Source: Candidatus Bathyarchaeia archaeon (lineage in GTDB: Archaea > Thermoproteota > Bathyarchaeia > Bathyarchaeales > Bathycorpusculaceae). Taken from it: a stretch of DNA of 64,000 nt. The notes beneath the pieces are model-generated. The model had not been told where the DNA came from, ran no database searches, and saw nothing but the letters and a program-made list of their open reading frames with translations. Location: assembly GCA_049512935.1 (NCBI GenBank), contig JBEKWR010000005.1, forward strand, positions 32,001 through 96,000, written 5' to 3'. A program made the position numbers and the translations under genes. Each line of letters starts with the position of its first letter. The first letter of the stretch is position 1. Below, piece after piece: positions 1-64,000 of this stretch.

Positions 1-516
1 GGTTGCCTGCCTGACAATTTGAGCGGCAAGCTCGTTGTGCGATAAGCCTGGACCGCTGAAGATGGGGAGCTTTTGACCTCGCACCAGGCTGTCTAAGCCG
101 TCAATCGCCGAAATGCCCGTTTGAATGAAGTCCCTTGGATACTCTCTGGAAGTGGGATTCAGGGGGAACCCGTTAACGTCACGTCGCTCTTCACTGAAAA
201 ACCGTGGGTGACCGTCGATGGGCTCGCCGAAACTGTTCATCACGCGCCCCAGCATCTCGGTTGACACTGGCACTTCCAGCGGTTTTCCTAAAAATCGAGT
301 GCGTGTTTCTGAAGGTGACAGGCCCGTTGTGCCCTCGAAGACTTGTACTGTTACGGCTTTCTGAGTGACTTGAATCACTTTGCCCAGTCGTATTTCGCCA
401 GTTTGAGCCCTCACCGCTACGAGTTCTTCGTAACCGACGCCCTGCACGTTTTCCACGACGATGATTGGCCCTGAAATTGAAGCGACGCCCTTATACTCTA
501 CTCCTAAACCTGCCAT
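1..516 (-). CDS. atpB: A/V-type ATP synthase subunit B (5' part; runs off the window)
   Basis: Manual translation from ATG at 516: MAGLGVEYKGVASISGPIIVVENVQGVGYEELVAV...FIQTGISAIDGLDSLVRGQKLPIFSGPGLSHNELAAQIVRQA; lies directly downstream of subunit A. Confidence 0.95.
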   Translation of the reverse strand, partial: MAGLGVEYKGVASISGPIIVVENVQGVGYEELVAVRAQTGEIRLGKVIQVTQKAVTVQVFEGTTGLSPSETRTRFLGKPLEVPVSTEMLGRVMNSFGEPIDGHPRFFSEERRDVNGFPLNPTSREYPRDFIQTGISAIDGLDSLVRGQKLPIFSGPGLSHNELAAQIVRQAT

Positions 517-521
517 ACGCT

Positions 522-2291
<1,770 letters not shown>

Positions 2292-2295
2292 TTTC

Positions 2296-2916
2296 TCAAT
2301 GTTCCTCCTTAAACATTATTTTTGCAAGTTCAACTCGCAACAGGGGCTTCAATTCAGCCAACTTGTTATCGATGGTGCTGTCGTAGGTTATTTTGCCATC
2401 CACGGTTTGCGTTTTGAAGCCGCCGATGAAGTCTCCTGTCTCGTCTAATATTTTTAATTCGCAATTTATCTTTTTGGATAAGCGGTTCAACTCGTCTTGG
2501 GTGAGCCACTCTTTGTCTTTAGCGTTAAGTTGTATGACAAGGCTTTTCTGTCCTAACTGTTTAGCAACTTCCCTTAGAAGCTTAAGCAAATAACGATGAT
2601 AACCCTCAGTTGCCACATACTCTTTGAGTCTAACAAGGGCTTTTTCGAAAGCAATATCAACCAGCTCCTCCTTCGCTTGAAGCAGAAAATTCCTCATTTC
2701 CACCTCAGTTATAGAAGCGATTCTTCGTTTCTCCGCTTCAGCCCTCGCCGCAGCCTGATTCAGTATGGTCTGGTAGTTTTTGTCTGCTTGCTGTTTAGCC
2801 TGTTTCAAAGCTTCTTTCGCGTCATTCTTAGCCGTTAAAACAATGGCTTCAGCTTCTTTTTGCACATCAGCTAAGACTTCGTTTGAAATCGCCGATAGAC
2901 CTTCTTTAACGCTCAC
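2296..2916 (-). CDS. atpE: A/V-type ATP synthase subunit E
   Basis: Coiled-coil N-terminus, C-terminal IGGF...DGKITYDST motif, operon context. Confidence 0.92.
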   Translation of the reverse strand: MSVKEGLSAISNEVLADVQKEAEAIVLTAKNDAKEALKQAKQQADKNYQTILNQAAARAEAEKRRIASITEVEMRNFLLQAKEELVDIAFEKALVRLKEYVATEGYHRYLLKLLREVAKQLGQKSLVIQLNAKDKEWLTQDELNRLSKKINCELKILDETGDFIGGFKTQTVDGKITYDSTIDNKLAELKPLLRVELAKIMFKEEH

Positions 2917-2933
2917 TTTTTAACCCTCCCTCT

Positions 2934-3242
2934 TTAAATCCGTACACCCAAGGTTTTGCTGATTAGGTCTGACATTCGGGTTTCGCTTGGTTTTCCTTTG
3001 CTTCCTGGGACCTCCACGATTAAAGGTTCTCTTCGTTCGCGACGTATCTTCTCGATTGTCTCATGCAGTTGCGGTTGAGTTGAAAACTCTTCGCTTATAA
3101 TAATAATTGCGAGATCATTGCGTGCAAGAGCCTTGTTCAGGGCTCGCCCTGCCTCGTCCACCGAAGTTGCTTCGACGCCTTCGACGCCGACAAGTCTGAA
3201 ACCCGTTATCATGTCGGCATCACCTATTATGTAGCCAAGCAT
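2934..3242 (-). CDS. atpF: A/V-type ATP synthase subunit F
   Basis: IIGDADMITGFRLVGV and PLIVEVP motifs, 102 aa. Confidence 0.95.
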   Translation of the reverse strand: MLGYIIGDADMITGFRLVGVEGVEATSVDEAGRALNKALARNDLAIIIISEEFSTQPQLHETIEKIRRERREPLIVEVPGSKGKPSETRMSDLISKTLGVRI

Positions 3243-3284
3243 GCAATCTCTTGATAAAGCTTAAATTACTAGTTAAATAACGTT

Positions 3285-5330
3285 ATGGCGCATATGTTGC
3301 GACCTGAACGGATGACCGAGACGTCGGTAATATGCGTCAAGCAAGACGTTGAATCTCTGCTGGAAGCGCTAAGCAGCTTCGGAGAATTCCACATCGAAGA
3401 ATCGGTTGAAAACGCAAATCCGCAACAGTATAATCAGGAAATCCAGAAAGCTGAAGAAGCGCTGACAAGCGCCAACGACCTGATCAAACAGCTTTGCCAA
3501 GAAAAAGCAGGCGCGTTTGACCTTTTCAAAGCGGAGGAGCCCGCAAAAACCCAGGTTACGGCGGAGAATTGGCAAGCCCTCGCTGGGTCCACTTCTCAAC
3601 AAGTCTCTGTGTTGAAGAAGCAAGTTGACGAATTAAACAATTCTATGTCTAGCCTTCAAGAAAAAACCGCGCAGCTAAACAACATCAAACGAATGCTTGC
3701 CATAATTGACGAGAAGCATGCGGATCTTGAGGCTATACAGAACCTGGAATTAATCCATGTTACAGCGGCGACCGTGCCAAACAAAAACTTCGAGGCGTTA
3801 AAGGCCGAACTTGCAAAGTTCCCGCTTATCTTGAGCCCCGCTTTCCTAACGAAGGATACCAGTTTCGTAAGCATCGCCGTCCCAGGCAAGCAAAGCGCCG
3901 AAGTAGAAAAAATCGTCAAGGCGCACCATGCCGAAATCTTTTCAATCCCCAAAGACATGCCTCACAACGCTAAGGACGCGCTCAAGGAAGTCAAAGACCG
4001 CTTGAAAGACAGCGCGGACAAGGAAAAAGCAATTTCAGAGTCATTAAGCAAGTTAGGCAAAGAAAACAAAACCAGCCTTTCAACTTGGAAAGAAAACGCT
4101 GAAAACATTCTGGCGCTGCTTAACGCGGAAAAGAAGATGCTTCAGTCAGGAAGGCTCGTGACCATCAAGGGATTCGCGCCTAAGAAAAACATGGTTGCTC
4201 TCAAGGAAAAAGTCCATTCCCTCCTTGGAGAAAAAGCGATAGTGCTGCAAGAAGACCCTGCTAAAGTGGAAGACATCCCCACGAAGATCAGCAACAACAG
4301 GTTCGTAAAGCCGTTCGAAGTAATCACGAAGCTTTACGGTTTGCCAAATTACGGCGAAGTAGACCCAACACCCTACATGGCTATTTCGTTCCCGATTCTT
4401 TTCGGTTTAATGTTCGGAGACATGGGCCACGGCTTAATCCTGCTGGTAGGCGGCTTCACCGTCGGGATGCTTGTGAAGAAGAACCAAGGAATAAAGGACA
4501 TGGCGTACATCTTGGCAATGTGCGGTTTTGCCGCAACCATTGCAGGCGCCCTGTTCGGCGAATGCTTCGGCAAGGAACTTTTTCCCCCGTTATGGTTCAG
4601 ACCATTTGCTGTTACCAACGTCTTTAGCTTCCTTGTCTTCGCCCTGATTATTGGCGTGATACAGATAGTCAGCGGCTTAACTCTGGAAATGGTGAACTTT
4701 GTCCTTAAACACGACCTCGTTGACGCCGTTTTGACGTCGATCCCTAAAATGGCATTCTACCTCGGCGGGGTTTACATAGTCTTAGTTTACAAGTTAAACT
4801 TTGGAGCGTGGTTTTCGGGTCCCGTGCTGCTTTTGATTGTTCCGTTTATTTTCGTGGTTTTCGCGAAGCCTGCTTACACTGCTGCTAGGAAAATGTCAAT
4901 GCACACGGCAGTTGCGCTTTCTGAGGACACGGGAATTGAACTTCCTTCGGAAAAGCCAGAGCCTTTAGGTCAGAGGATTTTCGAGAGCGGAGACATGGTG
5001 ACACGTTTACTCAGCAACAGCATCTCCTATGCTCGAATTCTCGCCCTGCTTATGGCTCACTGGGCACTGCTCCTTGTCACTTACACGGTTGCAGCCCTGA
5101 TAGGCGGACCCACAGGTTTCGGCTTGATCATCAGCGGCATAATCATCATCGGCGGAAACATGTTCGTCATCGCTTTCGAAGGATTAATCGTTTTCATCCA
5201 CGCCTTAAGATTACACTTCTACGAATGGTTCAGCAAGTTCTACGCGGGAAACGGCAAAGAATTCCAGCCGTTCAAACAAAACTTTGTCTACACCAACGTA
5301 GAGCTGAACGGAAAAGGGAAAGAAGCCTAA
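3285..5330 (+). CDS. atpI: A/V-type ATP synthase subunit I (a)
   Basis: YGLPNYGEVDPTP, FGLMFGDMGHG, SYARILAL, HALRLHFYEWFSKFY motifs. Confidence 0.97.
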   Translation: MAHMLRPERMTETSVICVKQDVESLLEALSSFGEFHIEESVENANPQQYNQEIQKAEEALTSANDLIKQLCQEKAGAFDLFKAEEPAKTQVTAENWQALAGSTSQQVSVLKKQVDELNNSMSSLQEKTAQLNNIKRMLAIIDEKHADLEAIQNLELIHVTAATVPNKNFEALKAELAKFPLILSPAFLTKDTSFVSIAVPGKQSAEVEKIVKAHHAEIFSIPKDMPHNAKDALKEVKDRLKDSADKEKAISESLSKLGKENKTSLSTWKENAENILALLNAEKKMLQSGRLVTIKGFAPKKNMVALKEKVHSLLGEKAIVLQEDPAKVEDIPTKISNNRFVKPFEVITKLYGLPNYGEVDPTPYMAISFPILFGLMFGDMGHGLILLVGGFTVGMLVKKNQGIKDMAYILAMCGFAATIAGALFGECFGKELFPPLWFRPFAVTNVFSFLVFALIIGVIQIVSGLTLEMVNFVLKHDLVDAVLTSIPKMAFYLGGVYIVLVYKLNFGAWFSGPVLLLIVPFIFVVFAKPAYTAARKMSMHTAVALSEDTGIELPSEKPEPLGQRIFESGDMVTRLLSNSISYARILALLMAHWALLLVTYTVAALIGGPTGFGLIISGIIIIGGNMFVIAFEGLIVFIHALRLHFYEWFSKFYAGNGKEFQPFKQNFVYTNVELNGKGKEA

Positions 5331-6379
5331 AGCAGCGTTTGACTCAAAATGTAATCCATGCTGACGGCGCCTTCGACGCCCGCGCTTGCCGCCATCAGGT
5401 TGCGCACTTCCGCCTCCTTGATCATCATGAAAGCGAGCGGCGCGCCAACATTGAAGATTTCTCCGACAGTGGCTGCCTTAGCGTGTTGAAACACGAATTT
5501 CTTGAAGGCTTTTTCAGCGGCTGCCAACGTTTCCTCTGGGCTTGGAGCTTTAGCAAATAACTTTCCGTAGAAGGTTTCAGAAGCGACTTTTAGCGTTGAT
5601 TCGAAGTCAGCTGACATAAGCAGCGCATCAACAGTTTCTGAAGTGAGCTTAAAGTTTTTAGGAGGCACCGCCGCTCTCAGCCAGCTGGCGTCGTAATTCA
5701 GGGCTTTTCCCCTAAGGATAGTGAGAAGCGTGAAGCTGTCGTTCTCTGTCGCCGCGTAAAAGAGCACGTGGTTCCTCTGATTCCTAGGCAACTCTTCATA
5801 GGCGTCGTGTAAACTGTCATAGAACACCTTGTCCAGCAGAATGTCAAGCGCCGAAGTCGACCCGTTCTCTTCATAAGCCTGCATCCCCTTGCTGAGGGCG
5901 CCCGTGTACAGCGAGCTTTTGATGGAATTCTGCATCTGCTTCAAAGTTGAAGCCTTAGCCGCTTCCTCCAGCATGACGCGTTTCCCAAGAAAATCTTCAG
6001 CGGAAAAGTAGATTCTGCCGAGTTTCTCCTCAGCGCTCATTTCCCCGTTGATTGCCTTGATGAGGGTCTTAATGTTTTCCACTTCAAACCGCAAGATGTA
6101 AACGGAAAGGAAGTCTGCCGCCTTCTTCGGCGAGTTCTTAATCATCTTCACGTAGGATTCGATGAGGTTCTCGTTGAATGCCCGCTCCAGCTTTCGACTG
6201 TTAAGCGGCAACGGAACCTTTGATATTTGCGTTTGATAGGTGGTGTCTCTGAGCTGAGCCGCGAACGCAGGCACATTTTTGCTTTCGATTAGAGATTTAA
6301 TCTTTGCTTCGCTGAGAAGCTTGCTTTTTTCAGCCCCAATCTTCGCGAAAACAGCCGCGTACTGTGTTGTCTGACTCAA
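5327..6379 (-). CDS. atpC: A/V-type ATP synthase subunit C (d)
   Basis: 350 aa; FEVENIKTLIK, LDKVFY, KEAEVRNL motifs; ATPase context. Confidence 0.9.
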   Translation of the reverse strand: MSQTTQYAAVFAKIGAEKSKLLSEAKIKSLIESKNVPAFAAQLRDTTYQTQISKVPLPLNSRKLERAFNENLIESYVKMIKNSPKKAADFLSVYILRFEVENIKTLIKAINGEMSAEEKLGRIYFSAEDFLGKRVMLEEAAKASTLKQMQNSIKSSLYTGALSKGMQAYEENGSTSALDILLDKVFYDSLHDAYEELPRNQRNHVLFYAATENDSFTLLTILRGKALNYDASWLRAAVPPKNFKLTSETVDALLMSADFESTLKVASETFYGKLFAKAPSPEETLAAAEKAFKKFVFQHAKAATVGEIFNVGAPLAFMMIKEAEVRNLMAASAGVEGAVSMDYILSQTLL

Positions 6380-6696
6380 GGTTTAGCTTCCTTAAGCACT
6401 GAGTTCACAACTTTAGCAATCGCGGGCTCCATGTACTTTCCAGCGTGCACTTTCAGTTTCTCAGTGGCTGCCTCGTTAGCTTTCAGTTGTTCATCGCGCT
6501 TGCGGTTGGCTTCCTCAACCGTACTCGCGAACAGCTGCTGCCCCTCTTCTTCGGCGTAAGCTTGACTGTTGACAACCAGTTTCTCGCTGTTCTGCTGAGC
6601 TTGAGCCGTCATGCTCTGGGCTTTCTGTTGAGCGTCGCTTCGGATCTTTTCTGCCTCGGCTTCGATTTTTTTAAGTTCTTCCCACACTTTCTCCAT
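6376..6696 (-). CDS. A/V-type ATP synthase subunit H/G (peripheral stalk)
   Basis: Coiled coil starting MEKVWEELKKIEAEAEKI (ATG 6696); 4-nt overlap with subunit C. Confidence 0.8.
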   Translation of the reverse strand: MEKVWEELKKIEAEAEKIRSDAQQKAQSMTAQAQQNSEKLVVNSQAYAEEEGQQLFASTVEEANRKRDEQLKANEAATEKLKVHAGKYMEPAIAKVVNSVLKEAKP

Positions 6697-6879
6697 TATT
6701 CCACAAGCTACCAAGTGCTGTATCTCTTGAAAAGCCTTTTGCTTCTTTTGGAAAAAACCTGTCCATTCATTAACCCGCTTGACGCTCAGCCAATCATCTT
6801 GGGCTTGCTCCGCGCAAATTCGTGACTAGGTTTGGCTGTTCCTTAGTCAACAAATACTATTCTGCAGTATACTCTTGCG

Positions 6880-7824
6880 GTGAAAAACAAGATGAGTCAA
6901 CTATCTAACCCCTTAGAAGTCCTCAAATCGCTCTCAGAAGCAACAAGCATGCTGATCGGCAAAGTTTCGAAGTCCGTGGTCAGCGTTAAAGCGCAGATGT
7001 CACACGGCACAGGCGTCGTCTTAACCAAAGACGGGTACATCGTCACATGCAACCACGTGCTCGGAGGCTGCAGCGCAGTCAAAATCGGTCAAGGAGAAAA
7101 AACCTTCAACGCCAAAATCGTCGGCGCAGACCCCTACAACGACATAGCCCTGCTCAAGGCGGAGACTGGCGCGTTCACACCCATCGAGGTGGGCGATTCA
7201 GAAAAACTCAGCGTAGGCCAATACGTTCTGGCTCTCGCCAACCCGTTTAACAGGAAACAGCCGACCGCCACAAGCGGAATGGTCACAAACGTAAACAGCA
7301 CAATCAGGGGCTGGCGCGGAATGACCCAGATGGAAAACGTCATCGCCACCGACGCACAGCTGAACCCAGGCTTCAGCGGCGGACCACTCGTAGACGCCGA
7401 AGGCAGAATCATCGGCATAAACACGGCTTACGTCTGGCAAAGAGGCATCGCCATCCCAATCAACAAAGTCAAAGCGGTCACCGACAGGTTGATGACTGGA
7501 CGCATAACGCAGAGAGGCTACTTAGGCATAATCGCAAACACCGTCGCCATCCCAGAGGAAATCGCGGAGCAAGCAGGCTTAGAACAGGAGACAGGCGTGA
7601 TGATCTTCAGCGTCGAGGCAGGCTCACCCGCGCGCAAAGCAGGCTTAGCCATGGGCGACGTACTCGTTAAATTCAACGGCAAACCAGTCACCGACTTCTA
7701 CGACCTGCCAAGGCTGCTCGCGGAAGACGTCATAGGCAAAGAAACCAAGCTGACCGTCATCAGACGCGAAACCCTGCTGGAAGCAACCGTAGTGCCAACC
7801 GTTCACGGAGGCGAAGAAGACTGA
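6880..7824 (+). CDS. HtrA/DegP-like trypsin serine protease with PDZ domain, no signal peptide
   Basis: TCNHV, DIALLK, LNPGFSGGPL triad; PDZ motif GSPARKAGL..GDV. Confidence 0.93.
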   Translation: MKNKMSQLSNPLEVLKSLSEATSMLIGKVSKSVVSVKAQMSHGTGVVLTKDGYIVTCNHVLGGCSAVKIGQGEKTFNAKIVGADPYNDIALLKAETGAFTPIEVGDSEKLSVGQYVLALANPFNRKQPTATSGMVTNVNSTIRGWRGMTQMENVIATDAQLNPGFSGGPLVDAEGRIIGINTAYVWQRGIAIPINKVKAVTDRLMTGRITQRGYLGIIANTVAIPEEIAEQAGLEQETGVMIFSVEAGSPARKAGLAMGDVLVKFNGKPVTDFYDLPRLLAEDVIGKETKLTVIRRETLLEATVVPTVHGGEED

Positions 7825-8015
7825 TAGAACACATCCCGCTGGAGATTGAACCGCCACAGCCAATGCCGTCGCCGCCGCTCAGAAGAAGACCCTCCCCAAC
7901 GCCACAAATCAGCACGGCAAACCCAGCTGCTTCAACCCCTTCTTTCCTGCCCATTTTTGACTAGGCGGAAAGAAGCAAATTTTTTTCTTATTTTCTGCAG
8001 TCAACTTACGCATAT

Positions 8016-9326
8016 TCATCCTTGGTGAGAAGGTCTTTGATCCTTATTTTGTGTCACTTTGAACGTGCGCAGATCCTTCAGAAATAGTGAAGCCAACCCT
8101 GTCAGCAGGAGCCCTATTCCGGCGACCTCGAAGTCTGGAATGATTCCGTAGAATTGGATGATGAGCCCTCCTGCAATCTGGGCAAGCGGGATGGCGGCGA
8201 AGCTTCCTACCTCGTCAGCACTTATCACTCTACCGAGGACGTGCCCCGGTACGACGGTCTGGATTATGGAGAAATACAGCACTATGCTAAGTCCGAGCGC
8301 AAGACCAGCCGCGAAGAGCATCGAGACGGCGAATGCCACGTTGTGAAGTAAGATCATGCCGAGCGTTCCCAGCCCGAAGCCTACGTTGCAGGCTATCAGG
8401 ACCTTACCCGCATGGTTGAAGGCGTTCAACCTTCCCATGACCAACGCGCCGACCGCGCTTCCAAGGGAGAAGGAGGCGAGCAGGATGCCGTAGATGAGCC
8501 CCGAGGACGTGAGCAGGAACTTCGCCTCGTACACGACGAGGAAGTTTGTCCCCATAGTGAAGAAGAAGTTGATGACGGAGGCGGTGACCGTCATCTCCAA
8601 AATGGCTTTTTTGCCTAACATGAACCTGACGCCCTCGCGCACGTCACTTAGCAGCGAGGTTTTCTTGGCAGCGGCAGTCTTCTCGCTCTGGGCTTGAACG
8701 CCAGCCTGCGCCTTGACGGTCGCTGATGAGGGAACTAGGATGAGGAAGATCATCGTGGCAGAAATCAAGTAGGTTGCCGTGTTGTAGAAAAGGCTCATGG
8801 ACGCTCCGATAAGCTCTATCATCACTCCTCCTATTCCAAGGGAGGCCGAGTTCGCGAGCGACTCTGCGGCGGTCATGAGACCGTTCGCTCTCGGGATTAG
8901 GTCGCTCTGGACAAGCAGCGGCATGATGGCCCTCGCGGCGGGCCTGAAAAGTGTGGAGAACAGCGAGATAGCCAAGACAACCGCTAAAATTACGGCGAGG
9001 TTGAACCCCTCAAAGAACATGTAGACGGGTATTATCACCACTGCAGCTGAACGGGCGAGGTCGCAGGCGATCATCATGCGTCGCTTGTTGGACCTGTCGA
9101 CCAAGGCGCCCGCGAAGAGCCCGATAATGATCGTGGGAACGAACGAGGCTATGCCGACGTAGGCGACAGCCAGGGCCGAATGTGTCGATATGTAGACCAG
9201 GTAGCTGATCGCGGACGAGAATATCGCGGCTCCCGACGTGGAAACTATATCCCCGACGAACAAGGGGAGAAACCCACGTGCTTGGCGAAGCAATTGGATG
9301 AATGGCGATCGCGGCTTCTCGGACAT
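8016..9326 (-). CDS. MFS transporter (MefA/DHA3-like)
   Basis: About 12 hydrophobic segments; GALVDRSNKRRMMIACD motif A. Confidence 0.92.
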   Translation of the reverse strand: MSEKPRSPFIQLLRQARGFLPLFVGDIVSTSGAAIFSSAISYLVYISTHSALAVAYVGIASFVPTIIIGLFAGALVDRSNKRRMMIACDLARSAAVVIIPVYMFFEGFNLAVILAVVLAISLFSTLFRPAARAIMPLLVQSDLIPRANGLMTAAESLANSASLGIGGVMIELIGASMSLFYNTATYLISATMIFLILVPSSATVKAQAGVQAQSEKTAAAKKTSLLSDVREGVRFMLGKKAILEMTVTASVINFFFTMGTNFLVVYEAKFLLTSSGLIYGILLASFSLGSAVGALVMGRLNAFNHAGKVLIACNVGFGLGTLGMILLHNVAFAVSMLFAAGLALGLSIVLYFSIIQTVVPGHVLGRVISADEVGSFAAIPLAQIAGGLIIQFYGIIPDFEVAGIGLLLTGLASLFLKDLRTFKVTQNKDQRPSHQG

Positions 9327-9475
9327 AGAGGACCAACTCTTTTTTTATCAATATTGTCGGGAAGCTATAAAAAGCCAAGATAATTTTTGAGCGCTCACCT
9401 TTTTCAAACATGGTAAATTTGGGTATATTCTGGGGAAAATTTAAGTGAAAGCTAAACGTCATCTAAAGAAAACTA

Positions 9476-10558
9476 TTGGTGAATAATTTGTATTGTCCCA
9501 ATTGTGGCACTCAGCTGCCAGATGAAACGAAATTCTGCACTAAATGCGGAAAAAGCACAACGGTAAACGCTTCCAACCCGGCTAAGACGGCTTCTTCCGG
9601 GCCAGTCGTTGCGCCGTCAGGGGCGACGTCGCTGAAGTGTCCCAGCTGCGGGGCGCCGATCGCGCCCAAGTTCGGCGAGATGGTTATAACGTGCCAGTAC
9701 TGTGGCAGCGGAGTCACCCTTAGCGACCAAGGCTGGACCAACATACAGAAGCAGACGATGCTCACGTTGAAGGTTGCCACGGTTGAGCAGGCAACCGCGA
9801 TAATCAAGCCGCTGGTGAACAACGGCATCCTGCACAGGCACCGCCTTGAAGACTCCAAGCAGGAGGAGCTGAGCCTCACCTACGTGCCCTACTGGATCGT
9901 AAGCGTTTCCGCACGCACAAGCATCACCGTTGCAAACCAAGCCGCCCAACTTGCCCAAACCGCAACGGCAGCCGCGTTGGCAGGCGTAATCTTCGGCGGA
10001 ATGGGGGGAGGCTTCGGCGGCGGGGGAGGAAGACGAGGCGGCAGAGGAGGCAGACGTGCTTTTGAAGGTCAATTGGCAATGGACAACCCGTTTGCGGGAA
10101 TTCTGGGTTTGAAGCGGCTTAGGATAATGGCGTTCGGGATGGGGATGGGGCGCGGAGGCGGGAACAAGAAAGCCGAGCAGATGGATGAAAACTACAATTT
10201 CCCAGTTATCGCCCTCAAGGCGCTCACGGATTATCAGCCGCACGACTACCAATTCAACCTTGAAGGCAGAGAACTCTTCGACATTGGAAAGCTTCCTAAA
10301 GAATTTAAGATCCTTAACGGCGACATAAGCGAAGAAGGCGCCAAAACCCAAGCCAAAACCCTGGTTGATCAGCTTCAGTCGCAGAAGGCTCACGCGAAAT
10401 ATCAGTCGATCCAGTCGATAAATACGGATCTTGACGTCGGCGACGTGGAGCTGCTTCACGTTCCAGTGTGGTTCGCAAGGTTCGACAATAAAGGCAAAAA
10501 AATGGTGCTGGTCATCGACGCCAACTCGGGCAAGGTAATCAACAGCAGCGGCCTATAG
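9476..10558 (+). CDS. Double zinc-ribbon protein with Gly-rich central region
   Basis: CPNCG..CTKCG and CPSCG..CQYCG; YVPYW and VPVW..VIDANSG motifs. Confidence 0.8.
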   Translation: MVNNLYCPNCGTQLPDETKFCTKCGKSTTVNASNPAKTASSGPVVAPSGATSLKCPSCGAPIAPKFGEMVITCQYCGSGVTLSDQGWTNIQKQTMLTLKVATVEQATAIIKPLVNNGILHRHRLEDSKQEELSLTYVPYWIVSVSARTSITVANQAAQLAQTATAAALAGVIFGGMGGGFGGGGGRRGGRGGRRAFEGQLAMDNPFAGILGLKRLRIMAFGMGMGRGGGNKKAEQMDENYNFPVIALKALTDYQPHDYQFNLEGRELFDIGKLPKEFKILNGDISEEGAKTQAKTLVDQLQSQKAHAKYQSIQSINTDLDVGDVELLHVPVWFARFDNKGKKMVLVIDANSGKVINSSGL

Positions 10559-10610
10559 ACGACGCCTGCCGCATCCACTTGTTATCCCCGAATTTCTAAA
10601 AGTGTTTTTC

Positions 10611-10661
10611 AGTACATTGTAATGTACTAATAATTGAATTATCAGTACATTGGGATGTACA
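10611..10661. repeat. Two related palindromic sites 33 bp apart
   Basis: AGTACATT-GT-AATGTACT (10611-10628) and AGTACAT-TGGG-ATGTACA (10644-10661). Confidence 0.7.
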
Positions 10662-10717
10662 CAAATGATAAATTCAAGAAAAATAGGGAAATGAAGTCCC
10701 GTCCAGAAGGCTATTCA

Positions 10718-11158
10718 CTATTGCGCGCTGTCTTCTTGTGGCGGCTTTGCTTCCATCGATGGATCTTTTGTTTCGTCGCTTTTGCCCTGAGCCGCTTTGA
10801 CCTCCGCCAGGAGCCTTTCCAGTTCATCTAAGTCTTCGTCGATCTGCCGCTCGTCATACCGTTTTGATAGATTGCCCATGACCATTCCAATGTTCGCCGC
10901 CACCTGCGCCCACATCTGCCGCTCCTTAGGAGTAATAGGCTGCACCTTGTCGCCGAACTGTTGCTGCGTAACCTTGCCCTTCGCGATCGAAGTAGCCATG
11001 CTGAATAACTCATCAAGCTCGCCAATCCAGCGGTTCCTCAAATCCTGCGTGTCAACCTTCACGTCCCGCTGAAGATGACAAATACGCCTATAGACCTGAA
11101 CAGAAAAACCCGATTTACGCCTCATATACACTCTCACCTCCCGAAATTTTTGTTCCAT
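10718..11158 (-). CDS. Hypothetical helical protein (possibly of mobile-element origin)
   Basis: 146-aa ORF with plausible helical composition; no family recognised. Confidence 0.6.
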   Translation of the reverse strand: MEQKFREVRVYMRRKSGFSVQVYRRICHLQRDVKVDTQDLRNRWIGELDELFSMATSIAKGKVTQQQFGDKVQPITPKERQMWAQVAANIGMVMGNLSKRYDERQIDEDLDELERLLAEVKAAQGKSDETKDPSMEAKPPQEDSAQ

Positions 11159-11574
11159 TTTGAAAAGTTGTTAATTCGAAAATAGCCTAGAAAATGCAGA
11201 AAAACCAAGCGAAAAGAAGCCCACAAATTTCTAATCTGTTTCACGCAAAACGTCAGCTAAGCGCCACTCAAAGGCGGCAAAAGAAAACAGGCGCCATCCA
11301 AAGCGCGCACCCGCAAGTTTTCTATTGATTTCAATTGAAGCAGGAACTTAAAAGCGTTACGAAATTCCCGAAATCGGTTCTGGTGCTTCCTGTAAAAATC
11401 TTCTCCATGTAAACTTTCGGTTAGGGTGTTAAGAATCAAGTGATATTTCTGTTGTCTCAAAAAGGACTGTTAACCTTAAGGCGATAGAATGACCGCTTGT
11501 TGTATCCTTCTGTTGCCCACAAACCTTTATACTAACAAAACTCGACTAGCAATTGAGCGTTAGCTTCTCGGACG

Positions 11575-11772
11575 GTGTCTTTTTCTTTGACTAAATGTCC
11601 CCATTGCGGAGAAAAAACTTCAAAACCTAACAAATCATTCGAAAACGAAGATTTCCAAATTCACGCCTATACATGTAAAGTATGCGGAGCAAGTTTCAAA
11701 GAAACAAGAGACGGTTTTGGTTCTGAAATCATATCGAGTGACCCACAAAAAGAAACTATGCTTTCTTGCTAG
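11575..11772 (+). CDS. Small zinc-finger protein
   Basis: CPHCG...CKVCG; TATA-like TTTATA about 50 nt upstream. Confidence 0.6.
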   Translation: MSFSLTKCPHCGEKTSKPNKSFENEDFQIHAYTCKVCGASFKETRDGFGSEIISSDPQKETMLSC

Positions 11773-11855
11773 CCATTCTGTATCAAGGTTAGCCACTTGT
11801 TTTTTCCCTCAATTTTGTGTCTTCACCCAAGTTCAAGTTGTAAGCGACCGTAAGT

Positions 11856-12506
11856 TTATGGTCTCCGAAAGGTGTCCCCTGATTCCCAAAGGTCAATCGT
11901 TCCAACACATGGAGCATAGACGTTCTCAAATTCATATTGATTGCTGATCGTCCGCATGGCTGCAAAGGCACGTATGTGACTTTTTGGAAAAGCATCTACC
12001 AACCGATTTGCAGCACCTAGAAGGGTTGCTCCACGAGTAACTACATCATCGACTAACAAAATTTCTTCTGGTTTATAGAGGCTTCCTTGGACACTCATCG
12101 ATTCATAATGTTGCTCTGCAGTTGGCCTCTCACTTGGTGAACTTGATGCTGCCTTCGGCACAGGTTTAGCCCTAACGAGGAATGAGGCAACATCTTTTCC
12201 AATGCCTTTCATGACTAGGGCAGTTGCAATTCGTTGTGGGACCCATAGTGTGTTTGGCTGCATCAAAGAACTCCTTGGGACAGGAACTAAGATCGTGTTT
12301 GGTTGAAAAAATGACGCAAATGGAAGTTCAGCCATTTTTCGTTGTATTGTCTGTGCTATCCATTCTGACATCAATGTCGGTGGTGTGCCTACGAATCCGT
12401 CCCTCTTAAGTGCAAGCATAACATCCTTAGAGTGCCGTATTTCTGGGGAATCCCCATGAGGCGCGTAAGTTAAGAGTGCACCAAACTCAAGTTGAGAGAG
12501 ATTCAT
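11856..12506 (-). CDS. Phosphoribosyltransferase (ComF/ShosT-like)
   Basis: LVPVP and PRPP-binding ILLVDDVVTRGATL motifs. Confidence 0.88.
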   Translation of the reverse strand: MNLSQLEFGALLTYAPHGDSPEIRHSKDVMLALKRDGFVGTPPTLMSEWIAQTIQRKMAELPFASFFQPNTILVPVPRSSLMQPNTLWVPQRIATALVMKGIGKDVASFLVRAKPVPKAASSSPSERPTAEQHYESMSVQGSLYKPEEILLVDDVVTRGATLLGAANRLVDAFPKSHIRAFAAMRTISNQYEFENVYAPCVGTIDLWESGDTFRRP

Positions 12507-12509
12507 GTT

Positions 12510-13199
12510 TCATGGAACCACTTCAAGGATTCTTTCCCGAGAGGGTAAAACATCCAGCACTTCTTCTGGGTCTGTGAATTCTATTGCGCCATACATAGCC
12601 ATCTTTTTTGGCCAGTTCAATGAAGGGTCATGCATGATGGGACTCCAAATGAATAGCGGTCGTCCAAGCCTGAGAGCTTCCCATCCTTGATGCAGAGAAC
12701 CGCTGGCATCCCCAGCCTCAACAATAATTGAGGCATCAGAGATAAGTGCCATTGTTCGATTTCTGAGAACGAAATTCTTTGGCTGAATCGGGTATCCAAT
12801 TGGAAATTGGGAAATGATCAAGTGATGACGCATAATGACTTCTTGAAGTTGTAGGTTTTTTCGTGGGTAAACTCGATCCAATGGCGTCCCAAGAACCGCG
12901 ATTGTATGTCCACCTTCTTCAATGGCAGCTTTGTGTGCCGAAGTGTCAATTCCCTCAGCAAGCCCGCTAACAACTATTACACTATGTCTTGCAAGGGTTC
13001 TTGCAATGTTGCCAGCTGCGTTAAGACCTCTAAGAGAGGCTTTCCGTGAGCCTATGACTGCGACTCTTGGACTTGGTAATGGAATCGACAGTTGCCCTAT
13101 AACATAGAGTTCTTTTGGTGCATATTTCTTTTCCACGTCGTTCAGTGGGCCAATAAGCTCTTCGAGGCTATAAGTGGAAGTGCTTATCCCTGTTAGCAT
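12510..13199 (-). CDS. dprA: DprA/Smf-family protein (Rossmann core only)
   Basis: VAVIGSR, VSGLAEGID, AVLGT, FVLRNR, VEAGDASGSL motifs. Confidence 0.92.
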   Translation of the reverse strand: MLTGISTSTYSLEELIGPLNDVEKKYAPKELYVIGQLSIPLPSPRVAVIGSRKASLRGLNAAGNIARTLARHSVIVVSGLAEGIDTSAHKAAIEEGGHTIAVLGTPLDRVYPRKNLQLQEVIMRHHLIISQFPIGYPIQPKNFVLRNRTMALISDASIIVEAGDASGSLHQGWEALRLGRPLFIWSPIMHDPSLNWPKKMAMYGAIEFTDPEEVLDVLPSRERILEVVP

Positions 13200-13519
13200 C
13201 TCCTCATCGTCTCCCTTGAAAAACAGTGTAGTTAGTAATCTTAAGAATATTATAACACTATCGGTAGGGTTGACCGAATATCCTTTTTAAGAAAATATTG
13301 TAGAAAAAATGGAGACCTAACCTTTCATTCACATTTTGAATTGACGTTTTTCAATTGTTTTCTCCTTCCTTGGCTATTCCGCATACTTCGCTTGGGGTCT
13401 TGCCGTCTAAGGCTTCATGCGGTCGAAAGTTATTGTGGAATAGCTGATGACCTGTTAGAACGGCTTTTTCGTTCCGTGGGAATTCTGAGTTCAGGAAGCC
13501 TCAAAAAACCGAGGCAACC

Positions 13520-14119
13520 TCAATTTGTTTTGAAGAGTGGGAGGCTTTTGCGTTTCTTGAAGACCGCGCAAGCCGCTAGACAGGCTGCTAATGCGAGGAA
13601 ACCGCCCAAAGCGTACTCGGGAAGCGGAAATGTAATGCCGCCGCCCATGACAAAGCCGTTAACGTCAATTCCTGAGTAAGCGGTGTATGACTGCCCCGCA
13701 GCAAGCGTTAAACTCCAGGTCTTTGGACTCCATACATCAGCACCATTATAATCAAGGTGCGTTACTGTTAGCGTAACACTTCCGCCTGAAGGGTCGAATA
13801 CTTCAACATTGAAGTTGTGCCCGCCGCCTTCAAATCCATTATCGGCCCACAGTTGGACTTCTTGAGGGCTTATCACGAATGCATAAACATTAGAACCATC
13901 ATCAGCAGGATAGGTATTGGTGCTTGTAGAGGGCGAGGTATAGCCTGCTTGGTAGCCATTGTCAGGATCGATTACAAGGATGTAGGCGTTGGCGGAATCA
14001 ACTTTAATATCAACCATCTAATGAGGAACCGCTGCTTTGACTTCGCCTGCCAAAAAAGGCACAGCTAACAACAAAACTATCACGGTTAGAGTTGCAAATA
14101 GACCAGTTGTTTTCCTCGT
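13520..14119 (-). pseudogene. Secreted protein with PEF-CTERM-like anchor, interrupted by an in-frame TAG after the signal peptide
   Basis: One frame reads (T)RKTTGLFATLTVIVLLLAVPFLAGEVKAAVPH*MVDIKVD...; TAG at 14018-14020; C-terminus LPEYALGGFLALAACLAACAVFKKRK. Confidence 0.65.
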
Positions 14120-14254
14120 TTCTTTCCTCTCCTCGTAATCAAGTGAAATGTCTTTGCTTATAAAACAATATGAAGCAAAACTGTTTGTTTTCTATGTGCC
14201 AACGTATGCAAACTTATCAAGATAAAACGACGAAGCCCTAAACCATGGAAAAGG

Positions 14255-14788
14255 TTAACGGGGTAAGATTTGCTCCATTAGGATTCTGTCGGCGTAGGTT
14301 CCGTCCGCGAACTTGATGTCGCGCTTTAGTTTTCCGCATTTTTTGAAGCCACATTTTCTGTAAACGTGCACCGCCCGCTTGTTGTTGGAGAAAGCGGAAA
14401 GCTGAATGGTTTCGAAATGGCTTTTCTTGGCGATTTCGATGAACACTTTTAGGATGAGTGTTCCAAGCCCCATGTTGCGGTGGCTTTCAACTATAGAGAT
14501 GCCGAATTCCGCGACGTGTGCTCTTTTGCCTGTGAAAGGCGTCATGCCTGCGCTGCCGACTACTTTACCGTCTACTCTGACGACAAGAGAGCGCATTCCA
14601 GCTTCCTGGCTTTCCCTGAACCAGCGTCGCTCCGCTTCCATGTCGGTTAGTTCCTTGTCCATCAGCAGGTACTTGTCTTCCCGAATCACGCTGTTGAGCG
14701 CCTCCATCACCTCGGGCAGGTCGCCCTCTTCCAGCCAACTCAATGACGCCGTCTGCCCATTTCTCAAAGTCACGGTTTTGTACAGCAA
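14255..14788 (-). CDS. GNAT family N-acetyltransferase
   Basis: EFGISIVESHRNMGLGT and NKRAVHVYRKCGF motifs. Confidence 0.92.
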   Translation of the reverse strand: MLYKTVTLRNGQTASLSWLEEGDLPEVMEALNSVIREDKYLLMDKELTDMEAERRWFRESQEAGMRSLVVRVDGKVVGSAGMTPFTGKRAHVAEFGISIVESHRNMGLGTLILKVFIEIAKKSHFETIQLSAFSNNKRAVHVYRKCGFKKCGKLKRDIKFADGTYADRILMEQILPR

Positions 14789-14853
14789 GGGATTTCACGG
14801 CTCTATCTATTGCAAGGATTCATTGATAAAACATTGCGTGCCAACCAGCCTCG

Positions 14854-15138
14854 CTACGCTGGTTCAAGCGTTACTTCCGCCACGTAGCCAGCCAGGCTTG
14901 CCCCTTCAGCCGCGAAGAGGCCCCGCACCAGCTTGGGTATGGTTATTCTTCCGTTTTTGTTCATTTTTGCGTAAAAAAACTGCCAGCCTTTGTGCAGGTC
15001 TAAAAAGTTTACGCCGACTTTCAGCGCCTGGTCAGACTCCAACTTGAAGCGCCAGCGAATTAGCTTGGGGATCTGCACTGTGTTTGTGGTTTGGAGGGCT
15101 GCGGTGAAGGTGACTTTTTCTGTTAGCGGCATATGCAT
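14854..15138 (-). CDS. Tandem AbrB/MazE-like swapped-hairpin protein
   Basis: Two internal repeats VQIPKLIR and GRITIPKLVR. Confidence 0.7.
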   Translation of the reverse strand: MHMPLTEKVTFTAALQTTNTVQIPKLIRWRFKLESDQALKVGVNFLDLHKGWQFFYAKMNKNGRITIPKLVRGLFAAEGASLAGYVAEVTLEPA

Positions 15139-15180
15139 CGTGCAGTATTCTCTTCGGCGAAGGCGTTAATAAACGCTGAC

Positions 15181-15335
15181 CAACGCTAATCCACGGGATT
15201 CAACGGGAAAACACGGGAAACAACGGGAACCCACGGGATTCAACGGGAAAAAACGTGACCTGCCAACCCAGCAAACCCCAAACCAAAAAAGCAACCCAAA
15301 ACAAACCCAACAAAAACCAGACGCAAAACCGCCCA
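15181..15335 (+). repeat. 10-bp-period ACGGGA array plus C/A-rich tail (dispersed element, copy 1)
   Basis: Eight phased decamers at 15181-15260 (e.g. ccacgggatt caacgggaaa acacgggaaa caacgggaac), then caaaccccaaaccaaaaaagcaacccaaaac. Confidence 0.85.
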
Positions 15336-15352
15336 GAAACCCATCGAGCCCT

Positions 15353-18300
15353 CTACCACATCTTCCAGGGCAAGTCATCCATGTACTCGTTGAGCGAGCG
15401 AATCGAGTTGCCGTTCTCGCTTTTATGCTTAAGCACATCCACCAGGGCAGCCGCCAACTGCAGGTTAGTTATAACCGGCACGTTGAACTCTACTGCTTGA
15501 CGCCGAATGATGTAGCCGTCAGTCAAGATATCGCTGTAACTGGTCTGCTTGTTAGCCATCGGCACATTAATCACCAAGTCAATCTTACGCTCCTGCAAAT
15601 AATCCAACACATTAGGAGAAACCCCAGCCTCCTTAACCTTAAAAAGCTTCACAGCAGCAACCCCCGACGCGTTAAGCACGTCAGCCGTATGATCCGTCGC
15701 GTAAATCTTGAAGCCCATGTCGACAAAAGCCCGCGCTATCGGCACAACCCGCCTCTTGCGTTCAATACTACCGCCGACGCTGATGAAAACCACACCGTCC
15801 CTGTCCGGGATACTGAACTCCGCCGAACGCAAAGCCTTACTGAAAGCATCCGAAAAGTTCTCACCCAAACATGCAACCTCACCAGTGCTAAGCATTTCAA
15901 CTCCGAGGACAGGATCGGCGCCGCTCAAACGCATGAAACTGAACTGCGGAACCTTCACGCCCACGTGATTAGCCACCGTCATAGGCGACAGCTTCACATC
16001 AATCTTCTTGCCAAGCATCGCCAAAGTCGCCAGCTCAATCAGGTTTACTCCCCGGGTTTTGCTGACAAACGGCATCGACCGCGACGCCCGCAAGTTACAT
16101 TCGATAACGTTAACCACGTCATCCTTAACCAAGTACTGAATGTTGTATGGCCCATGGATCTTGAGCGCCTTAACGATGCGCTGCGTGCAATCCTCAATTT
16201 TCTGCTGAACCTCAATCTTCAACGCCTGAGGAGGAATAGTCATGGTCGCGTCGCCGCTGTGAACACCAGCGTACTCCACATGCTCCATTATCGCGCCGAT
16301 AAACACGTTCTCCCCGTCAGAGACACCGTCCACCTCAACTTCCTTGGCGTGCTCAATGAACTTGCTGATTACAACAGGATGGTCACGCGAAACTTTCGCA
16401 GCCAGCTTTAAGAAGTTCTCAAGCGACTCCGCATTATAAGCCACACGCATCGCCGAACCAGACAGCACATAGCTCGGACGCACAATAACGGGGTAACCTA
16501 TTTTCTCCGCAAACCGCTTAGCCTCACCGATCGACAGAAGCTTACTCCAGCTTGGCTGGCAAATCTGGAGCTGATCAAGCAGCGCACTGAACTTGGAGCG
16601 GTCTTCAGCCAAATCAACGTTTTCAGCTGACGTGCCGAGCAGTTTGACGCCTGCTTCCGAAAGCCCCATGGCGAGGTTGTTTGGAATCTGACCGCCGACG
16701 CTGGTTATGACGCCCATCGGGTTCTCTTTCTCGTAGATGTCCAAGATCCGCTCGATGGTAAGCTCCTCGAAGTAGAGTTTGTCTGAAACATCGTAATCCG
16801 TTGAGACTGTCTCAGGGTTGTAGTTGACCATGATGGCTTCTTGAATGCCGTTCTTCTTGAGCGCCCAAATCGTGTTGACGCCGCACCAGTCAAACTCCAC
16901 GCTTGAGCCTATCCTGAAGACCCCAGCGCCTAAAACAATAACTTTGCTTATACCACTTTTGAGTTCGATGTCGTCCTCGTCTCCGCCGTAGGTGAGATAG
17001 AGGTAGTTCGTTTTCGCCGGCCACTCAGCCGCCAACGTATCGATCTGCTTGATGACAGGAAGTATGTTCGCGTTTTTCCTAAATGTTCTGATCGTGGATT
17101 CATCAGTGTTCTGGCACACGGCTATTTGCTCGTCTGAGAAGCCAATGCGTTTGGCTTCCCGAACGACTTCAGCAGCGCAGCCGTCGCCAAGGTTTAACTG
17201 CCTGAGTTCCTTTTCCATGTCTATGATGTTTTGAATCTTGTTTAGGAAAAAGGGGTCTACGCCGCTTAAACGGTAAATTTCAGCGATAGGTATTCCCATC
17301 TTTAAGGCTTTAACAATCTTGTAGAGACGCTCGTCAGTAGGGTTCGCAAGCACGTCGCGAATTCTCGCTTCTGACTCTGGCTCTGAATCTTCAGGGTTGC
17401 AAACCAAGCCTATCTTGCCCGTATCCAACATGCGAACGGCTTTCTGCAGCGCCTCTTCGAAACAGCGGCCGATCGACATTACTTCGCCTACAGAACGCAT
17501 CTGAGGACCAACATGGCGGTCAGCGTTCTTGAACTTCTGCAGGTCCCACCGCGGAATCTTTACGGTTATGTAGTCTAAGGCTGGTTCGAAGCAGGCGGTT
17601 GTAACTTCAGTCACTTTGTTGATGAGCTCAGGCAGCAAATAGCCCAACGTCAGCTTCGTCGCTATGTAAGCCAACGGGTACCCAGTCACTTTGCTGGCCA
17701 AGGCGCTGCTTCGGGACATTCGCGAGTTAACTTCGATTACACGATACTCTTCAGACTTCGGATGCAGAGCCCACTGAATGTTGCATTCGCCCACGATGCC
17801 TAAAGCGCGGATAGCATTTATCGACGTTGAACGGATAAGATGATACTCCCTGTTAGACAATGTCTGCGACGGCGCAACCACTATTGAGTCGCCCGTGTGC
17901 ACACCCATCGGGTCGAAGTTTTCCATGTTGCAGACGGTTAAGCAGTTGTCCGCGTAGTCCCGCATAACCTCGTACTCGACTTCTTTCCAGTGCCCAACAT
18001 ACTCCTCGATGAGAACTTGGCAGATTCTGCTTTGAGCCAAACCGCGAGTTGCCACTTCTTTCAGTTCTTCACAGTTATGGGCTACACCCGCCCCCTTGCC
18101 GCCGAGAGTGTAGGCAACCCGAACTATGACTGGGTAACCAATCTCGTTAGCCACGTCCAAGGCTTGCTGGACGCTTGTGGCTGACTTGCTATTCAACGGC
18201 GGAACATTTGCCTTAAGCATTGCTTGGCGGAAGCGTTCGCGGTCACCTGTGTCTTCTATTGAGTGTATGGGTGTGCCTAAAACTTTGCAGTTGTACTTTT

Positions 18301-18625
18301 GCAAGATGCCTTTTTTCTCAAGTTCCACGCCGCAGTTCAAGGCAGTTTGTCCGCCGAAGCCTAACAAGATGCCGTCGGGACGTTCTTTTTCGATGACTTT
18401 CTCAACGTATTCAGGAGTAACGGGTAAAAGGTAAACTTTGCCTGACAGGCGCGGGTCAGTCTGGATAGTCGCGATGTTTGGGTTAACCAAAACGGTTTCT
18501 ATGCCCTCTTCCTTCAAAGCCTTGAGGCATTGGCTGCCTGAATAGTCAAATTCGGCTGCTTCACCGATCTTTATGGCGCCGCTGCCGAGAACCAGCACCT
18601 TCTTTATCCAGTCGAACTTTGGCAT
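15353..18625 (-). CDS. carB: Carbamoyl-phosphate synthase large subunit
   Basis: GSGAIKIGEAAEFDYSG, duplicated ATP-grasp halves, C-terminal MGS domain. Confidence 0.98.
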   Translation of the reverse strand: MPKFDWIKKVLVLGSGAIKIGEAAEFDYSGSQCLKALKEEGIETVLVNPNIATIQTDPRLSGKVYLLPVTPEYVEKVIEKERPDGILLGFGGQTALNCGVELEKKGILQKYNCKVLGTPIHSIEDTGDRERFRQAMLKANVPPLNSKSATSVQQALDVANEIGYPVIVRVAYTLGGKGAGVAHNCEELKEVATRGLAQSRICQVLIEEYVGHWKEVEYEVMRDYADNCLTVCNMENFDPMGVHTGDSIVVAPSQTLSNREYHLIRSTSINAIRALGIVGECNIQWALHPKSEEYRVIEVNSRMSRSSALASKVTGYPLAYIATKLTLGYLLPELINKVTEVTTACFEPALDYITVKIPRWDLQKFKNADRHVGPQMRSVGEVMSIGRCFEEALQKAVRMLDTGKIGLVCNPEDSEPESEARIRDVLANPTDERLYKIVKALKMGIPIAEIYRLSGVDPFFLNKIQNIIDMEKELRQLNLGDGCAAEVVREAKRIGFSDEQIAVCQNTDESTIRTFRKNANILPVIKQIDTLAAEWPAKTNYLYLTYGGDEDDIELKSGISKVIVLGAGVFRIGSSVEFDWCGVNTIWALKKNGIQEAIMVNYNPETVSTDYDVSDKLYFEELTIERILDIYEKENPMGVITSVGGQIPNNLAMGLSEAGVKLLGTSAENVDLAEDRSKFSALLDQLQICQPSWSKLLSIGEAKRFAEKIGYPVIVRPSYVLSGSAMRVAYNAESLENFLKLAAKVSRDHPVVISKFIEHAKEVEVDGVSDGENVFIGAIMEHVEYAGVHSGDATMTIPPQALKIEVQQKIEDCTQRIVKALKIHGPYNIQYLVKDDVVNVIECNLRASRSMPFVSKTRGVNLIELATLAMLGKKIDVKLSPMTVANHVGVKVPQFSFMRLSGADPVLGVEMLSTGEVACLGENFSDAFSKALRSAEFSIPDRDGVVFISVGGSIERKRRVVPIARAFVDMGFKIYATDHTADVLNASGVAAVKLFKVKEAGVSPNVLDYLQERKIDLVINVPMANKQTSYSDILTDGYIIRRQAVEFNVPVITNLQLAAALVDVLKHKSENGNSIRSLNEYMDDLPWKMW

Positions 18626-19783
18626 CTATGGAGCCTCCATTGTTTTTGCGAATTTGTCAAACAACATTTCGGTGTCGTATGGTCCCGGCGAGGCTTCTGG
18701 GTGCCATTGCACTGCAAAGACAGGTTTGGTTTTGTGCTTGATACCTTCTGAGGTTTTGTCGTTAGCGTTAAGGAACCATGGCTCCAACGGAGTTTTCTTT
18801 AGAGAATCGACGTCTACGGCGTAACCGTGATTTTGCGTAGTTATGTAACAGCGTTGACTGTTCAGGTCCAAGGCTGGCTGGTTTTGGGCTCGGTGACCAA
18901 ATTTTAACTTGTAAGTGTCTCCGCCTAACGCCAAGGCTAATATTTGGGCTCCAAGGCAGATGCCCATGAACGGAACTTTATCAACAACTTCGCGGACGCA
19001 CTCGATGGTTTTCTCACATTTCTTCGGGTCGCCTGGACCATTGCTTAAAAAGACGCCGTCAGGGTTGTAAGCCAAGACTTCGCTGGCTGAAGCGTCATAG
19101 GGCACGCGAACAACGTTTATGCCCCGTTTAAGCAAATTGCGGATAATGCTGTTTTTTACTCCGCAGTCGATTAAGACCACGGTTTTTTTGCCGTCAGCAT
19201 TGTACTTGACGGGTTGTTTCACGGACACTTCCTTAACCAAATCTGTCAAGTTAGGGTCAGCAATGTTTTTGCCACTCTTTAAAACCGCTTCCAAATCAGG
19301 CTCTTCACCTGCATCGAAAACCTGCAGAACCCCAAGCATTACGCCGTGAGTTCTCAGCTTCTTTGTGAGGCGCCGTGTGTCGACGCCGTATATTCCTGGA
19401 ACGCCTTCGTCAAGCAGCCACTTGTCCAAGGTTCTTGTTGACGCCCAATGGAACGGTTCAAGACATAACTCGTGAATAACTAAGCCTTGCACTTGAATGT
19501 GGTCTGACTCGAAGTAAAGAGGTAAACCCAGATTCAACTCGTTTGATGGAACGCCATAGTTGCCTATAAGCGGATAAGTTAAGGTTAAAACTTGCCCCTT
19601 GTATGACGGGTCAGTAAGCGCTTCTGGATAGCCAACCATCTGAGTTGAAAAAACCACTTCACCTGAAATTTTCCCTGTCGCACCAAAACCATTGCCGAGA
19701 AATGACGTTCCGTCCTCAAGAACTAGAATCGCTTTTTTGCTTTTTGCGGACGTGCTATGTTGTGGGACCAAAGCCCTATTCAA
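18626..19783 (-). CDS. carA: Carbamoyl-phosphate synthase small subunit
   Basis: TDPSYKGQ, SNGPGDP, GICLG, QWHPEASPGP motifs. Confidence 0.98.
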   Translation of the reverse strand: MNRALVPQHSTSAKSKKAILVLEDGTSFLGNGFGATGKISGEVVFSTQMVGYPEALTDPSYKGQVLTLTYPLIGNYGVPSNELNLGLPLYFESDHIQVQGLVIHELCLEPFHWASTRTLDKWLLDEGVPGIYGVDTRRLTKKLRTHGVMLGVLQVFDAGEEPDLEAVLKSGKNIADPNLTDLVKEVSVKQPVKYNADGKKTVVLIDCGVKNSIIRNLLKRGINVVRVPYDASASEVLAYNPDGVFLSNGPGDPKKCEKTIECVREVVDKVPFMGICLGAQILALALGGDTYKLKFGHRAQNQPALDLNSQRCYITTQNHGYAVDVDSLKKTPLEPWFLNANDKTSEGIKHKTKPVFAVQWHPEASPGPYDTEMLFDKFAKTMEAP

Positions 19784-19784
19784 C

Positions 19785-21302
19785 CTATAAGTTTGGATTT
19801 TTAAATCTTACGTTTTCAGTCACGGGCAACTCTGAAGTGGCGTAGGATTCAACGACCTCTTTGAGTTTCCTTTGTGCATCTTCAAGGTTGTTTTTAAGCT
19901 TAACTATGGTACTTTTCGCATCCGCCATGTTTTTACTGCATGTTTTGATGGCTCTTTCAACCTCGACGGGTGAAGGACCACCCAGCACTTTATATGTTTC
20001 GACAAGTTTGCGCGGATTCGCGCAATCCACTATGTCGCCTATTTTAACCGATAATTTTACGCCTGCAGCTTCCTGAGCTACCTTCTGCAACAGCTCTGGC
20101 GTCGCATCCAGCAAGGTTTGGTGGGAATCGACCAAGGACTTCACGAGAGCGCCGACTATTTTATGTGAGGTTCTGAAAGCAACTTTATGCTTTCGCACAA
20201 GCATGTTAGCAAGCTCAGTTGCGCCGACGAAACCTGCCGCCGCCTTGCTTTCAACGTTTGACGAGACCTTCAGGTTGGGGATAAGAGCGGCAAATATGCC
20301 AAGAGAACTGGACAGATCGTCGATTGAAGCCCAAAGCTTTGGTGTCACTTCTTGAAAATCAAGATTGTACACTGTTGGCAGGCTTTTTATCGCGGCTGCT
20401 GAAGCTACAAAGTTGCCGAGCACGTAGCTGGCTCTTGCGCGGATTACTTCGAGCGCCTCGGGATTCTTTTTTTGCGGCATGATGCTGCTCGTTGACGCGA
20501 AATCGTCGGGCAACTCAACGGTGCCGAATTCTTGTGAACTCCAAATGATCAAGTCCTCAGCCAAACGGCTCAAGTTCACCGCTAGCAACGTGAGTGCAGA
20601 TTGGGTTTCCAGGATGAAGTCTCGGCTGCCGACCGCGTCAATCGAGTTCGCCAACACTGAATTGAAGCCTAAGAGCTCAGCTGTTCTCTCGCGGTTTATG
20701 GGAAAACTTGTTGTTGCCAATGCGCCAGCGCCGAGAGGGCTCTGGTTAACCCGTTCATAAGCACCCAGTAGCCGAGCCAAGTCGCGTTCTAAAGCTTGAG
20801 CGTACGATAACAGATAATGGGCGAACGTTACTGGCTGCGCTGCCTGGAGGTGCGTGTACTCCAAAATGACTGTGTCGAGATTTTTGGAGGCGGTTTCCAG
20901 AAGGCTTTTCTCCATCTGGAGCGCCTGAAGCATCAGCGCGACAAGTTCGGTTCGAAGTTGCATCCGTATGGCTGTCGTGACCTGGTCGTTTCTGCTTTTT
21001 GCTATGTGAAGGTTGCCGCCGACTTCAGGTCCTGTTTCGCTGAGGACGGCTTCTTCAACTGCCATGTGAACGTCTTCAGCCTCAGGGTCAAGAGGGACGC
21101 CTTCCAGTTTTTGGAGGGCTCTTAGGATTTTTGCTCCGTCTTTCTGCTGAATTATTTTCTGTTCAATAAGCATCGCAACGTGGGCTTTGTTGATGTCGAC
21201 GACACTTGAGGCTAAGCGTTCATCATCCTTTCGAGAAGAAGTAAACTTGGCTACGTCTTCACGCACAGACGAAAGCCGCCCGCCATGCAGTATCTTCGAC
21301 AC
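19785..21302 (-). CDS. argH: Argininosuccinate lyase
   Basis: SRNDQV, YTHLQAAQP, SSIMPQKKNP motifs. Confidence 0.97.
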   Translation of the reverse strand: MSKILHGGRLSSVREDVAKFTSSRKDDERLASSVVDINKAHVAMLIEQKIIQQKDGAKILRALQKLEGVPLDPEAEDVHMAVEEAVLSETGPEVGGNLHIAKSRNDQVTTAIRMQLRTELVALMLQALQMEKSLLETASKNLDTVILEYTHLQAAQPVTFAHYLLSYAQALERDLARLLGAYERVNQSPLGAGALATTSFPINRERTAELLGFNSVLANSIDAVGSRDFILETQSALTLLAVNLSRLAEDLIIWSSQEFGTVELPDDFASTSSIMPQKKNPEALEVIRARASYVLGNFVASAAAIKSLPTVYNLDFQEVTPKLWASIDDLSSSLGIFAALIPNLKVSSNVESKAAAGFVGATELANMLVRKHKVAFRTSHKIVGALVKSLVDSHQTLLDATPELLQKVAQEAAGVKLSVKIGDIVDCANPRKLVETYKVLGGPSPVEVERAIKTCSKNMADAKSTIVKLKNNLEDAQRKLKEVVESYATSELPVTENVRFKNPNL

Positions 21303-21332
21303 GAACTTTATCCTCCGTTTTCAGCGCCTTGT

Positions 21333-22571
21333 TTAGGTTTTCTTTGTTTTTTCAGCCGGTTTTTGACCTGTCTTTTTTAAGGCGTTGTACATTCTCGTTT
21401 GAAGTCCCCAGAGTTCAATGAAGCCTTTGGAGTAGGACTGGTTGAACGTTGTTTTTATGTTGTAATTAGCCAAGTTCTTGTCGTAAAGCGACATCGCCGA
21501 TGAGCGTCCAATAACCTGCATGCCGCCTTTGTACAGCTTAAGTTTGACTTCCCCAGTCACGTTTTCCTGAGACTTGTTGATGAAAGCGTCAAGATCGTCT
21601 TTAAGAGGATCAACCCACAAGCCAGCGTAGGCTAAAAACACCCATTCCGCGTCAATCTGCTGCTTGAAGAGAACTTGGTGGCGGGTCATAACCATTTTTT
21701 CAAGGTCTTTGTGAGCCTCCAAAATCACAGTTGCGGCTGGACACTCATAGACTTCTCTTGATTTTATGCCCACCAGGCGGTCTTCAATGTGGTCTATGCG
21801 GCCGACGCCGTTTCTGCCAGCGATTTTATTCATCGCTTCGACCAGTCCAAGAGGCTTCATGTTTTCGCCATTAACCGCCACTGGCACTCCAGCCTCGAAC
21901 TTTAAGGTGACAAGTTCAGGCTTCTTCGGCGCCTTTTCGGGTGAAACCGTCCATTCGTAAGCGTCTTCAGGCGGCTCTTGACTTGCATCCTCCAGCAAAC
22001 CGCATTCGATTGCTCTTCCCCACACGCTTGCATCTATGCTGTATTTTTTGGCTGCGTTGGAGACGGGTATGCCTTTGGTTTTTGCGTAAGCGATTTCTTC
22101 TTCCCGGGTCATTCCCCACTCCCGTACTGGCGCGATGATTTTTTTGTCAGGTGCTAAGGAGCCGAGTGTAACGTCGAAGCGGACTTGATCGTTTCCTCTT
22201 CCCGTGCAGCCGTGTGCAAGGGCTGTTGCGCCTTCCTTTTCGGCTACTTCAACCATCTTGGATGCTATGAGCGGTCGCGACAGGCTCGTGCTTATGGGGT
22301 ACTTTCCCTCATAAAGAGCATTGGCTTTTATAGCTGGGAAAATGTAGTTTTCTGCAAACTCGTCTTTTGCGTCTATCGAAAAATGCTTCAGGACGCCGAG
22401 TTTCTTGGCTTTTTCCTCAGCGGCTTTGAGGTCTTCTTGCTGTCCGACATCAACGGTTACGGTTATTACTTGCGCGTTGTATTTTTCTTGGAGATACTTG
22501 ATCAGGACAGACGTGTCTAACCCGCCTGAGTACGCTAATACTATTTTTTCACTTATCTTTCGAGCCCCCAT
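21333..22571 (-). CDS. argG: Argininosuccinate synthase
   Basis: LAYSGGLDTS, AHGCTGRGNDQVRF, GIKSREVYE motifs. Confidence 0.98.
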   Translation of the reverse strand: MGARKISEKIVLAYSGGLDTSVLIKYLQEKYNAQVITVTVDVGQQEDLKAAEEKAKKLGVLKHFSIDAKDEFAENYIFPAIKANALYEGKYPISTSLSRPLIASKMVEVAEKEGATALAHGCTGRGNDQVRFDVTLGSLAPDKKIIAPVREWGMTREEEIAYAKTKGIPVSNAAKKYSIDASVWGRAIECGLLEDASQEPPEDAYEWTVSPEKAPKKPELVTLKFEAGVPVAVNGENMKPLGLVEAMNKIAGRNGVGRIDHIEDRLVGIKSREVYECPAATVILEAHKDLEKMVMTRHQVLFKQQIDAEWVFLAYAGLWVDPLKDDLDAFINKSQENVTGEVKLKLYKGGMQVIGRSSAMSLYDKNLANYNIKTTFNQSYSKGFIELWGLQTRMYNALKKTGQKPAEKTKKT

Positions 22572-22681
22572 TTTTTAGCTTAAACTATTTCCCTAACCTC
22601 GAACCCTGTCTTCTTAAACCTTGCGACTTTTTTGTCACTTAACAAAACTTAAATGTTCCATTTGATACACTTTGCAGTAAC

Positions 22682-23260
22682 ATGAGTGTAGCTAAAAACG
22701 TCAGAAATTACCTGCGAAACAAACCTTACCTACTTGAGGCGCTGGAAAAAGGCATCGTGAACCTAAGCGAGCTGGCGCGGCAAATACAGAAAGAACTGAA
22801 AGCCAACGATCCAAGCGCCATAAAGGCCGCCTTGCGCCGCTACTCGGAGGAACTACAGAAACACAAACAGAAAAGAGAAGAAAAAGTGCTTCACCTGCTT
22901 AAGCGTAGCAGCATAGCCGTTTACGACCGAAAATCAGTAATGATAACAGGAAAAGAATTTAACCAAAAAACCGGCTTGAAAGTGGATTTGCTCGACAAGT
23001 TCGTTTATTTGCTTGACAGAAACGATTTGCCTGAACGCATAAATGCCCTTGTGAAGCACGATAACTGCACAATGATCGTTGTTCATTCGCCTGAAGAGCT
23101 AGAGGCAACGCCGGGAGTTGTCGCCTTCATAGCTACACTCTTAGCTGAGCAAAGTGTGAACATAGTTGAGTTCATTTCCTGCTGGACTGAAACCATCATC
23201 GTCATCGAGAAAAAAGACAGCCTGAAAGTCTATGAGACTCTGTCTAATCTGGTGGGTTAA
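22682..23260 (+). CDS. ACT-domain protein with helical N-terminus (putative amino-acid-sensing regulator)
   Basis: C-terminal ACT PGVVAFIATLLAEQSVNIVEFISCWTE; N-terminal GIVNLSELARQI. Confidence 0.8.
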   Translation: MSVAKNVRNYLRNKPYLLEALEKGIVNLSELARQIQKELKANDPSAIKAALRRYSEELQKHKQKREEKVLHLLKRSSIAVYDRKSVMITGKEFNQKTGLKVDLLDKFVYLLDRNDLPERINALVKHDNCTMIVVHSPEELEATPGVVAFIATLLAEQSVNIVEFISCWTETIIVIEKKDSLKVYETLSNLVG

Positions 23261-23367
23261 ACGGGGCGATGCAAGCAGCAAAATTAATAATGCCTCAGAC
23301 GATAGTTCAGCTACAGCCTTCGCTTCATCGTCCAAATGGGGCATTCACTTGAAGGAGACTCGAAAAC

Positions 23368-24618
23368 ATGGTACATCAAGAATGCATAAACTGCAAGGAA
23401 CGGTACGACATTAACGATGTGGTTTACTTCTGCAGGAAATGCGGAGACATCCTTGAAATAAAATTCGATTTCAAAGAGTTAGCGCAAACCCTACAAAGGA
23501 GCGACTGGAAAACAAGGCCCCTGTCAGTTTGGCGATACCGCGACTTCATGCCTTTCCACGAAGCCACACGCATCGTAACTCTTAACGAAGGCGGCACTGG
23601 ACTGCACCGTTCCCAACGTTTAGGAGACGAAGTGGGCTTAAAAGAAGTGTACGTTAAAAACGAGGGAGAGAACCCGACAGGCAGCTTCAAAGACCGCGGC
23701 ATGACCGTCGGCGTCACAAAAGCCCTTGAACTGGGAGCAAGGCACGTTATTTGCGCTTCAACAGGCAACACCAGCGCAAGTTTAGCAGCTTACGCTGCCA
23801 GAGCGGGATTAAAATGCACCGTTCTCATTCCGTCGGGCAAGATTGCTTATGGCAAGCTGGCGCAAGCCATGATTCACGGTGCCAAAGTCCTGCAGGTCAG
23901 AGGCAACTTTGACCAAGCATTGGAATTCGTGCTTAAACTTGCTGAAAAGCACAAAAACATCTACCTTCTTAACTCGATTAACCCGTTCCGCATTGAAGGC
24001 CAAAAATCGTTGGGCTTCGAAATCTGCGAGCAACTAAACAACGAAGCTCCAGACAGAATCATCATACCCGTCGGCAACGCCGGCAACATAAGCGCCGTGT
24101 GGAAAGGCTTAACTGAATTCCACAAACTCGGCTACATAAGAAACCTGCCTAAAATGACAGGTATACAAGCAGTCGGCTCAGCACCCATAGCTCAAGCAAT
24201 CAAAACCAACAGCGACAAAATCATCCCCGTTGAACACCCCGAAACAATCGCCACCGCCATACGCATCGGCGCCCCAGTAAGCTGGAAAAAAGCCGTAAAC
24301 GCCATCCGCGAATCCCACGGCACCGCTGAAACCGTCACCGACGAGGAAATCTTGGATGCACAGAAAATGCTGGCGAGAATTGAAGGCATCTTTGTGGAGC
24401 CTGCTAGCGCGTCATCCATCGCGGGATTAAAGAAACTGGTTAAGAACGGCGTCATAGGCAAGGACGAGCGGGTTGTCTGCATAACCACGGGGCACGGGTT
24501 AAAAGATCCCGACACCGCAATCAAGCAATGCGAAAAACCAATAGAAGTCGACGCTGACATGCTAGCTATCGAAAATGCTCTGGGAATAAGACAAGAAAAA
24601 GTTATTCTTGCAAGGTGA
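23368..24618 (+). CDS. thrC: Threonine synthase
   Basis: NPTGSFKDRG, CASTGNTSAS, VEPASA motifs. Confidence 0.97.
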   Translation: MVHQECINCKERYDINDVVYFCRKCGDILEIKFDFKELAQTLQRSDWKTRPLSVWRYRDFMPFHEATRIVTLNEGGTGLHRSQRLGDEVGLKEVYVKNEGENPTGSFKDRGMTVGVTKALELGARHVICASTGNTSASLAAYAARAGLKCTVLIPSGKIAYGKLAQAMIHGAKVLQVRGNFDQALEFVLKLAEKHKNIYLLNSINPFRIEGQKSLGFEICEQLNNEAPDRIIIPVGNAGNISAVWKGLTEFHKLGYIRNLPKMTGIQAVGSAPIAQAIKTNSDKIIPVEHPETIATAIRIGAPVSWKKAVNAIRESHGTAETVTDEEILDAQKMLARIEGIFVEPASASSIAGLKKLVKNGVIGKDERVVCITTGHGLKDPDTAIKQCEKPIEVDADMLAIENALGIRQEKVILAR

Positions 24619-25670
24619 AAACAAAATTGAGGATAATCTTAGTTGGCTTCGGAGTAGTTGGAAAAAGCGTTACAACCATTCTAGCGAAAAGATACGCAGA
24701 GAAGGTTAAGGATTACGGGTTTAACCCTAAAATCGTCGCCATAGCTGACATAGACGGCGCGGTTATAAACCCGAAAGGTCTAAGCCCCGAAAAACTTGAC
24801 GAAATAAGACAAAAGGGATTTCCTATATCCAAAGACCCCGAGTTTGGTCACCCAGGAATGTCAGTGTTAGATGTTATCGACTCAGTCGAAGCAGAAGTAG
24901 TTGTCGAAGTGACTCCCGTTAACATCAAAAACGCTGAACCAGCCATCTCGCACATCACTAAAGCCTTCAAAACAGGAAAACATGTCGTCACAACTAACAA
25001 AGGGCCATTAGCCTTAGCAATGCCAGCCCTCACAGAACTAGCTGAATACAATAATGTTTACCTTCGATTCAGCGGAACCGTCGGCGGTGGAACACCCGTC
25101 CTTGAGTTTGCCAAGCGATGCTTGGCAGGAGACAAAATCTTAGCCATACGAGGCATACTAAACGGGACAACTAACTACATATTGACTGAAATGGCTCAGA
25201 ACCGCTTGACCTTCCAAGAAGCGCTGACAAATGCGCAGAAGCTCGGTTACGCCGAGCGAGAACCGTCCATGGATGTTGACGGGTTCGACGCCGCCTGCAA
25301 AGTAGTCATTCTGGCGAACTGGATATTGAACAAGAAAATAACGTTAAAAGACGTTGATATTACGGGCATCCGCGAGGTTTCTTTGCAAGCGCTTGATGAA
25401 GCTTCAAAGAGGGGAAACACAATCAAGCTCATAGGGTCAATAGACGGCGACGGAGCAGTGGTCAAACCCATGGAGATAGCGAAAAACAGCCCCTTGTGCG
25501 TCAGCGGAGTCCTAAATGCGGTAACTTTCTACACTGAATATGCGGGTGAGGAAACTATTATCGGTAAGGGCGCAGGTGGAATGGAAACTGCCAGTGCAGT
25601 TTTAAGAGACCTCTTAGATATAAGACATAAGTTAGCAGACCGAATGCTATATGAAAGCTCGGAGTCTTGA
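24615..25670 (+). CDS. hom: Homoserine dehydrogenase
   Basis: GFGVVG, TTNKGP, GILNGTTNYIL, GKGAGGMETA motifs. Confidence 0.97.
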   Translation: MKTKLRIILVGFGVVGKSVTTILAKRYAEKVKDYGFNPKIVAIADIDGAVINPKGLSPEKLDEIRQKGFPISKDPEFGHPGMSVLDVIDSVEAEVVVEVTPVNIKNAEPAISHITKAFKTGKHVVTTNKGPLALAMPALTELAEYNNVYLRFSGTVGGGTPVLEFAKRCLAGDKILAIRGILNGTTNYILTEMAQNRLTFQEALTNAQKLGYAEREPSMDVDGFDAACKVVILANWILNKKITLKDVDITGIREVSLQALDEASKRGNTIKLIGSIDGDGAVVKPMEIAKNSPLCVSGVLNAVTFYTEYAGEETIIGKGAGGMETASAVLRDLLDIRHKLADRMLYESSES

Positions 25671-27082
25671 AAATGAAAATAGTCATGAAGTTCGGCGGCA
25701 GCAGTGTAGCCACAGGAGAAAACATACGCCACGTAGGCGAGATAGTGACTCAAAACGCCAAGAACAATTGCAGAATCACTGTAGTTGTGTCAGCGTTAGC
25801 AGGAGTGACTAACAGCCTAATTGAAGTGGCTGAACAAGCAAAGAGAAGCGACGAAAAACATGTTGAAGCCTTCACCAAGGAACTTTTAGAGAAGCACCTA
25901 TCGGTAATCGAATCAGCTATAATTAGCAAGCCGATCCAGAAAGAAGTAACCCAGATCACGGAGAAAACCATCGCTGAACTGGAAAAAGTGTTAACAGGTA
26001 TATGCTACGTTGGCGAGCTGACGCCAAAATCAAAAGATTACGTCTTATCGTTCGGCGAGCGGCTGTCAGCGCCCATTGTTTGGGGAGCCCTAAAAGATCG
26101 CAAGCTGGAAACACAATGCTTCACAGGCAAAGAAGCAGGCATCGTAACAGACTCAAACTTCGGCGAAGCTGATCCCCTCATGAACTTTACCACACACCTA
26201 ATCCGAGAAAGGCTAAGTCCACTGCTAGAAAAAGGCGTCATCCCAGTTGTTACAGGTTACATAGCCGCGGATCAAAACGGAGTTGTGACAACGGTTGGAA
26301 GGGGCGGGTCAGATTACACCGCAACAATTTTGGGCGTTGCATTAGGCGTTGACGAAGTCTGGATATGGACGGACGTAGACGGCATAATGACCACTGACCC
26401 AAAAATAGTTCCCGCCGCCAAAATGCTACCGCAACTGAGCTATCAAGAAGCTGCGGAAATGGCGATTTTCGGCGCAAAAGCCATGCACCCACGAGCTCTG
26501 GAACCCGTAATTAAGGAAAACGTGCCAGTGAGGATACGCAGCGTTTTTCACCCAGAAAACCAAGGCACGTTGATTACTGGAGAACCCGACGCGAACGCAA
26601 AAGAAGTCGTTAAAGCCGTAGCAATGATAAAGGATGTTGCCATGCTAAACGTCAGCGGCGCCGGAATGGTAGGTGCTCCTGGAAGCTACGCGAAAGTCTT
26701 TGATGTACTGGGAAAAAACAACATTAACGTGATGATGATATCCACCGCCGCCTCAGAAGCCAACATATCAATGGTTATCCGAAGAGGGCTCTTGGGCAGA
26801 GCAATAAGCAACCTTGAAATCGCCTTGCTCGACAGAGGCGGCTTAGTAAGCGACATCTCATCGGAAGACGACGTCGCGGTCATCGCGGTTGTTGGCGCCA
26901 ACATGAAGGGCACCTTGGGCGTAGCCTCAAAAATATTCACAACCGTTGCGAAGAAAGGCATAAACATCCGCATGATCGCGCAAGGCTCGTCGGAGCTGAA
27001 CATTTCTTTTGTCGTCAAAGAAAAAGACGGAGAAGCAGTAGTCCGAGCAATCCACGAAGCATTCAACCTTGACAAAATATAG
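25667..27082 (+). CDS. lysC: Aspartate kinase
   Basis: MKFGGSSV, GRGGSDYTA, WTDVDG..DPK, two ACT domains. Confidence 0.96.
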   Translation: MKMKIVMKFGGSSVATGENIRHVGEIVTQNAKNNCRITVVVSALAGVTNSLIEVAEQAKRSDEKHVEAFTKELLEKHLSVIESAIISKPIQKEVTQITEKTIAELEKVLTGICYVGELTPKSKDYVLSFGERLSAPIVWGALKDRKLETQCFTGKEAGIVTDSNFGEADPLMNFTTHLIRERLSPLLEKGVIPVVTGYIAADQNGVVTTVGRGGSDYTATILGVALGVDEVWIWTDVDGIMTTDPKIVPAAKMLPQLSYQEAAEMAIFGAKAMHPRALEPVIKENVPVRIRSVFHPENQGTLITGEPDANAKEVVKAVAMIKDVAMLNVSGAGMVGAPGSYAKVFDVLGKNNINVMMISTAASEANISMVIRRGLLGRAISNLEIALLDRGGLVSDISSEDDVAVIAVVGANMKGTLGVASKIFTTVAKKGINIRMIAQGSSELNISFVVKEKDGEAVVRAIHEAFNLDKI

Positions 27083-27119
27083 GGATTTCGGGGCTTGGAA
27101 AAGCCTCGAGCTTTTTGTT

Positions 27120-27638
27120 TTACTGCTGATATGGCGCTGTGTTCTGCGTCCAGCGGTCTCGCCGATATTTGCGTCTTGCCCGCCAGAATAGCATTCGAGC
27201 CACAAACATCACGATTAAAACAACCAGCAGGATGAGGAGGATTTCGCCTGGAAAGTACCCCGCTCCGTGGTAAACGTAGAGGTAAAACAGCAGAAGACCG
27301 ATGACGATGATGCCGATCGGCAGCATGAGTAAAATTCCGCCGTAACGCATCCAGCCTGGAGCACCGCCTTGCCTACCATAGCCGCCGCTTCCGCCAGCCA
27401 TGTTAGCGCGTTGTTCCTGGATTTGTTTAAGCCGCTCTTCGTTGAGGTAGTATTTGCCGTTTACTTCCACAATAATGCCCGATTGTCCGAGTCTTCGCTG
27501 CATTGCTTGTTCAAATCGAGGCGGCAAACCCAGTTCTTGGATTGTCATTGCTTTTTCGGGGGCTGTGGCTCCTTTTTCCCTGAACTTCTGAATTATTTCT
27601 TGCAGTCGTCTGCGTCTTTGGTCTTGGTTGTTGAACAT
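27120..27638 (-). CDS. Membrane protein with wHTH-like N-terminus, Gly linker and two TM helices
   Basis: Soluble N-terminus ending GKYYLNE, then GGSGGYG, two hydrophobic segments and a basic tail. Confidence 0.75.
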   Translation of the reverse strand: MFNNQDQRRRRLQEIIQKFREKGATAPEKAMTIQELGLPPRFEQAMQRRLGQSGIIVEVNGKYYLNEERLKQIQEQRANMAGGSGGYGRQGGAPGWMRYGGILLMLPIGIIVIGLLLFYLYVYHGAGYFPGEILLILLVVLIVMFVARMLFWRARRKYRRDRWTQNTAPYQQ

Positions 27639-27926
27639 TTAGGTTTCCTCCATGGCGTGTTTTTCAGGCTTTTCTTCCGTTGCAGTGTCGAGTCCCTGCA
27701 TTATTTTTTCTGCAAGTTCTCTCATCGCGTCGGCTTTAACCATGGTGATGCCTCGGCGGTTTCTGCCTGTCATGACGAAGAGCATGTCGCCTGGTTTGAT
27801 GTCTAGTTCTTTGCGGGCGTCGGCTGGGATGACTACTTGTCCTCTTTCGCCGACTTTTACGGTTCCGTACAGTCGCCCTTCATGTTTTGTTTCAGTCATA
27901 AACAGCACACTTTTCCTACATTTCAT
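27639..27926 (-). CDS. AbrB/MazE/SpoVT family DNA-binding protein
   Basis: GTVKVGERGQVVIPADARKELDIKPGD motif. Confidence 0.93.
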   Translation of the reverse strand: MKCRKSVLFMTETKHEGRLYGTVKVGERGQVVIPADARKELDIKPGDMLFVMTGRNRRGITMVKADAMRELAEKIMQGLDTATEEKPEKHAMEET

Positions 27927-27979
27927 ACATGGCGTTTTGTATTTAAGAATTACGCCGCTGACGCCTCGGCTCTAAGTTT

Positions 27980-28150
27980 AGTGTTGGGGGTTTGGCTTTT
28001 TTGTGGTCTGTGTTTTGGGTTGTTTTTTTGGTTTGGTGTTTGAGGCGTTGGCGGGTTGCGACCCGTAGCGACCCTGCCCGACTCGTAGCGACCCTAAACG
28101 ACCCATTTCGTCCCTAATTGACCCAGCCCGTCCTTTCCCCACCCGCGCGT
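27980..28150 (-). repeat. 10-bp-period GGG(T/A)C array plus C/A-rich tail (dispersed element, copy 2, inverted)
   Basis: Nine phased decamers at 28061-28150 (acccgtagcg accctgcccg actcgtagcg accctaaacg acccatttcg...); minus-strand tail caaacaccaaaccaaaaaaacaacccaaaac matches 15272-15302. Confidence 0.8.
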
Positions 28151-28349
28151 TTGCCGTGCGAGTAACTCTGATTGTACACACGTTAAGGTCTGTACAACAG
28201 CAAAAATTAGGGTTTGACGTTTTGTTACACGCTACCGACAGGGTTTTTTGGAAAAAACCTTTTAAAGTTTTCTATGGATCGATACTGTTAAGTTATTTGA
28301 CCCAACATGCTAAAACCTGATTTAAAAAAAACCTCGGGGTTAAGAAAGG

Positions 28350-28667
28350 TTAGCGCTGTGTTTCTTTGTAAATCTGTTGAGCTGCTTTATCCCACCACTT
28401 TGGGTAATCTTCTGGCATGTCCTCGCCACCATATATTTTTTTCAAAGTCAAAACCTTTGTAAGCGTAGAACTCGCAGTTTCACTCCCTTCTTCGGTAGTT
28501 CTCAAAAGAAACACTAGCCTTCCAATTCTAATTTGCATTCCTTCGAGCCGCTGGGGGTCAAGGTCTGAACCGCAGAAGGGACATTCTTTCTCGTCTTTTA
28601 TTTTGCCAGATTGAACGGATTCGTGTATTAGCTCAAAAAATTGCTTTGAATTAGTCTTTGTGCTCAA
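28350..28667 (-). CDS. Hypothetical protein with CxxC (ECPFCG)
   Basis: 105-aa ORF, last of four tightly packed co-directional genes. Confidence 0.65.
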   Translation of the reverse strand: MSTKTNSKQFFELIHESVQSGKIKDEKECPFCGSDLDPQRLEGMQIRIGRLVFLLRTTEEGSETASSTLTKVLTLKKIYGGEDMPEDYPKWWDKAAQQIYKETQR

Positions 28668-28676
28668 TTTATCGCC

Positions 28677-28913
28677 TCACTCTTTTATGAGTTCCATTGC
28701 TATGATGTTCCAAGGAATCGTTTTAATTTCAAAGTTTTCCTCTTTGTAAGTTATGCTCATCAATTCTAAAGTCTCTGTTTTAGTTCCGCCTTTCAAGTAT
28801 TCCTTTACCTTTTTGACTGATGGTGATAACTCATTGAAGACCATCATCGAATTTGCTTTTGCCTCTTTGTTCAAAAGGACATAAAATGTACTGTCCTTAA
28901 CTTGAAACTCCAT
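28677..28913 (-). CDS. Hypothetical protein
   Basis: 78-aa ORF, 2-nt gap to the upstream gene. Confidence 0.7.
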   Translation of the reverse strand: MEFQVKDSTFYVLLNKEAKANSMMVFNELSPSVKKVKEYLKGGTKTETLELMSITYKEENFEIKTIPWNIIAMELIKE

Positions 28914-28915
28914 TT

Positions 28916-29473
28916 TTATTTTTCATCCTCCGTTTTGTCTTCTAATTCTAACATTTTCCTTCTTTTTTCTATATAATCTAATTCTTGTCTAATATTTAGA
29001 CCATCAAAGGTTAAACCGAAATCCTGTCCATCTCGAAGGCGAGTTATCGCTCTGTTTAATGCCTCTCGAAGAACATCATGGTCATAGGATTCAAATTGTC
29101 TAAAACTAGGTTCAACCCATTCGCCGCTATGATGCGACTTAGGTAAAACGAAATAAAATCCATCCTTATGTAATTTTCCAATTGCATATTGCCAACTGTT
29201 TTCGTCTCTTACGGTTGTAGGAATATGTACGTAACTCAGAAAACGTTTTGAATCGTTCGAATATGCTCTTATTGTTTGATATACGTTATAATATTCCGTA
29301 TCAAAATCATTTGCAAGGTCTCTTATTCTAAAACTTTGTATGTTCGGAGGATGTTTACGCAAATAAATGGTAAGTAGGTAATAATACCTACTACATCTCC
29401 TAGTTGTGCGCAGATTTTTTGGTACATTTTCCCAAGGACAATTCCTATAGACATCATAGGGAGTTTTTGGCAA
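28916..29473 (-). CDS. Hypothetical protein (possible wHTH)
   Basis: 185-aa ORF; FRIRDLANDFDTEYYNVYQTIR resembles a helix-turn-helix. Confidence 0.7.
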   Translation of the reverse strand: MPKTPYDVYRNCPWENVPKNLRTTRRCSRYYYLLTIYLRKHPPNIQSFRIRDLANDFDTEYYNVYQTIRAYSNDSKRFLSYVHIPTTVRDENSWQYAIGKLHKDGFYFVLPKSHHSGEWVEPSFRQFESYDHDVLREALNRAITRLRDGQDFGLTFDGLNIRQELDYIEKRRKMLELEDKTEDEK

Positions 29474-29481
29474 TTAAGCAC

Positions 29482-30525
29482 TCACGTGTCTAACACTTTC
29501 ACATTTCCCAACTTTCTTAACAGTTCACCAATTCTGTTTTGAAGGCGGGTTAATAGTGTTAGCATCTCTTCCTTTTGCTTCGCATTTAACTCATTTAAAG
29601 CGTCAGGGTTTATACTGAGCAACTCATTAGAAGGGTTTCTGACCTTATCAATTAACCATTGACCCTGAACAACAAACTGCCTTTCAACAAAAGCTTCTTT
29701 CCCTTCTTCCCGTGAACGCTTAATATCATGAACTCTTGCAGTTACTTCATCTTCTGTCAGACGAAGTTGAACTGCTTCTTTAAGAACTTCTTCTTGGTCC
29801 TCTTTTGAAGGTAATTTTTCGACAATTGTCTCTGCCATTTTCGGCGTAATATGAGACTTTGGTTTCAGCAATTCTCTCTTAACCGATTCTGAAGCTTTCT
29901 TAACAACTTTAGAAACTACATAAACATCTCGTGCTTTTATTTCGTCAGCATCCACTTTTTCAATAATTCGTCTCCTAACCGCTGGTTCAAGTCCCTTAGA
30001 TTCTTTAATAACATATGTAGATGCTGATGCCACCGCGGTGGCATCTTTTTCTTTATGTCTAAAATCCCAAGCCTCAAGGTCATTATCTACTCTGTCAACC
30101 GTTGTTCCTAAAAGCTGAGCAAAGTTTGCTTTCTGCTCCACACCTAACGTCTTTCTCTTTTCCCATAAATCGTGGACTGCATTTTCTCTTTCTCTGTCGC
30201 TCAAGTCTAGTCTATGCAAATTCTCAACTAATGATTCAAGTAAGATCCTATTTTCCACGACATCTTTGACCACGGCAGGAATTGTTTTTACGTTTGCCAT
30301 TCGTGTGGCTCGCCAACGCCTTTCCCCCGCAATTATCTCATAATTGGCTCCATGTTTTCGGACAACAATGGGCTGGATAATTCCGCCATGTTTAATGGAC
30401 TCAGAAAGTTCTTGAAGGGATTCCTTTTCAAATTGTTCTCTCGGCTGGAATGGGTTTGGGCGGATTTGGTCAACATCAATATACTCTAATTTCATTCGAT
30501 TTTCCGTCATTTTTATTTTCTCCAA
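29482..30525 (-). CDS. ParB/Spo0J-family protein with long helical C-terminus
   Basis: PNPFQPR, GIIQPIVVR, YEIIAGERRWRA, LVENLHRLDLS motifs. Confidence 0.93.
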   Translation of the reverse strand: MEKIKMTENRMKLEYIDVDQIRPNPFQPREQFEKESLQELSESIKHGGIIQPIVVRKHGANYEIIAGERRWRATRMANVKTIPAVVKDVVENRILLESLVENLHRLDLSDRERENAVHDLWEKRKTLGVEQKANFAQLLGTTVDRVDNDLEAWDFRHKEKDATAVASASTYVIKESKGLEPAVRRRIIEKVDADEIKARDVYVVSKVVKKASESVKRELLKPKSHITPKMAETIVEKLPSKEDQEEVLKEAVQLRLTEDEVTARVHDIKRSREEGKEAFVERQFVVQGQWLIDKVRNPSNELLSINPDALNELNAKQKEEMLTLLTRLQNRIGELLRKLGNVKVLDT

Positions 30526-30629
30526 TGATTACTCAATAAGAGTTTGGTGCCTTTAATTTTTGCGTTTAGTCGTTAACTTCTTTGGAAGTAAGTATTATAT
30601 AAAATCTAGCAAAGGTGAAAGTGTTTTTT

Positions 30630-30692
30630 GGTATCCTCAGGATATACTAAAAGCATACACTGTGGTATACATTAGGATACCTGAGGAATACC
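30630..30692. repeat. Imperfect inverted repeat immediately upstream of the transposase start
   Basis: ggtatcctcaggatatactaa ... ttaggatacctgaggaatacc. Confidence 0.6.
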
Positions 30693-30694
30693 AA

Positions 30695-31606
30695 ATGAAC
30701 TGTAAATACTGCCAAAGCGAAAACGTCACAAAGAAAGGCTTTGTAAAAGGCAAGCAACTTTACAAGTGCAAAGAATGCGGGAAACGCTTCTTTGAGAACG
30801 GCAAGTTCGCCAAGATGAGAACTGACAAGCGCATAATTGTGGCAGCCTTAAACTTCTATTATGATGGCTTAAGCCTAAGGAAAGCAGAACGGAACATACA
30901 GCAAATCTTTGGCGAAACAGTAACTCAAGTTACAATTCTGAATTGGATAAAGAAATACTTAGCACTTGTTAAGGAATTTGTCACCGCTCAAGTTCCACAA
31001 CTCTCAGGCATGTGGCATGAAGACGAAACCATGTTAGGCGTAGAAGGTCGTAATATATGGTTCTGAGAAATGATAGACGAAGACACAAAATTCATGGTTG
31101 CTTCTCACATTTCAAACACAAGAACCTTCGAGAATACAGTTGCAATCTTCAAGAAAGGATTCCAGCAAAGCAAGGTGAAGCCGAGAGCCGTCTTTGTGGA
31201 TGGATGCAACGCTTACCAAGCAGCATTCAATAATGTATTCTACACCATGCGAAAAGACACACGTCCCGAATTAGTTCAAAGAGTTGGCATAAGAGCAAGA
31301 GAGACAAACAATGTAGTTGAGCGTCTGCATGGTACACTCAAAGACAGAACACGGTGTATGAGGGGCTTACACAGCTATGAATCAACAAAACTCTTACTCG
31401 AAGGTTGGAGTGTCCACTACAACTGCGTTAGACCTCACCAAACACTAGGCGGTGAGACACCAGCGCAGGCAGCAAGAATGGAAATCCCCAATACTTGGAA
31501 AGGCTTGATTGACGAAGCAACAAAGCATGAAGCCCAACTCTTAGCCAACGCAACCAAAGCCAACCCACAAACAAACGCTCAAGAAATCGAGGCGAAAGCA
31601 CAATGA
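30695..31606 (+). pseudogene. IS6-like DDE transposase with N-terminal zinc ribbon; in-frame TGA
   Basis: CKYC..CKECGKRF, WHEDET, VFVDG, NNVVERLHGTLKDR, HYNCVRPHQTL; TGA at 31064-31066 splits one frame (NIWF*EMID). Confidence 0.88.
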
Positions 31607-31899
31607 AAAAAGTACTAGTGCTTTACCCGAAGGAATAGTTAACCTGTTAGACGATGAACTAGCGGGAAAACTTTGACGGCAGAAGCGACACATTAAGAAC
31701 TATAATCATGAATTGGCTAGGAGAAAAGGGCTATTTGACAAAGATAGGTGAGCCATGTGAATAAAACTAAGAAAGAGCTTGAAGAAGAGGTTGATTTACT
31801 CAGCACAATGCTTGAAAGCCTAGTTGAACTATTAGAAAGAAAGGCATATTGACGCAAGCCGAATGGGAGAAAAGAATCAAAGAACGAGTAAAAGTTTGA
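31603..31899 (+). pseudogene. Two small frameshifted genes (RHH/CopG-like and a short helical protein)
   Basis: Across shifts: MKKVLV/LPEGIVNLLDDELAGK/DGRSDTLRTIIMNWLGEKGYL; MNKTKKELEEEVDLLSTMLESLVELLE/KGILTQAEWEKRIKERVKV. Confidence 0.6.
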
Positions 31900-31904
31900 A
31901 ATCG

Positions 31905-32990
31905 CTAAGATACCCTAATGTTATGAGCTATAGATTCTAGCTTTTTCATTGAGACAGTATCGACCCCTTCTTTAGTCTGTAAATACTTCTTGACTTTTTC
32001 GTCTCCAATAATCCCTCTCACTTTATATGTTTCTTTAAGTTGCTCAAGCCTATTGTGTTCCTTCAGAGTGTAATAGGTCAAATTCTTTCCAATAGCTTGA
32101 CTTGCAGCCGAGTACGTTGGGTAAACATCATAGGCATAATCTTCTCTAGAGAAAACTTTAGCTCGTGATGAACCTCCTCCAAATCTAGGCTTAGAAGTTA
32201 GCCCCAGAACATCTACATAAGCAAAAATTGAGAGAAAATCATCTGACCTTATAGCATGCTGTTCATATTGTGGGTTTCCAACATTGAATGCAAAAATAAC
32301 TGTTTCGTTTAGTGGTTTTTCATTGTTGATTTCGGTTAGAATGAGCCGAAAATCACCTTCATTAAGAATGATGTCTTTAAAATTTGCATCTATGGCAAAA
32401 GCCTGAATCTCCTGTTCTATGTAGAAATCGATGATTGGTCTAACAAATTTTGGAGGAATAAGAGGTATTGTTCCTACTAATTCTTTTCCATTTCTGAATT
32501 TGTTAGTGTCAATTATTGTTCTCATCATTTTAAGGTAGTCATCTATTTTCCGAATGGAGTAAACTGGAGTTTTGCGAGTGGGAATTATTTCTTGTAACAA
32601 AGCGGCTCTGACAGTAGGTAGAACCATAACGTCTTTGCTCGAACTGTATAGAGCATTAGCCAAGAGCCTAGTAGTTCTTTCGTCTGGAACTCTGTCAAAA
32701 GTCAAATTAAATAAAGTAAGATTTAGTCTGTCAGTGAATTGTTCCCTTTTGATTTCGTACGCAAAAGGCGTAATTCCGCGAGTCTCTAGCTCATTTATGG
32801 ATTTTTTTGTAATTGGTCTAGAAACTTCATTGATTTTGAGAGGGTTCAATCCTTCAGTTGTCTTAGGTCTTCTTTGGGAAACAACAGGTGTTTCGAAAGA
32901 AAAATCACCATTTTGAGCCGATATCTGCTTTTTTACAGATCCCAGTTCATCATCTCTCTCCAATTCGCGGATTTTTAGTATTTGACCCAT
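31905..32990 (-). CDS. Hypothetical protein, possible divergent TGT-like TIM barrel
   Basis: N-terminal KIRELERD...NGDFSFETP, LSIFAYVDVLG, C-terminal KEHNRLEQLKE..VRGII; no DSGG or Zn motif. Confidence 0.55.
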   Translation of the reverse strand: MGQILKIRELERDDELGSVKKQISAQNGDFSFETPVVSQRRPKTTEGLNPLKINEVSRPITKKSINELETRGITPFAYEIKREQFTDRLNLTLFNLTFDRVPDERTTRLLANALYSSSKDVMVLPTVRAALLQEIIPTRKTPVYSIRKIDDYLKMMRTIIDTNKFRNGKELVGTIPLIPPKFVRPIIDFYIEQEIQAFAIDANFKDIILNEGDFRLILTEINNEKPLNETVIFAFNVGNPQYEQHAIRSDDFLSIFAYVDVLGLTSKPRFGGGSSRAKVFSREDYAYDVYPTYSAASQAIGKNLTYYTLKEHNRLEQLKETYKVRGIIGDEKVKKYLQTKEGVDTVSMKKLESIAHNIRVS

Positions 32991-33023
32991 AAGTTATTTA
33001 TATAGAATAACAGAATTTAAAGC

Positions 33024-33587
33024 ATGTCATATATTCTTGATTACAACCTTGAAGAACCATCGAGAAAATGGTCGGTTCTTGTTTTGTCCATAGACGACAG
33101 GTTACACGACAAGGCTATGGACACAATGCACATTCAGAAAGTAATCAGGTATTTTGAGTACCTAAGAGAGACTCACGAAGTTGCTTATTCGGACTTCAAA
33201 TACGGAGCAGTTTCCGATGAGTTGCAGCAAAACTTGGATACTCTCGTTGAATCAGGTCTACTCGATCAAGAAGGAGATTACTATTGCCTAACATTAGAAG
33301 GCGAGGAAGCTGTTAAAGAAATAAGAAAAACTGTTGATCATGATCAACTCAGATTGTTAAATTTTGCAAAACAACAGCTTAATGATTTGCCACTTGATGA
33401 ATTGATGTATTTTCTCTACAAACTCATACCTTCTACACAAAAGAACTCAACAGAATACCCGCGACTGGAACGAAGGCGAAATCAACTAGTCTGTAGCCTA
33501 TTTCGTAAAGGACGTATAAACTCCACAATGGCAGCAAAATGGCTTGGTATCAGCGAGATAGAATTTCTTGACTCACTATCCAGCTAA
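33024..33587 (+). CDS. Putative antitoxin: YwgA/Panacea-like wHTH fused to a UPF0175-like domain
   Basis: HIQKVI..FKYGAVSDELQQNLDTLVESGLL..YCLTLEG; C-terminal LFRKGRINSTMAAKWLGISEIEFLD. Confidence 0.7.
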   Translation: MSYILDYNLEEPSRKWSVLVLSIDDRLHDKAMDTMHIQKVIRYFEYLRETHEVAYSDFKYGAVSDELQQNLDTLVESGLLDQEGDYYCLTLEGEEAVKEIRKTVDHDQLRLLNFAKQQLNDLPLDELMYFLYKLIPSTQKNSTEYPRLERRRNQLVCSLFRKGRINSTMAAKWLGISEIEFLDSLSS

Positions 33588-34083
33588 AGCAAAATATGTC
33601 TTTGATACTTCACCAGCCGTAATGCTCTTAGAAAAGTGCCAACTAAGAAAACAATTGTTACGCTTTGGCGAAAACAACGCTTTAGTCGCTCCTTATCGAG
33701 TCTCAGAAGAATATGCTGTGGGAGACAGCGAAACAACAAAGCCAAATCTTGTTTTGTTTAGAGAAGTTTTTTCTCCTGTTTTTGTCGAAGAAAACCGAGA
33801 GTTGCTAAGATATTTCCACTTCGATAATAGCTCAGGAGAATACTGGGTTATCGCGTATGCTCTCGGTCATCCAGATTTCATATGTGTTATTGATGAATAT
33901 TTTGGAAGAACCATAAGCGGCTATTTTAATGCTAAACTCACGGGAACAATAGGTATTCTGAAAAGAATGAAAGCAGAAAATTGTTTGACACTGGAAGATT
34001 TAGATTGTATAAAAAACACAATTAAGAAAAGCCGATTCTACCTTTCAAAAGACTTGCTCAGAGAATTGGATCAAATAACTTAA
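33568..34083 (+). CDS. PIN-domain (DUF3368/VapC-like) toxin
   Basis: YVFDTSP, GEYWVIAYA, CVIDE, GTIGIL motifs; overlaps the upstream gene. Confidence 0.8.
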   Translation: MTHYPAKAKYVFDTSPAVMLLEKCQLRKQLLRFGENNALVAPYRVSEEYAVGDSETTKPNLVLFREVFSPVFVEENRELLRYFHFDNSSGEYWVIAYALGHPDFICVIDEYFGRTISGYFNAKLTGTIGILKRMKAENCLTLEDLDCIKNTIKKSRFYLSKDLLRELDQIT

Positions 34084-34138
34084 CAATATCGTCACCACAA
34101 AAGACTTAACAGTATCCTATGGATCAATTTGCCGTCAA

Positions 34139-34483
34139 TCAGCAACTCGACTCATGCTTTTCCCGCGCGCGCTTTTCAACTGTGACTCCGCTGGCTTCAG
34201 GCGATAGGTTCTTGGACCAAAAACAGCCTGACCATATCGGGTACGCTGGATCGCCACGCTCAAACTCAACCCAAACATTGGTTCCGATTGCAGGGATGGG
34301 GAAAAACCCAATCCCTTCCGCAGAATAGGGAAGGCATGGAAGAGCCCAACTAGAAGTAAGCGTGTCACCGAAAACCTCAGGTACAATGGCGCGAATGCGA
34401 CATATCATTAATGGATCCTGATTGTCAACAACCACGCCTCTGTATTTTCCAAAAAACTTCTTGCTTGAACTCAAAATGCTCAT
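34139..34483 (-). CDS. Phage baseplate assembly protein V / gp5 N-terminal OB-fold domain (stand-alone)
   Basis: FFGKYRGVVVDNQDP..RIRAIVP, WALPCLP, PAIGTNVWVEFERGDPAYPIWSG. Confidence 0.85.
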   Translation of the reverse strand: MSILSSSKKFFGKYRGVVVDNQDPLMICRIRAIVPEVFGDTLTSSWALPCLPYSAEGIGFFPIPAIGTNVWVEFERGDPAYPIWSGCFWSKNLSPEASGVTVEKRAREKHESSC

Positions 34484-34639
34484 CTTCTTAATTCACAAAT
34501 ATTATGCCCTTGATCGTTTTAAAGTGTTACTTGATCCGAATTGAGCCTTAGGGCACGCACGCAGATGTTACCGACAGCGCCCGTGCTTGAAACCGTCGTT
34601 CAGACCTTAAGCATGGTTTTCTTCAATTCAGTCGATTGC

Positions 34640-35058
34640 TTAGGTCAGTTCAGCTGTTCCATCCTGCTGTGTTTTTAACGGTTGCATGTGTTTTTGGAGA
34701 AAACCAAAGTTTTGTGCACGGAAAAGGTGGCTGCTGCATTTGCAGTCTGAGCAGCCGAACCCCGCGATTGGCTGGGCGTTTGCCCCTAGCAAGCTGGCGA
34801 TTTCGCACTCTTTAGCTTTAAGACCAGCACTGCAGAAGACCGCTATTACATTTGCTGCTTCGCTGCCTAGAAAGTAGTCGATGTGCCAGAACAACCGTTT
34901 CTCTTTCTTCGATGCCTTGCCACCCGAAGCTCCAAGTTGCTTTGAGCTGAGCCAACATAAGCGTATAAACCCTCAGCGAAGGCTATCTCTCCTAAGGCGC
35001 CGATTTTGATGAGGACAGCTTTGTTGATTCGGATGATCAGTACATAGACGCCTTTCAA
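34640..35058 (-). pseudogene. GIY-YIG (DUF123/Uri) endonuclease, frameshifted
   Basis: KGVYVL..YAYVGSA..RVARH continues in another frame as FWHIDY..ECEIA..GFGCSDCKCSSHLF; shift near 34900. Confidence 0.85.
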
Positions 35059-35094
35059 CTGCTTCGCCGCAGAGAAAAAACAGTTTTTAAGGCT

Positions 35095-37173
35095 TTAATG
35101 TTTTTCTTCTTTTAGCCCGAGCTGTTGAAGCATCAGCTCAGTGCTGTTGGTTGGTGGAAGGCATGTTTGGTTTCGGCACACGTAAGCAGTGGCGTTGCCT
35201 TCGATTTGCTGGTAACCCAAGCCAGCCTTGTCGGGAAGCTTAAGCGCGGTTATCGTGGTTGGCAGGTAATGTTGCCTAAGCGCCTTGAGCATTTCTTGAG
35301 TGTCCTTTGCGTTTAGTTCGCCGACTACCGTGACGCTGTAGAATGGGCCAAGCTGAAAGTCAACTGCTGAAAGAAAGAATGTGAAGGCGTCGGGTGCTCC
35401 TTCGACTTCTTCCGCGAAGGTTTTAGTCATCTGGGTTGCCATCTGCTCATACGTGGGCTGGTCCGTTAATCGGCTGAGCCACAGCAGGTCATGCAGCGCC
35501 ACCGAGTTTCCCGATGGAGTTGCGCCGTCATAGAGCTGTTTGATTTTCGGCATTCCATGCTGATTGCCTTGTGTCTGGTAGAATCCGCCGTTTTGCTGGT
35601 CCCAAAACTTGCTCACCATGTTTTTTGTCAGGTCGGCGGCGGCTTGAAGGTACACGTCGTTGAACGTTGCCTCGTACAGCTGTATGAGCCCATACACAGT
35701 GCAGGCATAGTCGTCTAGAAACCCCTCTACAGCCACCTCGCCTTTCGCGTAACGATGATACAACACATCACCTTTCCGCATATTGTTTAACATAAAGTCT
35801 GCTGTCTTGGACGCTGCCTCAAGATACTCTGCGCTGCCGAAAACGACGCCAGCTCTGGCTAAAGCCGCAATCATTAAGCCGTTCCAGTCGGCTAAGACCT
35901 TGTCATCTATCGCTGGAGCGACACGCTTTTGTCTGGCTTTAAAAAGGGCGTTTCGGATTTTTCCCATCTGCATGATTAATTCATCGACGCTTAAGCCCTT
36001 GTACGCGGCAAGGTCTTCAAGGGGTTCTGCTATGTGCAGAATGTTTTTGCCGTTTGTATGCCTTGTTTCGCTAATGTAGTTGCCTTCGGGTTTCAAGCCG
36101 TAGAGGTGAACTGCCAACTCTGCATCCGCAGGAGATAAAACATCGAGTACTTCGTCGACGGTCCAGATGTAAAACTTGCCTTCTTCCCCCTCCGAGTCAG
36201 CGTCTTGAGCCGAATAAAACCCGCCTCCGTCTCCTGCAGACAGGTCGCGAAGGACGTACTCCAAAGTCTCTTTTGCCGAAATCTTGAACTTGGGGGAACC
36301 CGTCGCCTGATACGCCTCAACATACGCCAGCGTCAGCAACGCCTGGTCGTAAAGCATCTTTTCAAAATGAGGAACCAGCCATTCCGGGTCAGTGCTGTAC
36401 CTGTGAAAACCAAAACCGAGTTGGTCAAAAATTCCGCCCAAACGCATCTGGCGCAGAGTATTTTCAGCCATAGAAAGCGCGGTTTTTTCCCCAGTGTGTG
36501 CATAGCGGCGCAGAAGATACAGGAGCTTGTGCGGCGTGGGAAACTTCGGCGCAAACCCGAACCCGCCGTTTTCCTTGTCGTAATCCAGCTTAAGGCGGTC
36601 AAATCCGTCCTGCAAGACCTCAGCGTTGAGTTGGTTTTGGGGCGCTCGTTTCTCGACGGCTTCTATGCGCGCTTTGATATCTGCACCGACCATTTCCATT
36701 TGGGAACGCTGCATTTTCCATATTTGCGTGACCTGCGGCACAAGGTCAAACATGCCGATTATGCCTGGTCGACTGTGTTTAGGTATATAGCTTTGGGCAA
36801 AGAACGGGTTTAGCTTGGGTGTCATTATTATGTTGAGGGGCCAGCCGCAATTTCTGCCCATGGCTTGACACACAGCCATGTATTGAGCGTCAAGGTCGGG
36901 TCTTTCTTCACGGTCAACTTTAATGCACACGAACGCTTGGTTCAGCAGGTCGGCGACTTGCTGGTCGCTGAAGCACTCCATTTCCATCACGTGGCACCAG
37001 TGGCAAGTCGAGTAGCCTATGCTGAGAAAGACTGGTTTGTCTTCAGCCTGCGCATTGTCTAAAGCTTCTTGGCTCCAAGGATACCAGTCCACAGGGTTGT
37101 AGGCGTGCTGGAGAAGGTACGGGCTTTTTTCCTTGATAAGCCTGTTAGGTTTGGGTTCTGGTTTTTGCTGCAT
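35095..37173 (-). CDS. Thioredoxin-domain protein YyaL/SSP411
   Basis: [42 protein letters not shown] motifs. Confidence 0.96.
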
Positions 37174-37338
37174 AAAACTTGCGCTTCCTGCTTTCAGTAT
37201 AAGTTTAGTGCCTTTTATTAACCGTTAAGGTTTTTGGTTTAGACTGTTTTCTGTTTTTGCCTTTTTTTGATTCAAGAGCAAGAAATTGAATTATTCGCTA
37301 GGTTGCCTAAGTGGCGTGAAAAGCGAAGGGAACTATTT

Positions 37339-37608
37339 TTAATAATAGTAGAGTGGGTGACGTTTGCGGGTTGATGAGAGAAGACCAAGCAACAAAAAAA
37401 CTGCGCCGATTAAAGCAACAAAGCAGCCTACCAACAATTCAACGCTAGAACCTGACAGCGCCGATGATGAATCAAAAGAGCTCTGCTGCGTCACGCCTGC
37501 CGATGCCCAGCAAAGAACGAGTCCTATAATTAGAACAATGAACCCGAAAAATGCAAGGTACACATTTAATGACCAATTATTCAAACGGCTCATTGTCCCA
37601 CGGCTCAT
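37339..37608 (-). CDS. Small two-TM membrane protein
   Basis: Two hydrophobic helices and a basic tail. Confidence 0.65.
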   Translation of the reverse strand: MSRGTMSRLNNWSLNVYLAFFGFIVLIIGLVLCWASAGVTQQSSFDSSSALSGSSVELLVGCFVALIGAVFLLLGLLSSTRKRHPLYYY

Positions 37609-37750
37609 GTTCTCCTATTTTTGAAAGTTAAGCTTTATGAATTATAAAGCCAGAAGTCGCGAAGCCTCAGAATCCCCTCTTGGGGGGTTGGGTGAGTTCG
37701 TAGGTTCTGAAAAAATCTGAATTGTTAAGACGGGATTTGCGGGGAGTTAC

Positions 37751-37759
37751 TTTAATATA
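37751..37759 (+). promoter_or_regulatory. TATA box of the queT transcript
   Basis: TTTAATATA about 30 nt upstream of the riboswitch-like element. Confidence 0.55.
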
Positions 37760-37786
37760 TCTCTGATGAGATAATTTTGTTCCTTC

Positions 37787-37824
37787 GGTAGTTTCCGTAT
37801 ATAACCTACCTTAAAAAACCCGGG
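37787..37824 (+). ncRNA. Candidate class I preQ1 riboswitch
   Basis: P1 GGUAG/CUACC, loop UUUCCGUAUAUAAC, A-rich tail UUAAAAAA, pseudoknot UCCG/CGGG; directly upstream of queT. Confidence 0.75.
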
Positions 37825-38325
37825 TTGAATGAAATGAAATTGAATGCTAAGAGTTTAGCTGTTATGGCTATCTTTGCCGCTTTGTATGCGGTTGGAGTTA
37901 TTGTATTGGCGCCGATAAGCTTCAGTATCGTCCAAGTAAGAGTTGCAGATGCATTATTGCCGTTGGCTATGATTTTTGGGTTGCCAAGCGCTTTGGGTCT
38001 TAGTTTAGGATGTATAGTTTCAAATGTCTATGGAGGGCTTGGAGTAATTGACATTGTTGGGGGAGCAGCCGCAAATCTTGTTGCTTGCACTTTGGCATGG
38101 TACATTGGAAGAAAAGGAAACGGACTTCAACGATTTACAGGAACTGTTGCAGAAACAGTAGCTGTCACTTTGATTGTTGGAGGATACCTATCGATTATAT
38201 TTCAAGTGCCACTGGAGTTCAGTCTATTGGGATTATCCATAGGGGAAATAATTGCCATAAACCTCATCGGGTTTCCTCTGCAGGAAGTCATAAGAAAAAG
38301 CAAAATTTTCAGCAAATTCACCTAA
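37825..38325 (+). CDS. queT: QueT-family 7-deazaguanine precursor transporter (likely ATG at 37834)
   Basis: AIFAALY..LAPISFSIVQVRVADAL..GLSLGCIVSN..G..DIVGG..GEIIA signature. Confidence 0.9.
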   Translation: MNEMKLNAKSLAVMAIFAALYAVGVIVLAPISFSIVQVRVADALLPLAMIFGLPSALGLSLGCIVSNVYGGLGVIDIVGGAAANLVACTLAWYIGRKGNGLQRFTGTVAETVAVTLIVGGYLSIIFQVPLEFSLLGLSIGEIIAINLIGFPLQEVIRKSKIFSKFT

Positions 38326-38359
38326 AAATGGTGCCCAAAGGATAGAAAACGCGGTTTCT

Positions 38360-38935
38360 TTATTTTTGTAGCTGGCAGTTTTTTATGCATTCTACCAGTG
38401 ACCTGAGGTTTTGCACACTTTTGTCTAGAGTGACGAAGTTTTCGATTTCGCCTATTGCGCTGCCTGGAATAATTACGATTACCTTGCTCAGGAAGGGTCT
38501 GCTGAACCCGAGTTCCATAGCAGCTTTATCATTCAAGGCAACCTGCAAGCCATTGACTCTCCAGTTGTCCAAATCCACATCTACCCCATCGACTTCTCCC
38601 AAAACCTCGCCATTTGGGCTGAATACTTTTTTGCCTTCGACTTTGACATTATCTACCTGCATCTCTTTTTCCGCGATATCTTTGAGGTTTCTTATCGGTT
38701 CCTTGAGTTCTATCACGTCGCCGACTGCCTTGATTAATTCAGTTGGTAGGCACACCATTATTTTTCGTAGAAATTGCTTTTTCATGTCGAGTTCTGCTGC
38801 CGCTTCATCGCTGAGGATGACGTAGAAGGCGGTGGCTTGCCACGCGTCGAAGTCAAAATGCAGATCATTGATTTCTCCCAGGATATAGCCTTCGGTTCCG
38901 ACAACTTTTTTTGCTTTTAACAGTACAGGATTCAT
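38360..38935 (-). CDS. Tandem PRC-barrel protein
   Basis: Two repeats KKVVGTEGYILGEIND / KKVFSPNGEVLGEVDG. Confidence 0.85.
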   Translation of the reverse strand: MNPVLLKAKKVVGTEGYILGEINDLHFDFDAWQATAFYVILSDEAAAELDMKKQFLRKIMVCLPTELIKAVGDVIELKEPIRNLKDIAEKEMQVDNVKVEGKKVFSPNGEVLGEVDGVDVDLDNWRVNGLQVALNDKAAMELGFSRPFLSKVIVIIPGSAIGEIENFVTLDKSVQNLRSLVECIKNCQLQK

Positions 38936-39041
38936 CGGGTTTCACTCTCTTGGTTATTTCAGCTGTTTCAAGAATAAATAATTTGCTTAAGTGCCAGCCC
39001 GTCAAGCTGGGGCGAGGCGGGAACCTTAGAGACTTGGCAGC

Positions 39042-39245
39042 TTAAATCTTCTTTATTTGGGTTGCTTGCCTATCAATTCTTCTAAAGATAAAGTTAGCAA
39101 CCAGCCCCACCAAAAGGCCACCGATGAGGAATTCGATCAGATTTAGGAATCTGAAGGGTGGCTCATACAAGATTAGAAGAAGAATCACCAGTACGAGACC
39201 TACTATACCAACGATACGCTTCTTCCTGCGGGCAGCCTCATCCAT
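39042..39245 (-). CDS. Small two-TM membrane protein
   Basis: MDEAARRKKRIVGIVGLVLV...; start chosen at ATG 39245. Confidence 0.6.
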   Translation of the reverse strand: MDEAARRKKRIVGIVGLVLVILLLILYEPPFRFLNLIEFLIGGLLVGLVANFIFRRIDRQATQIKKI

Positions 39246-39458
39246 CTGTGTAATCCCAACCTCAACAATCCACCAATAGCCTATAATCATTGCTGCTAGT
39301 GCATAGGGAAAAGGAAGGCACGTTTTGTCCTTTACGTTCGGGTTGATTTCCACCTTTCCGTTTGAGTCTTTTTCGCGGGTTACCACTTTCACGTTGCAAC
39401 CGACCCTTAACGTCTCTTCACGACTTTTCCCGTCACTTCTGAAAGAACACAATCAAGG

Positions 39459-40220
39459 TTATGACGCCATTTTGTTAAGCGACCTCAAACCCCACAAGAA
39501 CACGAGAACAGCAAGCACGCCTATTATTACGAATCCTTCTACTATTGCAACGTTCGAAAAGTTCCCAGCGAACAATGCACGGGTCGCGTTGACCGCGTAG
39601 GAGAACGGGTTAACCTTCGAGGCGTCTTGAAGCCAAATCGGCGCGAGCGCCAAGGGAAGAATGATGCCTGACAGCAGGGAAACGGGAAGGGTTATGGTGT
39701 TCAGCGTCGGCGCAAGAGGGTCTTCAATCTTGTAGATAAGCGCGAAACCGTATGAAATAGACGCCATGGTGATTCCGATCAGAGCGTACAGCAGCAGAGA
39801 GAGCAAGAACCCGTAAATATTTATGCTAAGCCCAAACGGAATAGCAACCAGTGTAATTAGGACGCATTGAAGAAGCAGGATTATTGCATCCCTTAGAACC
39901 CTGCCTAAAAGAATGGCGGGTCGTTTCACTGGGGTGACTAAGAATCGTTCTATAACTCCAGTTCTTATATCGTCAATAAGTGAGAATCCGACGAAGGCTG
40001 TGCCGAAGAGCGCTTGCAGAACAAGAAGTCCAGGAATGAAAACATCTACTGCTTTTCCAGGGGGAATACCAGGAACGCTGCCAAGCCCGTTAAGGAGCGG
40101 CATAAACAAGATCAAGTACATGAGCGGCTGGAACATGCTTACGAAAACAAAAACTGGGCTCCTCAGCGTGTGTTGCATGTTGCGGATAAACATCAATTTA
40201 GTGTCGCGTAGAAATGTCAT
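39459..40220 (-). CDS. ABC-2 transporter permease (DrrB-like)
   Basis: FIPGLL, GVIERFLVTP, NPFSYAV motifs. Confidence 0.93.
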   Translation of the reverse strand: MTFLRDTKLMFIRNMQHTLRSPVFVFVSMFQPLMYLILFMPLLNGLGSVPGIPPGKAVDVFIPGLLVLQALFGTAFVGFSLIDDIRTGVIERFLVTPVKRPAILLGRVLRDAIILLLQCVLITLVAIPFGLSINIYGFLLSLLLYALIGITMASISYGFALIYKIEDPLAPTLNTITLPVSLLSGIILPLALAPIWLQDASKVNPFSYAVNATRALFAGNFSNVAIVEGFVIIGVLAVLVFLWGLRSLNKMAS

Positions 40221-41200
40221 TTTATGTTATCCTCCCTGAGCGAGCGGCCCGTGTACTTAAGGAAAACATCATCTAAACTTGGCCTAGACAACGTTACAGC
40301 TTGCGCCTCCAAGTTGCTCGCGTCGAGCGAGCGTAAAAGGTCAGGCATAATTCTCTCTCCGTCTTTAACAGTAAGATGCACAGCGTTGTTCATAGTTTGA
40401 ATTTTCTCCACCTTAACCTTCTCGGTTAACAAAGTTTCAGCCTTGCAAGCAACTTCCTCCGACACAAAACTAAACACTATCGTGTCGCCGCCAACCGAGC
40501 TTTTCAATTCTTCCGGTGTTCCCTCCACAACAATTTTTCCGTTATCTATGATGGCTATTATGTCGCACAGCTTATCGGCTTCATCCATGTATTGAGTTGT
40601 TAAAAAGATGGTGACGCCGTCAGCCTTCAGTTTTTTAATTTCTCCCCACAAGTATGCTCTGCTCTGCGGGTCAAGCCCTGTTGTCGGCTCGTCGAGAAGA
40701 AGCAGTTTCGGATGGTGAATCATTCCAAGCGCAATGTCTAAACGACGTTTTTGTCCGCCCGAGTAGGTCTGGGCTGGCCGCGCAATGAATGAGCCCATCT
40801 GCAAGCGCTCCACAAATTCGGAGGCGTATTTCTTCGCGGTTAAAGTGTCTAAACCGTACAGTTGAGCTTGAAGGACCAGGTTCTCAACGCCTGTAGAACT
40901 CAAGTCGGCTCCACCTGCTTGGCTCACGCACCCAACGTTCTGCCTGATCTGCTCCTGCTGACCCGCCAAATCGTACCCGAGAACCTTCGCTTCCCCACCA
41001 GTTGGGCACAACAACGTGGAAAGCATCTTCTGCGTGGTGGATTTGCCAGCGCCGTTTGGACCTAGAAAACCGAAGATTTCCCCTTTCCTAACGGCGAGAT
41101 CTATACCTCTAACTGCTTCTACCTCTTTTTTGCCGCCCCGCCCGTTAGTAACGAAGGTCTTCCGAAGCCCTTTCGTTTCTATCACTAAATTTTCTGTCAT
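40217..41200 (-). CDS. ABC transporter ATP-binding protein (DrrA-like)
   Basis: GPNGAGKST, YSGGQKRR, LLLDEPTTGLDP motifs. Confidence 0.95.
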   Translation of the reverse strand: MTENLVIETKGLRKTFVTNGRGGKKEVEAVRGIDLAVRKGEIFGFLGPNGAGKSTTQKMLSTLLCPTGGEAKVLGYDLAGQQEQIRQNVGCVSQAGGADLSSTGVENLVLQAQLYGLDTLTAKKYASEFVERLQMGSFIARPAQTYSGGQKRRLDIALGMIHHPKLLLLDEPTTGLDPQSRAYLWGEIKKLKADGVTIFLTTQYMDEADKLCDIIAIIDNGKIVVEGTPEELKSSVGGDTIVFSFVSEEVACKAETLLTEKVKVEKIQTMNNAVHLTVKDGERIMPDLLRSLDASNLEAQAVTLSRPSLDDVFLKYTGRSLREDNIK

Positions 41201-41219
41201 ACCTAACCGCCATAGTTAA

Positions 41220-41274
41220 TTGATCAAATTTCAATACCGAAATCGTTTAACCGATATTGATCAAGCGCTATAAA
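41220..41274 (-). promoter_or_regulatory. ABC operon promoter with two TTGATCAA palindromes
   Basis: TTGATCAA at 41220-41227 and 41257-41264, between a minus-strand TTTATA (about 41269-41274) and the start codon. Confidence 0.55.
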
Positions 41275-41712
41275 CGTTGTCTTCATTTAGAAAAGGAGCC
41301 ATGGAAGGATGATGCGCCTTGTTGACCAAAAAACGGTCAGAGACACTGTTGCTAAGCGATGTTACGCACATAGTTTTAAGAACAATCTTAGGCAATCTCT
41401 GCTTGAATCGTCATGTGCAACTTACCGAATATGCAAAGATCAGATCTTAACGAGATCCCGAAGCCCGAAAGAAAACAAAAAAGAGAAATCGAAGTTGACC
41501 CAGTCAACATGTTTACGGTCGACTACAAGCTGCTGAAGAATCTCCGTTAACACGCGAAATGCCACGCTTGCAACAGCCCAGCTTAAAGCGTTTCCAGAAA
41601 ACAGAGCGCTGCCTAACCGTAATCGTGCTGCTTCCCGTGTGAAAACTCATACGTTATCTGAGATGCCAAAAAACGTTTTCCATTAAACTTTGGAAAGACA
41701 GAAAAGTGAGGC

Positions 41713-42075
41713 TTAACTTTCTGTTTTCTCTTCGTTCGTTTCTTCGAAGGCGATTTCTTGCTCGGCTTGCGCTTTAGCTTCTTGCTCAGCCTTCGTCTCG
41801 GCTTCTTTCCGAGCGTGCACTTCTGCGTCCAGCGATTCTGACTCTGAGTTTATCGCGTTTGACGTGACGATCGCCACTACGAAGGAAATAACGCCGGCAA
41901 CTATGAACGGCAAAGATGCTGTTAACACGCTCATGTAAACTAACTTCGCAGGAGCCGTTGACAAGTAGAGCACCGTATCTAACTCGTAAGTCGCCACCGC
42001 CGCTATCCCAGTGAAAACTATGAACACAATGCCGAACAGGAAGGAGAGTTTGTTTACGATTTTCCAGTTATCCAT
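41713..42075 (-). CDS. Two-TM membrane protein with acidic tail
   Basis: MDNWKIVNKLSFLFGIVF...; GAGG upstream of ATG 42075. Confidence 0.7.
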   Translation of the reverse strand: MDNWKIVNKLSFLFGIVFIVFTGIAAVATYELDTVLYLSTAPAKLVYMSVLTASLPFIVAGVISFVVAIVTSNAINSESESLDAEVHARKEAETKAEQEAKAQAEQEIAFEETNEEKTES

Positions 42076-42327
42076 TCGTCCTCGCCAGTTACCTCTGCTT
42101 ACTCGCTCTCTCCTTTTAAACCCATTGCATCCCAAACCGACCGCGGAGTTGGCTGCAAAAACGCCTCAAGCCAGCAGATCGAAGCGGATATTTGTTTTGT
42201 CTGATGTTTCAGGAAGACAGAGCGGGACGCGGAATCGAAGCGCCAATAAACATATAAGGTACCAAACGTCACGTTATTTTGGGTATTTTGCCCTTTCTTC
42301 TGTTTTAAGAAAACAAGAGGACTTTTT

Positions 42328-45300
42328 ATGAAATTTAAGGTTTGTAAGCTTGTAGCATTAGTATTCGTAGTTTTTATCATGACTTTTGCATTGTTAGCTA
42401 CTAATGGAGCCCGCGGGGCGGCAGTGAACTCAACAGTAACGGTGGGAGCCAGTCCTGTTGGTGTGGCTTACGACTCGGGCACGGGCGAAATATTCGTGTC
42501 TAACACCGGCGCTAACACCGTTTCAGTCATTTCGGACAGCACTGACAGCGTCGTTGCAAACGTCACAGTCGGGAACTCTCCCAGCGGCGTGGCTTACGAC
42601 TCAGGCACGGGCAACATATTCGTAGCTAACACTAACTCAAACACTGTCTCGGTCATCTCGGACGGCACCAACAGCGTAGTTGCAAGCGTAACGGTGGCGG
42701 CTAATCCCGTGGGAGTGGCTTACGATTGGGGCAAAGGCGAAGTTTTCGTGGCTGACTCGGGCGCTGGCAACGTTTCAGTGATATCTGACAGCACCAACAA
42801 AGTGGTTGCTAACGTGGCGGTGGGAACAAATCCCCAAGGCTTGGCTTATGATTCTGCCAAAGGCGAAGTGTTCGTGACAAACTACGGGTCTAACACGGTC
42901 TCAGTCATATCAGACAGCACCAACAAAGTGGTCGCGACCATCAACGTGGGAAACAACCCCTTGGGCGTCGACTACGACTCGAACAAAGGAGAAATATTCG
43001 CAGCGAACTACGGAAGCAGTACGGTTTCGGTGATATATGACGGCAACAACTCGGTGATTGCGACCGTCACTGGGGAAAACAACCCGTACGGTGTGGCCTA
43101 CGATGCGGGAATAGGCGAGGTCTTCGTAACAGACGCTGGCTCAGGCTCGGTCTCGGTTATATCGGAAGAAACTAACACGGTGGTTGAAAACATAGCGGTG
43201 GGAAACAGCCCGTACGGCATAGCTTATGACTCTGGAATGGGCAAGATACTGGTGGCTAATCACGGGTCTAACTCGGTGTCGGTCATATTGGATGCGGTTG
43301 TTGCATCCGTGCCCACGGGAAGTTGGCCCCAAGACTTAGCTTATGACTCTGGCAAGGGCGAAATATTCGTGGCCAACTGGGGCGACAACACGGTATCCAT
43401 AATATCAGACAACATCAACAGCGTGGTTGCAACCGTAAACGTGGAAAACTGGACTTATGGCGTAGGTTATGACGCTGCCAAGGGCGAAGTGTTTGTAGCC
43501 AACTATGGAAACGACACGGTCTCAATCATATCGGATAAAACTAACACCGTGGTTGCAACCTTGAATGTCGGAGCAGGCCCCTCATGCGTGGCTTACGACC
43601 CTGCCAAGGGCGAAATCTTCGTAACCGAGTACGACGGCAACGCGGTGACAATCATATCCGACAGCGCCAACAGCGTAGTCGCGACGGTGCCCGTGGGAGC
43701 AGGCGCATATGGCATAGCTTACGATTCTGGCAAAGGCGAAGTTTTCGTGGCTGACCTCAACTCCAACTCTGTTTCAGTCATTTCTGACAGCACCAACAGC
43801 GTAGTCGCAACCATAAGCATGCCGCATGCTGACGGTGTGGCTTACGATTCTGGCAAAGGCGAAGTTTTCGTCACGAACTATTACGAGGGCACGGTCTCGG
43901 TGATATCGGACAGCAGCAACTCTGTCGTGGCAACTGTAAACGTTGGAACGTCTCCTGAATGCGATGTTTATGACCCGGCGAACGGTCAGGTTTACGTGAC
44001 TAACGAGGGGTCAGACTCTGTGTCGGTGATATCTGACAGCAGCAACAGTGTGGTGGCAACCTTAACTTTGGGGTACTACCCCTACGGCATAACTTACGAT
44101 TCTGCAAGAGACGAAATATTTGTAGGCAACACTTTCTCCCAGACGGTTTCCGTATTGTCTGACGGCACAACTTTTGCTACGCACGCGCTCACAGGCACGG
44201 TGGATCAGGGTCAGACATCCACGTTGACCTCGACCCTGCCTACCTCGGGCACCCCGCCTTACACGTACCAGTGGTTCAGCAAAGCGCCAAGCGCCTCATC
44301 ATACACGGCGGTTAGCGATGCCAACTCGTTCAGCTACAACTTCGCAACCTCAACTTCAACAGCCGCTGGAATCTGGAGCTTCCGCCTACAAGCAACCGAC
44401 AGCACAGGAACAGCAGTAAACTCCACTGCCACAACCGTAACTGTTAACACTGCGTTGTCCGCTCCCTCTGCCTCGTCCTCGCCAAGCGCAATCGATCAAG
44501 GACAAACCTCAAGCCTAACCTCCACAACGGTGACGACGGGAACGGCGCCTTACACGTATCAGTGGTTCAGCGAAGCCCCAGGAGCATCAACGTACACGGC
44601 AATCAATGGCGCAACATCGTCTGGCTACAGCTTCGTAACGTCGGGTTCTACGGCAGCGGGAAGCTGGAACTTCATGCTTCAAGTAACAGACAGCACTGGT
44701 GCAACGGCAAATTCCAATGCAGCCGCAGTTACGGTAAACGCCGCTGCAATTGTCTCTGTAACGCCTTCTTCCTGGACTATGGATGTTGGCCAGTCTAAAC
44801 CCTTTACAGCTGCTGTTTCAGGCGGCACTGGCACGCTTAGCTATCAATGGTACTTGAGCGGTTCCTCCGTTTCAGGTCAGACTGCCTCAACCTACACGTT
44901 CACCGCGTCTTCTGCTGGCTCGCCGACAATCTACTGTGTGGTCAAGGACGGCACTTCCAAAGTGGTACAGTCGAACACGGTTTCCGTTACGGTGAATCCT
45001 GCCTTGACGGTTGCCGTGTCACCCGCATCCGCCGCGATGGACAGCGGTCAGTCTGAACTGTTCACGGCGACAACCTCAGGTGGCAGCGGCACTCTCAGCT
45101 ATCAATGGTACCTAAACAGTTTATCCGTTTCAGGCCAGACGAGTTCAACCTACACGTTCATTGCTTCGTCCTCTGGCTCACAAACGATTTACTGCAAAGT
45201 GACCGACCAAGCTTCCGCCCCTATAACTATCCAGTCAACGACGTCAACTGTTTCGGTGAATTCCGCTTTAATCGCTCCAACCGCCTCCTCGTCGCCCAGC

Positions 45301-46104
45301 ACTTTGAACCAGGGTCAGACTTCAAGTTTGACTTCTACCGCGGTGACAACGGGGACAGCGCCTTACACGTACCAGTGGTTCAGCAAAGCGCCAAGCGCAT
45401 CAACATACGCGACAGTTAGCGGCGCGAACTCTTTGAGCTACAACTTTGCAACGTCAACCTCGACAGCCGCGGGAGAATGGAACTTCAAGTTTCAAGTGAC
45501 CGACAGCGCAGGAGCGGCAGTAAACTCTACTGCCACAACCGTAACAGTCAACCCCGCACTAGCCGTACCCACTGCAACTTCCAATCTAAACCCAGTTGTC
45601 CAAGGACAAACCGCAACCTTAACCATCACAACCGTCACAACAGGAACCGCACCCTACGCATACCAATGGTTTAGCGAAACGCCCGGAGCATCAACGTACA
45701 CTGCAATCAATGGCGCAACATCGTCTGGCTACAGCTTCGCAACGTCGGCATCCACGGCAACTGGCACCTGGAGTTTCGTGCTTCAAACTACGGACAACGT
45801 TGGAGCCGCAATCAACTCAACAGTTGCCACAGTGACCGTTAATGCAGTCAGCACAGGTAACTCCCAGCCTAACCCGACACAAACTCCGTACGTAAGCCCA
45901 ACTGCCCCTCCTTCAACTCCAAGCCCGACACCAAAGCCGACCGCTTCTCCTTCTCCAACCCCCACAGCAACGCCAACATCGTCTGCCTCTCAAAAACAAA
46001 CTGGATCCAAGTTCAGCACTGCAGCGCTCGTTTTGATGGGATTAGGAATCGCGGCGGTCGCCGTTTCATTGGTTGTTGTGGCAATAAAGAAGTTTAAGCA
46101 TTAG
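42328..46104 (+). CDS. Large cell-surface protein: YVTN beta-propellers, Ig/PKD-like repeats, Pro/Thr linker and TM anchor
   Basis: Signal peptide; 14 GVAYD-type repeats; 6 YQW-containing Ig-like modules; C-terminal TM followed by KKFKH. Confidence 0.92.
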   Translation: MKFKVCKLVALVFVVFIMTFALLATNGARGAAVNSTVTVGASPVGVAYDSGTGEIFVSNTGANTVSVISDSTDSVVANVTVGNSPSGVAYDSGTGNIFVANTNSNTVSVISDGTNSVVASVTVAANPVGVAYDWGKGEVFVADSGAGNVSVISDSTNKVVANVAVGTNPQGLAYDSAKGEVFVTNYGSNTVSVISDSTNKVVATINVGNNPLGVDYDSNKGEIFAANYGSSTVSVIYDGNNSVIATVTGENNPYGVAYDAGIGEVFVTDAGSGSVSVISEETNTVVENIAVGNSPYGIAYDSGMGKILVANHGSNSVSVILDAVVASVPTGSWPQDLAYDSGKGEIFVANWGDNTVSIISDNINSVVATVNVENWTYGVGYDAAKGEVFVANYGNDTVSIISDKTNTVVATLNVGAGPSCVAYDPAKGEIFVTEYDGNAVTIISDSANSVVATVPVGAGAYGIAYDSGKGEVFVADLNSNSVSVISDSTNSVVATISMPHADGVAYDSGKGEVFVTNYYEGTVSVISDSSNSVVATVNVGTSPECDVYDPANGQVYVTNEGSDSVSVISDSSNSVVATLTLGYYPYGITYDSARDEIFVGNTFSQTVSVLSDGTTFATHALTGTVDQGQTSTLTSTLPTSGTPPYTYQWFSKAPSASSYTAVSDANSFSYNFATSTSTAAGIWSFRLQATDSTGTAVNSTATTVTVNTALSAPSASSSPSAIDQGQTSSLTSTTVTTGTAPYTYQWFSEAPGASTYTAINGATSSGYSFVTSGSTAAGSWNFMLQVTDSTGATANSNAAAVTVNAAAIVSVTPSSWTMDVGQSKPFTAAVSGGTGTLSYQWYLSGSSVSGQTASTYTFTASSAGSPTIYCVVKDGTSKVVQSNTVSVTVNPALTVAVSPASAAMDSGQSELFTATTSGGSGTLSYQWYLNSLSVSGQTSSTYTFIASSSGSQTIYCKVTDQASAPITIQSTTSTVSVNSALIAPTASSSPSTLNQGQTSSLTSTAVTTGTAPYTYQWFSKAPSASTYATVSGANSLSYNFATSTSTAAGEWNFKFQVTDSAGAAVNSTATTVTVNPALAVPTATSNLNPVVQGQTATLTITTVTTGTAPYAYQWFSETPGASTYTAINGATSSGYSFATSASTATGTWSFVLQTTDNVGAAINSTVATVTVNAVSTGNSQPNPTQTPYVSPTAPPSTPSPTPKPTASPSPTPTATPTSSASQKQTGSKFSTAALVLMGLGIAAVAVSLVVVAIKKFKH

Positions 46105-46211
46105 CATCGCTGTTTGCAGACAAAAGAGAATTAGGAGTTTCTGGGTAAGTAATGCTCCCTATTTTTTTCTTTTTTTTTGAAACGGTGCCTTCAAACCGAA
46201 ATCGACCTGTC

Positions 46212-46820
46212 TTAAACAACAGGGTACAGCCCACGTTTTTTTAGAAAAACAATTCTGGCGTCAATGGATCCCGCGATGGAGAAAAGCTGAGTAGGAACCA
46301 GTGCTCCTCTGCTCCATTTGTTTTTCGGAAAGAACCTGTCGACGGCTTCGTCAGTTACGGGGTTAAACCTTTCTTGACCCGTTTCTATGCTTGCACCCCT
46401 AATCAGCATGTGCCCCCGGGGTTTCAAGACACGGAAAACCTCGCTGCTGAACCTTGACCGATCAGCATCTTCTATAAGGTGGAACAAGCCCCGGTCAGTG
46501 ACGAGGTCGAAGGTTTGGCTTTCAAGCGGCAAATCAAAAACGCTGCCGAGCACCCAATCAACCTTAACTTGGGCGGCGTCGGCTCTTGCTTTGGCGATTT
46601 TGAGCGCTTTCCTGCTTAAATCAACGCCAGCCAGTTTGAAGCCGCATCGCGCCATGAAAATCGCGTCCAACCCGCCTCCGCAGCCGACGTCCAAGATTTT
46701 ATCGGTTTTCCTCAGCAATCCAGCAGCCACCAGCGCCGCAAGCTCGGGAGACGAGCTGTTTGGCTCCCAATGCCTAAAATCTCCAGACACGTAATCAGAA
46801 TCCCAATTGTAATCTGACAT
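46212..46820 (-). CDS. Class I SAM-dependent methyltransferase
   Basis: ILDVGCGGG, GVDLS, FDLVTDRGLFH motifs. Confidence 0.92.
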   Translation of the reverse strand: MSDYNWDSDYVSGDFRHWEPNSSSPELAALVAAGLLRKTDKILDVGCGGGLDAIFMARCGFKLAGVDLSRKALKIAKARADAAQVKVDWVLGSVFDLPLESQTFDLVTDRGLFHLIEDADRSRFSSEVFRVLKPRGHMLIRGASIETGQERFNPVTDEAVDRFFPKNKWSRGALVPTQLFSIAGSIDARIVFLKKRGLYPVV

Positions 46821-47007
46821 TGATTTCGGCTCGCTGCCTTGATTAATTCTCCGGGTCGTAGAAAGCCTTTTTCGTTGAGTTTATTTTGTCGAAGAGGTTA
46901 ATAACCAAGTTTACAATCTAGGTATTGACCCTAAAACGCAGGCGCAGACGCATCACACGGCTGCATCTCATTCTTGATGGGGTTCTTGAACAGAAGAAAA
47001 ATGTGAA

Positions 47008-48480
47008 GTGTCAAGTATGGCTTCGAGGTATCAACTGTTTATCAACGGAGAATGGGTGAACTCAGAGTCAGGAGAAACCTTCCAAAGAGTTAACCCTGCA
47101 GACCCAGACGAAGTTATCGGAGAATTCCAGAAGGGAAACGTTCTTGACGTGCAGAAGGCTGTTGACGCCGCCGAAAAAGCTTTTGAGGCTTGGTCGGATA
47201 CGCCCGCTCCGAAACGCGCCGAATACCTGTTTAAGGCTGCCCAGCTGCTGAACGAAAACAAGGTTGAGTTGTCTCGCATCATGACTCGAGAAATGGGCAA
47301 GACCTTGTCCGACGCAGGCGCTGACGTTCAAGAGGCAATCGATGTCGGGTTCTACGCCGCTGGCGAAGGCAAAAGGCTCTTCGGATACACCGCGCCCTCG
47401 GAAAAACCGAACAAGTTTGCGATGACCATAAGACTGCCCATCGGCGTGGCGGGGCTGATTCCACCTTGGAACTTCCCGATTGCCATTCCTGCCAAGAAGG
47501 TTTTCTACTCGCTTCTCTGCGGAAACACCGCCGTTCTAAAGCCAGCGTCAGACACTCCCCTCTGCGCCATTAAGCTGGTTGAGCTGGTGGAAAAGGCTGG
47601 AGTCCCGAAAGGCGTCATCAACTTGGTTACTGGACCAGGCGAAACCGTAGGGATGGCTTTGATAAGAGACAAGCGTGTGCGAGTCATCAGCTTCACGGGG
47701 CACAAAGACACGGGCGCAACGATTTTGAGGGAAGCAGGGCTTAAACGGTTAAATCTTGAGATGGGAGGAAAAAACCCGATTATAGTTATGGACGACGCAG
47801 ACCTTAAACTTGCAGTGAACGGGGTTTTATGGGGCGGCTTCGAAACCACGGGGCAGAGATGCACCGCTGCGTCCAGAGTGATTGTTCACCAGAAAATCAA
47901 GGAGACCTTTGAGGCTATGCTGCTTGATCAGGTTCGCAGGCTTAAGCTTGGAAACGGCTTAGACCCGAAGACCGATATTGGACCCTTAGTCAACAAGGCG
48001 GCGCAGGACAAGGTAAGCAGGTACGTTGAGATCGGAAAAAATGAGGGCGCTAAGCTGCTGGTAGGAGGCAACGTGCCCAAGGATTTGAAGGGGTACTTCT
48101 TTGACCCAACAGTTTTTACAGACTGCACGGCGAACATGCGGATTGCTCAGGAAGAAATTTTCGGACCAGTAATCTCGATTTTCTCAGCCCAAAACCTAAG
48201 TGAGGCAATCGAAATCGCGAATTCCGTCGAGTACGGTTTAAGCTCCTCGATATACACCAACAGCATAAACAACGCGTTTGTCGCAATCAACAAGCTTCAG
48301 GCAGGATTAACCTACGTTAACAGTCCAACAATCGGCGCTGAAAGCCACCTTCCCTTCGGAGGCATGAAACACTCAGGAAACACGCGGGAAGACGGACCTG
48401 AAGGCGTAAAGGAATTCACGGAGTTAAAAACGGTTTACGTTGACTTCTCAGGGAAACTTCAGAAAGCGTACATAGATTAA
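47008..48480 (+). CDS. Aldehyde dehydrogenase family protein
   Basis: PWNFP, LEMGGKNP, GQRCTA, EEIFGPV motifs. Confidence 0.96.
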   Translation: MSSMASRYQLFINGEWVNSESGETFQRVNPADPDEVIGEFQKGNVLDVQKAVDAAEKAFEAWSDTPAPKRAEYLFKAAQLLNENKVELSRIMTREMGKTLSDAGADVQEAIDVGFYAAGEGKRLFGYTAPSEKPNKFAMTIRLPIGVAGLIPPWNFPIAIPAKKVFYSLLCGNTAVLKPASDTPLCAIKLVELVEKAGVPKGVINLVTGPGETVGMALIRDKRVRVISFTGHKDTGATILREAGLKRLNLEMGGKNPIIVMDDADLKLAVNGVLWGGFETTGQRCTAASRVIVHQKIKETFEAMLLDQVRRLKLGNGLDPKTDIGPLVNKAAQDKVSRYVEIGKNEGAKLLVGGNVPKDLKGYFFDPTVFTDCTANMRIAQEEIFGPVISIFSAQNLSEAIEIANSVEYGLSSSIYTNSINNAFVAINKLQAGLTYVNSPTIGAESHLPFGGMKHSGNTREDGPEGVKEFTELKTVYVDFSGKLQKAYID

Positions 48481-48604
48481 ATCAAGCCCTTCGACTGATG
48501 CTTTGCTAAAGCCGCTTATCATTCCCACATGATTTACTGGCAGATTTAGCCGCTGTTTTCTTCTTTCGCAAGTTCTAAATACGGGCTTGAATGTCTGATG
48601 TTTT

Positions 48605-49828
48605 ATGAACGAGAAATCCGCGGTCAATAAGGGCTTTAAAAGGGTGCTGCTGCTTCCCGCCGTGCTGTTAGGTACGTTTCTCGCATATTCAATTAGTGTT
48701 TTTACCAGCACACTTCTTGTCGACATCGCCTCATCATTTAAAGTTTCGATCGGCACGGCAAGCCAGCTTGGGTTGATTAGCAGTCTTATAGGCTTAATAA
48801 TGGGTTTAGCGATGGGTGCCATTTCATTAAAGTTCAAACATAAATCGCTGTTTCTTTTGGGTATCGCATCCTTTGCGGTTGGAACATTGGGTTTCTTCGT
48901 TGCCCAAAACTTCGCTACAGTTCTGTTGTTCCAGTTCTTCATAGGCGTTGGCGCAGCGATTATCAGCATCATGAGTTACGCCTTGATTGGGGACCTGTTT
49001 CCTTTGGAAAGAAGAGGATGGGTTGTCGGCTTGACAGTTTCAGCCGTAATGGCGTCCTTTGTTATTGTTGCGCCATTGTCTGGATTTATCGCAGGCATTG
49101 CAGGATGGCGGATGGTGCTCCTCAGCTTTATCTTCCCGTTGTCTATCGCTTGCCTTGCAATCGGCTTTTTCGGCATTCCTTCAAAACAGTCACTGCCACA
49201 GTCGAGCAAATCTCTGTATTCGGAGGCGTTCAAACAGATTTTGCTCAATAAGTCAGCCATGGCATGCGTCATAGGGACCACACTCTTCACATGCATCGGT
49301 GTTATACCCGTGTATGCGGTTTCCTTCTACAGAATAGCATTCTCAGTGTCTCCTGCGATTGGAGGGGTATTTTCATCAGTCGCCGCTTTTGGAGGCATTT
49401 TGGGAGGAGTCACAAGCGGGAAACTTATAAACAGATGTGGCAGAAAGCCATTAACGGTAGCTGCAAGTGTCGCTTCAGGAATATCATCCATCTTATTCAC
49501 TTACATCCCTAACATGCTGATTTCAGTTGCCTTCTGGGCGATTGCAGCAACCTTCGCCTCCATAACCGTCGCAGCACTTTACAGCTTGGTTCTTGAACAA
49601 GTACCGAGTTTTAAGGCGTCGATGATGTCAATTAACTTGACGTTCCAAAATGCTGGTTTAATTTTGGGATTAATCATAGGTGGACTGGTGCTGAACCTCG
49701 ACCACAACAACTTCCAATTGCTAATGACTATTTTCGGAGCCTTGGGAGCTACTGCAGGCGCTATTGTACTTCTTTTAGCAAAAGACACATGCAAAACAGC
49801 TCAATTTGAAAGTTTAAGTCAGAAATAG
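48605..49828 (+). CDS. MFS transporter
   Basis: About 12 TM segments; GKLINRCGRK motif. Confidence 0.9.
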   Translation: MNEKSAVNKGFKRVLLLPAVLLGTFLAYSISVFTSTLLVDIASSFKVSIGTASQLGLISSLIGLIMGLAMGAISLKFKHKSLFLLGIASFAVGTLGFFVAQNFATVLLFQFFIGVGAAIISIMSYALIGDLFPLERRGWVVGLTVSAVMASFVIVAPLSGFIAGIAGWRMVLLSFIFPLSIACLAIGFFGIPSKQSLPQSSKSLYSEAFKQILLNKSAMACVIGTTLFTCIGVIPVYAVSFYRIAFSVSPAIGGVFSSVAAFGGILGGVTSGKLINRCGRKPLTVAASVASGISSILFTYIPNMLISVAFWAIAATFASITVAALYSLVLEQVPSFKASMMSINLTFQNAGLILGLIIGGLVLNLDHNNFQLLMTIFGALGATAGAIVLLLAKDTCKTAQFESLSQK

Positions 49829-49999
49829 CCTTTTAAATATTCACAAGAACCAAAAAATAATTTTTCTCAAACCTTACCGCTTTAATTTCTCTTCCTAAAA
49901 AATTGCTCCGGCAATTGAACGTGAGTTGACTGCGTTTGTAAATAATTAAAAGAAACTCGGGAGGCTAAGGCAGGATGCCTTTATGATTTTGTTGGATAG

Positions 50000-51268
50000 C
50001 TAGCTTTGCGGAGATTTCCTGTTTAGCCTCTTCTTTTCCGCGGCGAAAACAGCGAATGTCGTGCATACTGTCATGGCAACTAACGCGAGGGCAAGCGCTT
50101 GGCTGGGGAACTCTGGAACTGGCGGTGGAGTTGGCTGGGGAACCGTGATTGCGCCGAAAGCGTACAGGCTGTCGTCGTTTGAGCCGACGTACACTACGCC
50201 GTTAGCGATTGCAGGAGAGGAGTCTACAAGACCGCCAGTCCCGTAAGTCCACACGGTGCCACCCGTTGTAGCGTTCAAGGCGTAAACGTTATTGTCGTCA
50301 GAGCCCACGTAGACAACGCCGCCCGCAACTGCAGGAGAAGATTCCAGTTGGCTGCCCGTGGGATAGCTCCAAATTTTGCTTCCCGTCAAGGCGTTAAAAG
50401 CGTACAGGTTATTGTCTAATGAACCAACGTAGACCACGCCGTTGGCGACGGCGGGACAAGAGACGACTTGGTCACCTGTGCTGAAACTCCAGACTTTATC
50501 GCCGTTTGCAATGTTCAAACCGTATACGTAGTAGTCGTCTGAGCCAATGTAGACTAAGTTGCCAGCAACTGCGGGAGAAGAATCAACAGAATCACCAGTG
50601 GGGTAACTCCATTGCTCTGCGCCGGTTTGCGCGTTCAGCGCGTACACGTTGTCGTCTTCAGAGCCGACGTAAACCACGTTGTTTGAAACAGCGGGAGACG
50701 AAACCACGGAGTCACCTGTTTTGAAACTCCACTCTTTCGTGCCTGTTTGAGCGTTCAGTGCGTAAACCTTGTTGTCGTCTGAGCCAACGTAGACTACGCC
50801 GTTAGCAACCGCTGGGGAAGACTCCACTTGGTCGCCTGTCTTGTAGCTCCAAATCTTTGCGCCTGTAATTGCGTTTAAAGCGTAAATGCTGTGATCTTCG
50901 GAGCCAACGTAGACTATGCCGTTTGCAACGGCGGGGGAAGAATCTATAGCGCCGCCAGTCTTGTAACTCCAAATGAATGCGCCAGTGGCCGCGTTTAGGG
51001 CGTAAAGGTAATGGTCATATGAGCCCACGTAAACCTCTCCGTTCACTACGGCGGGAGAAGAGTAATCTATCTTGTTGTCTGTCGCGTAACTCCACAGCTT
51101 GGTGTTTGCGAGCGGACCTGCTGAAGTGGAGGAGCAGGTGTGGGTCAAGTCATGACCGAACATGGACCACCAATCTACCGTAGATTGCGCGTTGACTTCA
51201 GACGCCAAAACCGAAAACATCGACAAACATAAGATCCCAATAATAACCACGCTAAGGATTTTTTTCAT
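50000..51268 (-). CDS. Secreted PQQ-like 8-bladed beta-propeller with PEF-CTERM anchor
   Basis: Eight SSPAV..G.VYVGS.D repeats; VPEFP + TM + basic tail. Confidence 0.92.
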   Translation of the reverse strand: MKKILSVVIIGILCLSMFSVLASEVNAQSTVDWWSMFGHDLTHTCSSTSAGPLANTKLWSYATDNKIDYSSPAVVNGEVYVGSYDHYLYALNAATGAFIWSYKTGGAIDSSPAVANGIVYVGSEDHSIYALNAITGAKIWSYKTGDQVESSPAVANGVVYVGSDDNKVYALNAQTGTKEWSFKTGDSVVSSPAVSNNVVYVGSEDDNVYALNAQTGAEQWSYPTGDSVDSSPAVAGNLVYIGSDDYYVYGLNIANGDKVWSFSTGDQVVSCPAVANGVVYVGSLDNNLYAFNALTGSKIWSYPTGSQLESSPAVAGGVVYVGSDDNNVYALNATTGGTVWTYGTGGLVDSSPAIANGVVYVGSNDDSLYAFGAITVPQPTPPPVPEFPSQALALALVAMTVCTTFAVFAAEKKRLNRKSPQS

Positions 51269-51396
51269 TTTGTCTCATCCTCAAGAAATCTGCTTTGAAC
51301 TACATAAACGCAATGGGCTTTTAAGATTTTCCATCAATAAAAGGCAAGCTAAAGTTCCATGGCGACTGCTTGCTTAGAGACACCCAATTATCGCCG

Positions 51397-51819
51397 CTAC
51401 TTAGAAGTTTGAATGTGATAGAGGTAGAAGGTTTTGTGTCCATTTTGGCATTCGGGAATTTCATCCGCTTTTAACGTTTTCAGCCAGTCATCAACCTTGG
51501 AGAACCCAGATCTTGCAACGAAAAACCCCAAGTTAGAAGGCATCGTGTTCAACGGAGACGCTACGTTAAATATCCTGACGGAAAACCCTGCTTGTGAGCC
51601 TTGTTCGTCAACTGGGGAGTCAGGGGTGTTTTTGCAGATTTCAACGAACTCTTCGAACTCGATCTTTAGGTTGGCGTCGTAATCCTTAATCCTGTAGTAT
51701 TTGTACTGTGGATTTTCAACTTCTACTAACACGTAGACGTCGCCTTTTTTCTTAAGATATTCAAGAGCGTTAGGGTCGATTTCGATTTCTAAAACATCTG
51801 AGCTAGTGTTTTCGATCAT
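51397..51819 (-). CDS. Hypothetical protein
   Basis: 140-aa ORF with GGTGA upstream. Confidence 0.65.
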   Translation of the reverse strand: MIENTSSDVLEIEIDPNALEYLKKKGDVYVLVEVENPQYKYYRIKDYDANLKIEFEEFVEICKNTPDSPVDEQGSQAGFSVRIFNVASPLNTMPSNLGFFVARSGFSKVDDWLKTLKADEIPECQNGHKTFYLYHIQTSK

Positions 51820-52121
51820 CCTTTTTCACCCAGTCTATGAGCCACCGATCAATTACCTGCATCTTTGGTTTAATATTTAACAGTTTAGCTAAAAACCCTC
51901 TTGCTGAACCGACTTCTGGTTGAACCCCTTGAACCCTTGGCTTCTCTGGATGTTCTCCAAGTGGCTGCCGACCGCTCCGTCCCGACCAAACGTTGAAGCC
52001 TGCTCACGGGTCAACCTCGCGAATACTCGTCGGCTGCACGGCAGGGTCAAAAATGGATTTCGCATAAACTTAAAACTTTGATTTCGCTTATTTTCATCAT
52101 CGCAGGCACGGTGCATGTAAC

Positions 52122-52964
52122 TTGGCGGTTTCTGTTACCAAGGCAGATGGTTCTAAACAGTTGTTTGATAGAGAAAAGATTGTGCAGACTTGTTTGAGGA
52201 TGGGCGCGAACATTCAGGTTGCCGAGCAAGTTGCAGGGCGGGTTGAAAGAAGACTGTACGAGGGCATGGCTACTCGAGTGATTCTTAGCCTTGTTTTCCA
52301 GTTCCTTCGAGAATATAAGCCTGGCGTCAGGCATCTCTTTGACTTAAGGCGAGGCATAAGCCTGATGGAGCCTAAGCCTGAATTCGAAAGGTTCGTGCGA
52401 GTCTTATTAGCTCACAGCGGCTTCGAGGTTACGCCTAACCAGGTTCTCAGGGGAAAATGCGGTGAACACGAGGTTGACGGCGTTGCCAAGAAGGACGGCG
52501 TCACGTATTTTGTGGAAGTGAAACATCATTCCAGCTATCACGCTTTAACGGGGCTGGATGAAAGCCGCATTGCACAGGCTGTGCTGGAGGACGCCGCTGA
52601 CGGTTTTGCCATCGGCGTGAACGACCTGAAGATTGACCGCGCCATGATAGTGACTAACACCAGGTACTCGGAGCATGCGATACAATACGGAAGATGCAAG
52701 AACATCCTGCAGATTGGGTGGAGTTCGCCTCAATACCTTGGTTTAAGAGATATGATTGAGAAAGGCAGGTTGTATCCGCTGAGTTGCCTCCGAGGCGTAA
52801 ACCACGAGGCGAGGATGAGGCTTGTCAACTCGGGGATGATGCTTATAAAAGAGTTACTTAACCAAGACCCAGGAGCGTTAGCGGTGAAAACAGGGTTGCC
52901 GCGGGAAATCGTTGGGGAAATCATGGAAAAAGCCCGGCAGAGCGCAAACGAACTATGGCTTTAG
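52122..52964 (+). CDS. ATP-cone + Mrr-like PD-(D/E)XK nuclease domain protein
   Basis: VTKADGSKQLFDREKI; FERFV..HEVDGVA..VEVKHH; VTNTRYS. Confidence 0.85.
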   Translation: MAVSVTKADGSKQLFDREKIVQTCLRMGANIQVAEQVAGRVERRLYEGMATRVILSLVFQFLREYKPGVRHLFDLRRGISLMEPKPEFERFVRVLLAHSGFEVTPNQVLRGKCGEHEVDGVAKKDGVTYFVEVKHHSSYHALTGLDESRIAQAVLEDAADGFAIGVNDLKIDRAMIVTNTRYSEHAIQYGRCKNILQIGWSSPQYLGLRDMIEKGRLYPLSCLRGVNHEARMRLVNSGMMLIKELLNQDPGALAVKTGLPREIVGEIMEKARQSANELWL

Positions 52965-52968
52965 TGTT

Positions 52969-53292
52969 TTATTTCTTATTTGCCATTTCAACATATATCC
53001 TGCCGTTTTCAACTTTACAGCGGTAGCACTCCAGCTTCACCTGCGGAATTTCTAGGTATTCCCCGTTTCTCACGTCGAACTTCCAACCGTGGCACGGGCA
53101 CATCAACGTATAACCCGTAAGGATTCCCCCTTGAAACCTGCAGCCTGCGTGAGGGCAAAGGTTTGAAACGCCGTAAACTTCGCCGCCAACCCTTAACAGC
53201 AACACAGGCTTACCCTTAAGCCGCACAGCTTTCATCATTCCTTCCTCAAGCTCGCTCTCTTTTGCCGAAGGCAAAAAATTAGTCCTGCTCAA
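52969..53292 (-). CDS. Rieske [2Fe-2S] ferredoxin
   Basis: CPHAG...CPCHGWKFD; probable TTG start at 53292. Confidence 0.9.
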   Translation of the reverse strand: MSRTNFLPSAKESELEEGMMKAVRLKGKPVLLLRVGGEVYGVSNLCPHAGCRFQGGILTGYTLMCPCHGWKFDVRNGEYLEIPQVKLECYRCKVENGRIYVEMANKK

Positions 53293-53477
53293 ACAATGGC
53301 ACCTTTGAATGTAAGCAAGAGTCGCGTGAAAGCTCAAAAACCTTGCTCAAAAAAGCTTTTAACCGCTTTTTTACCCTAACCAATATAGGGAAAGCCGCTG
53401 GACCTAAAATACAAAAAAGATAAATGCACTGGTTTCATAATGTATTTGGTTAAAAACCGCAAGTCGCAGGACTAATC

Positions 53478-55421
53478 ATGAATTTTTTGAATTATCAAAA
53501 ATGCAGCGTCCTTCTGTTCGCCATTCTTTTAGTCGCCTTCATATTGCCCGCAACTGCAGCAGGCAACATAGAAAAGTCCTACACGGTCCAACCCCAATCA
53601 ACTATCAGCCGCCAATTCAGCCTAATCAACATTCAACCCAGACTCCTCAGCCAAACCCACAACCAAAAACTTTACGTTTCCATACCAGCCTCGCTCATCA
53701 ACTATTACGGCAACCTGACGCACATAGTAAACGGCGACAGCGACTACGTACAGTTCGTCACGCCTCAAACAGTAGCGCCAATCGCAGATTCCATCCTAAA
53801 AGTCACTGACAAGTTACCCAACAGTCAAGAGCAGTTTGCAGATGCGGTATTGGCGCTCGTCCACCAAATCCCATACAACGTAACTACTCCCAAATATCCC
53901 GTCGAAACACTTGCTGAAGACACAGGTGACTGCGTCGGACTATCACTCCTTGCCGCATCCATCATGGAAGCAGGCGGCTTAAACGTCGTTTTAATTCACT
54001 ACATCGACATAAACCCCCAGCACATGAACGTTGGGGTCTACCTGCCCTACACACCCGTCTACCATACCATCCTCATGGCACCAACAAGCTTCACATACGA
54101 CGACAAAACCTACTGGACGGCTGAAGCCACCCCTGGTGCCAACTGGAAGGTCGGAGACCAATCGCCAATGCTAGCCAACGCACAAGCAATCGTTATACCT
54201 CTCAATAACTCCGAGCAGCCGCTGCTCCAAGGGCAGGTCTCAGCCAGCTTAAACAGCAATTTACTTCCGTCATCAATAACTCTTAACCCAACTCAACAAA
54301 CAACAAGCACCGAAGTAAACGATGAACGAACCATAACAATCTCAGGCACAATCACACCCGCAATCCCCGACCAAACAGTCACCATTTACGTAGACAGCAG
54401 CAACAACAACAATGAAGCATACAACTTCTTCACGGCAGCGACTAATAATGCCGGCGATTACAGCCTGAATTGGAACTTCACCACCTCAGGCGCGTACTAC
54501 TTAACGGCAAGCTGGAACGGCGCCTCAAACTACGCAGGCTCCGACAGCCAAACAGTACCAGTGTTTATCGGACCCCAATCATACTACCAATTTGACGCAG
54601 GTTCATACAACTACATTTATGGGCAACCAAGCCTGCCAGCTTTCGCCACAGTTCCAATGCAAGGCGCCAACAGTTTTCTCTCCTTGACGATTGGCACAAA
54701 CGTTTCATTGAGCTACGATTTTATTGTGCTGCAGGCAGGACAAACGATCTCGAACGTGCAAACAATAAACGTCACAGTACCAGCAAGCATAGAAAGAGTA
54801 TTAACCTATAACGGGAGGCTGCAAACAGTAAATGTACCCGCCCACAACGAAACAGTCCCCGTAAACATACCAGACGGTTTAGCGCCATTAATGCTGCCAG
54901 ACGATTTTAACCAAACCCTCGACAACCAGTTCTGCTTCATCCTGCAAGACAAAGCGGGCAACTACGTCCTAAACGTTAACGGATTAAGCCAAGACGACCT
55001 ATCCAACATGCAAGCCTACGCAGCCATCACAAACGCCACATCAAACATAAAACAGGACACATGGTACCATGTAACCACAAAGGCAACGGGCAACACATCA
55101 ACTACCAACTTGGAAAATAGCAACGGCACAATAATAGAAAACACAAGCACCCAAAACAGCAACAACCAAACAGTGCTGCTCATAACAAACAATGAAGACA
55201 CCGCCATAGTGCTCAAAAACCTAACAATCCAAACCCAAAACAGCCCAGTCCAGACGCCACAAGCCACGCAAAAACCAACCAGCAACCCCTTAAACGAAAC
55301 CATAGCATTATACGTGTTTGCGTCGTTTTTGGCAGCGGCAACAGTAGCCTTGCTTTACGCGAGGAGACAAAGAAAAACCCAAAGACAGACAGAGAACAAT
55401 CAAAGCCGAGTTTTTAAGTAG
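53478..55421 (+). CDS. Membrane-anchored secreted protein with transglutaminase-like domain
   Basis: Signal peptide; YPVETL..GDCVGLSLL, HMNVGV, AEAT; Ig-like region; C-terminal TM + RRQRK. Confidence 0.8.
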   Translation: MNFLNYQKCSVLLFAILLVAFILPATAAGNIEKSYTVQPQSTISRQFSLINIQPRLLSQTHNQKLYVSIPASLINYYGNLTHIVNGDSDYVQFVTPQTVAPIADSILKVTDKLPNSQEQFADAVLALVHQIPYNVTTPKYPVETLAEDTGDCVGLSLLAASIMEAGGLNVVLIHYIDINPQHMNVGVYLPYTPVYHTILMAPTSFTYDDKTYWTAEATPGANWKVGDQSPMLANAQAIVIPLNNSEQPLLQGQVSASLNSNLLPSSITLNPTQQTTSTEVNDERTITISGTITPAIPDQTVTIYVDSSNNNNEAYNFFTAATNNAGDYSLNWNFTTSGAYYLTASWNGASNYAGSDSQTVPVFIGPQSYYQFDAGSYNYIYGQPSLPAFATVPMQGANSFLSLTIGTNVSLSYDFIVLQAGQTISNVQTINVTVPASIERVLTYNGRLQTVNVPAHNETVPVNIPDGLAPLMLPDDFNQTLDNQFCFILQDKAGNYVLNVNGLSQDDLSNMQAYAAITNATSNIKQDTWYHVTTKATGNTSTTNLENSNGTIIENTSTQNSNNQTVLLITNNEDTAIVLKNLTIQTQNSPVQTPQATQKPTSNPLNETIALYVFASFLAAATVALLYARRQRKTQRQTENNQSRVFK

Positions 55422-55680
55422 TTACGTGTGCTTGTTTGCCTGTTTGGCTCTTCTAGATGCTTCTATTCGGATCGTCTAGTGAACCTATAGAGGCTGGACG
55501 CAAAAAGAAAATAGGCAAGAAGAAGCCTAATCCAGACTAAGCAGTCTACGCGATTGTTGATGATGATGAAGATGATGACACAACTGTTTCCCACACGCTC
55601 AAAGACCTAAGCCTCGCTTCAAGGTTGTTGATGATGAAGGAGTATTTTCCTTCTTTCTGGAAACAATAACGTCTAGTAGA

Positions 55681-55801
55681 CGCCTACCGATAGGGTACCC
55701 CATTTTTACATCAAAAATCAATGCTAAAACGGGTTTAAAGAGCCGACCCTGAGAGGAGGTCTACTATTTGTGACAAAAAACCGCCACAAAAAGCGGTTCA
55801 G
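55681..55801 (+). repeat. Hairpin-unit repeat, left copy
   Basis: 55731-55801 is the exact reverse complement of 62942-63012; 55681-55735 resembles the reverse complement of 63063-63122. Confidence 0.92.
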
Positions 55802-55837
55802 AAAAAACGTGGAAGAGGCGGCGGTGCACAGCGCCGT

Positions 55838-56506
55838 TTAGGGTTGGGCTTTGGCTCTTATCGGGATTCTTGTGAAGGCGTGGATGGTTGATTCGTGGTA
55901 CCAAGCGTCAGGGTTCTGGTACTTAACGACAGGCGTCACATGCCGCAACCGCTCAGCCTCCTTCGCCTCCAAACTGCTGATGACGTCGATCAAGACTTCA
56001 CGATGCTCCTCCTTCTGCTCCACAAACGAGTCGAAAACACGCCTGAAGTTGTTGGAGCTCTGCGGATTCAACTTGGAAAACTCGTCAGCCACAAACTTAG
56101 TTGTCGAAGACTGCAAATAGCTAGTGTACGCCTCATTAATCAAATCCTCCATGTTGATAAGCTCACTTAAAACCTCACAGGTCAGCAACGTGCTCAAATT
56201 GTTAATCTTACCGATAACCCGAGAAAACGTCGCAACCTCAACAGTCAACTCCGCAATCTCCTTCTTACACTCACCCCCCTCAACCTCCGAAAGATCAAGG
56301 TGAGAAAGCATCCCCTGAAGAATCTTTGCACACTTAAGACTGTCATAGGCTAAACCCAAAATAAAACTACTCTCAGGCTGGTTTACCTTCTTGGACAGAA
56401 CCTCATAAACCCGAAAAGACTCAACCTCAAGATTGTTAAAACACCTCAAATACTGAGCGCTCTCTTGCAACTTTTCATTCATGTCAGGCAGCTCCGAAAA
56501 AAACAT
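55838..56506 (-). CDS. Hypothetical protein, ferritin-like helical
   Basis: LEVESFRVYEVL..DSLKCAKIL and MEDLINEAY..EEHREVL pattern. Confidence 0.6.
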   Translation of the reverse strand: MFFSELPDMNEKLQESAQYLRCFNNLEVESFRVYEVLSKKVNQPESSFILGLAYDSLKCAKILQGMLSHLDLSEVEGGECKKEIAELTVEVATFSRVIGKINNLSTLLTCEVLSELINMEDLINEAYTSYLQSSTTKFVADEFSKLNPQSSNNFRRVFDSFVEQKEEHREVLIDVISSLEAKEAERLRHVTPVVKYQNPDAWYHESTIHAFTRIPIRAKAQP

Positions 56507-56627
56507 GTATAGGGAATCTTAATAAGGATTATTGATTCCGGCTTCAACTTCATGTCTGTTCAACACGGCTACAAAATCCCACGAAGAAAACCGCGAATCA
56601 ATCAGGCTCAACCACGAATCGCGCGGG

Positions 56628-57038
56628 TCACGAGCTACGCAGTACAATCATCGTGTTGGTTTTGACGATGCCTTCCACCATGCGGATCTTTTCTATACAC
56701 TCGTTAACTTCCGTCATGTTCATACCGCCGATGACGGCAACAATGTCGTATTCGCCGCTGACCTCATAAGTTGTCTCAACGTTCGGAATCGCCTGAACCT
56801 TCTTCGAAACCTCCTGCGTCGGATACGCCGGGTTGGCGGTTAGCAAAGTTATGGCCTGCGCGCCTTCCGCAAGGCTAATCTTCACAGTGAATTTGCGGAT
56901 AACCCCCTCGTCAGTCAACGTTTTAATTCTTTTCCGCACCGCGCCCTCCGACAACCCAACTTTCGCCCCTATGTCCCCGAAGCCTGCTCGCGCATTGTCT
57001 TTAAGAAGCTTGATTATTTCCTTGTCTTTAATGTCCAT
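56628..57038 (-). CDS. lysM: Lrp/AsnC regulator (LysM-like)
   Basis: IGAKVGLSEGAVRKRIKTL..GVI HTH; RAM domain; divergent from lysW. Confidence 0.85.
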   Translation of the reverse strand: MDIKDKEIIKLLKDNARAGFGDIGAKVGLSEGAVRKRIKTLTDEGVIRKFTVKISLAEGAQAITLLTANPAYPTQEVSKKVQAIPNVETTYEVSGEYDIVAVIGGMNMTEVNECIEKIRMVEGIVKTNTMIVLRSS

Positions 57039-57314
57039 TGAATAACGCCGAATGGTTATTATTGCAGCAAAAATTTAACGGTTTCCCTTGCAGAGCTTCG
57101 ACGTACGGTTCGTTTTCCGCATTTTTCGTGGGTTAACTGTTTCCTAAATCGCGTGCTTGCTAGATGCACCAAATGGAACATTACTGGCTCAAGTTGTAAC
57201 AATTTAGTCACAACGTTTAAATTTGGAATTAGAATTAATGAAAAAGTCATTTCCCATAAAAAATAAAGTGACGAATAAAAAATGATTAAACCTGTAAATT
57301 CAAACATCCAAAAC

Positions 57315-57488
57315 ATGAAGGCAAGATGCCCCGACTGTGACGCAGAGCTTGACGTTCCAGCAGACACGGAGAAAGGAGAAATCCTCAGTTGCCCGGGTTG
57401 CGGGCTTGAACTTGAAGTTAAACAAGTTAAGGGCGGATGCGTAGACCTTCAAGAGTTAACGATTGAAGGGGAAGACTGGGGAGAATAA
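57315..57488 (+). CDS. lysW: LysW amino-group carrier protein
   Basis: CPDC..CPGC zinc ribbon and C-terminal EDWGE. Confidence 0.97.
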   Translation: MKARCPDCDAELDVPADTEKGEILSCPGCGLELEVKQVKGGCVDLQELTIEGEDWGE

Positions 57489-57557
57489 GCAGTATTCACC
57501 GCTAAGCCCTCATTTAACACGGTTTTTTGAATATTTTTTGTTGGAAGCGGAGAAGCG

Positions 57558-58742
57558 ATGAGCATTGCTCTTTTGTATGAACGTTCAGAAAACGACGAAA
57601 ACGGCATCAAACTAACCGCGCAACAATTAGATGTTGACTTGACTTTTCTGCCCTTCAGAAAAATCGCCTTCTCAATTTCCAAAGACGGCGTTACGGCTAA
57701 AACAAAAGGCAGAGACTACACGGAAGCGCTCAAAAACGTCGCCGTCGTGCTTAACCGTGCGCAAAGCAAAAACCGCCGTCTCCAAGCTTCGTACATCATG
57801 GAGCAGCTTGGCAAAAAAACTTTAAACACCTCTCAAGCCGAGTTTGTCTGCTACAGCAAACTGCGCACGCTTCTGAACCTTTGGAAGGCAGGTATACCGA
57901 TTCCAAAGACAGTCTACGTTCCCTGCGACTCGACAGACACGCTGAAGAATGGACAGGAAATCCATAACGAGAAGGATATTGCAGAACTGTTCCAGAAAGA
58001 AATTTCCCTGTCAGACGGCATAGTGATTAAGGCTGACGCTGGAACTCACGGCAAGATGATTATGCTAGCTAAAAACACTGAAGAGCTCATCGCGAACATA
58101 AAGGAAACAAAGCCGTCAATCATTAACCCTGTCGGCGTAGTCGCACAGGAACTCGTTGAAAAATGGTTTTACGACCTTCGGATAATCGTCTCAAAAGAAA
58201 AAGGCAAACAACCTGTTTGCTACCCCACCGCGATGGCGCGAGCCGGCTTTAAAGATTTTAGAACAAACACCTTTTTGGGCAACTTGGTTTTCGGTACCAA
58301 ACTTCCCAAAAGTGTTCAGGAACTCGCGGTAAAATGCGGCAAGACCCTTGGCAAAGGCAGCGAAGCTTGGATTTTTGCCTTGGACGCGATGGTGAATGTA
58401 AAAGGAGAAAAAACTGCAGATGATGCGTACGTTAAAGCTCAGTTGGACAAGGCTGGGCAAGCGTTTTTGCCAGTGCAGAAAGTAAAGCGGGATGAGGGAC
58501 GCCTGACTGATTTTTCATTATGGACATCTAAGCTGGAAAAAGCGTTTCAGGTTTACGCGAACAGCGAGTGTTACGAAAATATCAAGAACGTTATTGAAGA
58601 AAGTGTAGAAAAAAAGAAGAGCGCCTTAGTGTTTCATGAATCAAATTCGTGCCCCGAGTTTTGGGAGAACACTCGGCTTACGACCGGCCTTAACGTTGCA
58701 GTTCCCCTCTTGAAGGGCGCTCAAAGCTTAATCGACCATTAA
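57558..58742 (+). CDS. lysX: LysX/ArgX-like ATP-grasp ligase
   Basis: GIPIPKT, QELV..DLRIIV, FRTN, ESNSCPEF; follows lysW. Confidence 0.85.
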   Translation: MSIALLYERSENDENGIKLTAQQLDVDLTFLPFRKIAFSISKDGVTAKTKGRDYTEALKNVAVVLNRAQSKNRRLQASYIMEQLGKKTLNTSQAEFVCYSKLRTLLNLWKAGIPIPKTVYVPCDSTDTLKNGQEIHNEKDIAELFQKEISLSDGIVIKADAGTHGKMIMLAKNTEELIANIKETKPSIINPVGVVAQELVEKWFYDLRIIVSKEKGKQPVCYPTAMARAGFKDFRTNTFLGNLVFGTKLPKSVQELAVKCGKTLGKGSEAWIFALDAMVNVKGEKTADDAYVKAQLDKAGQAFLPVQKVKRDEGRLTDFSLWTSKLEKAFQVYANSECYENIKNVIEESVEKKKSALVFHESNSCPEFWENTRLTTGLNVAVPLLKGAQSLIDH

Positions 58743-58768
58743 TCAAAGTATCAAGGAAAGATTGGAAA

Positions 58769-59824
58769 ATGTTGAAAATTGGAATAATAGGCGGTTCAGG
58801 ATACGTTGGCAGCGAGCTCCTGCGGCTGCTTCTTCTTCACCCGCAAGCAGAGGTAACTACAGTTACTTCTCGCCAAAGCGCAGGGGAATACGTGTTTAAT
58901 ATTCACCCAAACCTGCGGGGTTTAACTCAGCTGAAGTTTGTGCCACTGGACATTGCTGAACTGCAGAAAAACTGCGATTTAATTTTCACAGCAACACCAC
59001 ACGGCGGCTCAGTTAACCTTGTTCCCAAACTATTGGAGGCGGGCTTAAAGGTAATTGACATGAGCGCTGACTTCCGCCTCAAAAACCCAGCGGACTACGA
59101 AACCTACTATGGCTGGAAGCACGCTCACCCCGAGATGCTCAAAGACGCGGCGTACGGATTACCTGAACTTCACCGCGAAGAAATAAAAAAAGCCAAGCTC
59201 GTTGCTTGTCCCGGCTGCGAGGCAACAGCCGCCATTTTAGGTCTAGCGCCCATAGTGAAGGCGGGGCTTGTTGACGAGGACAAAATTGTGATAGACCTAA
59301 AAGTTGGGTCCTCAGGAGGAGGAAGCAAACCATCGGTGTCTTCACATCACCCTGAACGGGCAAGCGGAGTACGACCATACAAGGTTGTTGGGCACCGCCA
59401 CATCGCCGAGGTTGAGCAAGAACTGGACGCTTTAGCAAAGGAGCCAGTGATAATCTCTTTCACGCCGCACGCCGTAAACATGATTCGGGGAATCCTTGCA
59501 ACAATCCACACGTTCCCGAAGCAAAAACTGGAGAACAAAGACCTTTGGCGTGCCTTCCGCGGAATGTACGGCAATGAACCGTTCATACGCTTAGTGAAGT
59601 ACCAAAAAGGACCATATCAGCTGCCTGACCCCAAAGTCACCTTAGGCACAAACTTCTGCGACATCGGCTTCGAAATTGACGAGCATGCAAATCGGCTTTT
59701 GCTTTTCTCTGCACTGGATAACATGTGCAAAGGCGCTTCAGGGCAAGGCGTACAATGCATGAACATCCTTATGGGCTTTGACGAGACAGCTGGGCTAAAA
59801 AGCACTGGTTTCCACCCGATGTGA
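58769..59824 (+). CDS. lysY: LysW-gamma-acyl-phosphate reductase (LysY/ArgC)
   Basis: GGSGYVG, DMSADFRL, YGLPEL, ACPGC, DNMCKGASGQ motifs. Confidence 0.95.
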   Translation: MLKIGIIGGSGYVGSELLRLLLLHPQAEVTTVTSRQSAGEYVFNIHPNLRGLTQLKFVPLDIAELQKNCDLIFTATPHGGSVNLVPKLLEAGLKVIDMSADFRLKNPADYETYYGWKHAHPEMLKDAAYGLPELHREEIKKAKLVACPGCEATAAILGLAPIVKAGLVDEDKIVIDLKVGSSGGGSKPSVSSHHPERASGVRPYKVVGHRHIAEVEQELDALAKEPVIISFTPHAVNMIRGILATIHTFPKQKLENKDLWRAFRGMYGNEPFIRLVKYQKGPYQLPDPKVTLGTNFCDIGFEIDEHANRLLLFSALDNMCKGASGQGVQCMNILMGFDETAGLKSTGFHPM

Positions 59825-60639
59825 TAGCTATGCTGCTTGTAATTAAGATGGGTGGAAGCATACTCAAAGAGGGGGCGTCCCAAGACTTGGTCGCAGACCT
59901 TAAAGAAGTGACCAAAACCAACAAAGTCGTTTTAGTCCACGGCGGCGGCGTGGAAGTCACCGAAGTCGCTTCTAAACTTGGGAAGGAGCAGAAGTTCATT
60001 GTTTCACCCGAGGGATTCAGAAGCCGCTACACCGATAAGGAAACAATAGAGATTTACACCATGGTTATGGCTGGCAAAATCAACAAGCAAATCGTTTTGG
60101 CCCTGCAGAGCCAAGGCATCCCGGCGGTGGGCATAACTGGGTTAGATGCGGCGACGTTGAAGGCTGAGCGGAAAACCAAGCTTATCGCGGTTGATGAGCG
60201 TGGACGCAAGAAGGTTATCGACGGCGGCTACACTGGAAAGATTACGCAGGTTAACAGTGGATTGCTCTCTCTTTTGCTTGAGAGGGGTTATGTGCCGATT
60301 GTGACGCCTATCGCGGTTAGCCAAGACTTTGAACCTCTTAACGTGGACGGCGACCGAACAGCGGCGGTAATTGCTGGCGCCCTGAAGGCTGACCGCCTGA
60401 TTCTACTCACCGATGTGCAGGGCTTGATGCTTAAGGGTGAATGTGTTTCCAAGATTGCTGCAACCGAGGTTAAAGAGGTCTTGTCAAGCGTCGGTCAGGG
60501 CATGAGCACTAAGGTGCACGCGGCGTTGGAGGCGTTGAACCAGGGCGTCAAAGAGGTCATTGTCACTGCAGGCGCTGGGAAAGAGCCTATAAGTTCAGCG
60601 TTGAATCACAAAGTGGGTACGGTGATAACTGGTGAATGA
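59821..60639 (+). CDS. lysZ: LysW-aminoadipate/glutamate kinase (LysZ/ArgB)
   Basis: IKMGGS, VHGGG, SRYTD, LNVDGDRTAA motifs. Confidence 0.95.
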   Translation: MIAMLLVIKMGGSILKEGASQDLVADLKEVTKTNKVVLVHGGGVEVTEVASKLGKEQKFIVSPEGFRSRYTDKETIEIYTMVMAGKINKQIVLALQSQGIPAVGITGLDAATLKAERKTKLIAVDERGRKKVIDGGYTGKITQVNSGLLSLLLERGYVPIVTPIAVSQDFEPLNVDGDRTAAVIAGALKADRLILLTDVQGLMLKGECVSKIAATEVKEVLSSVGQGMSTKVHAALEALNQGVKEVIVTAGAGKEPISSALNHKVGTVITGE

Positions 60640-61846
60640 ACAAGAAATAATGAATGTTGAAACGCGTTTCATGGCGAACGTTTTCTCAAAAAAACCCGTT
60701 GTCCTCACGAAGGGCAAGGGCGCGCTTGTCTGGGACATCAACGGCAAAGAATACGTGGACTGTTCAACCAGCTATGGCGTGGCTTTGCTGGGGCACTGTC
60801 ACCCGAAGGTTGTGGCGGCTATTCATGCTCAGGCGGAACAGCTTATCACCTGCCACGGCTGCTACTACAACGACAAACGCGCGGAATTCGTTGAGAAACT
60901 TGTCCACATAACGCCAAATGGCTTAGACAAGGTGTTTCTTTCTAACAGCGGCGCCGAATCGGTTGAGTGCGCCATAAAACTCGCTCGTAAATTCACTGGT
61001 AAACCAGAGGTTATCGCGTTGATGGGGGCGTTTCACGGCAAAACTATGGGGGCGCTTTCTGCAACTTGGGACAAAAAGTACCGTGAGCCTTTCATGCCGC
61101 TTCTGCCTGAAATCAAGCACGTTGCCCCCGATAATGCTGATAAAATCCGTGAGGCTATTAGCGAGAAGACGGCGGCGGTTCTTATGGAGCCTATTCGGGG
61201 GGAGGGCGGCGTTCGGGTTCCTCCTGACGGGTATTTGCAGGCAGTGCGGGAAATCTGTGATGAGAAGAATGTTCTGTTGATTTTTGATGAGGTGCAGACG
61301 AGCTTTGGGCGCACGGGTAAGCTGTTCGGTTGCCAGAATTGGGGTGTTACGCCTGACGTGATGTGTTTAGCTAAGCCGTTTGCAGGCGGTTTACCCATCG
61401 GCATAACTGTTGCTAAGGAAAATGTTATGTCAGCTCTCAAGGTTGGTGAGCACTCAACTACTTTTAGCGGTAGCCCGCTGGTTTGTGCGGCTGGATGTGC
61501 GGCGATAGATGCGCTTGTCGAGGAAAACTTGACTGACCGCGCTTTGGAGATGGGTGGTTACTTCAAGGCTGAGCTGGAGGGTTTGCAGGCAAAGCATAGA
61601 ATCGTGAAGGAAGTTCGCGGTTTAGGCTTAATGCTGGGCATGGAGCTACGCTTTGATGTTTTGAATGTTATTTTGAAGGCTGCTGAGAAGGGTGTTCTGG
61701 TTCTGGACGCGGGACGCACCGTGGTTCGTCTGTTGCCGCCTTTGGTGATTTCAAAGGAGCAGATTGACCGAGCAGTGACGGTGCTGGATGAAGTGTTGGG
61801 AGACGAGGAAAATGAGCGAGCAGGAAGCAGTACGGTTTCTAACTAA
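60632..61846 (+). CDS. lysJ: LysJ/ArgD class III aminotransferase
   Basis: SNSGAESVE, FHGKT, DEVQT, LAKP motifs. Confidence 0.95.
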   Translation: MNEQEIMNVETRFMANVFSKKPVVLTKGKGALVWDINGKEYVDCSTSYGVALLGHCHPKVVAAIHAQAEQLITCHGCYYNDKRAEFVEKLVHITPNGLDKVFLSNSGAESVECAIKLARKFTGKPEVIALMGAFHGKTMGALSATWDKKYREPFMPLLPEIKHVAPDNADKIREAISEKTAAVLMEPIRGEGGVRVPPDGYLQAVREICDEKNVLLIFDEVQTSFGRTGKLFGCQNWGVTPDVMCLAKPFAGGLPIGITVAKENVMSALKVGEHSTTFSGSPLVCAAGCAAIDALVEENLTDRALEMGGYFKAELEGLQAKHRIVKEVRGLGLMLGMELRFDVLNVILKAAEKGVLVLDAGRTVVRLLPPLVISKEQIDRAVTVLDEVLGDEENERAGSSTVSN

Positions 61847-62945
61847 CCTCCTGGGCATCTATAGCCCTTCAGGCAAAGAAGAAGATGCAGCTAACTTTTT
61901 AGCGGTTGAAATGAAGAAGATAGGGTTCGAGGTCGGTAAAGACGCAATTGGAAACGTGATCGGCGTCGTCGGCGAGGGTGAACCCGTCATCCTGCTTTGC
62001 GGACACATGGATACTGTGGCTGGGCATCTGCCGCTTCGGATTGAGGAGGGCAAAATCTACGCTCGGGGCGCCGTGGATGCGAAGGGTCCGCTTGCCGCGA
62101 TGATTATGGCTGCCGTTTCTGCTTCGAGGGAACCTGGGTTTAAGGGTAAAATCTTGGTTGCAAGCGTGGTTGAGGAGGAAGCTACGAGCCGAGGGGTTAA
62201 GCACCTTATCACTCAGGGCATTAAGGCTGACTACGCTATTTTCGGTGAGCCCAGCGGCGTTGAAAACATAACCGTCGGGTACAAAGGGCAAATCCAGTTG
62301 AAAATCGTTTGCGTGACCGAGACGGGGCATTCTTCTACGCCGTGGCTTTATGATAACGCGTTAGAGAAGGCGTTTGAGGTTTGGGAGCAAATCAAGCACG
62401 CTTCGTCTTACCCGTCGCTGGATCCTTCGGAGAGCCCTTTCAATGCGGTCACGGCCTGTTTGGTTCGGGTTGCAGGCGGCAGAGCGACATCCGTTGTCCC
62501 ATTTGAGGCTGAAATGAACATTGATGTGCGGGTGCCGATTCAGTTTTCTACGGCTCAGGTTTTTGAGCAGATTGAGAAGATAATCGCGAAGTACCAGGCT
62601 GCTAACCCGAAGGTCTCGGTGAAGGCGACGGTGATGGATACTGTGGAGCCGTTCGAGGTGAACAAGGCTTCGCCGCTTGTGCATGTTTTTTCCTCCTCCG
62701 TCAGAAAAGTGCTGAACAAGCCCGCGACGCTTCTGCGCAAGACGGGGACAGGCGACATGAACATACTGGGCAAAGCCATGAGCCTGCCCATCGTCACTTA
62801 CGGACCAGGCAACAGCCGCCTCGACCACACTCTGGAAGAACACATCGAAATAAGCGAATACCTCACAGCCATCCAAGTCTACAAAGAAACCCTGCTGCGG
62901 CTATCGGAACTTTACAACAACAAGAACCCAAGCGACCAAGGCTGA
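61812..62945 (+). CDS. lysK: LysK/ArgE M20 hydrolase
   Basis: GHMDTV, GRG-like ARGAVDAKG, VEEE, GEPS, YGPG..HT motifs. Confidence 0.95.
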   Translation: MSEQEAVRFLTNLLGIYSPSGKEEDAANFLAVEMKKIGFEVGKDAIGNVIGVVGEGEPVILLCGHMDTVAGHLPLRIEEGKIYARGAVDAKGPLAAMIMAAVSASREPGFKGKILVASVVEEEATSRGVKHLITQGIKADYAIFGEPSGVENITVGYKGQIQLKIVCVTETGHSSTPWLYDNALEKAFEVWEQIKHASSYPSLDPSESPFNAVTACLVRVAGGRATSVVPFEAEMNIDVRVPIQFSTAQVFEQIEKIIAKYQAANPKVSVKATVMDTVEPFEVNKASPLVHVFSSSVRKVLNKPATLLRKTGTGDMNILGKAMSLPIVTYGPGNSRLDHTLEEHIEISEYLTAIQVYKETLLRLSELYNNKNPSDQG

Positions 62946-63125
62946 ACCGCTTTTTGTGGCGGTTTTTTGTCACAAATAGTAGACCTCCTCTCAGGGTCGG
63001 CTCTTTAAACCCATATTTGTGATGGTTTTTGGTCACAAATACTAGACCCCTCCCCGTCTTTGTGAACCCATATTTACATTGGAATTTTGATGTAAATACT
63101 AGACCCCCTCCCTCGGTAGGCGGGT
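62942..63125 (-). repeat. Hairpin-unit repeat, right copy (three tandem degenerate ~57-63 bp units)
   Basis: Each unit: gaacc/aaccc, 8-bp stem, 10-nt loop, 8-bp stem, tagacc. Confidence 0.9.
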
Positions 63126-63409
63126 TCCAGTCAGGGCTTGTTTTGGGTTGATTTATTGATTTAGAGCCCAAATCAAGTTCAAACTAACCTCATTTTCCAA
63201 GACAGAAAAAAAGAGCGGCCTACCGAGCAGGTATAAACCCATTCATACCTGACCGCCAGATAACCCCGCCAAAAACTCTTCAGTTTGTTGCTTTCAGCGC
63301 CCAACCTCCATTTTGTAATCCTTCACTTTCACTTATCCCTCCACTGTGCGTCACTGCAGTTTCGCAGGTTGCTTTTTAACCGCCCTCCACGGATAGGCGT
63401 GAGTCAAGG

Positions 63410-63637
63410 ATGATTCGCATGAAAAAGAAAACAGCAGTCTTAGCCGCGCAGGAGGACCTTGAGGTTGACTTGACGCTCCACAATGTCCCTGCTGTGCTCA
63501 TCAGCGAATTTGCAGAAAAAATCGTGAGACCCTACTACAACGGCAACTTAAACGCTGCCATACAAGACTTGATTGGGAAGGCGTTGTCGGAGCAGGAATT
63601 CGTCCACTCGCACATAACCCACACGAGAAGCCCTTAG
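63410..63637 (+). CDS. Small hypothetical protein (RHH-like)
   Basis: 75-aa ORF; LTLHNVP..LISEF..NLNAAIQDLI strand-helix-helix pattern. Confidence 0.6.
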   Translation: MIRMKKKTAVLAAQEDLEVDLTLHNVPAVLISEFAEKIVRPYYNGNLNAAIQDLIGKALSEQEFVHSHITHTRSP

Positions 63638-64000
63638 AATTGAACGCAAAGCGCTTTTTCGTGGGAAAAGACCCATTTTACATGACCTTAAAAGATTTGC
63701 AAAATTGAAAACTTTTCAACATTACTAATGTGTTGATATTAGATGGTTACCGCCCGATGACTGTCTAAACGATAACTTGGTTGCTGGTTAGCAGACTTGA
63801 ATATTTAGAAAGTTCCTTACGATTTATCTTTGAGGAAGAAGTAAGCACTGGGCGCGAAAAGAAGAAAAAAGGTTTGCTGAGGCTCTGGAAACTTTAAGGA
63901 GAAGAGACACGCAAAGCTTGCTAAAGGCTATTGCCTCTCGTGAATTTAACCAGAGCCTACTCAGCCCTATTTTTCTTCTCCACTGCTTTTTAAGACTAAA

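Follow-up and report, generated by a model that had tools for sequence, protein, structure and literature searches.

The window analysed here, a 64,000-nt stretch of the genome of a peat Bathyarchaeia archaeon, carries on its forward (+) strand a queT gene (37834-38325, stop codon included) that codes for a protein of 163 aa and is directly preceded on its 5' side by a conserved element of 38 bases (37787-37824). The gene product matches the QueT family over the whole profile (PF06177, positions 1-141 of 141; E 1.9e-28; 100 bits, with the cut-off at 33.7), its ATG at 37834 agrees with the start of the orthologs, and the protein is predicted to serve as S component in an ECF transporter that takes up 7-deazaguanine precursors. 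The flanking genes, divergent and convergent, are unrelated, and no conserved regulator gene lies in the neighbourhood. Upstream of the element, a TATA-like promoter box on the + strand (37751-37760, TTTAATATAT) has its first T 36 nt before the first helix, P1, and for this reason transcription is predicted to start a few bases upstream of 37787. The box has a mean column identity of 0.78 among 30 orthologous leaders, against 0.41-0.53 in its flanks, and a (T)TAATATA box is found at a similar distance in relatives. Contigs of one metatranscriptome cover 38035-38267 and 38335-38475 only. A sequence-only reading of this DNA had described a promoter-proximal structured leader of a QueT-family gene in an archaeon; its coordinates and sequences for the leader are exact throughout, the profile match and the conserved box bear out the gene and the placement of the leader, and the host is confirmed as archaeal by the LSU rRNA of a congener and by a TGT of the TgtA type.

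All parts of the element lie on the + strand. The first helix consists of GGUAG (37787-37791) and CUACC (37806-37810), closed by the pair G37791-C37806 with the G on the 5' strand, and its two strands enclose a loop of 14 nt (37792-37805, UUUCCGUAUAUAAC), extended to 15 nt in the leaders L046 and L047. Within this loop, L1 (37792-37794, UUU) is followed by the core of the P2 5' strand (37795-37797, CCG) and by L2 (37798-37805, UAUAUAAC), which ends in A37804-C37805, the latter being the candidate specificity cytosine. Downstream of P1, an A-rich L3 tail (37811-37820, UUAAAAAACC) leads, through one or two Cs after its last A, to the P2 3' strand (37821-37824, CGGG), which overlaps the first Gs of the SD-like GGGUUGA (37822-37828). 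UCCG (37794-37797) is complementary to CGGG with one U-G pair, so that a fourth P2 pair is possible at U37794. The SD of the window's own copy is weak; in relatives, CGG is followed by GGUGA(G/U) or GGGAG, and in the variants that end in CCGGUGA(G/U) the P2 3' strand continues directly into a canonical GGUGA. The proposal that P2 covers the SD is thus sustained both by the overlap with the SD Gs at this locus and by these variants.

Across 37787-37824, the mean column identity in 30 distinct orthologous leaders is 0.971, compared with 0.527 in the spacer (37761-37786), 0.41 further upstream, and 0.818 in the first 66 coding bases, which supports very strong purifying selection on the element in orthologous leaders. 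Specifically, UUU of L1 and the P1 closing pair are invariant in 19/19 distinct cores (the exception for the closing pair, L119, lies elsewhere), CCG is invariant among the aligned cores, and A37804-C37805 is invariant in all aligned leaders. The L2 pattern UA.(A/U)U(A)AAC is kept, with variation only at its third and fourth bases, while the A-run of L3 is invariant among the distinct cores, with variant tails that read UUAAAAAAC, UUUAAAAAAAC or are longer and A-rich; CGG is present in every leader of this short type that was examined except L119, which has CAG. A covariance model built on the element finds a single copy in the window's genome (69.4 bits), and with E<=0.01 as the limit it matches 21 of the 120 genomes of the genus, with one copy in each genome that carries the element. 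Every one of the 20 strong matches sits immediately before queT on its upstream side, and the 21st (20.2 bits) lies away from it. In a second genus, the element is again located upstream of queT (L148), with GGGAG as the SD after CGG. The leader is therefore conserved before orthologous queT genes, in accordance with what the sequence-only reading had anticipated.

Covariation of the short element, as read from these alignments, is thin. All five P1 pairs are standard in 18/19 distinct sequences, a single compensatory change (G-C to A-U) is seen in L048, and P1 is lengthened by two further pairs in L052, L079, and L080. A P1 pair is broken in three sequences, through a C.A mismatch in L082, a U.U outer pair in L148, and the replacement of the closing G by A in L119, where CGG has also become CAG. 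The CCG/CGG pairing of P2 is complementary and invariant in the short-type leaders and contains no covarying pair; these P2 pairs were read by eye, as MAFFT aligns the CCCGG variants out of step with the CCGG ones. At the fourth P2 position, the base after CGG in the CCCGG variants is G or A and pairs with U37794, and in the CCGGU variants it is unpaired, so that the variation is one-sided only. The covariation proposed as a check on both helices is thus found in P1, as one change, and is absent from P2. Nested folding, which is uninformative for a pseudoknot, gives an MFE z-score of +0.80, with 162 of 200 shuffles folding at least as well.

The leader had been proposed as a class I preQ1 riboswitch, and comparison with the corresponding Rfam family, RF00522, went against the proposal: no match was obtained at the gathering score in the whole window, nor at E<=10 on 37700-37900 (201 nt) or 37780-37832 (53 nt), and the queT leader is absent among nine weak matches of the family in the window's genome. 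As a positive control, the Bacillus subtilis genome does match. The score of the leader is estimated, from a 20.3-bit match with an E of 0.031, to lie below about 12 bits against a gathering cut-off of 39, and the consensus loop of the family has 12 positions as opposed to the 14-15 nt of the element; membership of RF00522 is not established for the element. RF01054 (preQ1-II) and RF02680 (preQ1-III) have no match at E<=10 on the short leader or on a leader of the longer archaeal type described below, and none at the gathering score on 20 related loci. Some weak matches were set aside. The best RF00522 match in the genome (20.3 bits, at C40:1564-1604) falls within an open reading frame and the second has no relevant gene downstream, both being treated as chance, and weak C/D-box snoRNA matches at 37754-37802 depend on a spacer UGAUGA that the orthologs do not conserve. 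As a control for chance, a generic class-I-like descriptor, written after the element had been seen, matches three sites on both strands of the 2.3-Mb genome, one of which is the queT leader; another, at C28:8896, looks class-I-like and is followed by a frame of only 10 codons.

The resemblance to class I resides in the residues that define its recognition of the ligand. In the excerpted text of a 2024 review (PMC11625349), the class I, or alpha-mode, contact set comprises a uridine that directly follows P1, a closing pair of G-C, a specificity C before the P1 3' strand, an A-rich L3, and a P2 that covers the first SD bases, and the specificity cytosine is preceded by A in types II and III and by U in type I. 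In its sequence, the element carries the residues of this contact set in full, with U after the P1 5' strand, the G-C closing pair, AC, an A-rich L3, and P2 over the SD, and to this extent the likeness claimed by the sequence-only reading holds. By analogy, G37791 would, as the guanine of the closing pair, make up the floor of the pocket, U37792 would correspond to the uridine of L1 by which N9-H of the ligand is read (a role drawn from the same excerpt), and the A-rich tail is expected in the P1 minor groove. Immediately before P2, the element has C or CC in place of the ligand-contacting A, and the extra bases of L2 are conserved yet unexplained by the class I model.

The closest known systems are preQ1-I types II and III (Thermoanaerobacter tengcongensis, Bacillus subtilis, and the Escherichia coli yhhQ leader). 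Like the element in its proposed fold, they are H-type pseudoknots of ~35-40 nt with a 5-bp P1 whose closing G-C pair has its G on the 5' side; U(U) follows the first strand of P1 and AC precedes the second, L3 is rich in A, a short P2 takes up the first bases of the SD, and the target is a 7-deazaguanine transporter gene. The element differs from them in its loop of 14-15 nt instead of 12, in its conserved L2 of 8-9 nt, in the one or two Cs between the A-run and P2, in its archaeal host, and in its likely ligand, preQ0. With type I (Carnobacterium antarcticum, two stacked ligands), it has in common the UU that follows the P1 5' strand, a conserved C in the 3' tail beyond the A-run and, in the CCGG variants, the order of A-run, C, and P2, whereas the P1 3' strand is preceded by UC in type I and by AC in the element. 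PreQ1-II (RF01054), the queT/COG4708 leader of Streptococcaceae and Lactobacillales, likewise targets queT and controls translation through an SD-sequestering pseudoknot but is about twice the size and has four helices and a gamma-mode pocket with U-A-U triples. The excerpted 2024 review (PMC11625349) names only bacterial phyla for class I and limits class II to Bacillota. The archaeal riboswitches listed in the excerpt of a 2017 survey (PMC5473149) are TPP, fluoride, and occasional FMN, Mg2+-I, and guanidine-II, which are cis-acting leaders like the element and include no preQ1 class, and a full-text search of the literature, judged on titles and the openings of abstracts, found no archaeal preQ1 or preQ0 riboswitch.

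The gene content of the host is salvage-dependent. The window's genome carries a TGT that is TgtA (468 bits) and, elsewhere, EcfT/CbiQ (EcfT 122 bits); in the same genome QueC has only partial matches of 26 bits or less, no QueF is found, no ArcS equivalog scores above cut-off, and a search of the assembly for a 16S rRNA with its anti-SD returned none. Moreover, QueC is present in 3/20 genomes of the genus that have the element, as opposed to 89/100 of those that lack it. Because TgtA and EcfT are present and neither QueC nor QueF is found, preQ0 seems a more likely ligand than preQ1, and the earlier suggestion of a tuning to preQ0 fits as far as gene content goes. Class I aptamers bind preQ0 well, with a KD of 35 nM for the Tte aptamer, according to the excerpted text of PMC10622847.

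On these grounds, we consider it somewhat better than an even chance that the queT 5' UTR contains a small riboswitch that turns translation off, with 37787-37824 as both its aptamer and its expression platform, and that this riboswitch senses a 7-deazaguanine base, most likely preQ0; the element is probably a novel archaeal form of the class I design. The fold, ligand, and direction of control that we infer would operate as follows. When the ligand is scarce, the weak P1 hairpin would form alone, the SD Gs (37822-37824) would be free, and QueT would be made, to import preQ0 for TgtA together with the shared ECF module. Conversely, when the ligand is ample, the base would stack between P1 (GGUAG/CUACC) and P2 (CCG/CGG), pair with C37805, and be read by U37792 and by the A-rich tail docked along P1; the closed H-type pseudoknot would hide the first SD bases, and translation would fall.

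Most other archaeal queT genes are preceded by a different, longer conserved pseudoknot leader that sequesters the SD and that the sequence-only reading had overlooked. This long type measures 57-70 nt, has no Rfam family, and precedes queT, queT-queC operons, and a QueC-like gene in two archaeal phyla, namely the window's phylum and the Asgard archaea. It contains an invariant GUGAG after P1, UU and no cytosine before the P1 3' strand, invariant CCGUU and AAACCCGG, and a CCG/CGG pairing that is invariant in 34/34 leaders and continues into a covarying anti-SD/SD helix of 7-10 bp; its P1 closing pair flips from G-C to C-G in 8/34 sequences, and its covariation is of the RNA type, including G-U pairs (for instance in L135 and L137). 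Widely distributed among archaeal lineages and clearly associated with particular genes, this leader has good support as a candidate for a riboswitch class of its own. The two types have in common the queT-family gene downstream, a pseudoknot over the ribosome-binding site, a 5-bp P1, the CCG/CGG pairing, CCGU, an A-rich linker ending in AAAC(C), and the distance from the TATA box; the long type differs in its larger size, GUGAG, UU, and longer SD helix. In the QueT tree, the 38 rows of the short type cluster with one contig-edge row in a single group; rows of the long type surround this group, and its sister, L057, is also of the long type, so the short element appears to be a derived, narrow form that arose once within the long-type background. 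Its descent probably lies within the archaeal leader lineage rather than with the bacterial examples, and it may have come from the longer queT leader by convergence or by remodelling. Short and long types coexist in three genomes; one genome (G122) contains, besides a short element with two disruptive changes, a second queT-queC locus whose leader is of the long type. A bolder picture, which we hold only tentatively and regard as rather doubtful in its entirety, is that 7-deazaguanine (preQ0) riboswitches proper to the archaea exist in two architectures, a widespread and undescribed long type and a short miniature in one Bathyarchaeia family, the latter remodelled from the former to the full preQ1-I contact set. 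The smallest known riboswitch pocket would then have been invented a second time, independently, and adapted to preQ0 in the service of archaeosine salvage.

The same tree can be read in a different manner, in which the leader truly responds to a 7-deazaguanine and its class I likeness is superficial, the element being a trimmed descendant that keeps the pocket of the long leader (P1, CCG/CGG, A-rich linker) and not an alpha-mode pocket. The nesting of the short-type group with L057 as sister, the 5-bp P1, CCGU, the A-rich linker ending in AAAAC(C), and CGG shared by both types, together with the absence of an RF00522 match and the long, conserved L2, are consistent with this descent. We nevertheless judge it unlikely, as the long type lacks the class I contacts, having G after P1, UU before the P1 3' strand, and a closing pair flipped in 8/34 sequences, whereas the short type holds all of them invariant, which is hard to explain if they are unused. 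The near-total invariance of the bases, with its weak covariation, would also fit the footprint of a protein, and the leader might then be a structured RNA bound by, for example, a translational repressor or an RNA chaperone, or a sensor of something other than a 7-deazaguanine; this explanation appears distinctly improbable in view of an association exclusive to queT, a gene that in bacteria is a known target of preQ1 riboswitches, of the full set of class I contact residues, and of the lack of a conserved neighbouring regulator gene. That the leader is conserved without switching, for example as a constitutive element of translation or stability, is very improbable: the weak GGGUUGA of the window's own copy would suit such a role, but the pairing partner sits exactly on the SD Gs, and the pattern of G122, with its long-type queT-queC locus and its doubly disrupted short copy, suggests that the element can be spared in some contexts and is not a general signal for expression. 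Lastly, a DNA-level operator, in which GGTAG-N14-CTACC would be bound by a transcription factor, is scarcely credible, for although the inverted repeat lies directly downstream of the promoter and the double change in L048 also preserves DNA symmetry, the conserved block spans 38 nt, is strongly asymmetric with loop, A-run, and CCCGG all invariant, and overlaps the ribosome-binding region, and the related long-type leader covaries in RNA fashion with G-U pairs.

If ligand binding is confirmed for the proposed translational riboswitch, the element would be the first such sensor in archaea, where riboswitches are rare. The element also offers a natural test of the robustness of the 34-nt class I pocket, here with a longer L2 and altered L3 bases, and the occurrence of the two types in three genomes provides a natural system for the comparison of two sensors of what is probably the same metabolite. 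Should the element bind preQ0, RNA sensing of 7-deazaguanine would reach a second domain of life, and riboswitch control would be tied to archaeosine rather than queuosine.

The leader of queT in the window contains a 38-nt short element (37787-37824, plus strand) composed of GGUAG (P1 5' strand, 37787-37791), a loop (UUUCCGUAUAUAAC, 37792-37805), CUACC (P1 3' strand, 37806-37810), a tail (UUAAAAAACC, 37811-37820), and CGGG (P2 3' strand, 37821-37824). On inspection, UCCG at 37794-37797 is able to pair with CGGG in a proposed H-type pseudoknot. On the same strand, a TATA-like box (TTTAATATAT, 37751-37760) precedes the element, and the queT start codon (ATG, 37834) follows it. Re-reading of the window confirms this leader as described in the sequence-only reading, and the gene and archaeal host named there agree with the searches: the ORF at 37834-38325 codes for a full-length QueT (PF06177, 100 bits in the Pfam search), relatives retrieved with the protein carry the titles Candidatus Bathyarchaeia or Bathyarchaeota and come mainly from peat/fen metagenome-assembled genomes, and an archaeal LSU rRNA lies on the locus of a congener. 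The neighbours of queT are unrelated genes on the opposite strand, namely a DUF255/thioredoxin-like protein and a small membrane ORF upstream and a convergent PRC-barrel protein gene downstream. An in-frame TTG (37825) is the first start given by the ORF listing, and the ATG at 37834 is favoured by the orthologs; an out-of-frame mini-frame, ATG AAA TGA (37829-37837), overlaps this start codon. Weak C/D snoRNA matches (13-15 bits) come from a box-C-like UGAUGA in the spacer (37764-37770), without conservation in orthologous leaders, and are rejected. The GC content is 0.40-0.43 at 28001-36000 versus 0.46-0.52 in the rest of the window.

Loci of queT were collected from 41 related genomes (match in 34), a species-representative genome collection (19 loci), and metagenome contigs (35 loci). 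The short element lies 5' of queT in 3/30, 14/19, and 24/35 of these loci, respectively, with 3 more of the metagenome loci at contig edges, for a total of 41 loci and 30 distinct leaders. Over the latter, mean column identity is 0.97 in the element (37787-37824), compared with 0.41 upstream (37697-37747), 0.78 in the TATA box (37750-37760), 0.53 in the spacer (37761-37786), 0.73 in the linker (37825-37833), and 0.82 in the first 66 coding bases (37834-37899), while the QueT proteins of those loci share only 60-83% identity with that of the window. R1, the covariance model of the short element, finds one copy in the window's genome and matches 21/120 genomes of the genus, once per genome; all 20 strong matches are directly 5' of queT, and the 21st (20.2 bits) is not so placed. 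The conservation ahead of orthologous queT genes that was to be checked for the proposed riboswitch is thus present. In an even sample across the class, R1 matches 2/151 genomes, namely the window's own and one from a different genus of the same family, also 5' of queT. As a rough control only, since it was composed once the element had been seen, a generic class-I-like descriptor (5-bp P1 with closing G-C, U after P1, loop of 9-15 nt ending in (A/U)C, A-rich linker, P2 of at least 3 bp) retrieves 3 sites on both strands of the 2.3-Mb genome, one of which is the queT leader. A second site, outside the window (G000:C28:8897-8928), reads GUAAG-UUUCAUAAAC-CUUAC-AAAAAAUUGAUG and has only a 10-codon frame downstream.

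Covariation, also proposed as a check, provides limited information on the fold. All five core P1 pairs are standard in 18 of the 19 distinct cores, with one compensatory change (G-C to A-U in locus L048) and, against it, a C.A mismatch in L082; P1 is longer by two pairs in L052, L079, and L080, and its outer pair is U.U in L148. P2 (CCG/CGG) does not vary in any short-type core aligned, and its covariation is therefore uninformative. The base 3' of CGG is G or A in the CCCGG variants, either of which pairs with U37794, and U in the CCGGUGA variants. The short-type leader L119 (G122:C5:863896-863938) combines two disruptive changes, P1 closing G to A and CGG to CAG, and a queT-queC locus with the long-type leader (G122:C10) is present in the same genome, where the short element may be in decay. 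The predicted energies of the short leader are -4.4 kcal/mol for P1 alone and -5.9 kcal/mol for the nested minimum, and the nested fold is no better than shuffled sequences, which is expected of a ligand-dependent pseudoknot but gives no support.

The interpretation originally offered, a preQ1-I riboswitch, is partly supported: the association with queT, the conservation, and the class I contacts favour it, but the thin covariation and the Rfam model RF00522 do not. The latter recovers Bacillus subtilis in the control set. In the window, its gathering score is not reached anywhere, and 201 and 53 bases around the leader give no match at E<=10; nine weak matches in the window's genome do not include the leader, and none of the 151 genomes sampled from the phylum scores above cut-off. 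Its printed consensus has 12 loop positions, whereas the short element has 14-15. As defined in a 2024 review (PMC11625349), the alpha-mode pocket consists of the C right before the P1 3' strand, the L1-initial U, an L3 adenine, and the G of the P1 closing pair; the base before the specificity cytosine is A in types II and III and U in type I, and P2 buries the first Shine-Dalgarno bases. The short element has the corresponding U37792, G37791-C37806, A37804-C37805, A-run, and P2 over the Shine-Dalgarno Gs, and these contact residues are invariant in the 19 distinct cores. Unlike class I, its L2 is of 8-9 nt and conserved in its own right, and one or two Cs, reminiscent of the type I conserved tail C, separate the A-run from P2. 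Because the contacts are accompanied by these differences and by the failed model, the short element is likened to class I in its predicted working and membership is not claimed.

Most remaining archaeal queT genes are preceded by a conserved leader of another kind, 57-70 nt long and reading GGCGG-GUGAG-(variable)-CUCCYAC-CCG-UU-CCGCC-(A-rich)-AAACCCGG-(n)-GUAGGGAGG-start, exemplified by L017:1427-1494 and found in loci L012-L038, L053-L057, L084-L092, and L121-L161. Rfam returns nothing at gathering score on 20 loci and nothing at E<=10 for one leader. In P1 of the long type, 100% of cells are paired, two pairs covary, and 10 cells show double changes. The part of the loop that precedes CCG pairs to the Shine-Dalgarno region that follows CGG: the mean duplex energy is -12.2 kcal/mol for cognate loop/tail combinations versus -10.5 for non-cognate ones (0/2000 permutations as low), and the complementary segments are sometimes wholly different (e.g., UUUCCGAC/GUCGGAA). 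From these alignments, the long leader is a predicted pseudoknot that would sequester the Shine-Dalgarno, covarying in P1 and in the anti-SD/SD helix. R2, its covariance model, has no match in the window's genome and matches 27/151 sampled genomes of the phylum, all 27 adjoining a QueT homolog, and 26/151 of a second phylum, that of an Asgard genome, where 9/10 fetched loci adjoin a QueT homolog and the tenth is cut by the contig end.

In the genus, the long leader heads queT-queC operons, such as L017:1495-2697 with its 42-nt gap, and QueC is immediately 3' of queT in 17/17 genomes with full-length QueC in the 41-genome sample (one case confirmed by Pfam). At L163:139-1082 (G099:C17), the 40-codon ORF behind a long-type leader may be what is left of a QueT gene, and its stop overlaps the start codon of a QueC-like gene (253 aa, 125 bits), indicating that this leader is not restricted to queT. 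It is typical of riboswitches for one leader to precede genes for a transporter and for a biosynthetic enzyme of a shared pathway; the association with queT and queC strengthens the case for 7-deazaguanine sensing by queT leaders in these archaea, and the long leader ranks as a strong candidate riboswitch of a new class.

Both types share the 5-bp P1, CCGU, an A-rich linker ending in AAAC(C), and CGG, but the class I contacts are missing from the long type, which has G after P1, UU before the P1 3' strand, and a closing pair flipped in 8/34 sequences. The 78-row QueT tree, whose midpoint root serves only for drawing, places the 38 short-type rows, together with one contig-edge row, in one group that lies within the long-type rows; its sister is the long-type L057. 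On the simplest reading, the short type had a single origin, by loop remodelling of a long-type leader, and would thereby have gained a class-I-like pocket. Both leaders are carried by G061, G099, and G122, the three short-type genomes retaining QueC; QueC (E<=1e-30) occurs in 3/20 genomes of the genus with the short element versus 89/100 without it, counts that are descriptive only, as the genomes are related.

The window's genome (93% complete) has the archaeosine-pathway transglycosylase TgtA (equivalog 468 bits, cut-off 350), EcfT (122 bits), and a PTPS/QueD-like protein, with only partial matches to QueC (<=26 bits), no QueF found, and no ArcS equivalog above cut-off. Class I aptamers are reported to be good binders of preQ0 (PMC10622847). 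The suggested tuning to preQ0 fits the presence of TgtA with no QueC or QueF found. Full-text literature searches, judged on titles and abstract openings, found no archaeal preQ1 or preQ0 riboswitch, and the archaeal riboswitches listed in the 2017 survey (PMC5473149) are only TPP, fluoride, FMN, Mg2+-I, and guanidine-II. On balance, the short element is most likely, with moderate confidence, a translational OFF riboswitch that would respond to preQ0 and represent a new variant, in archaea, of the class I design. With TgtA and EcfT and neither QueC nor QueF found, the organism appears to depend on imported preQ0.
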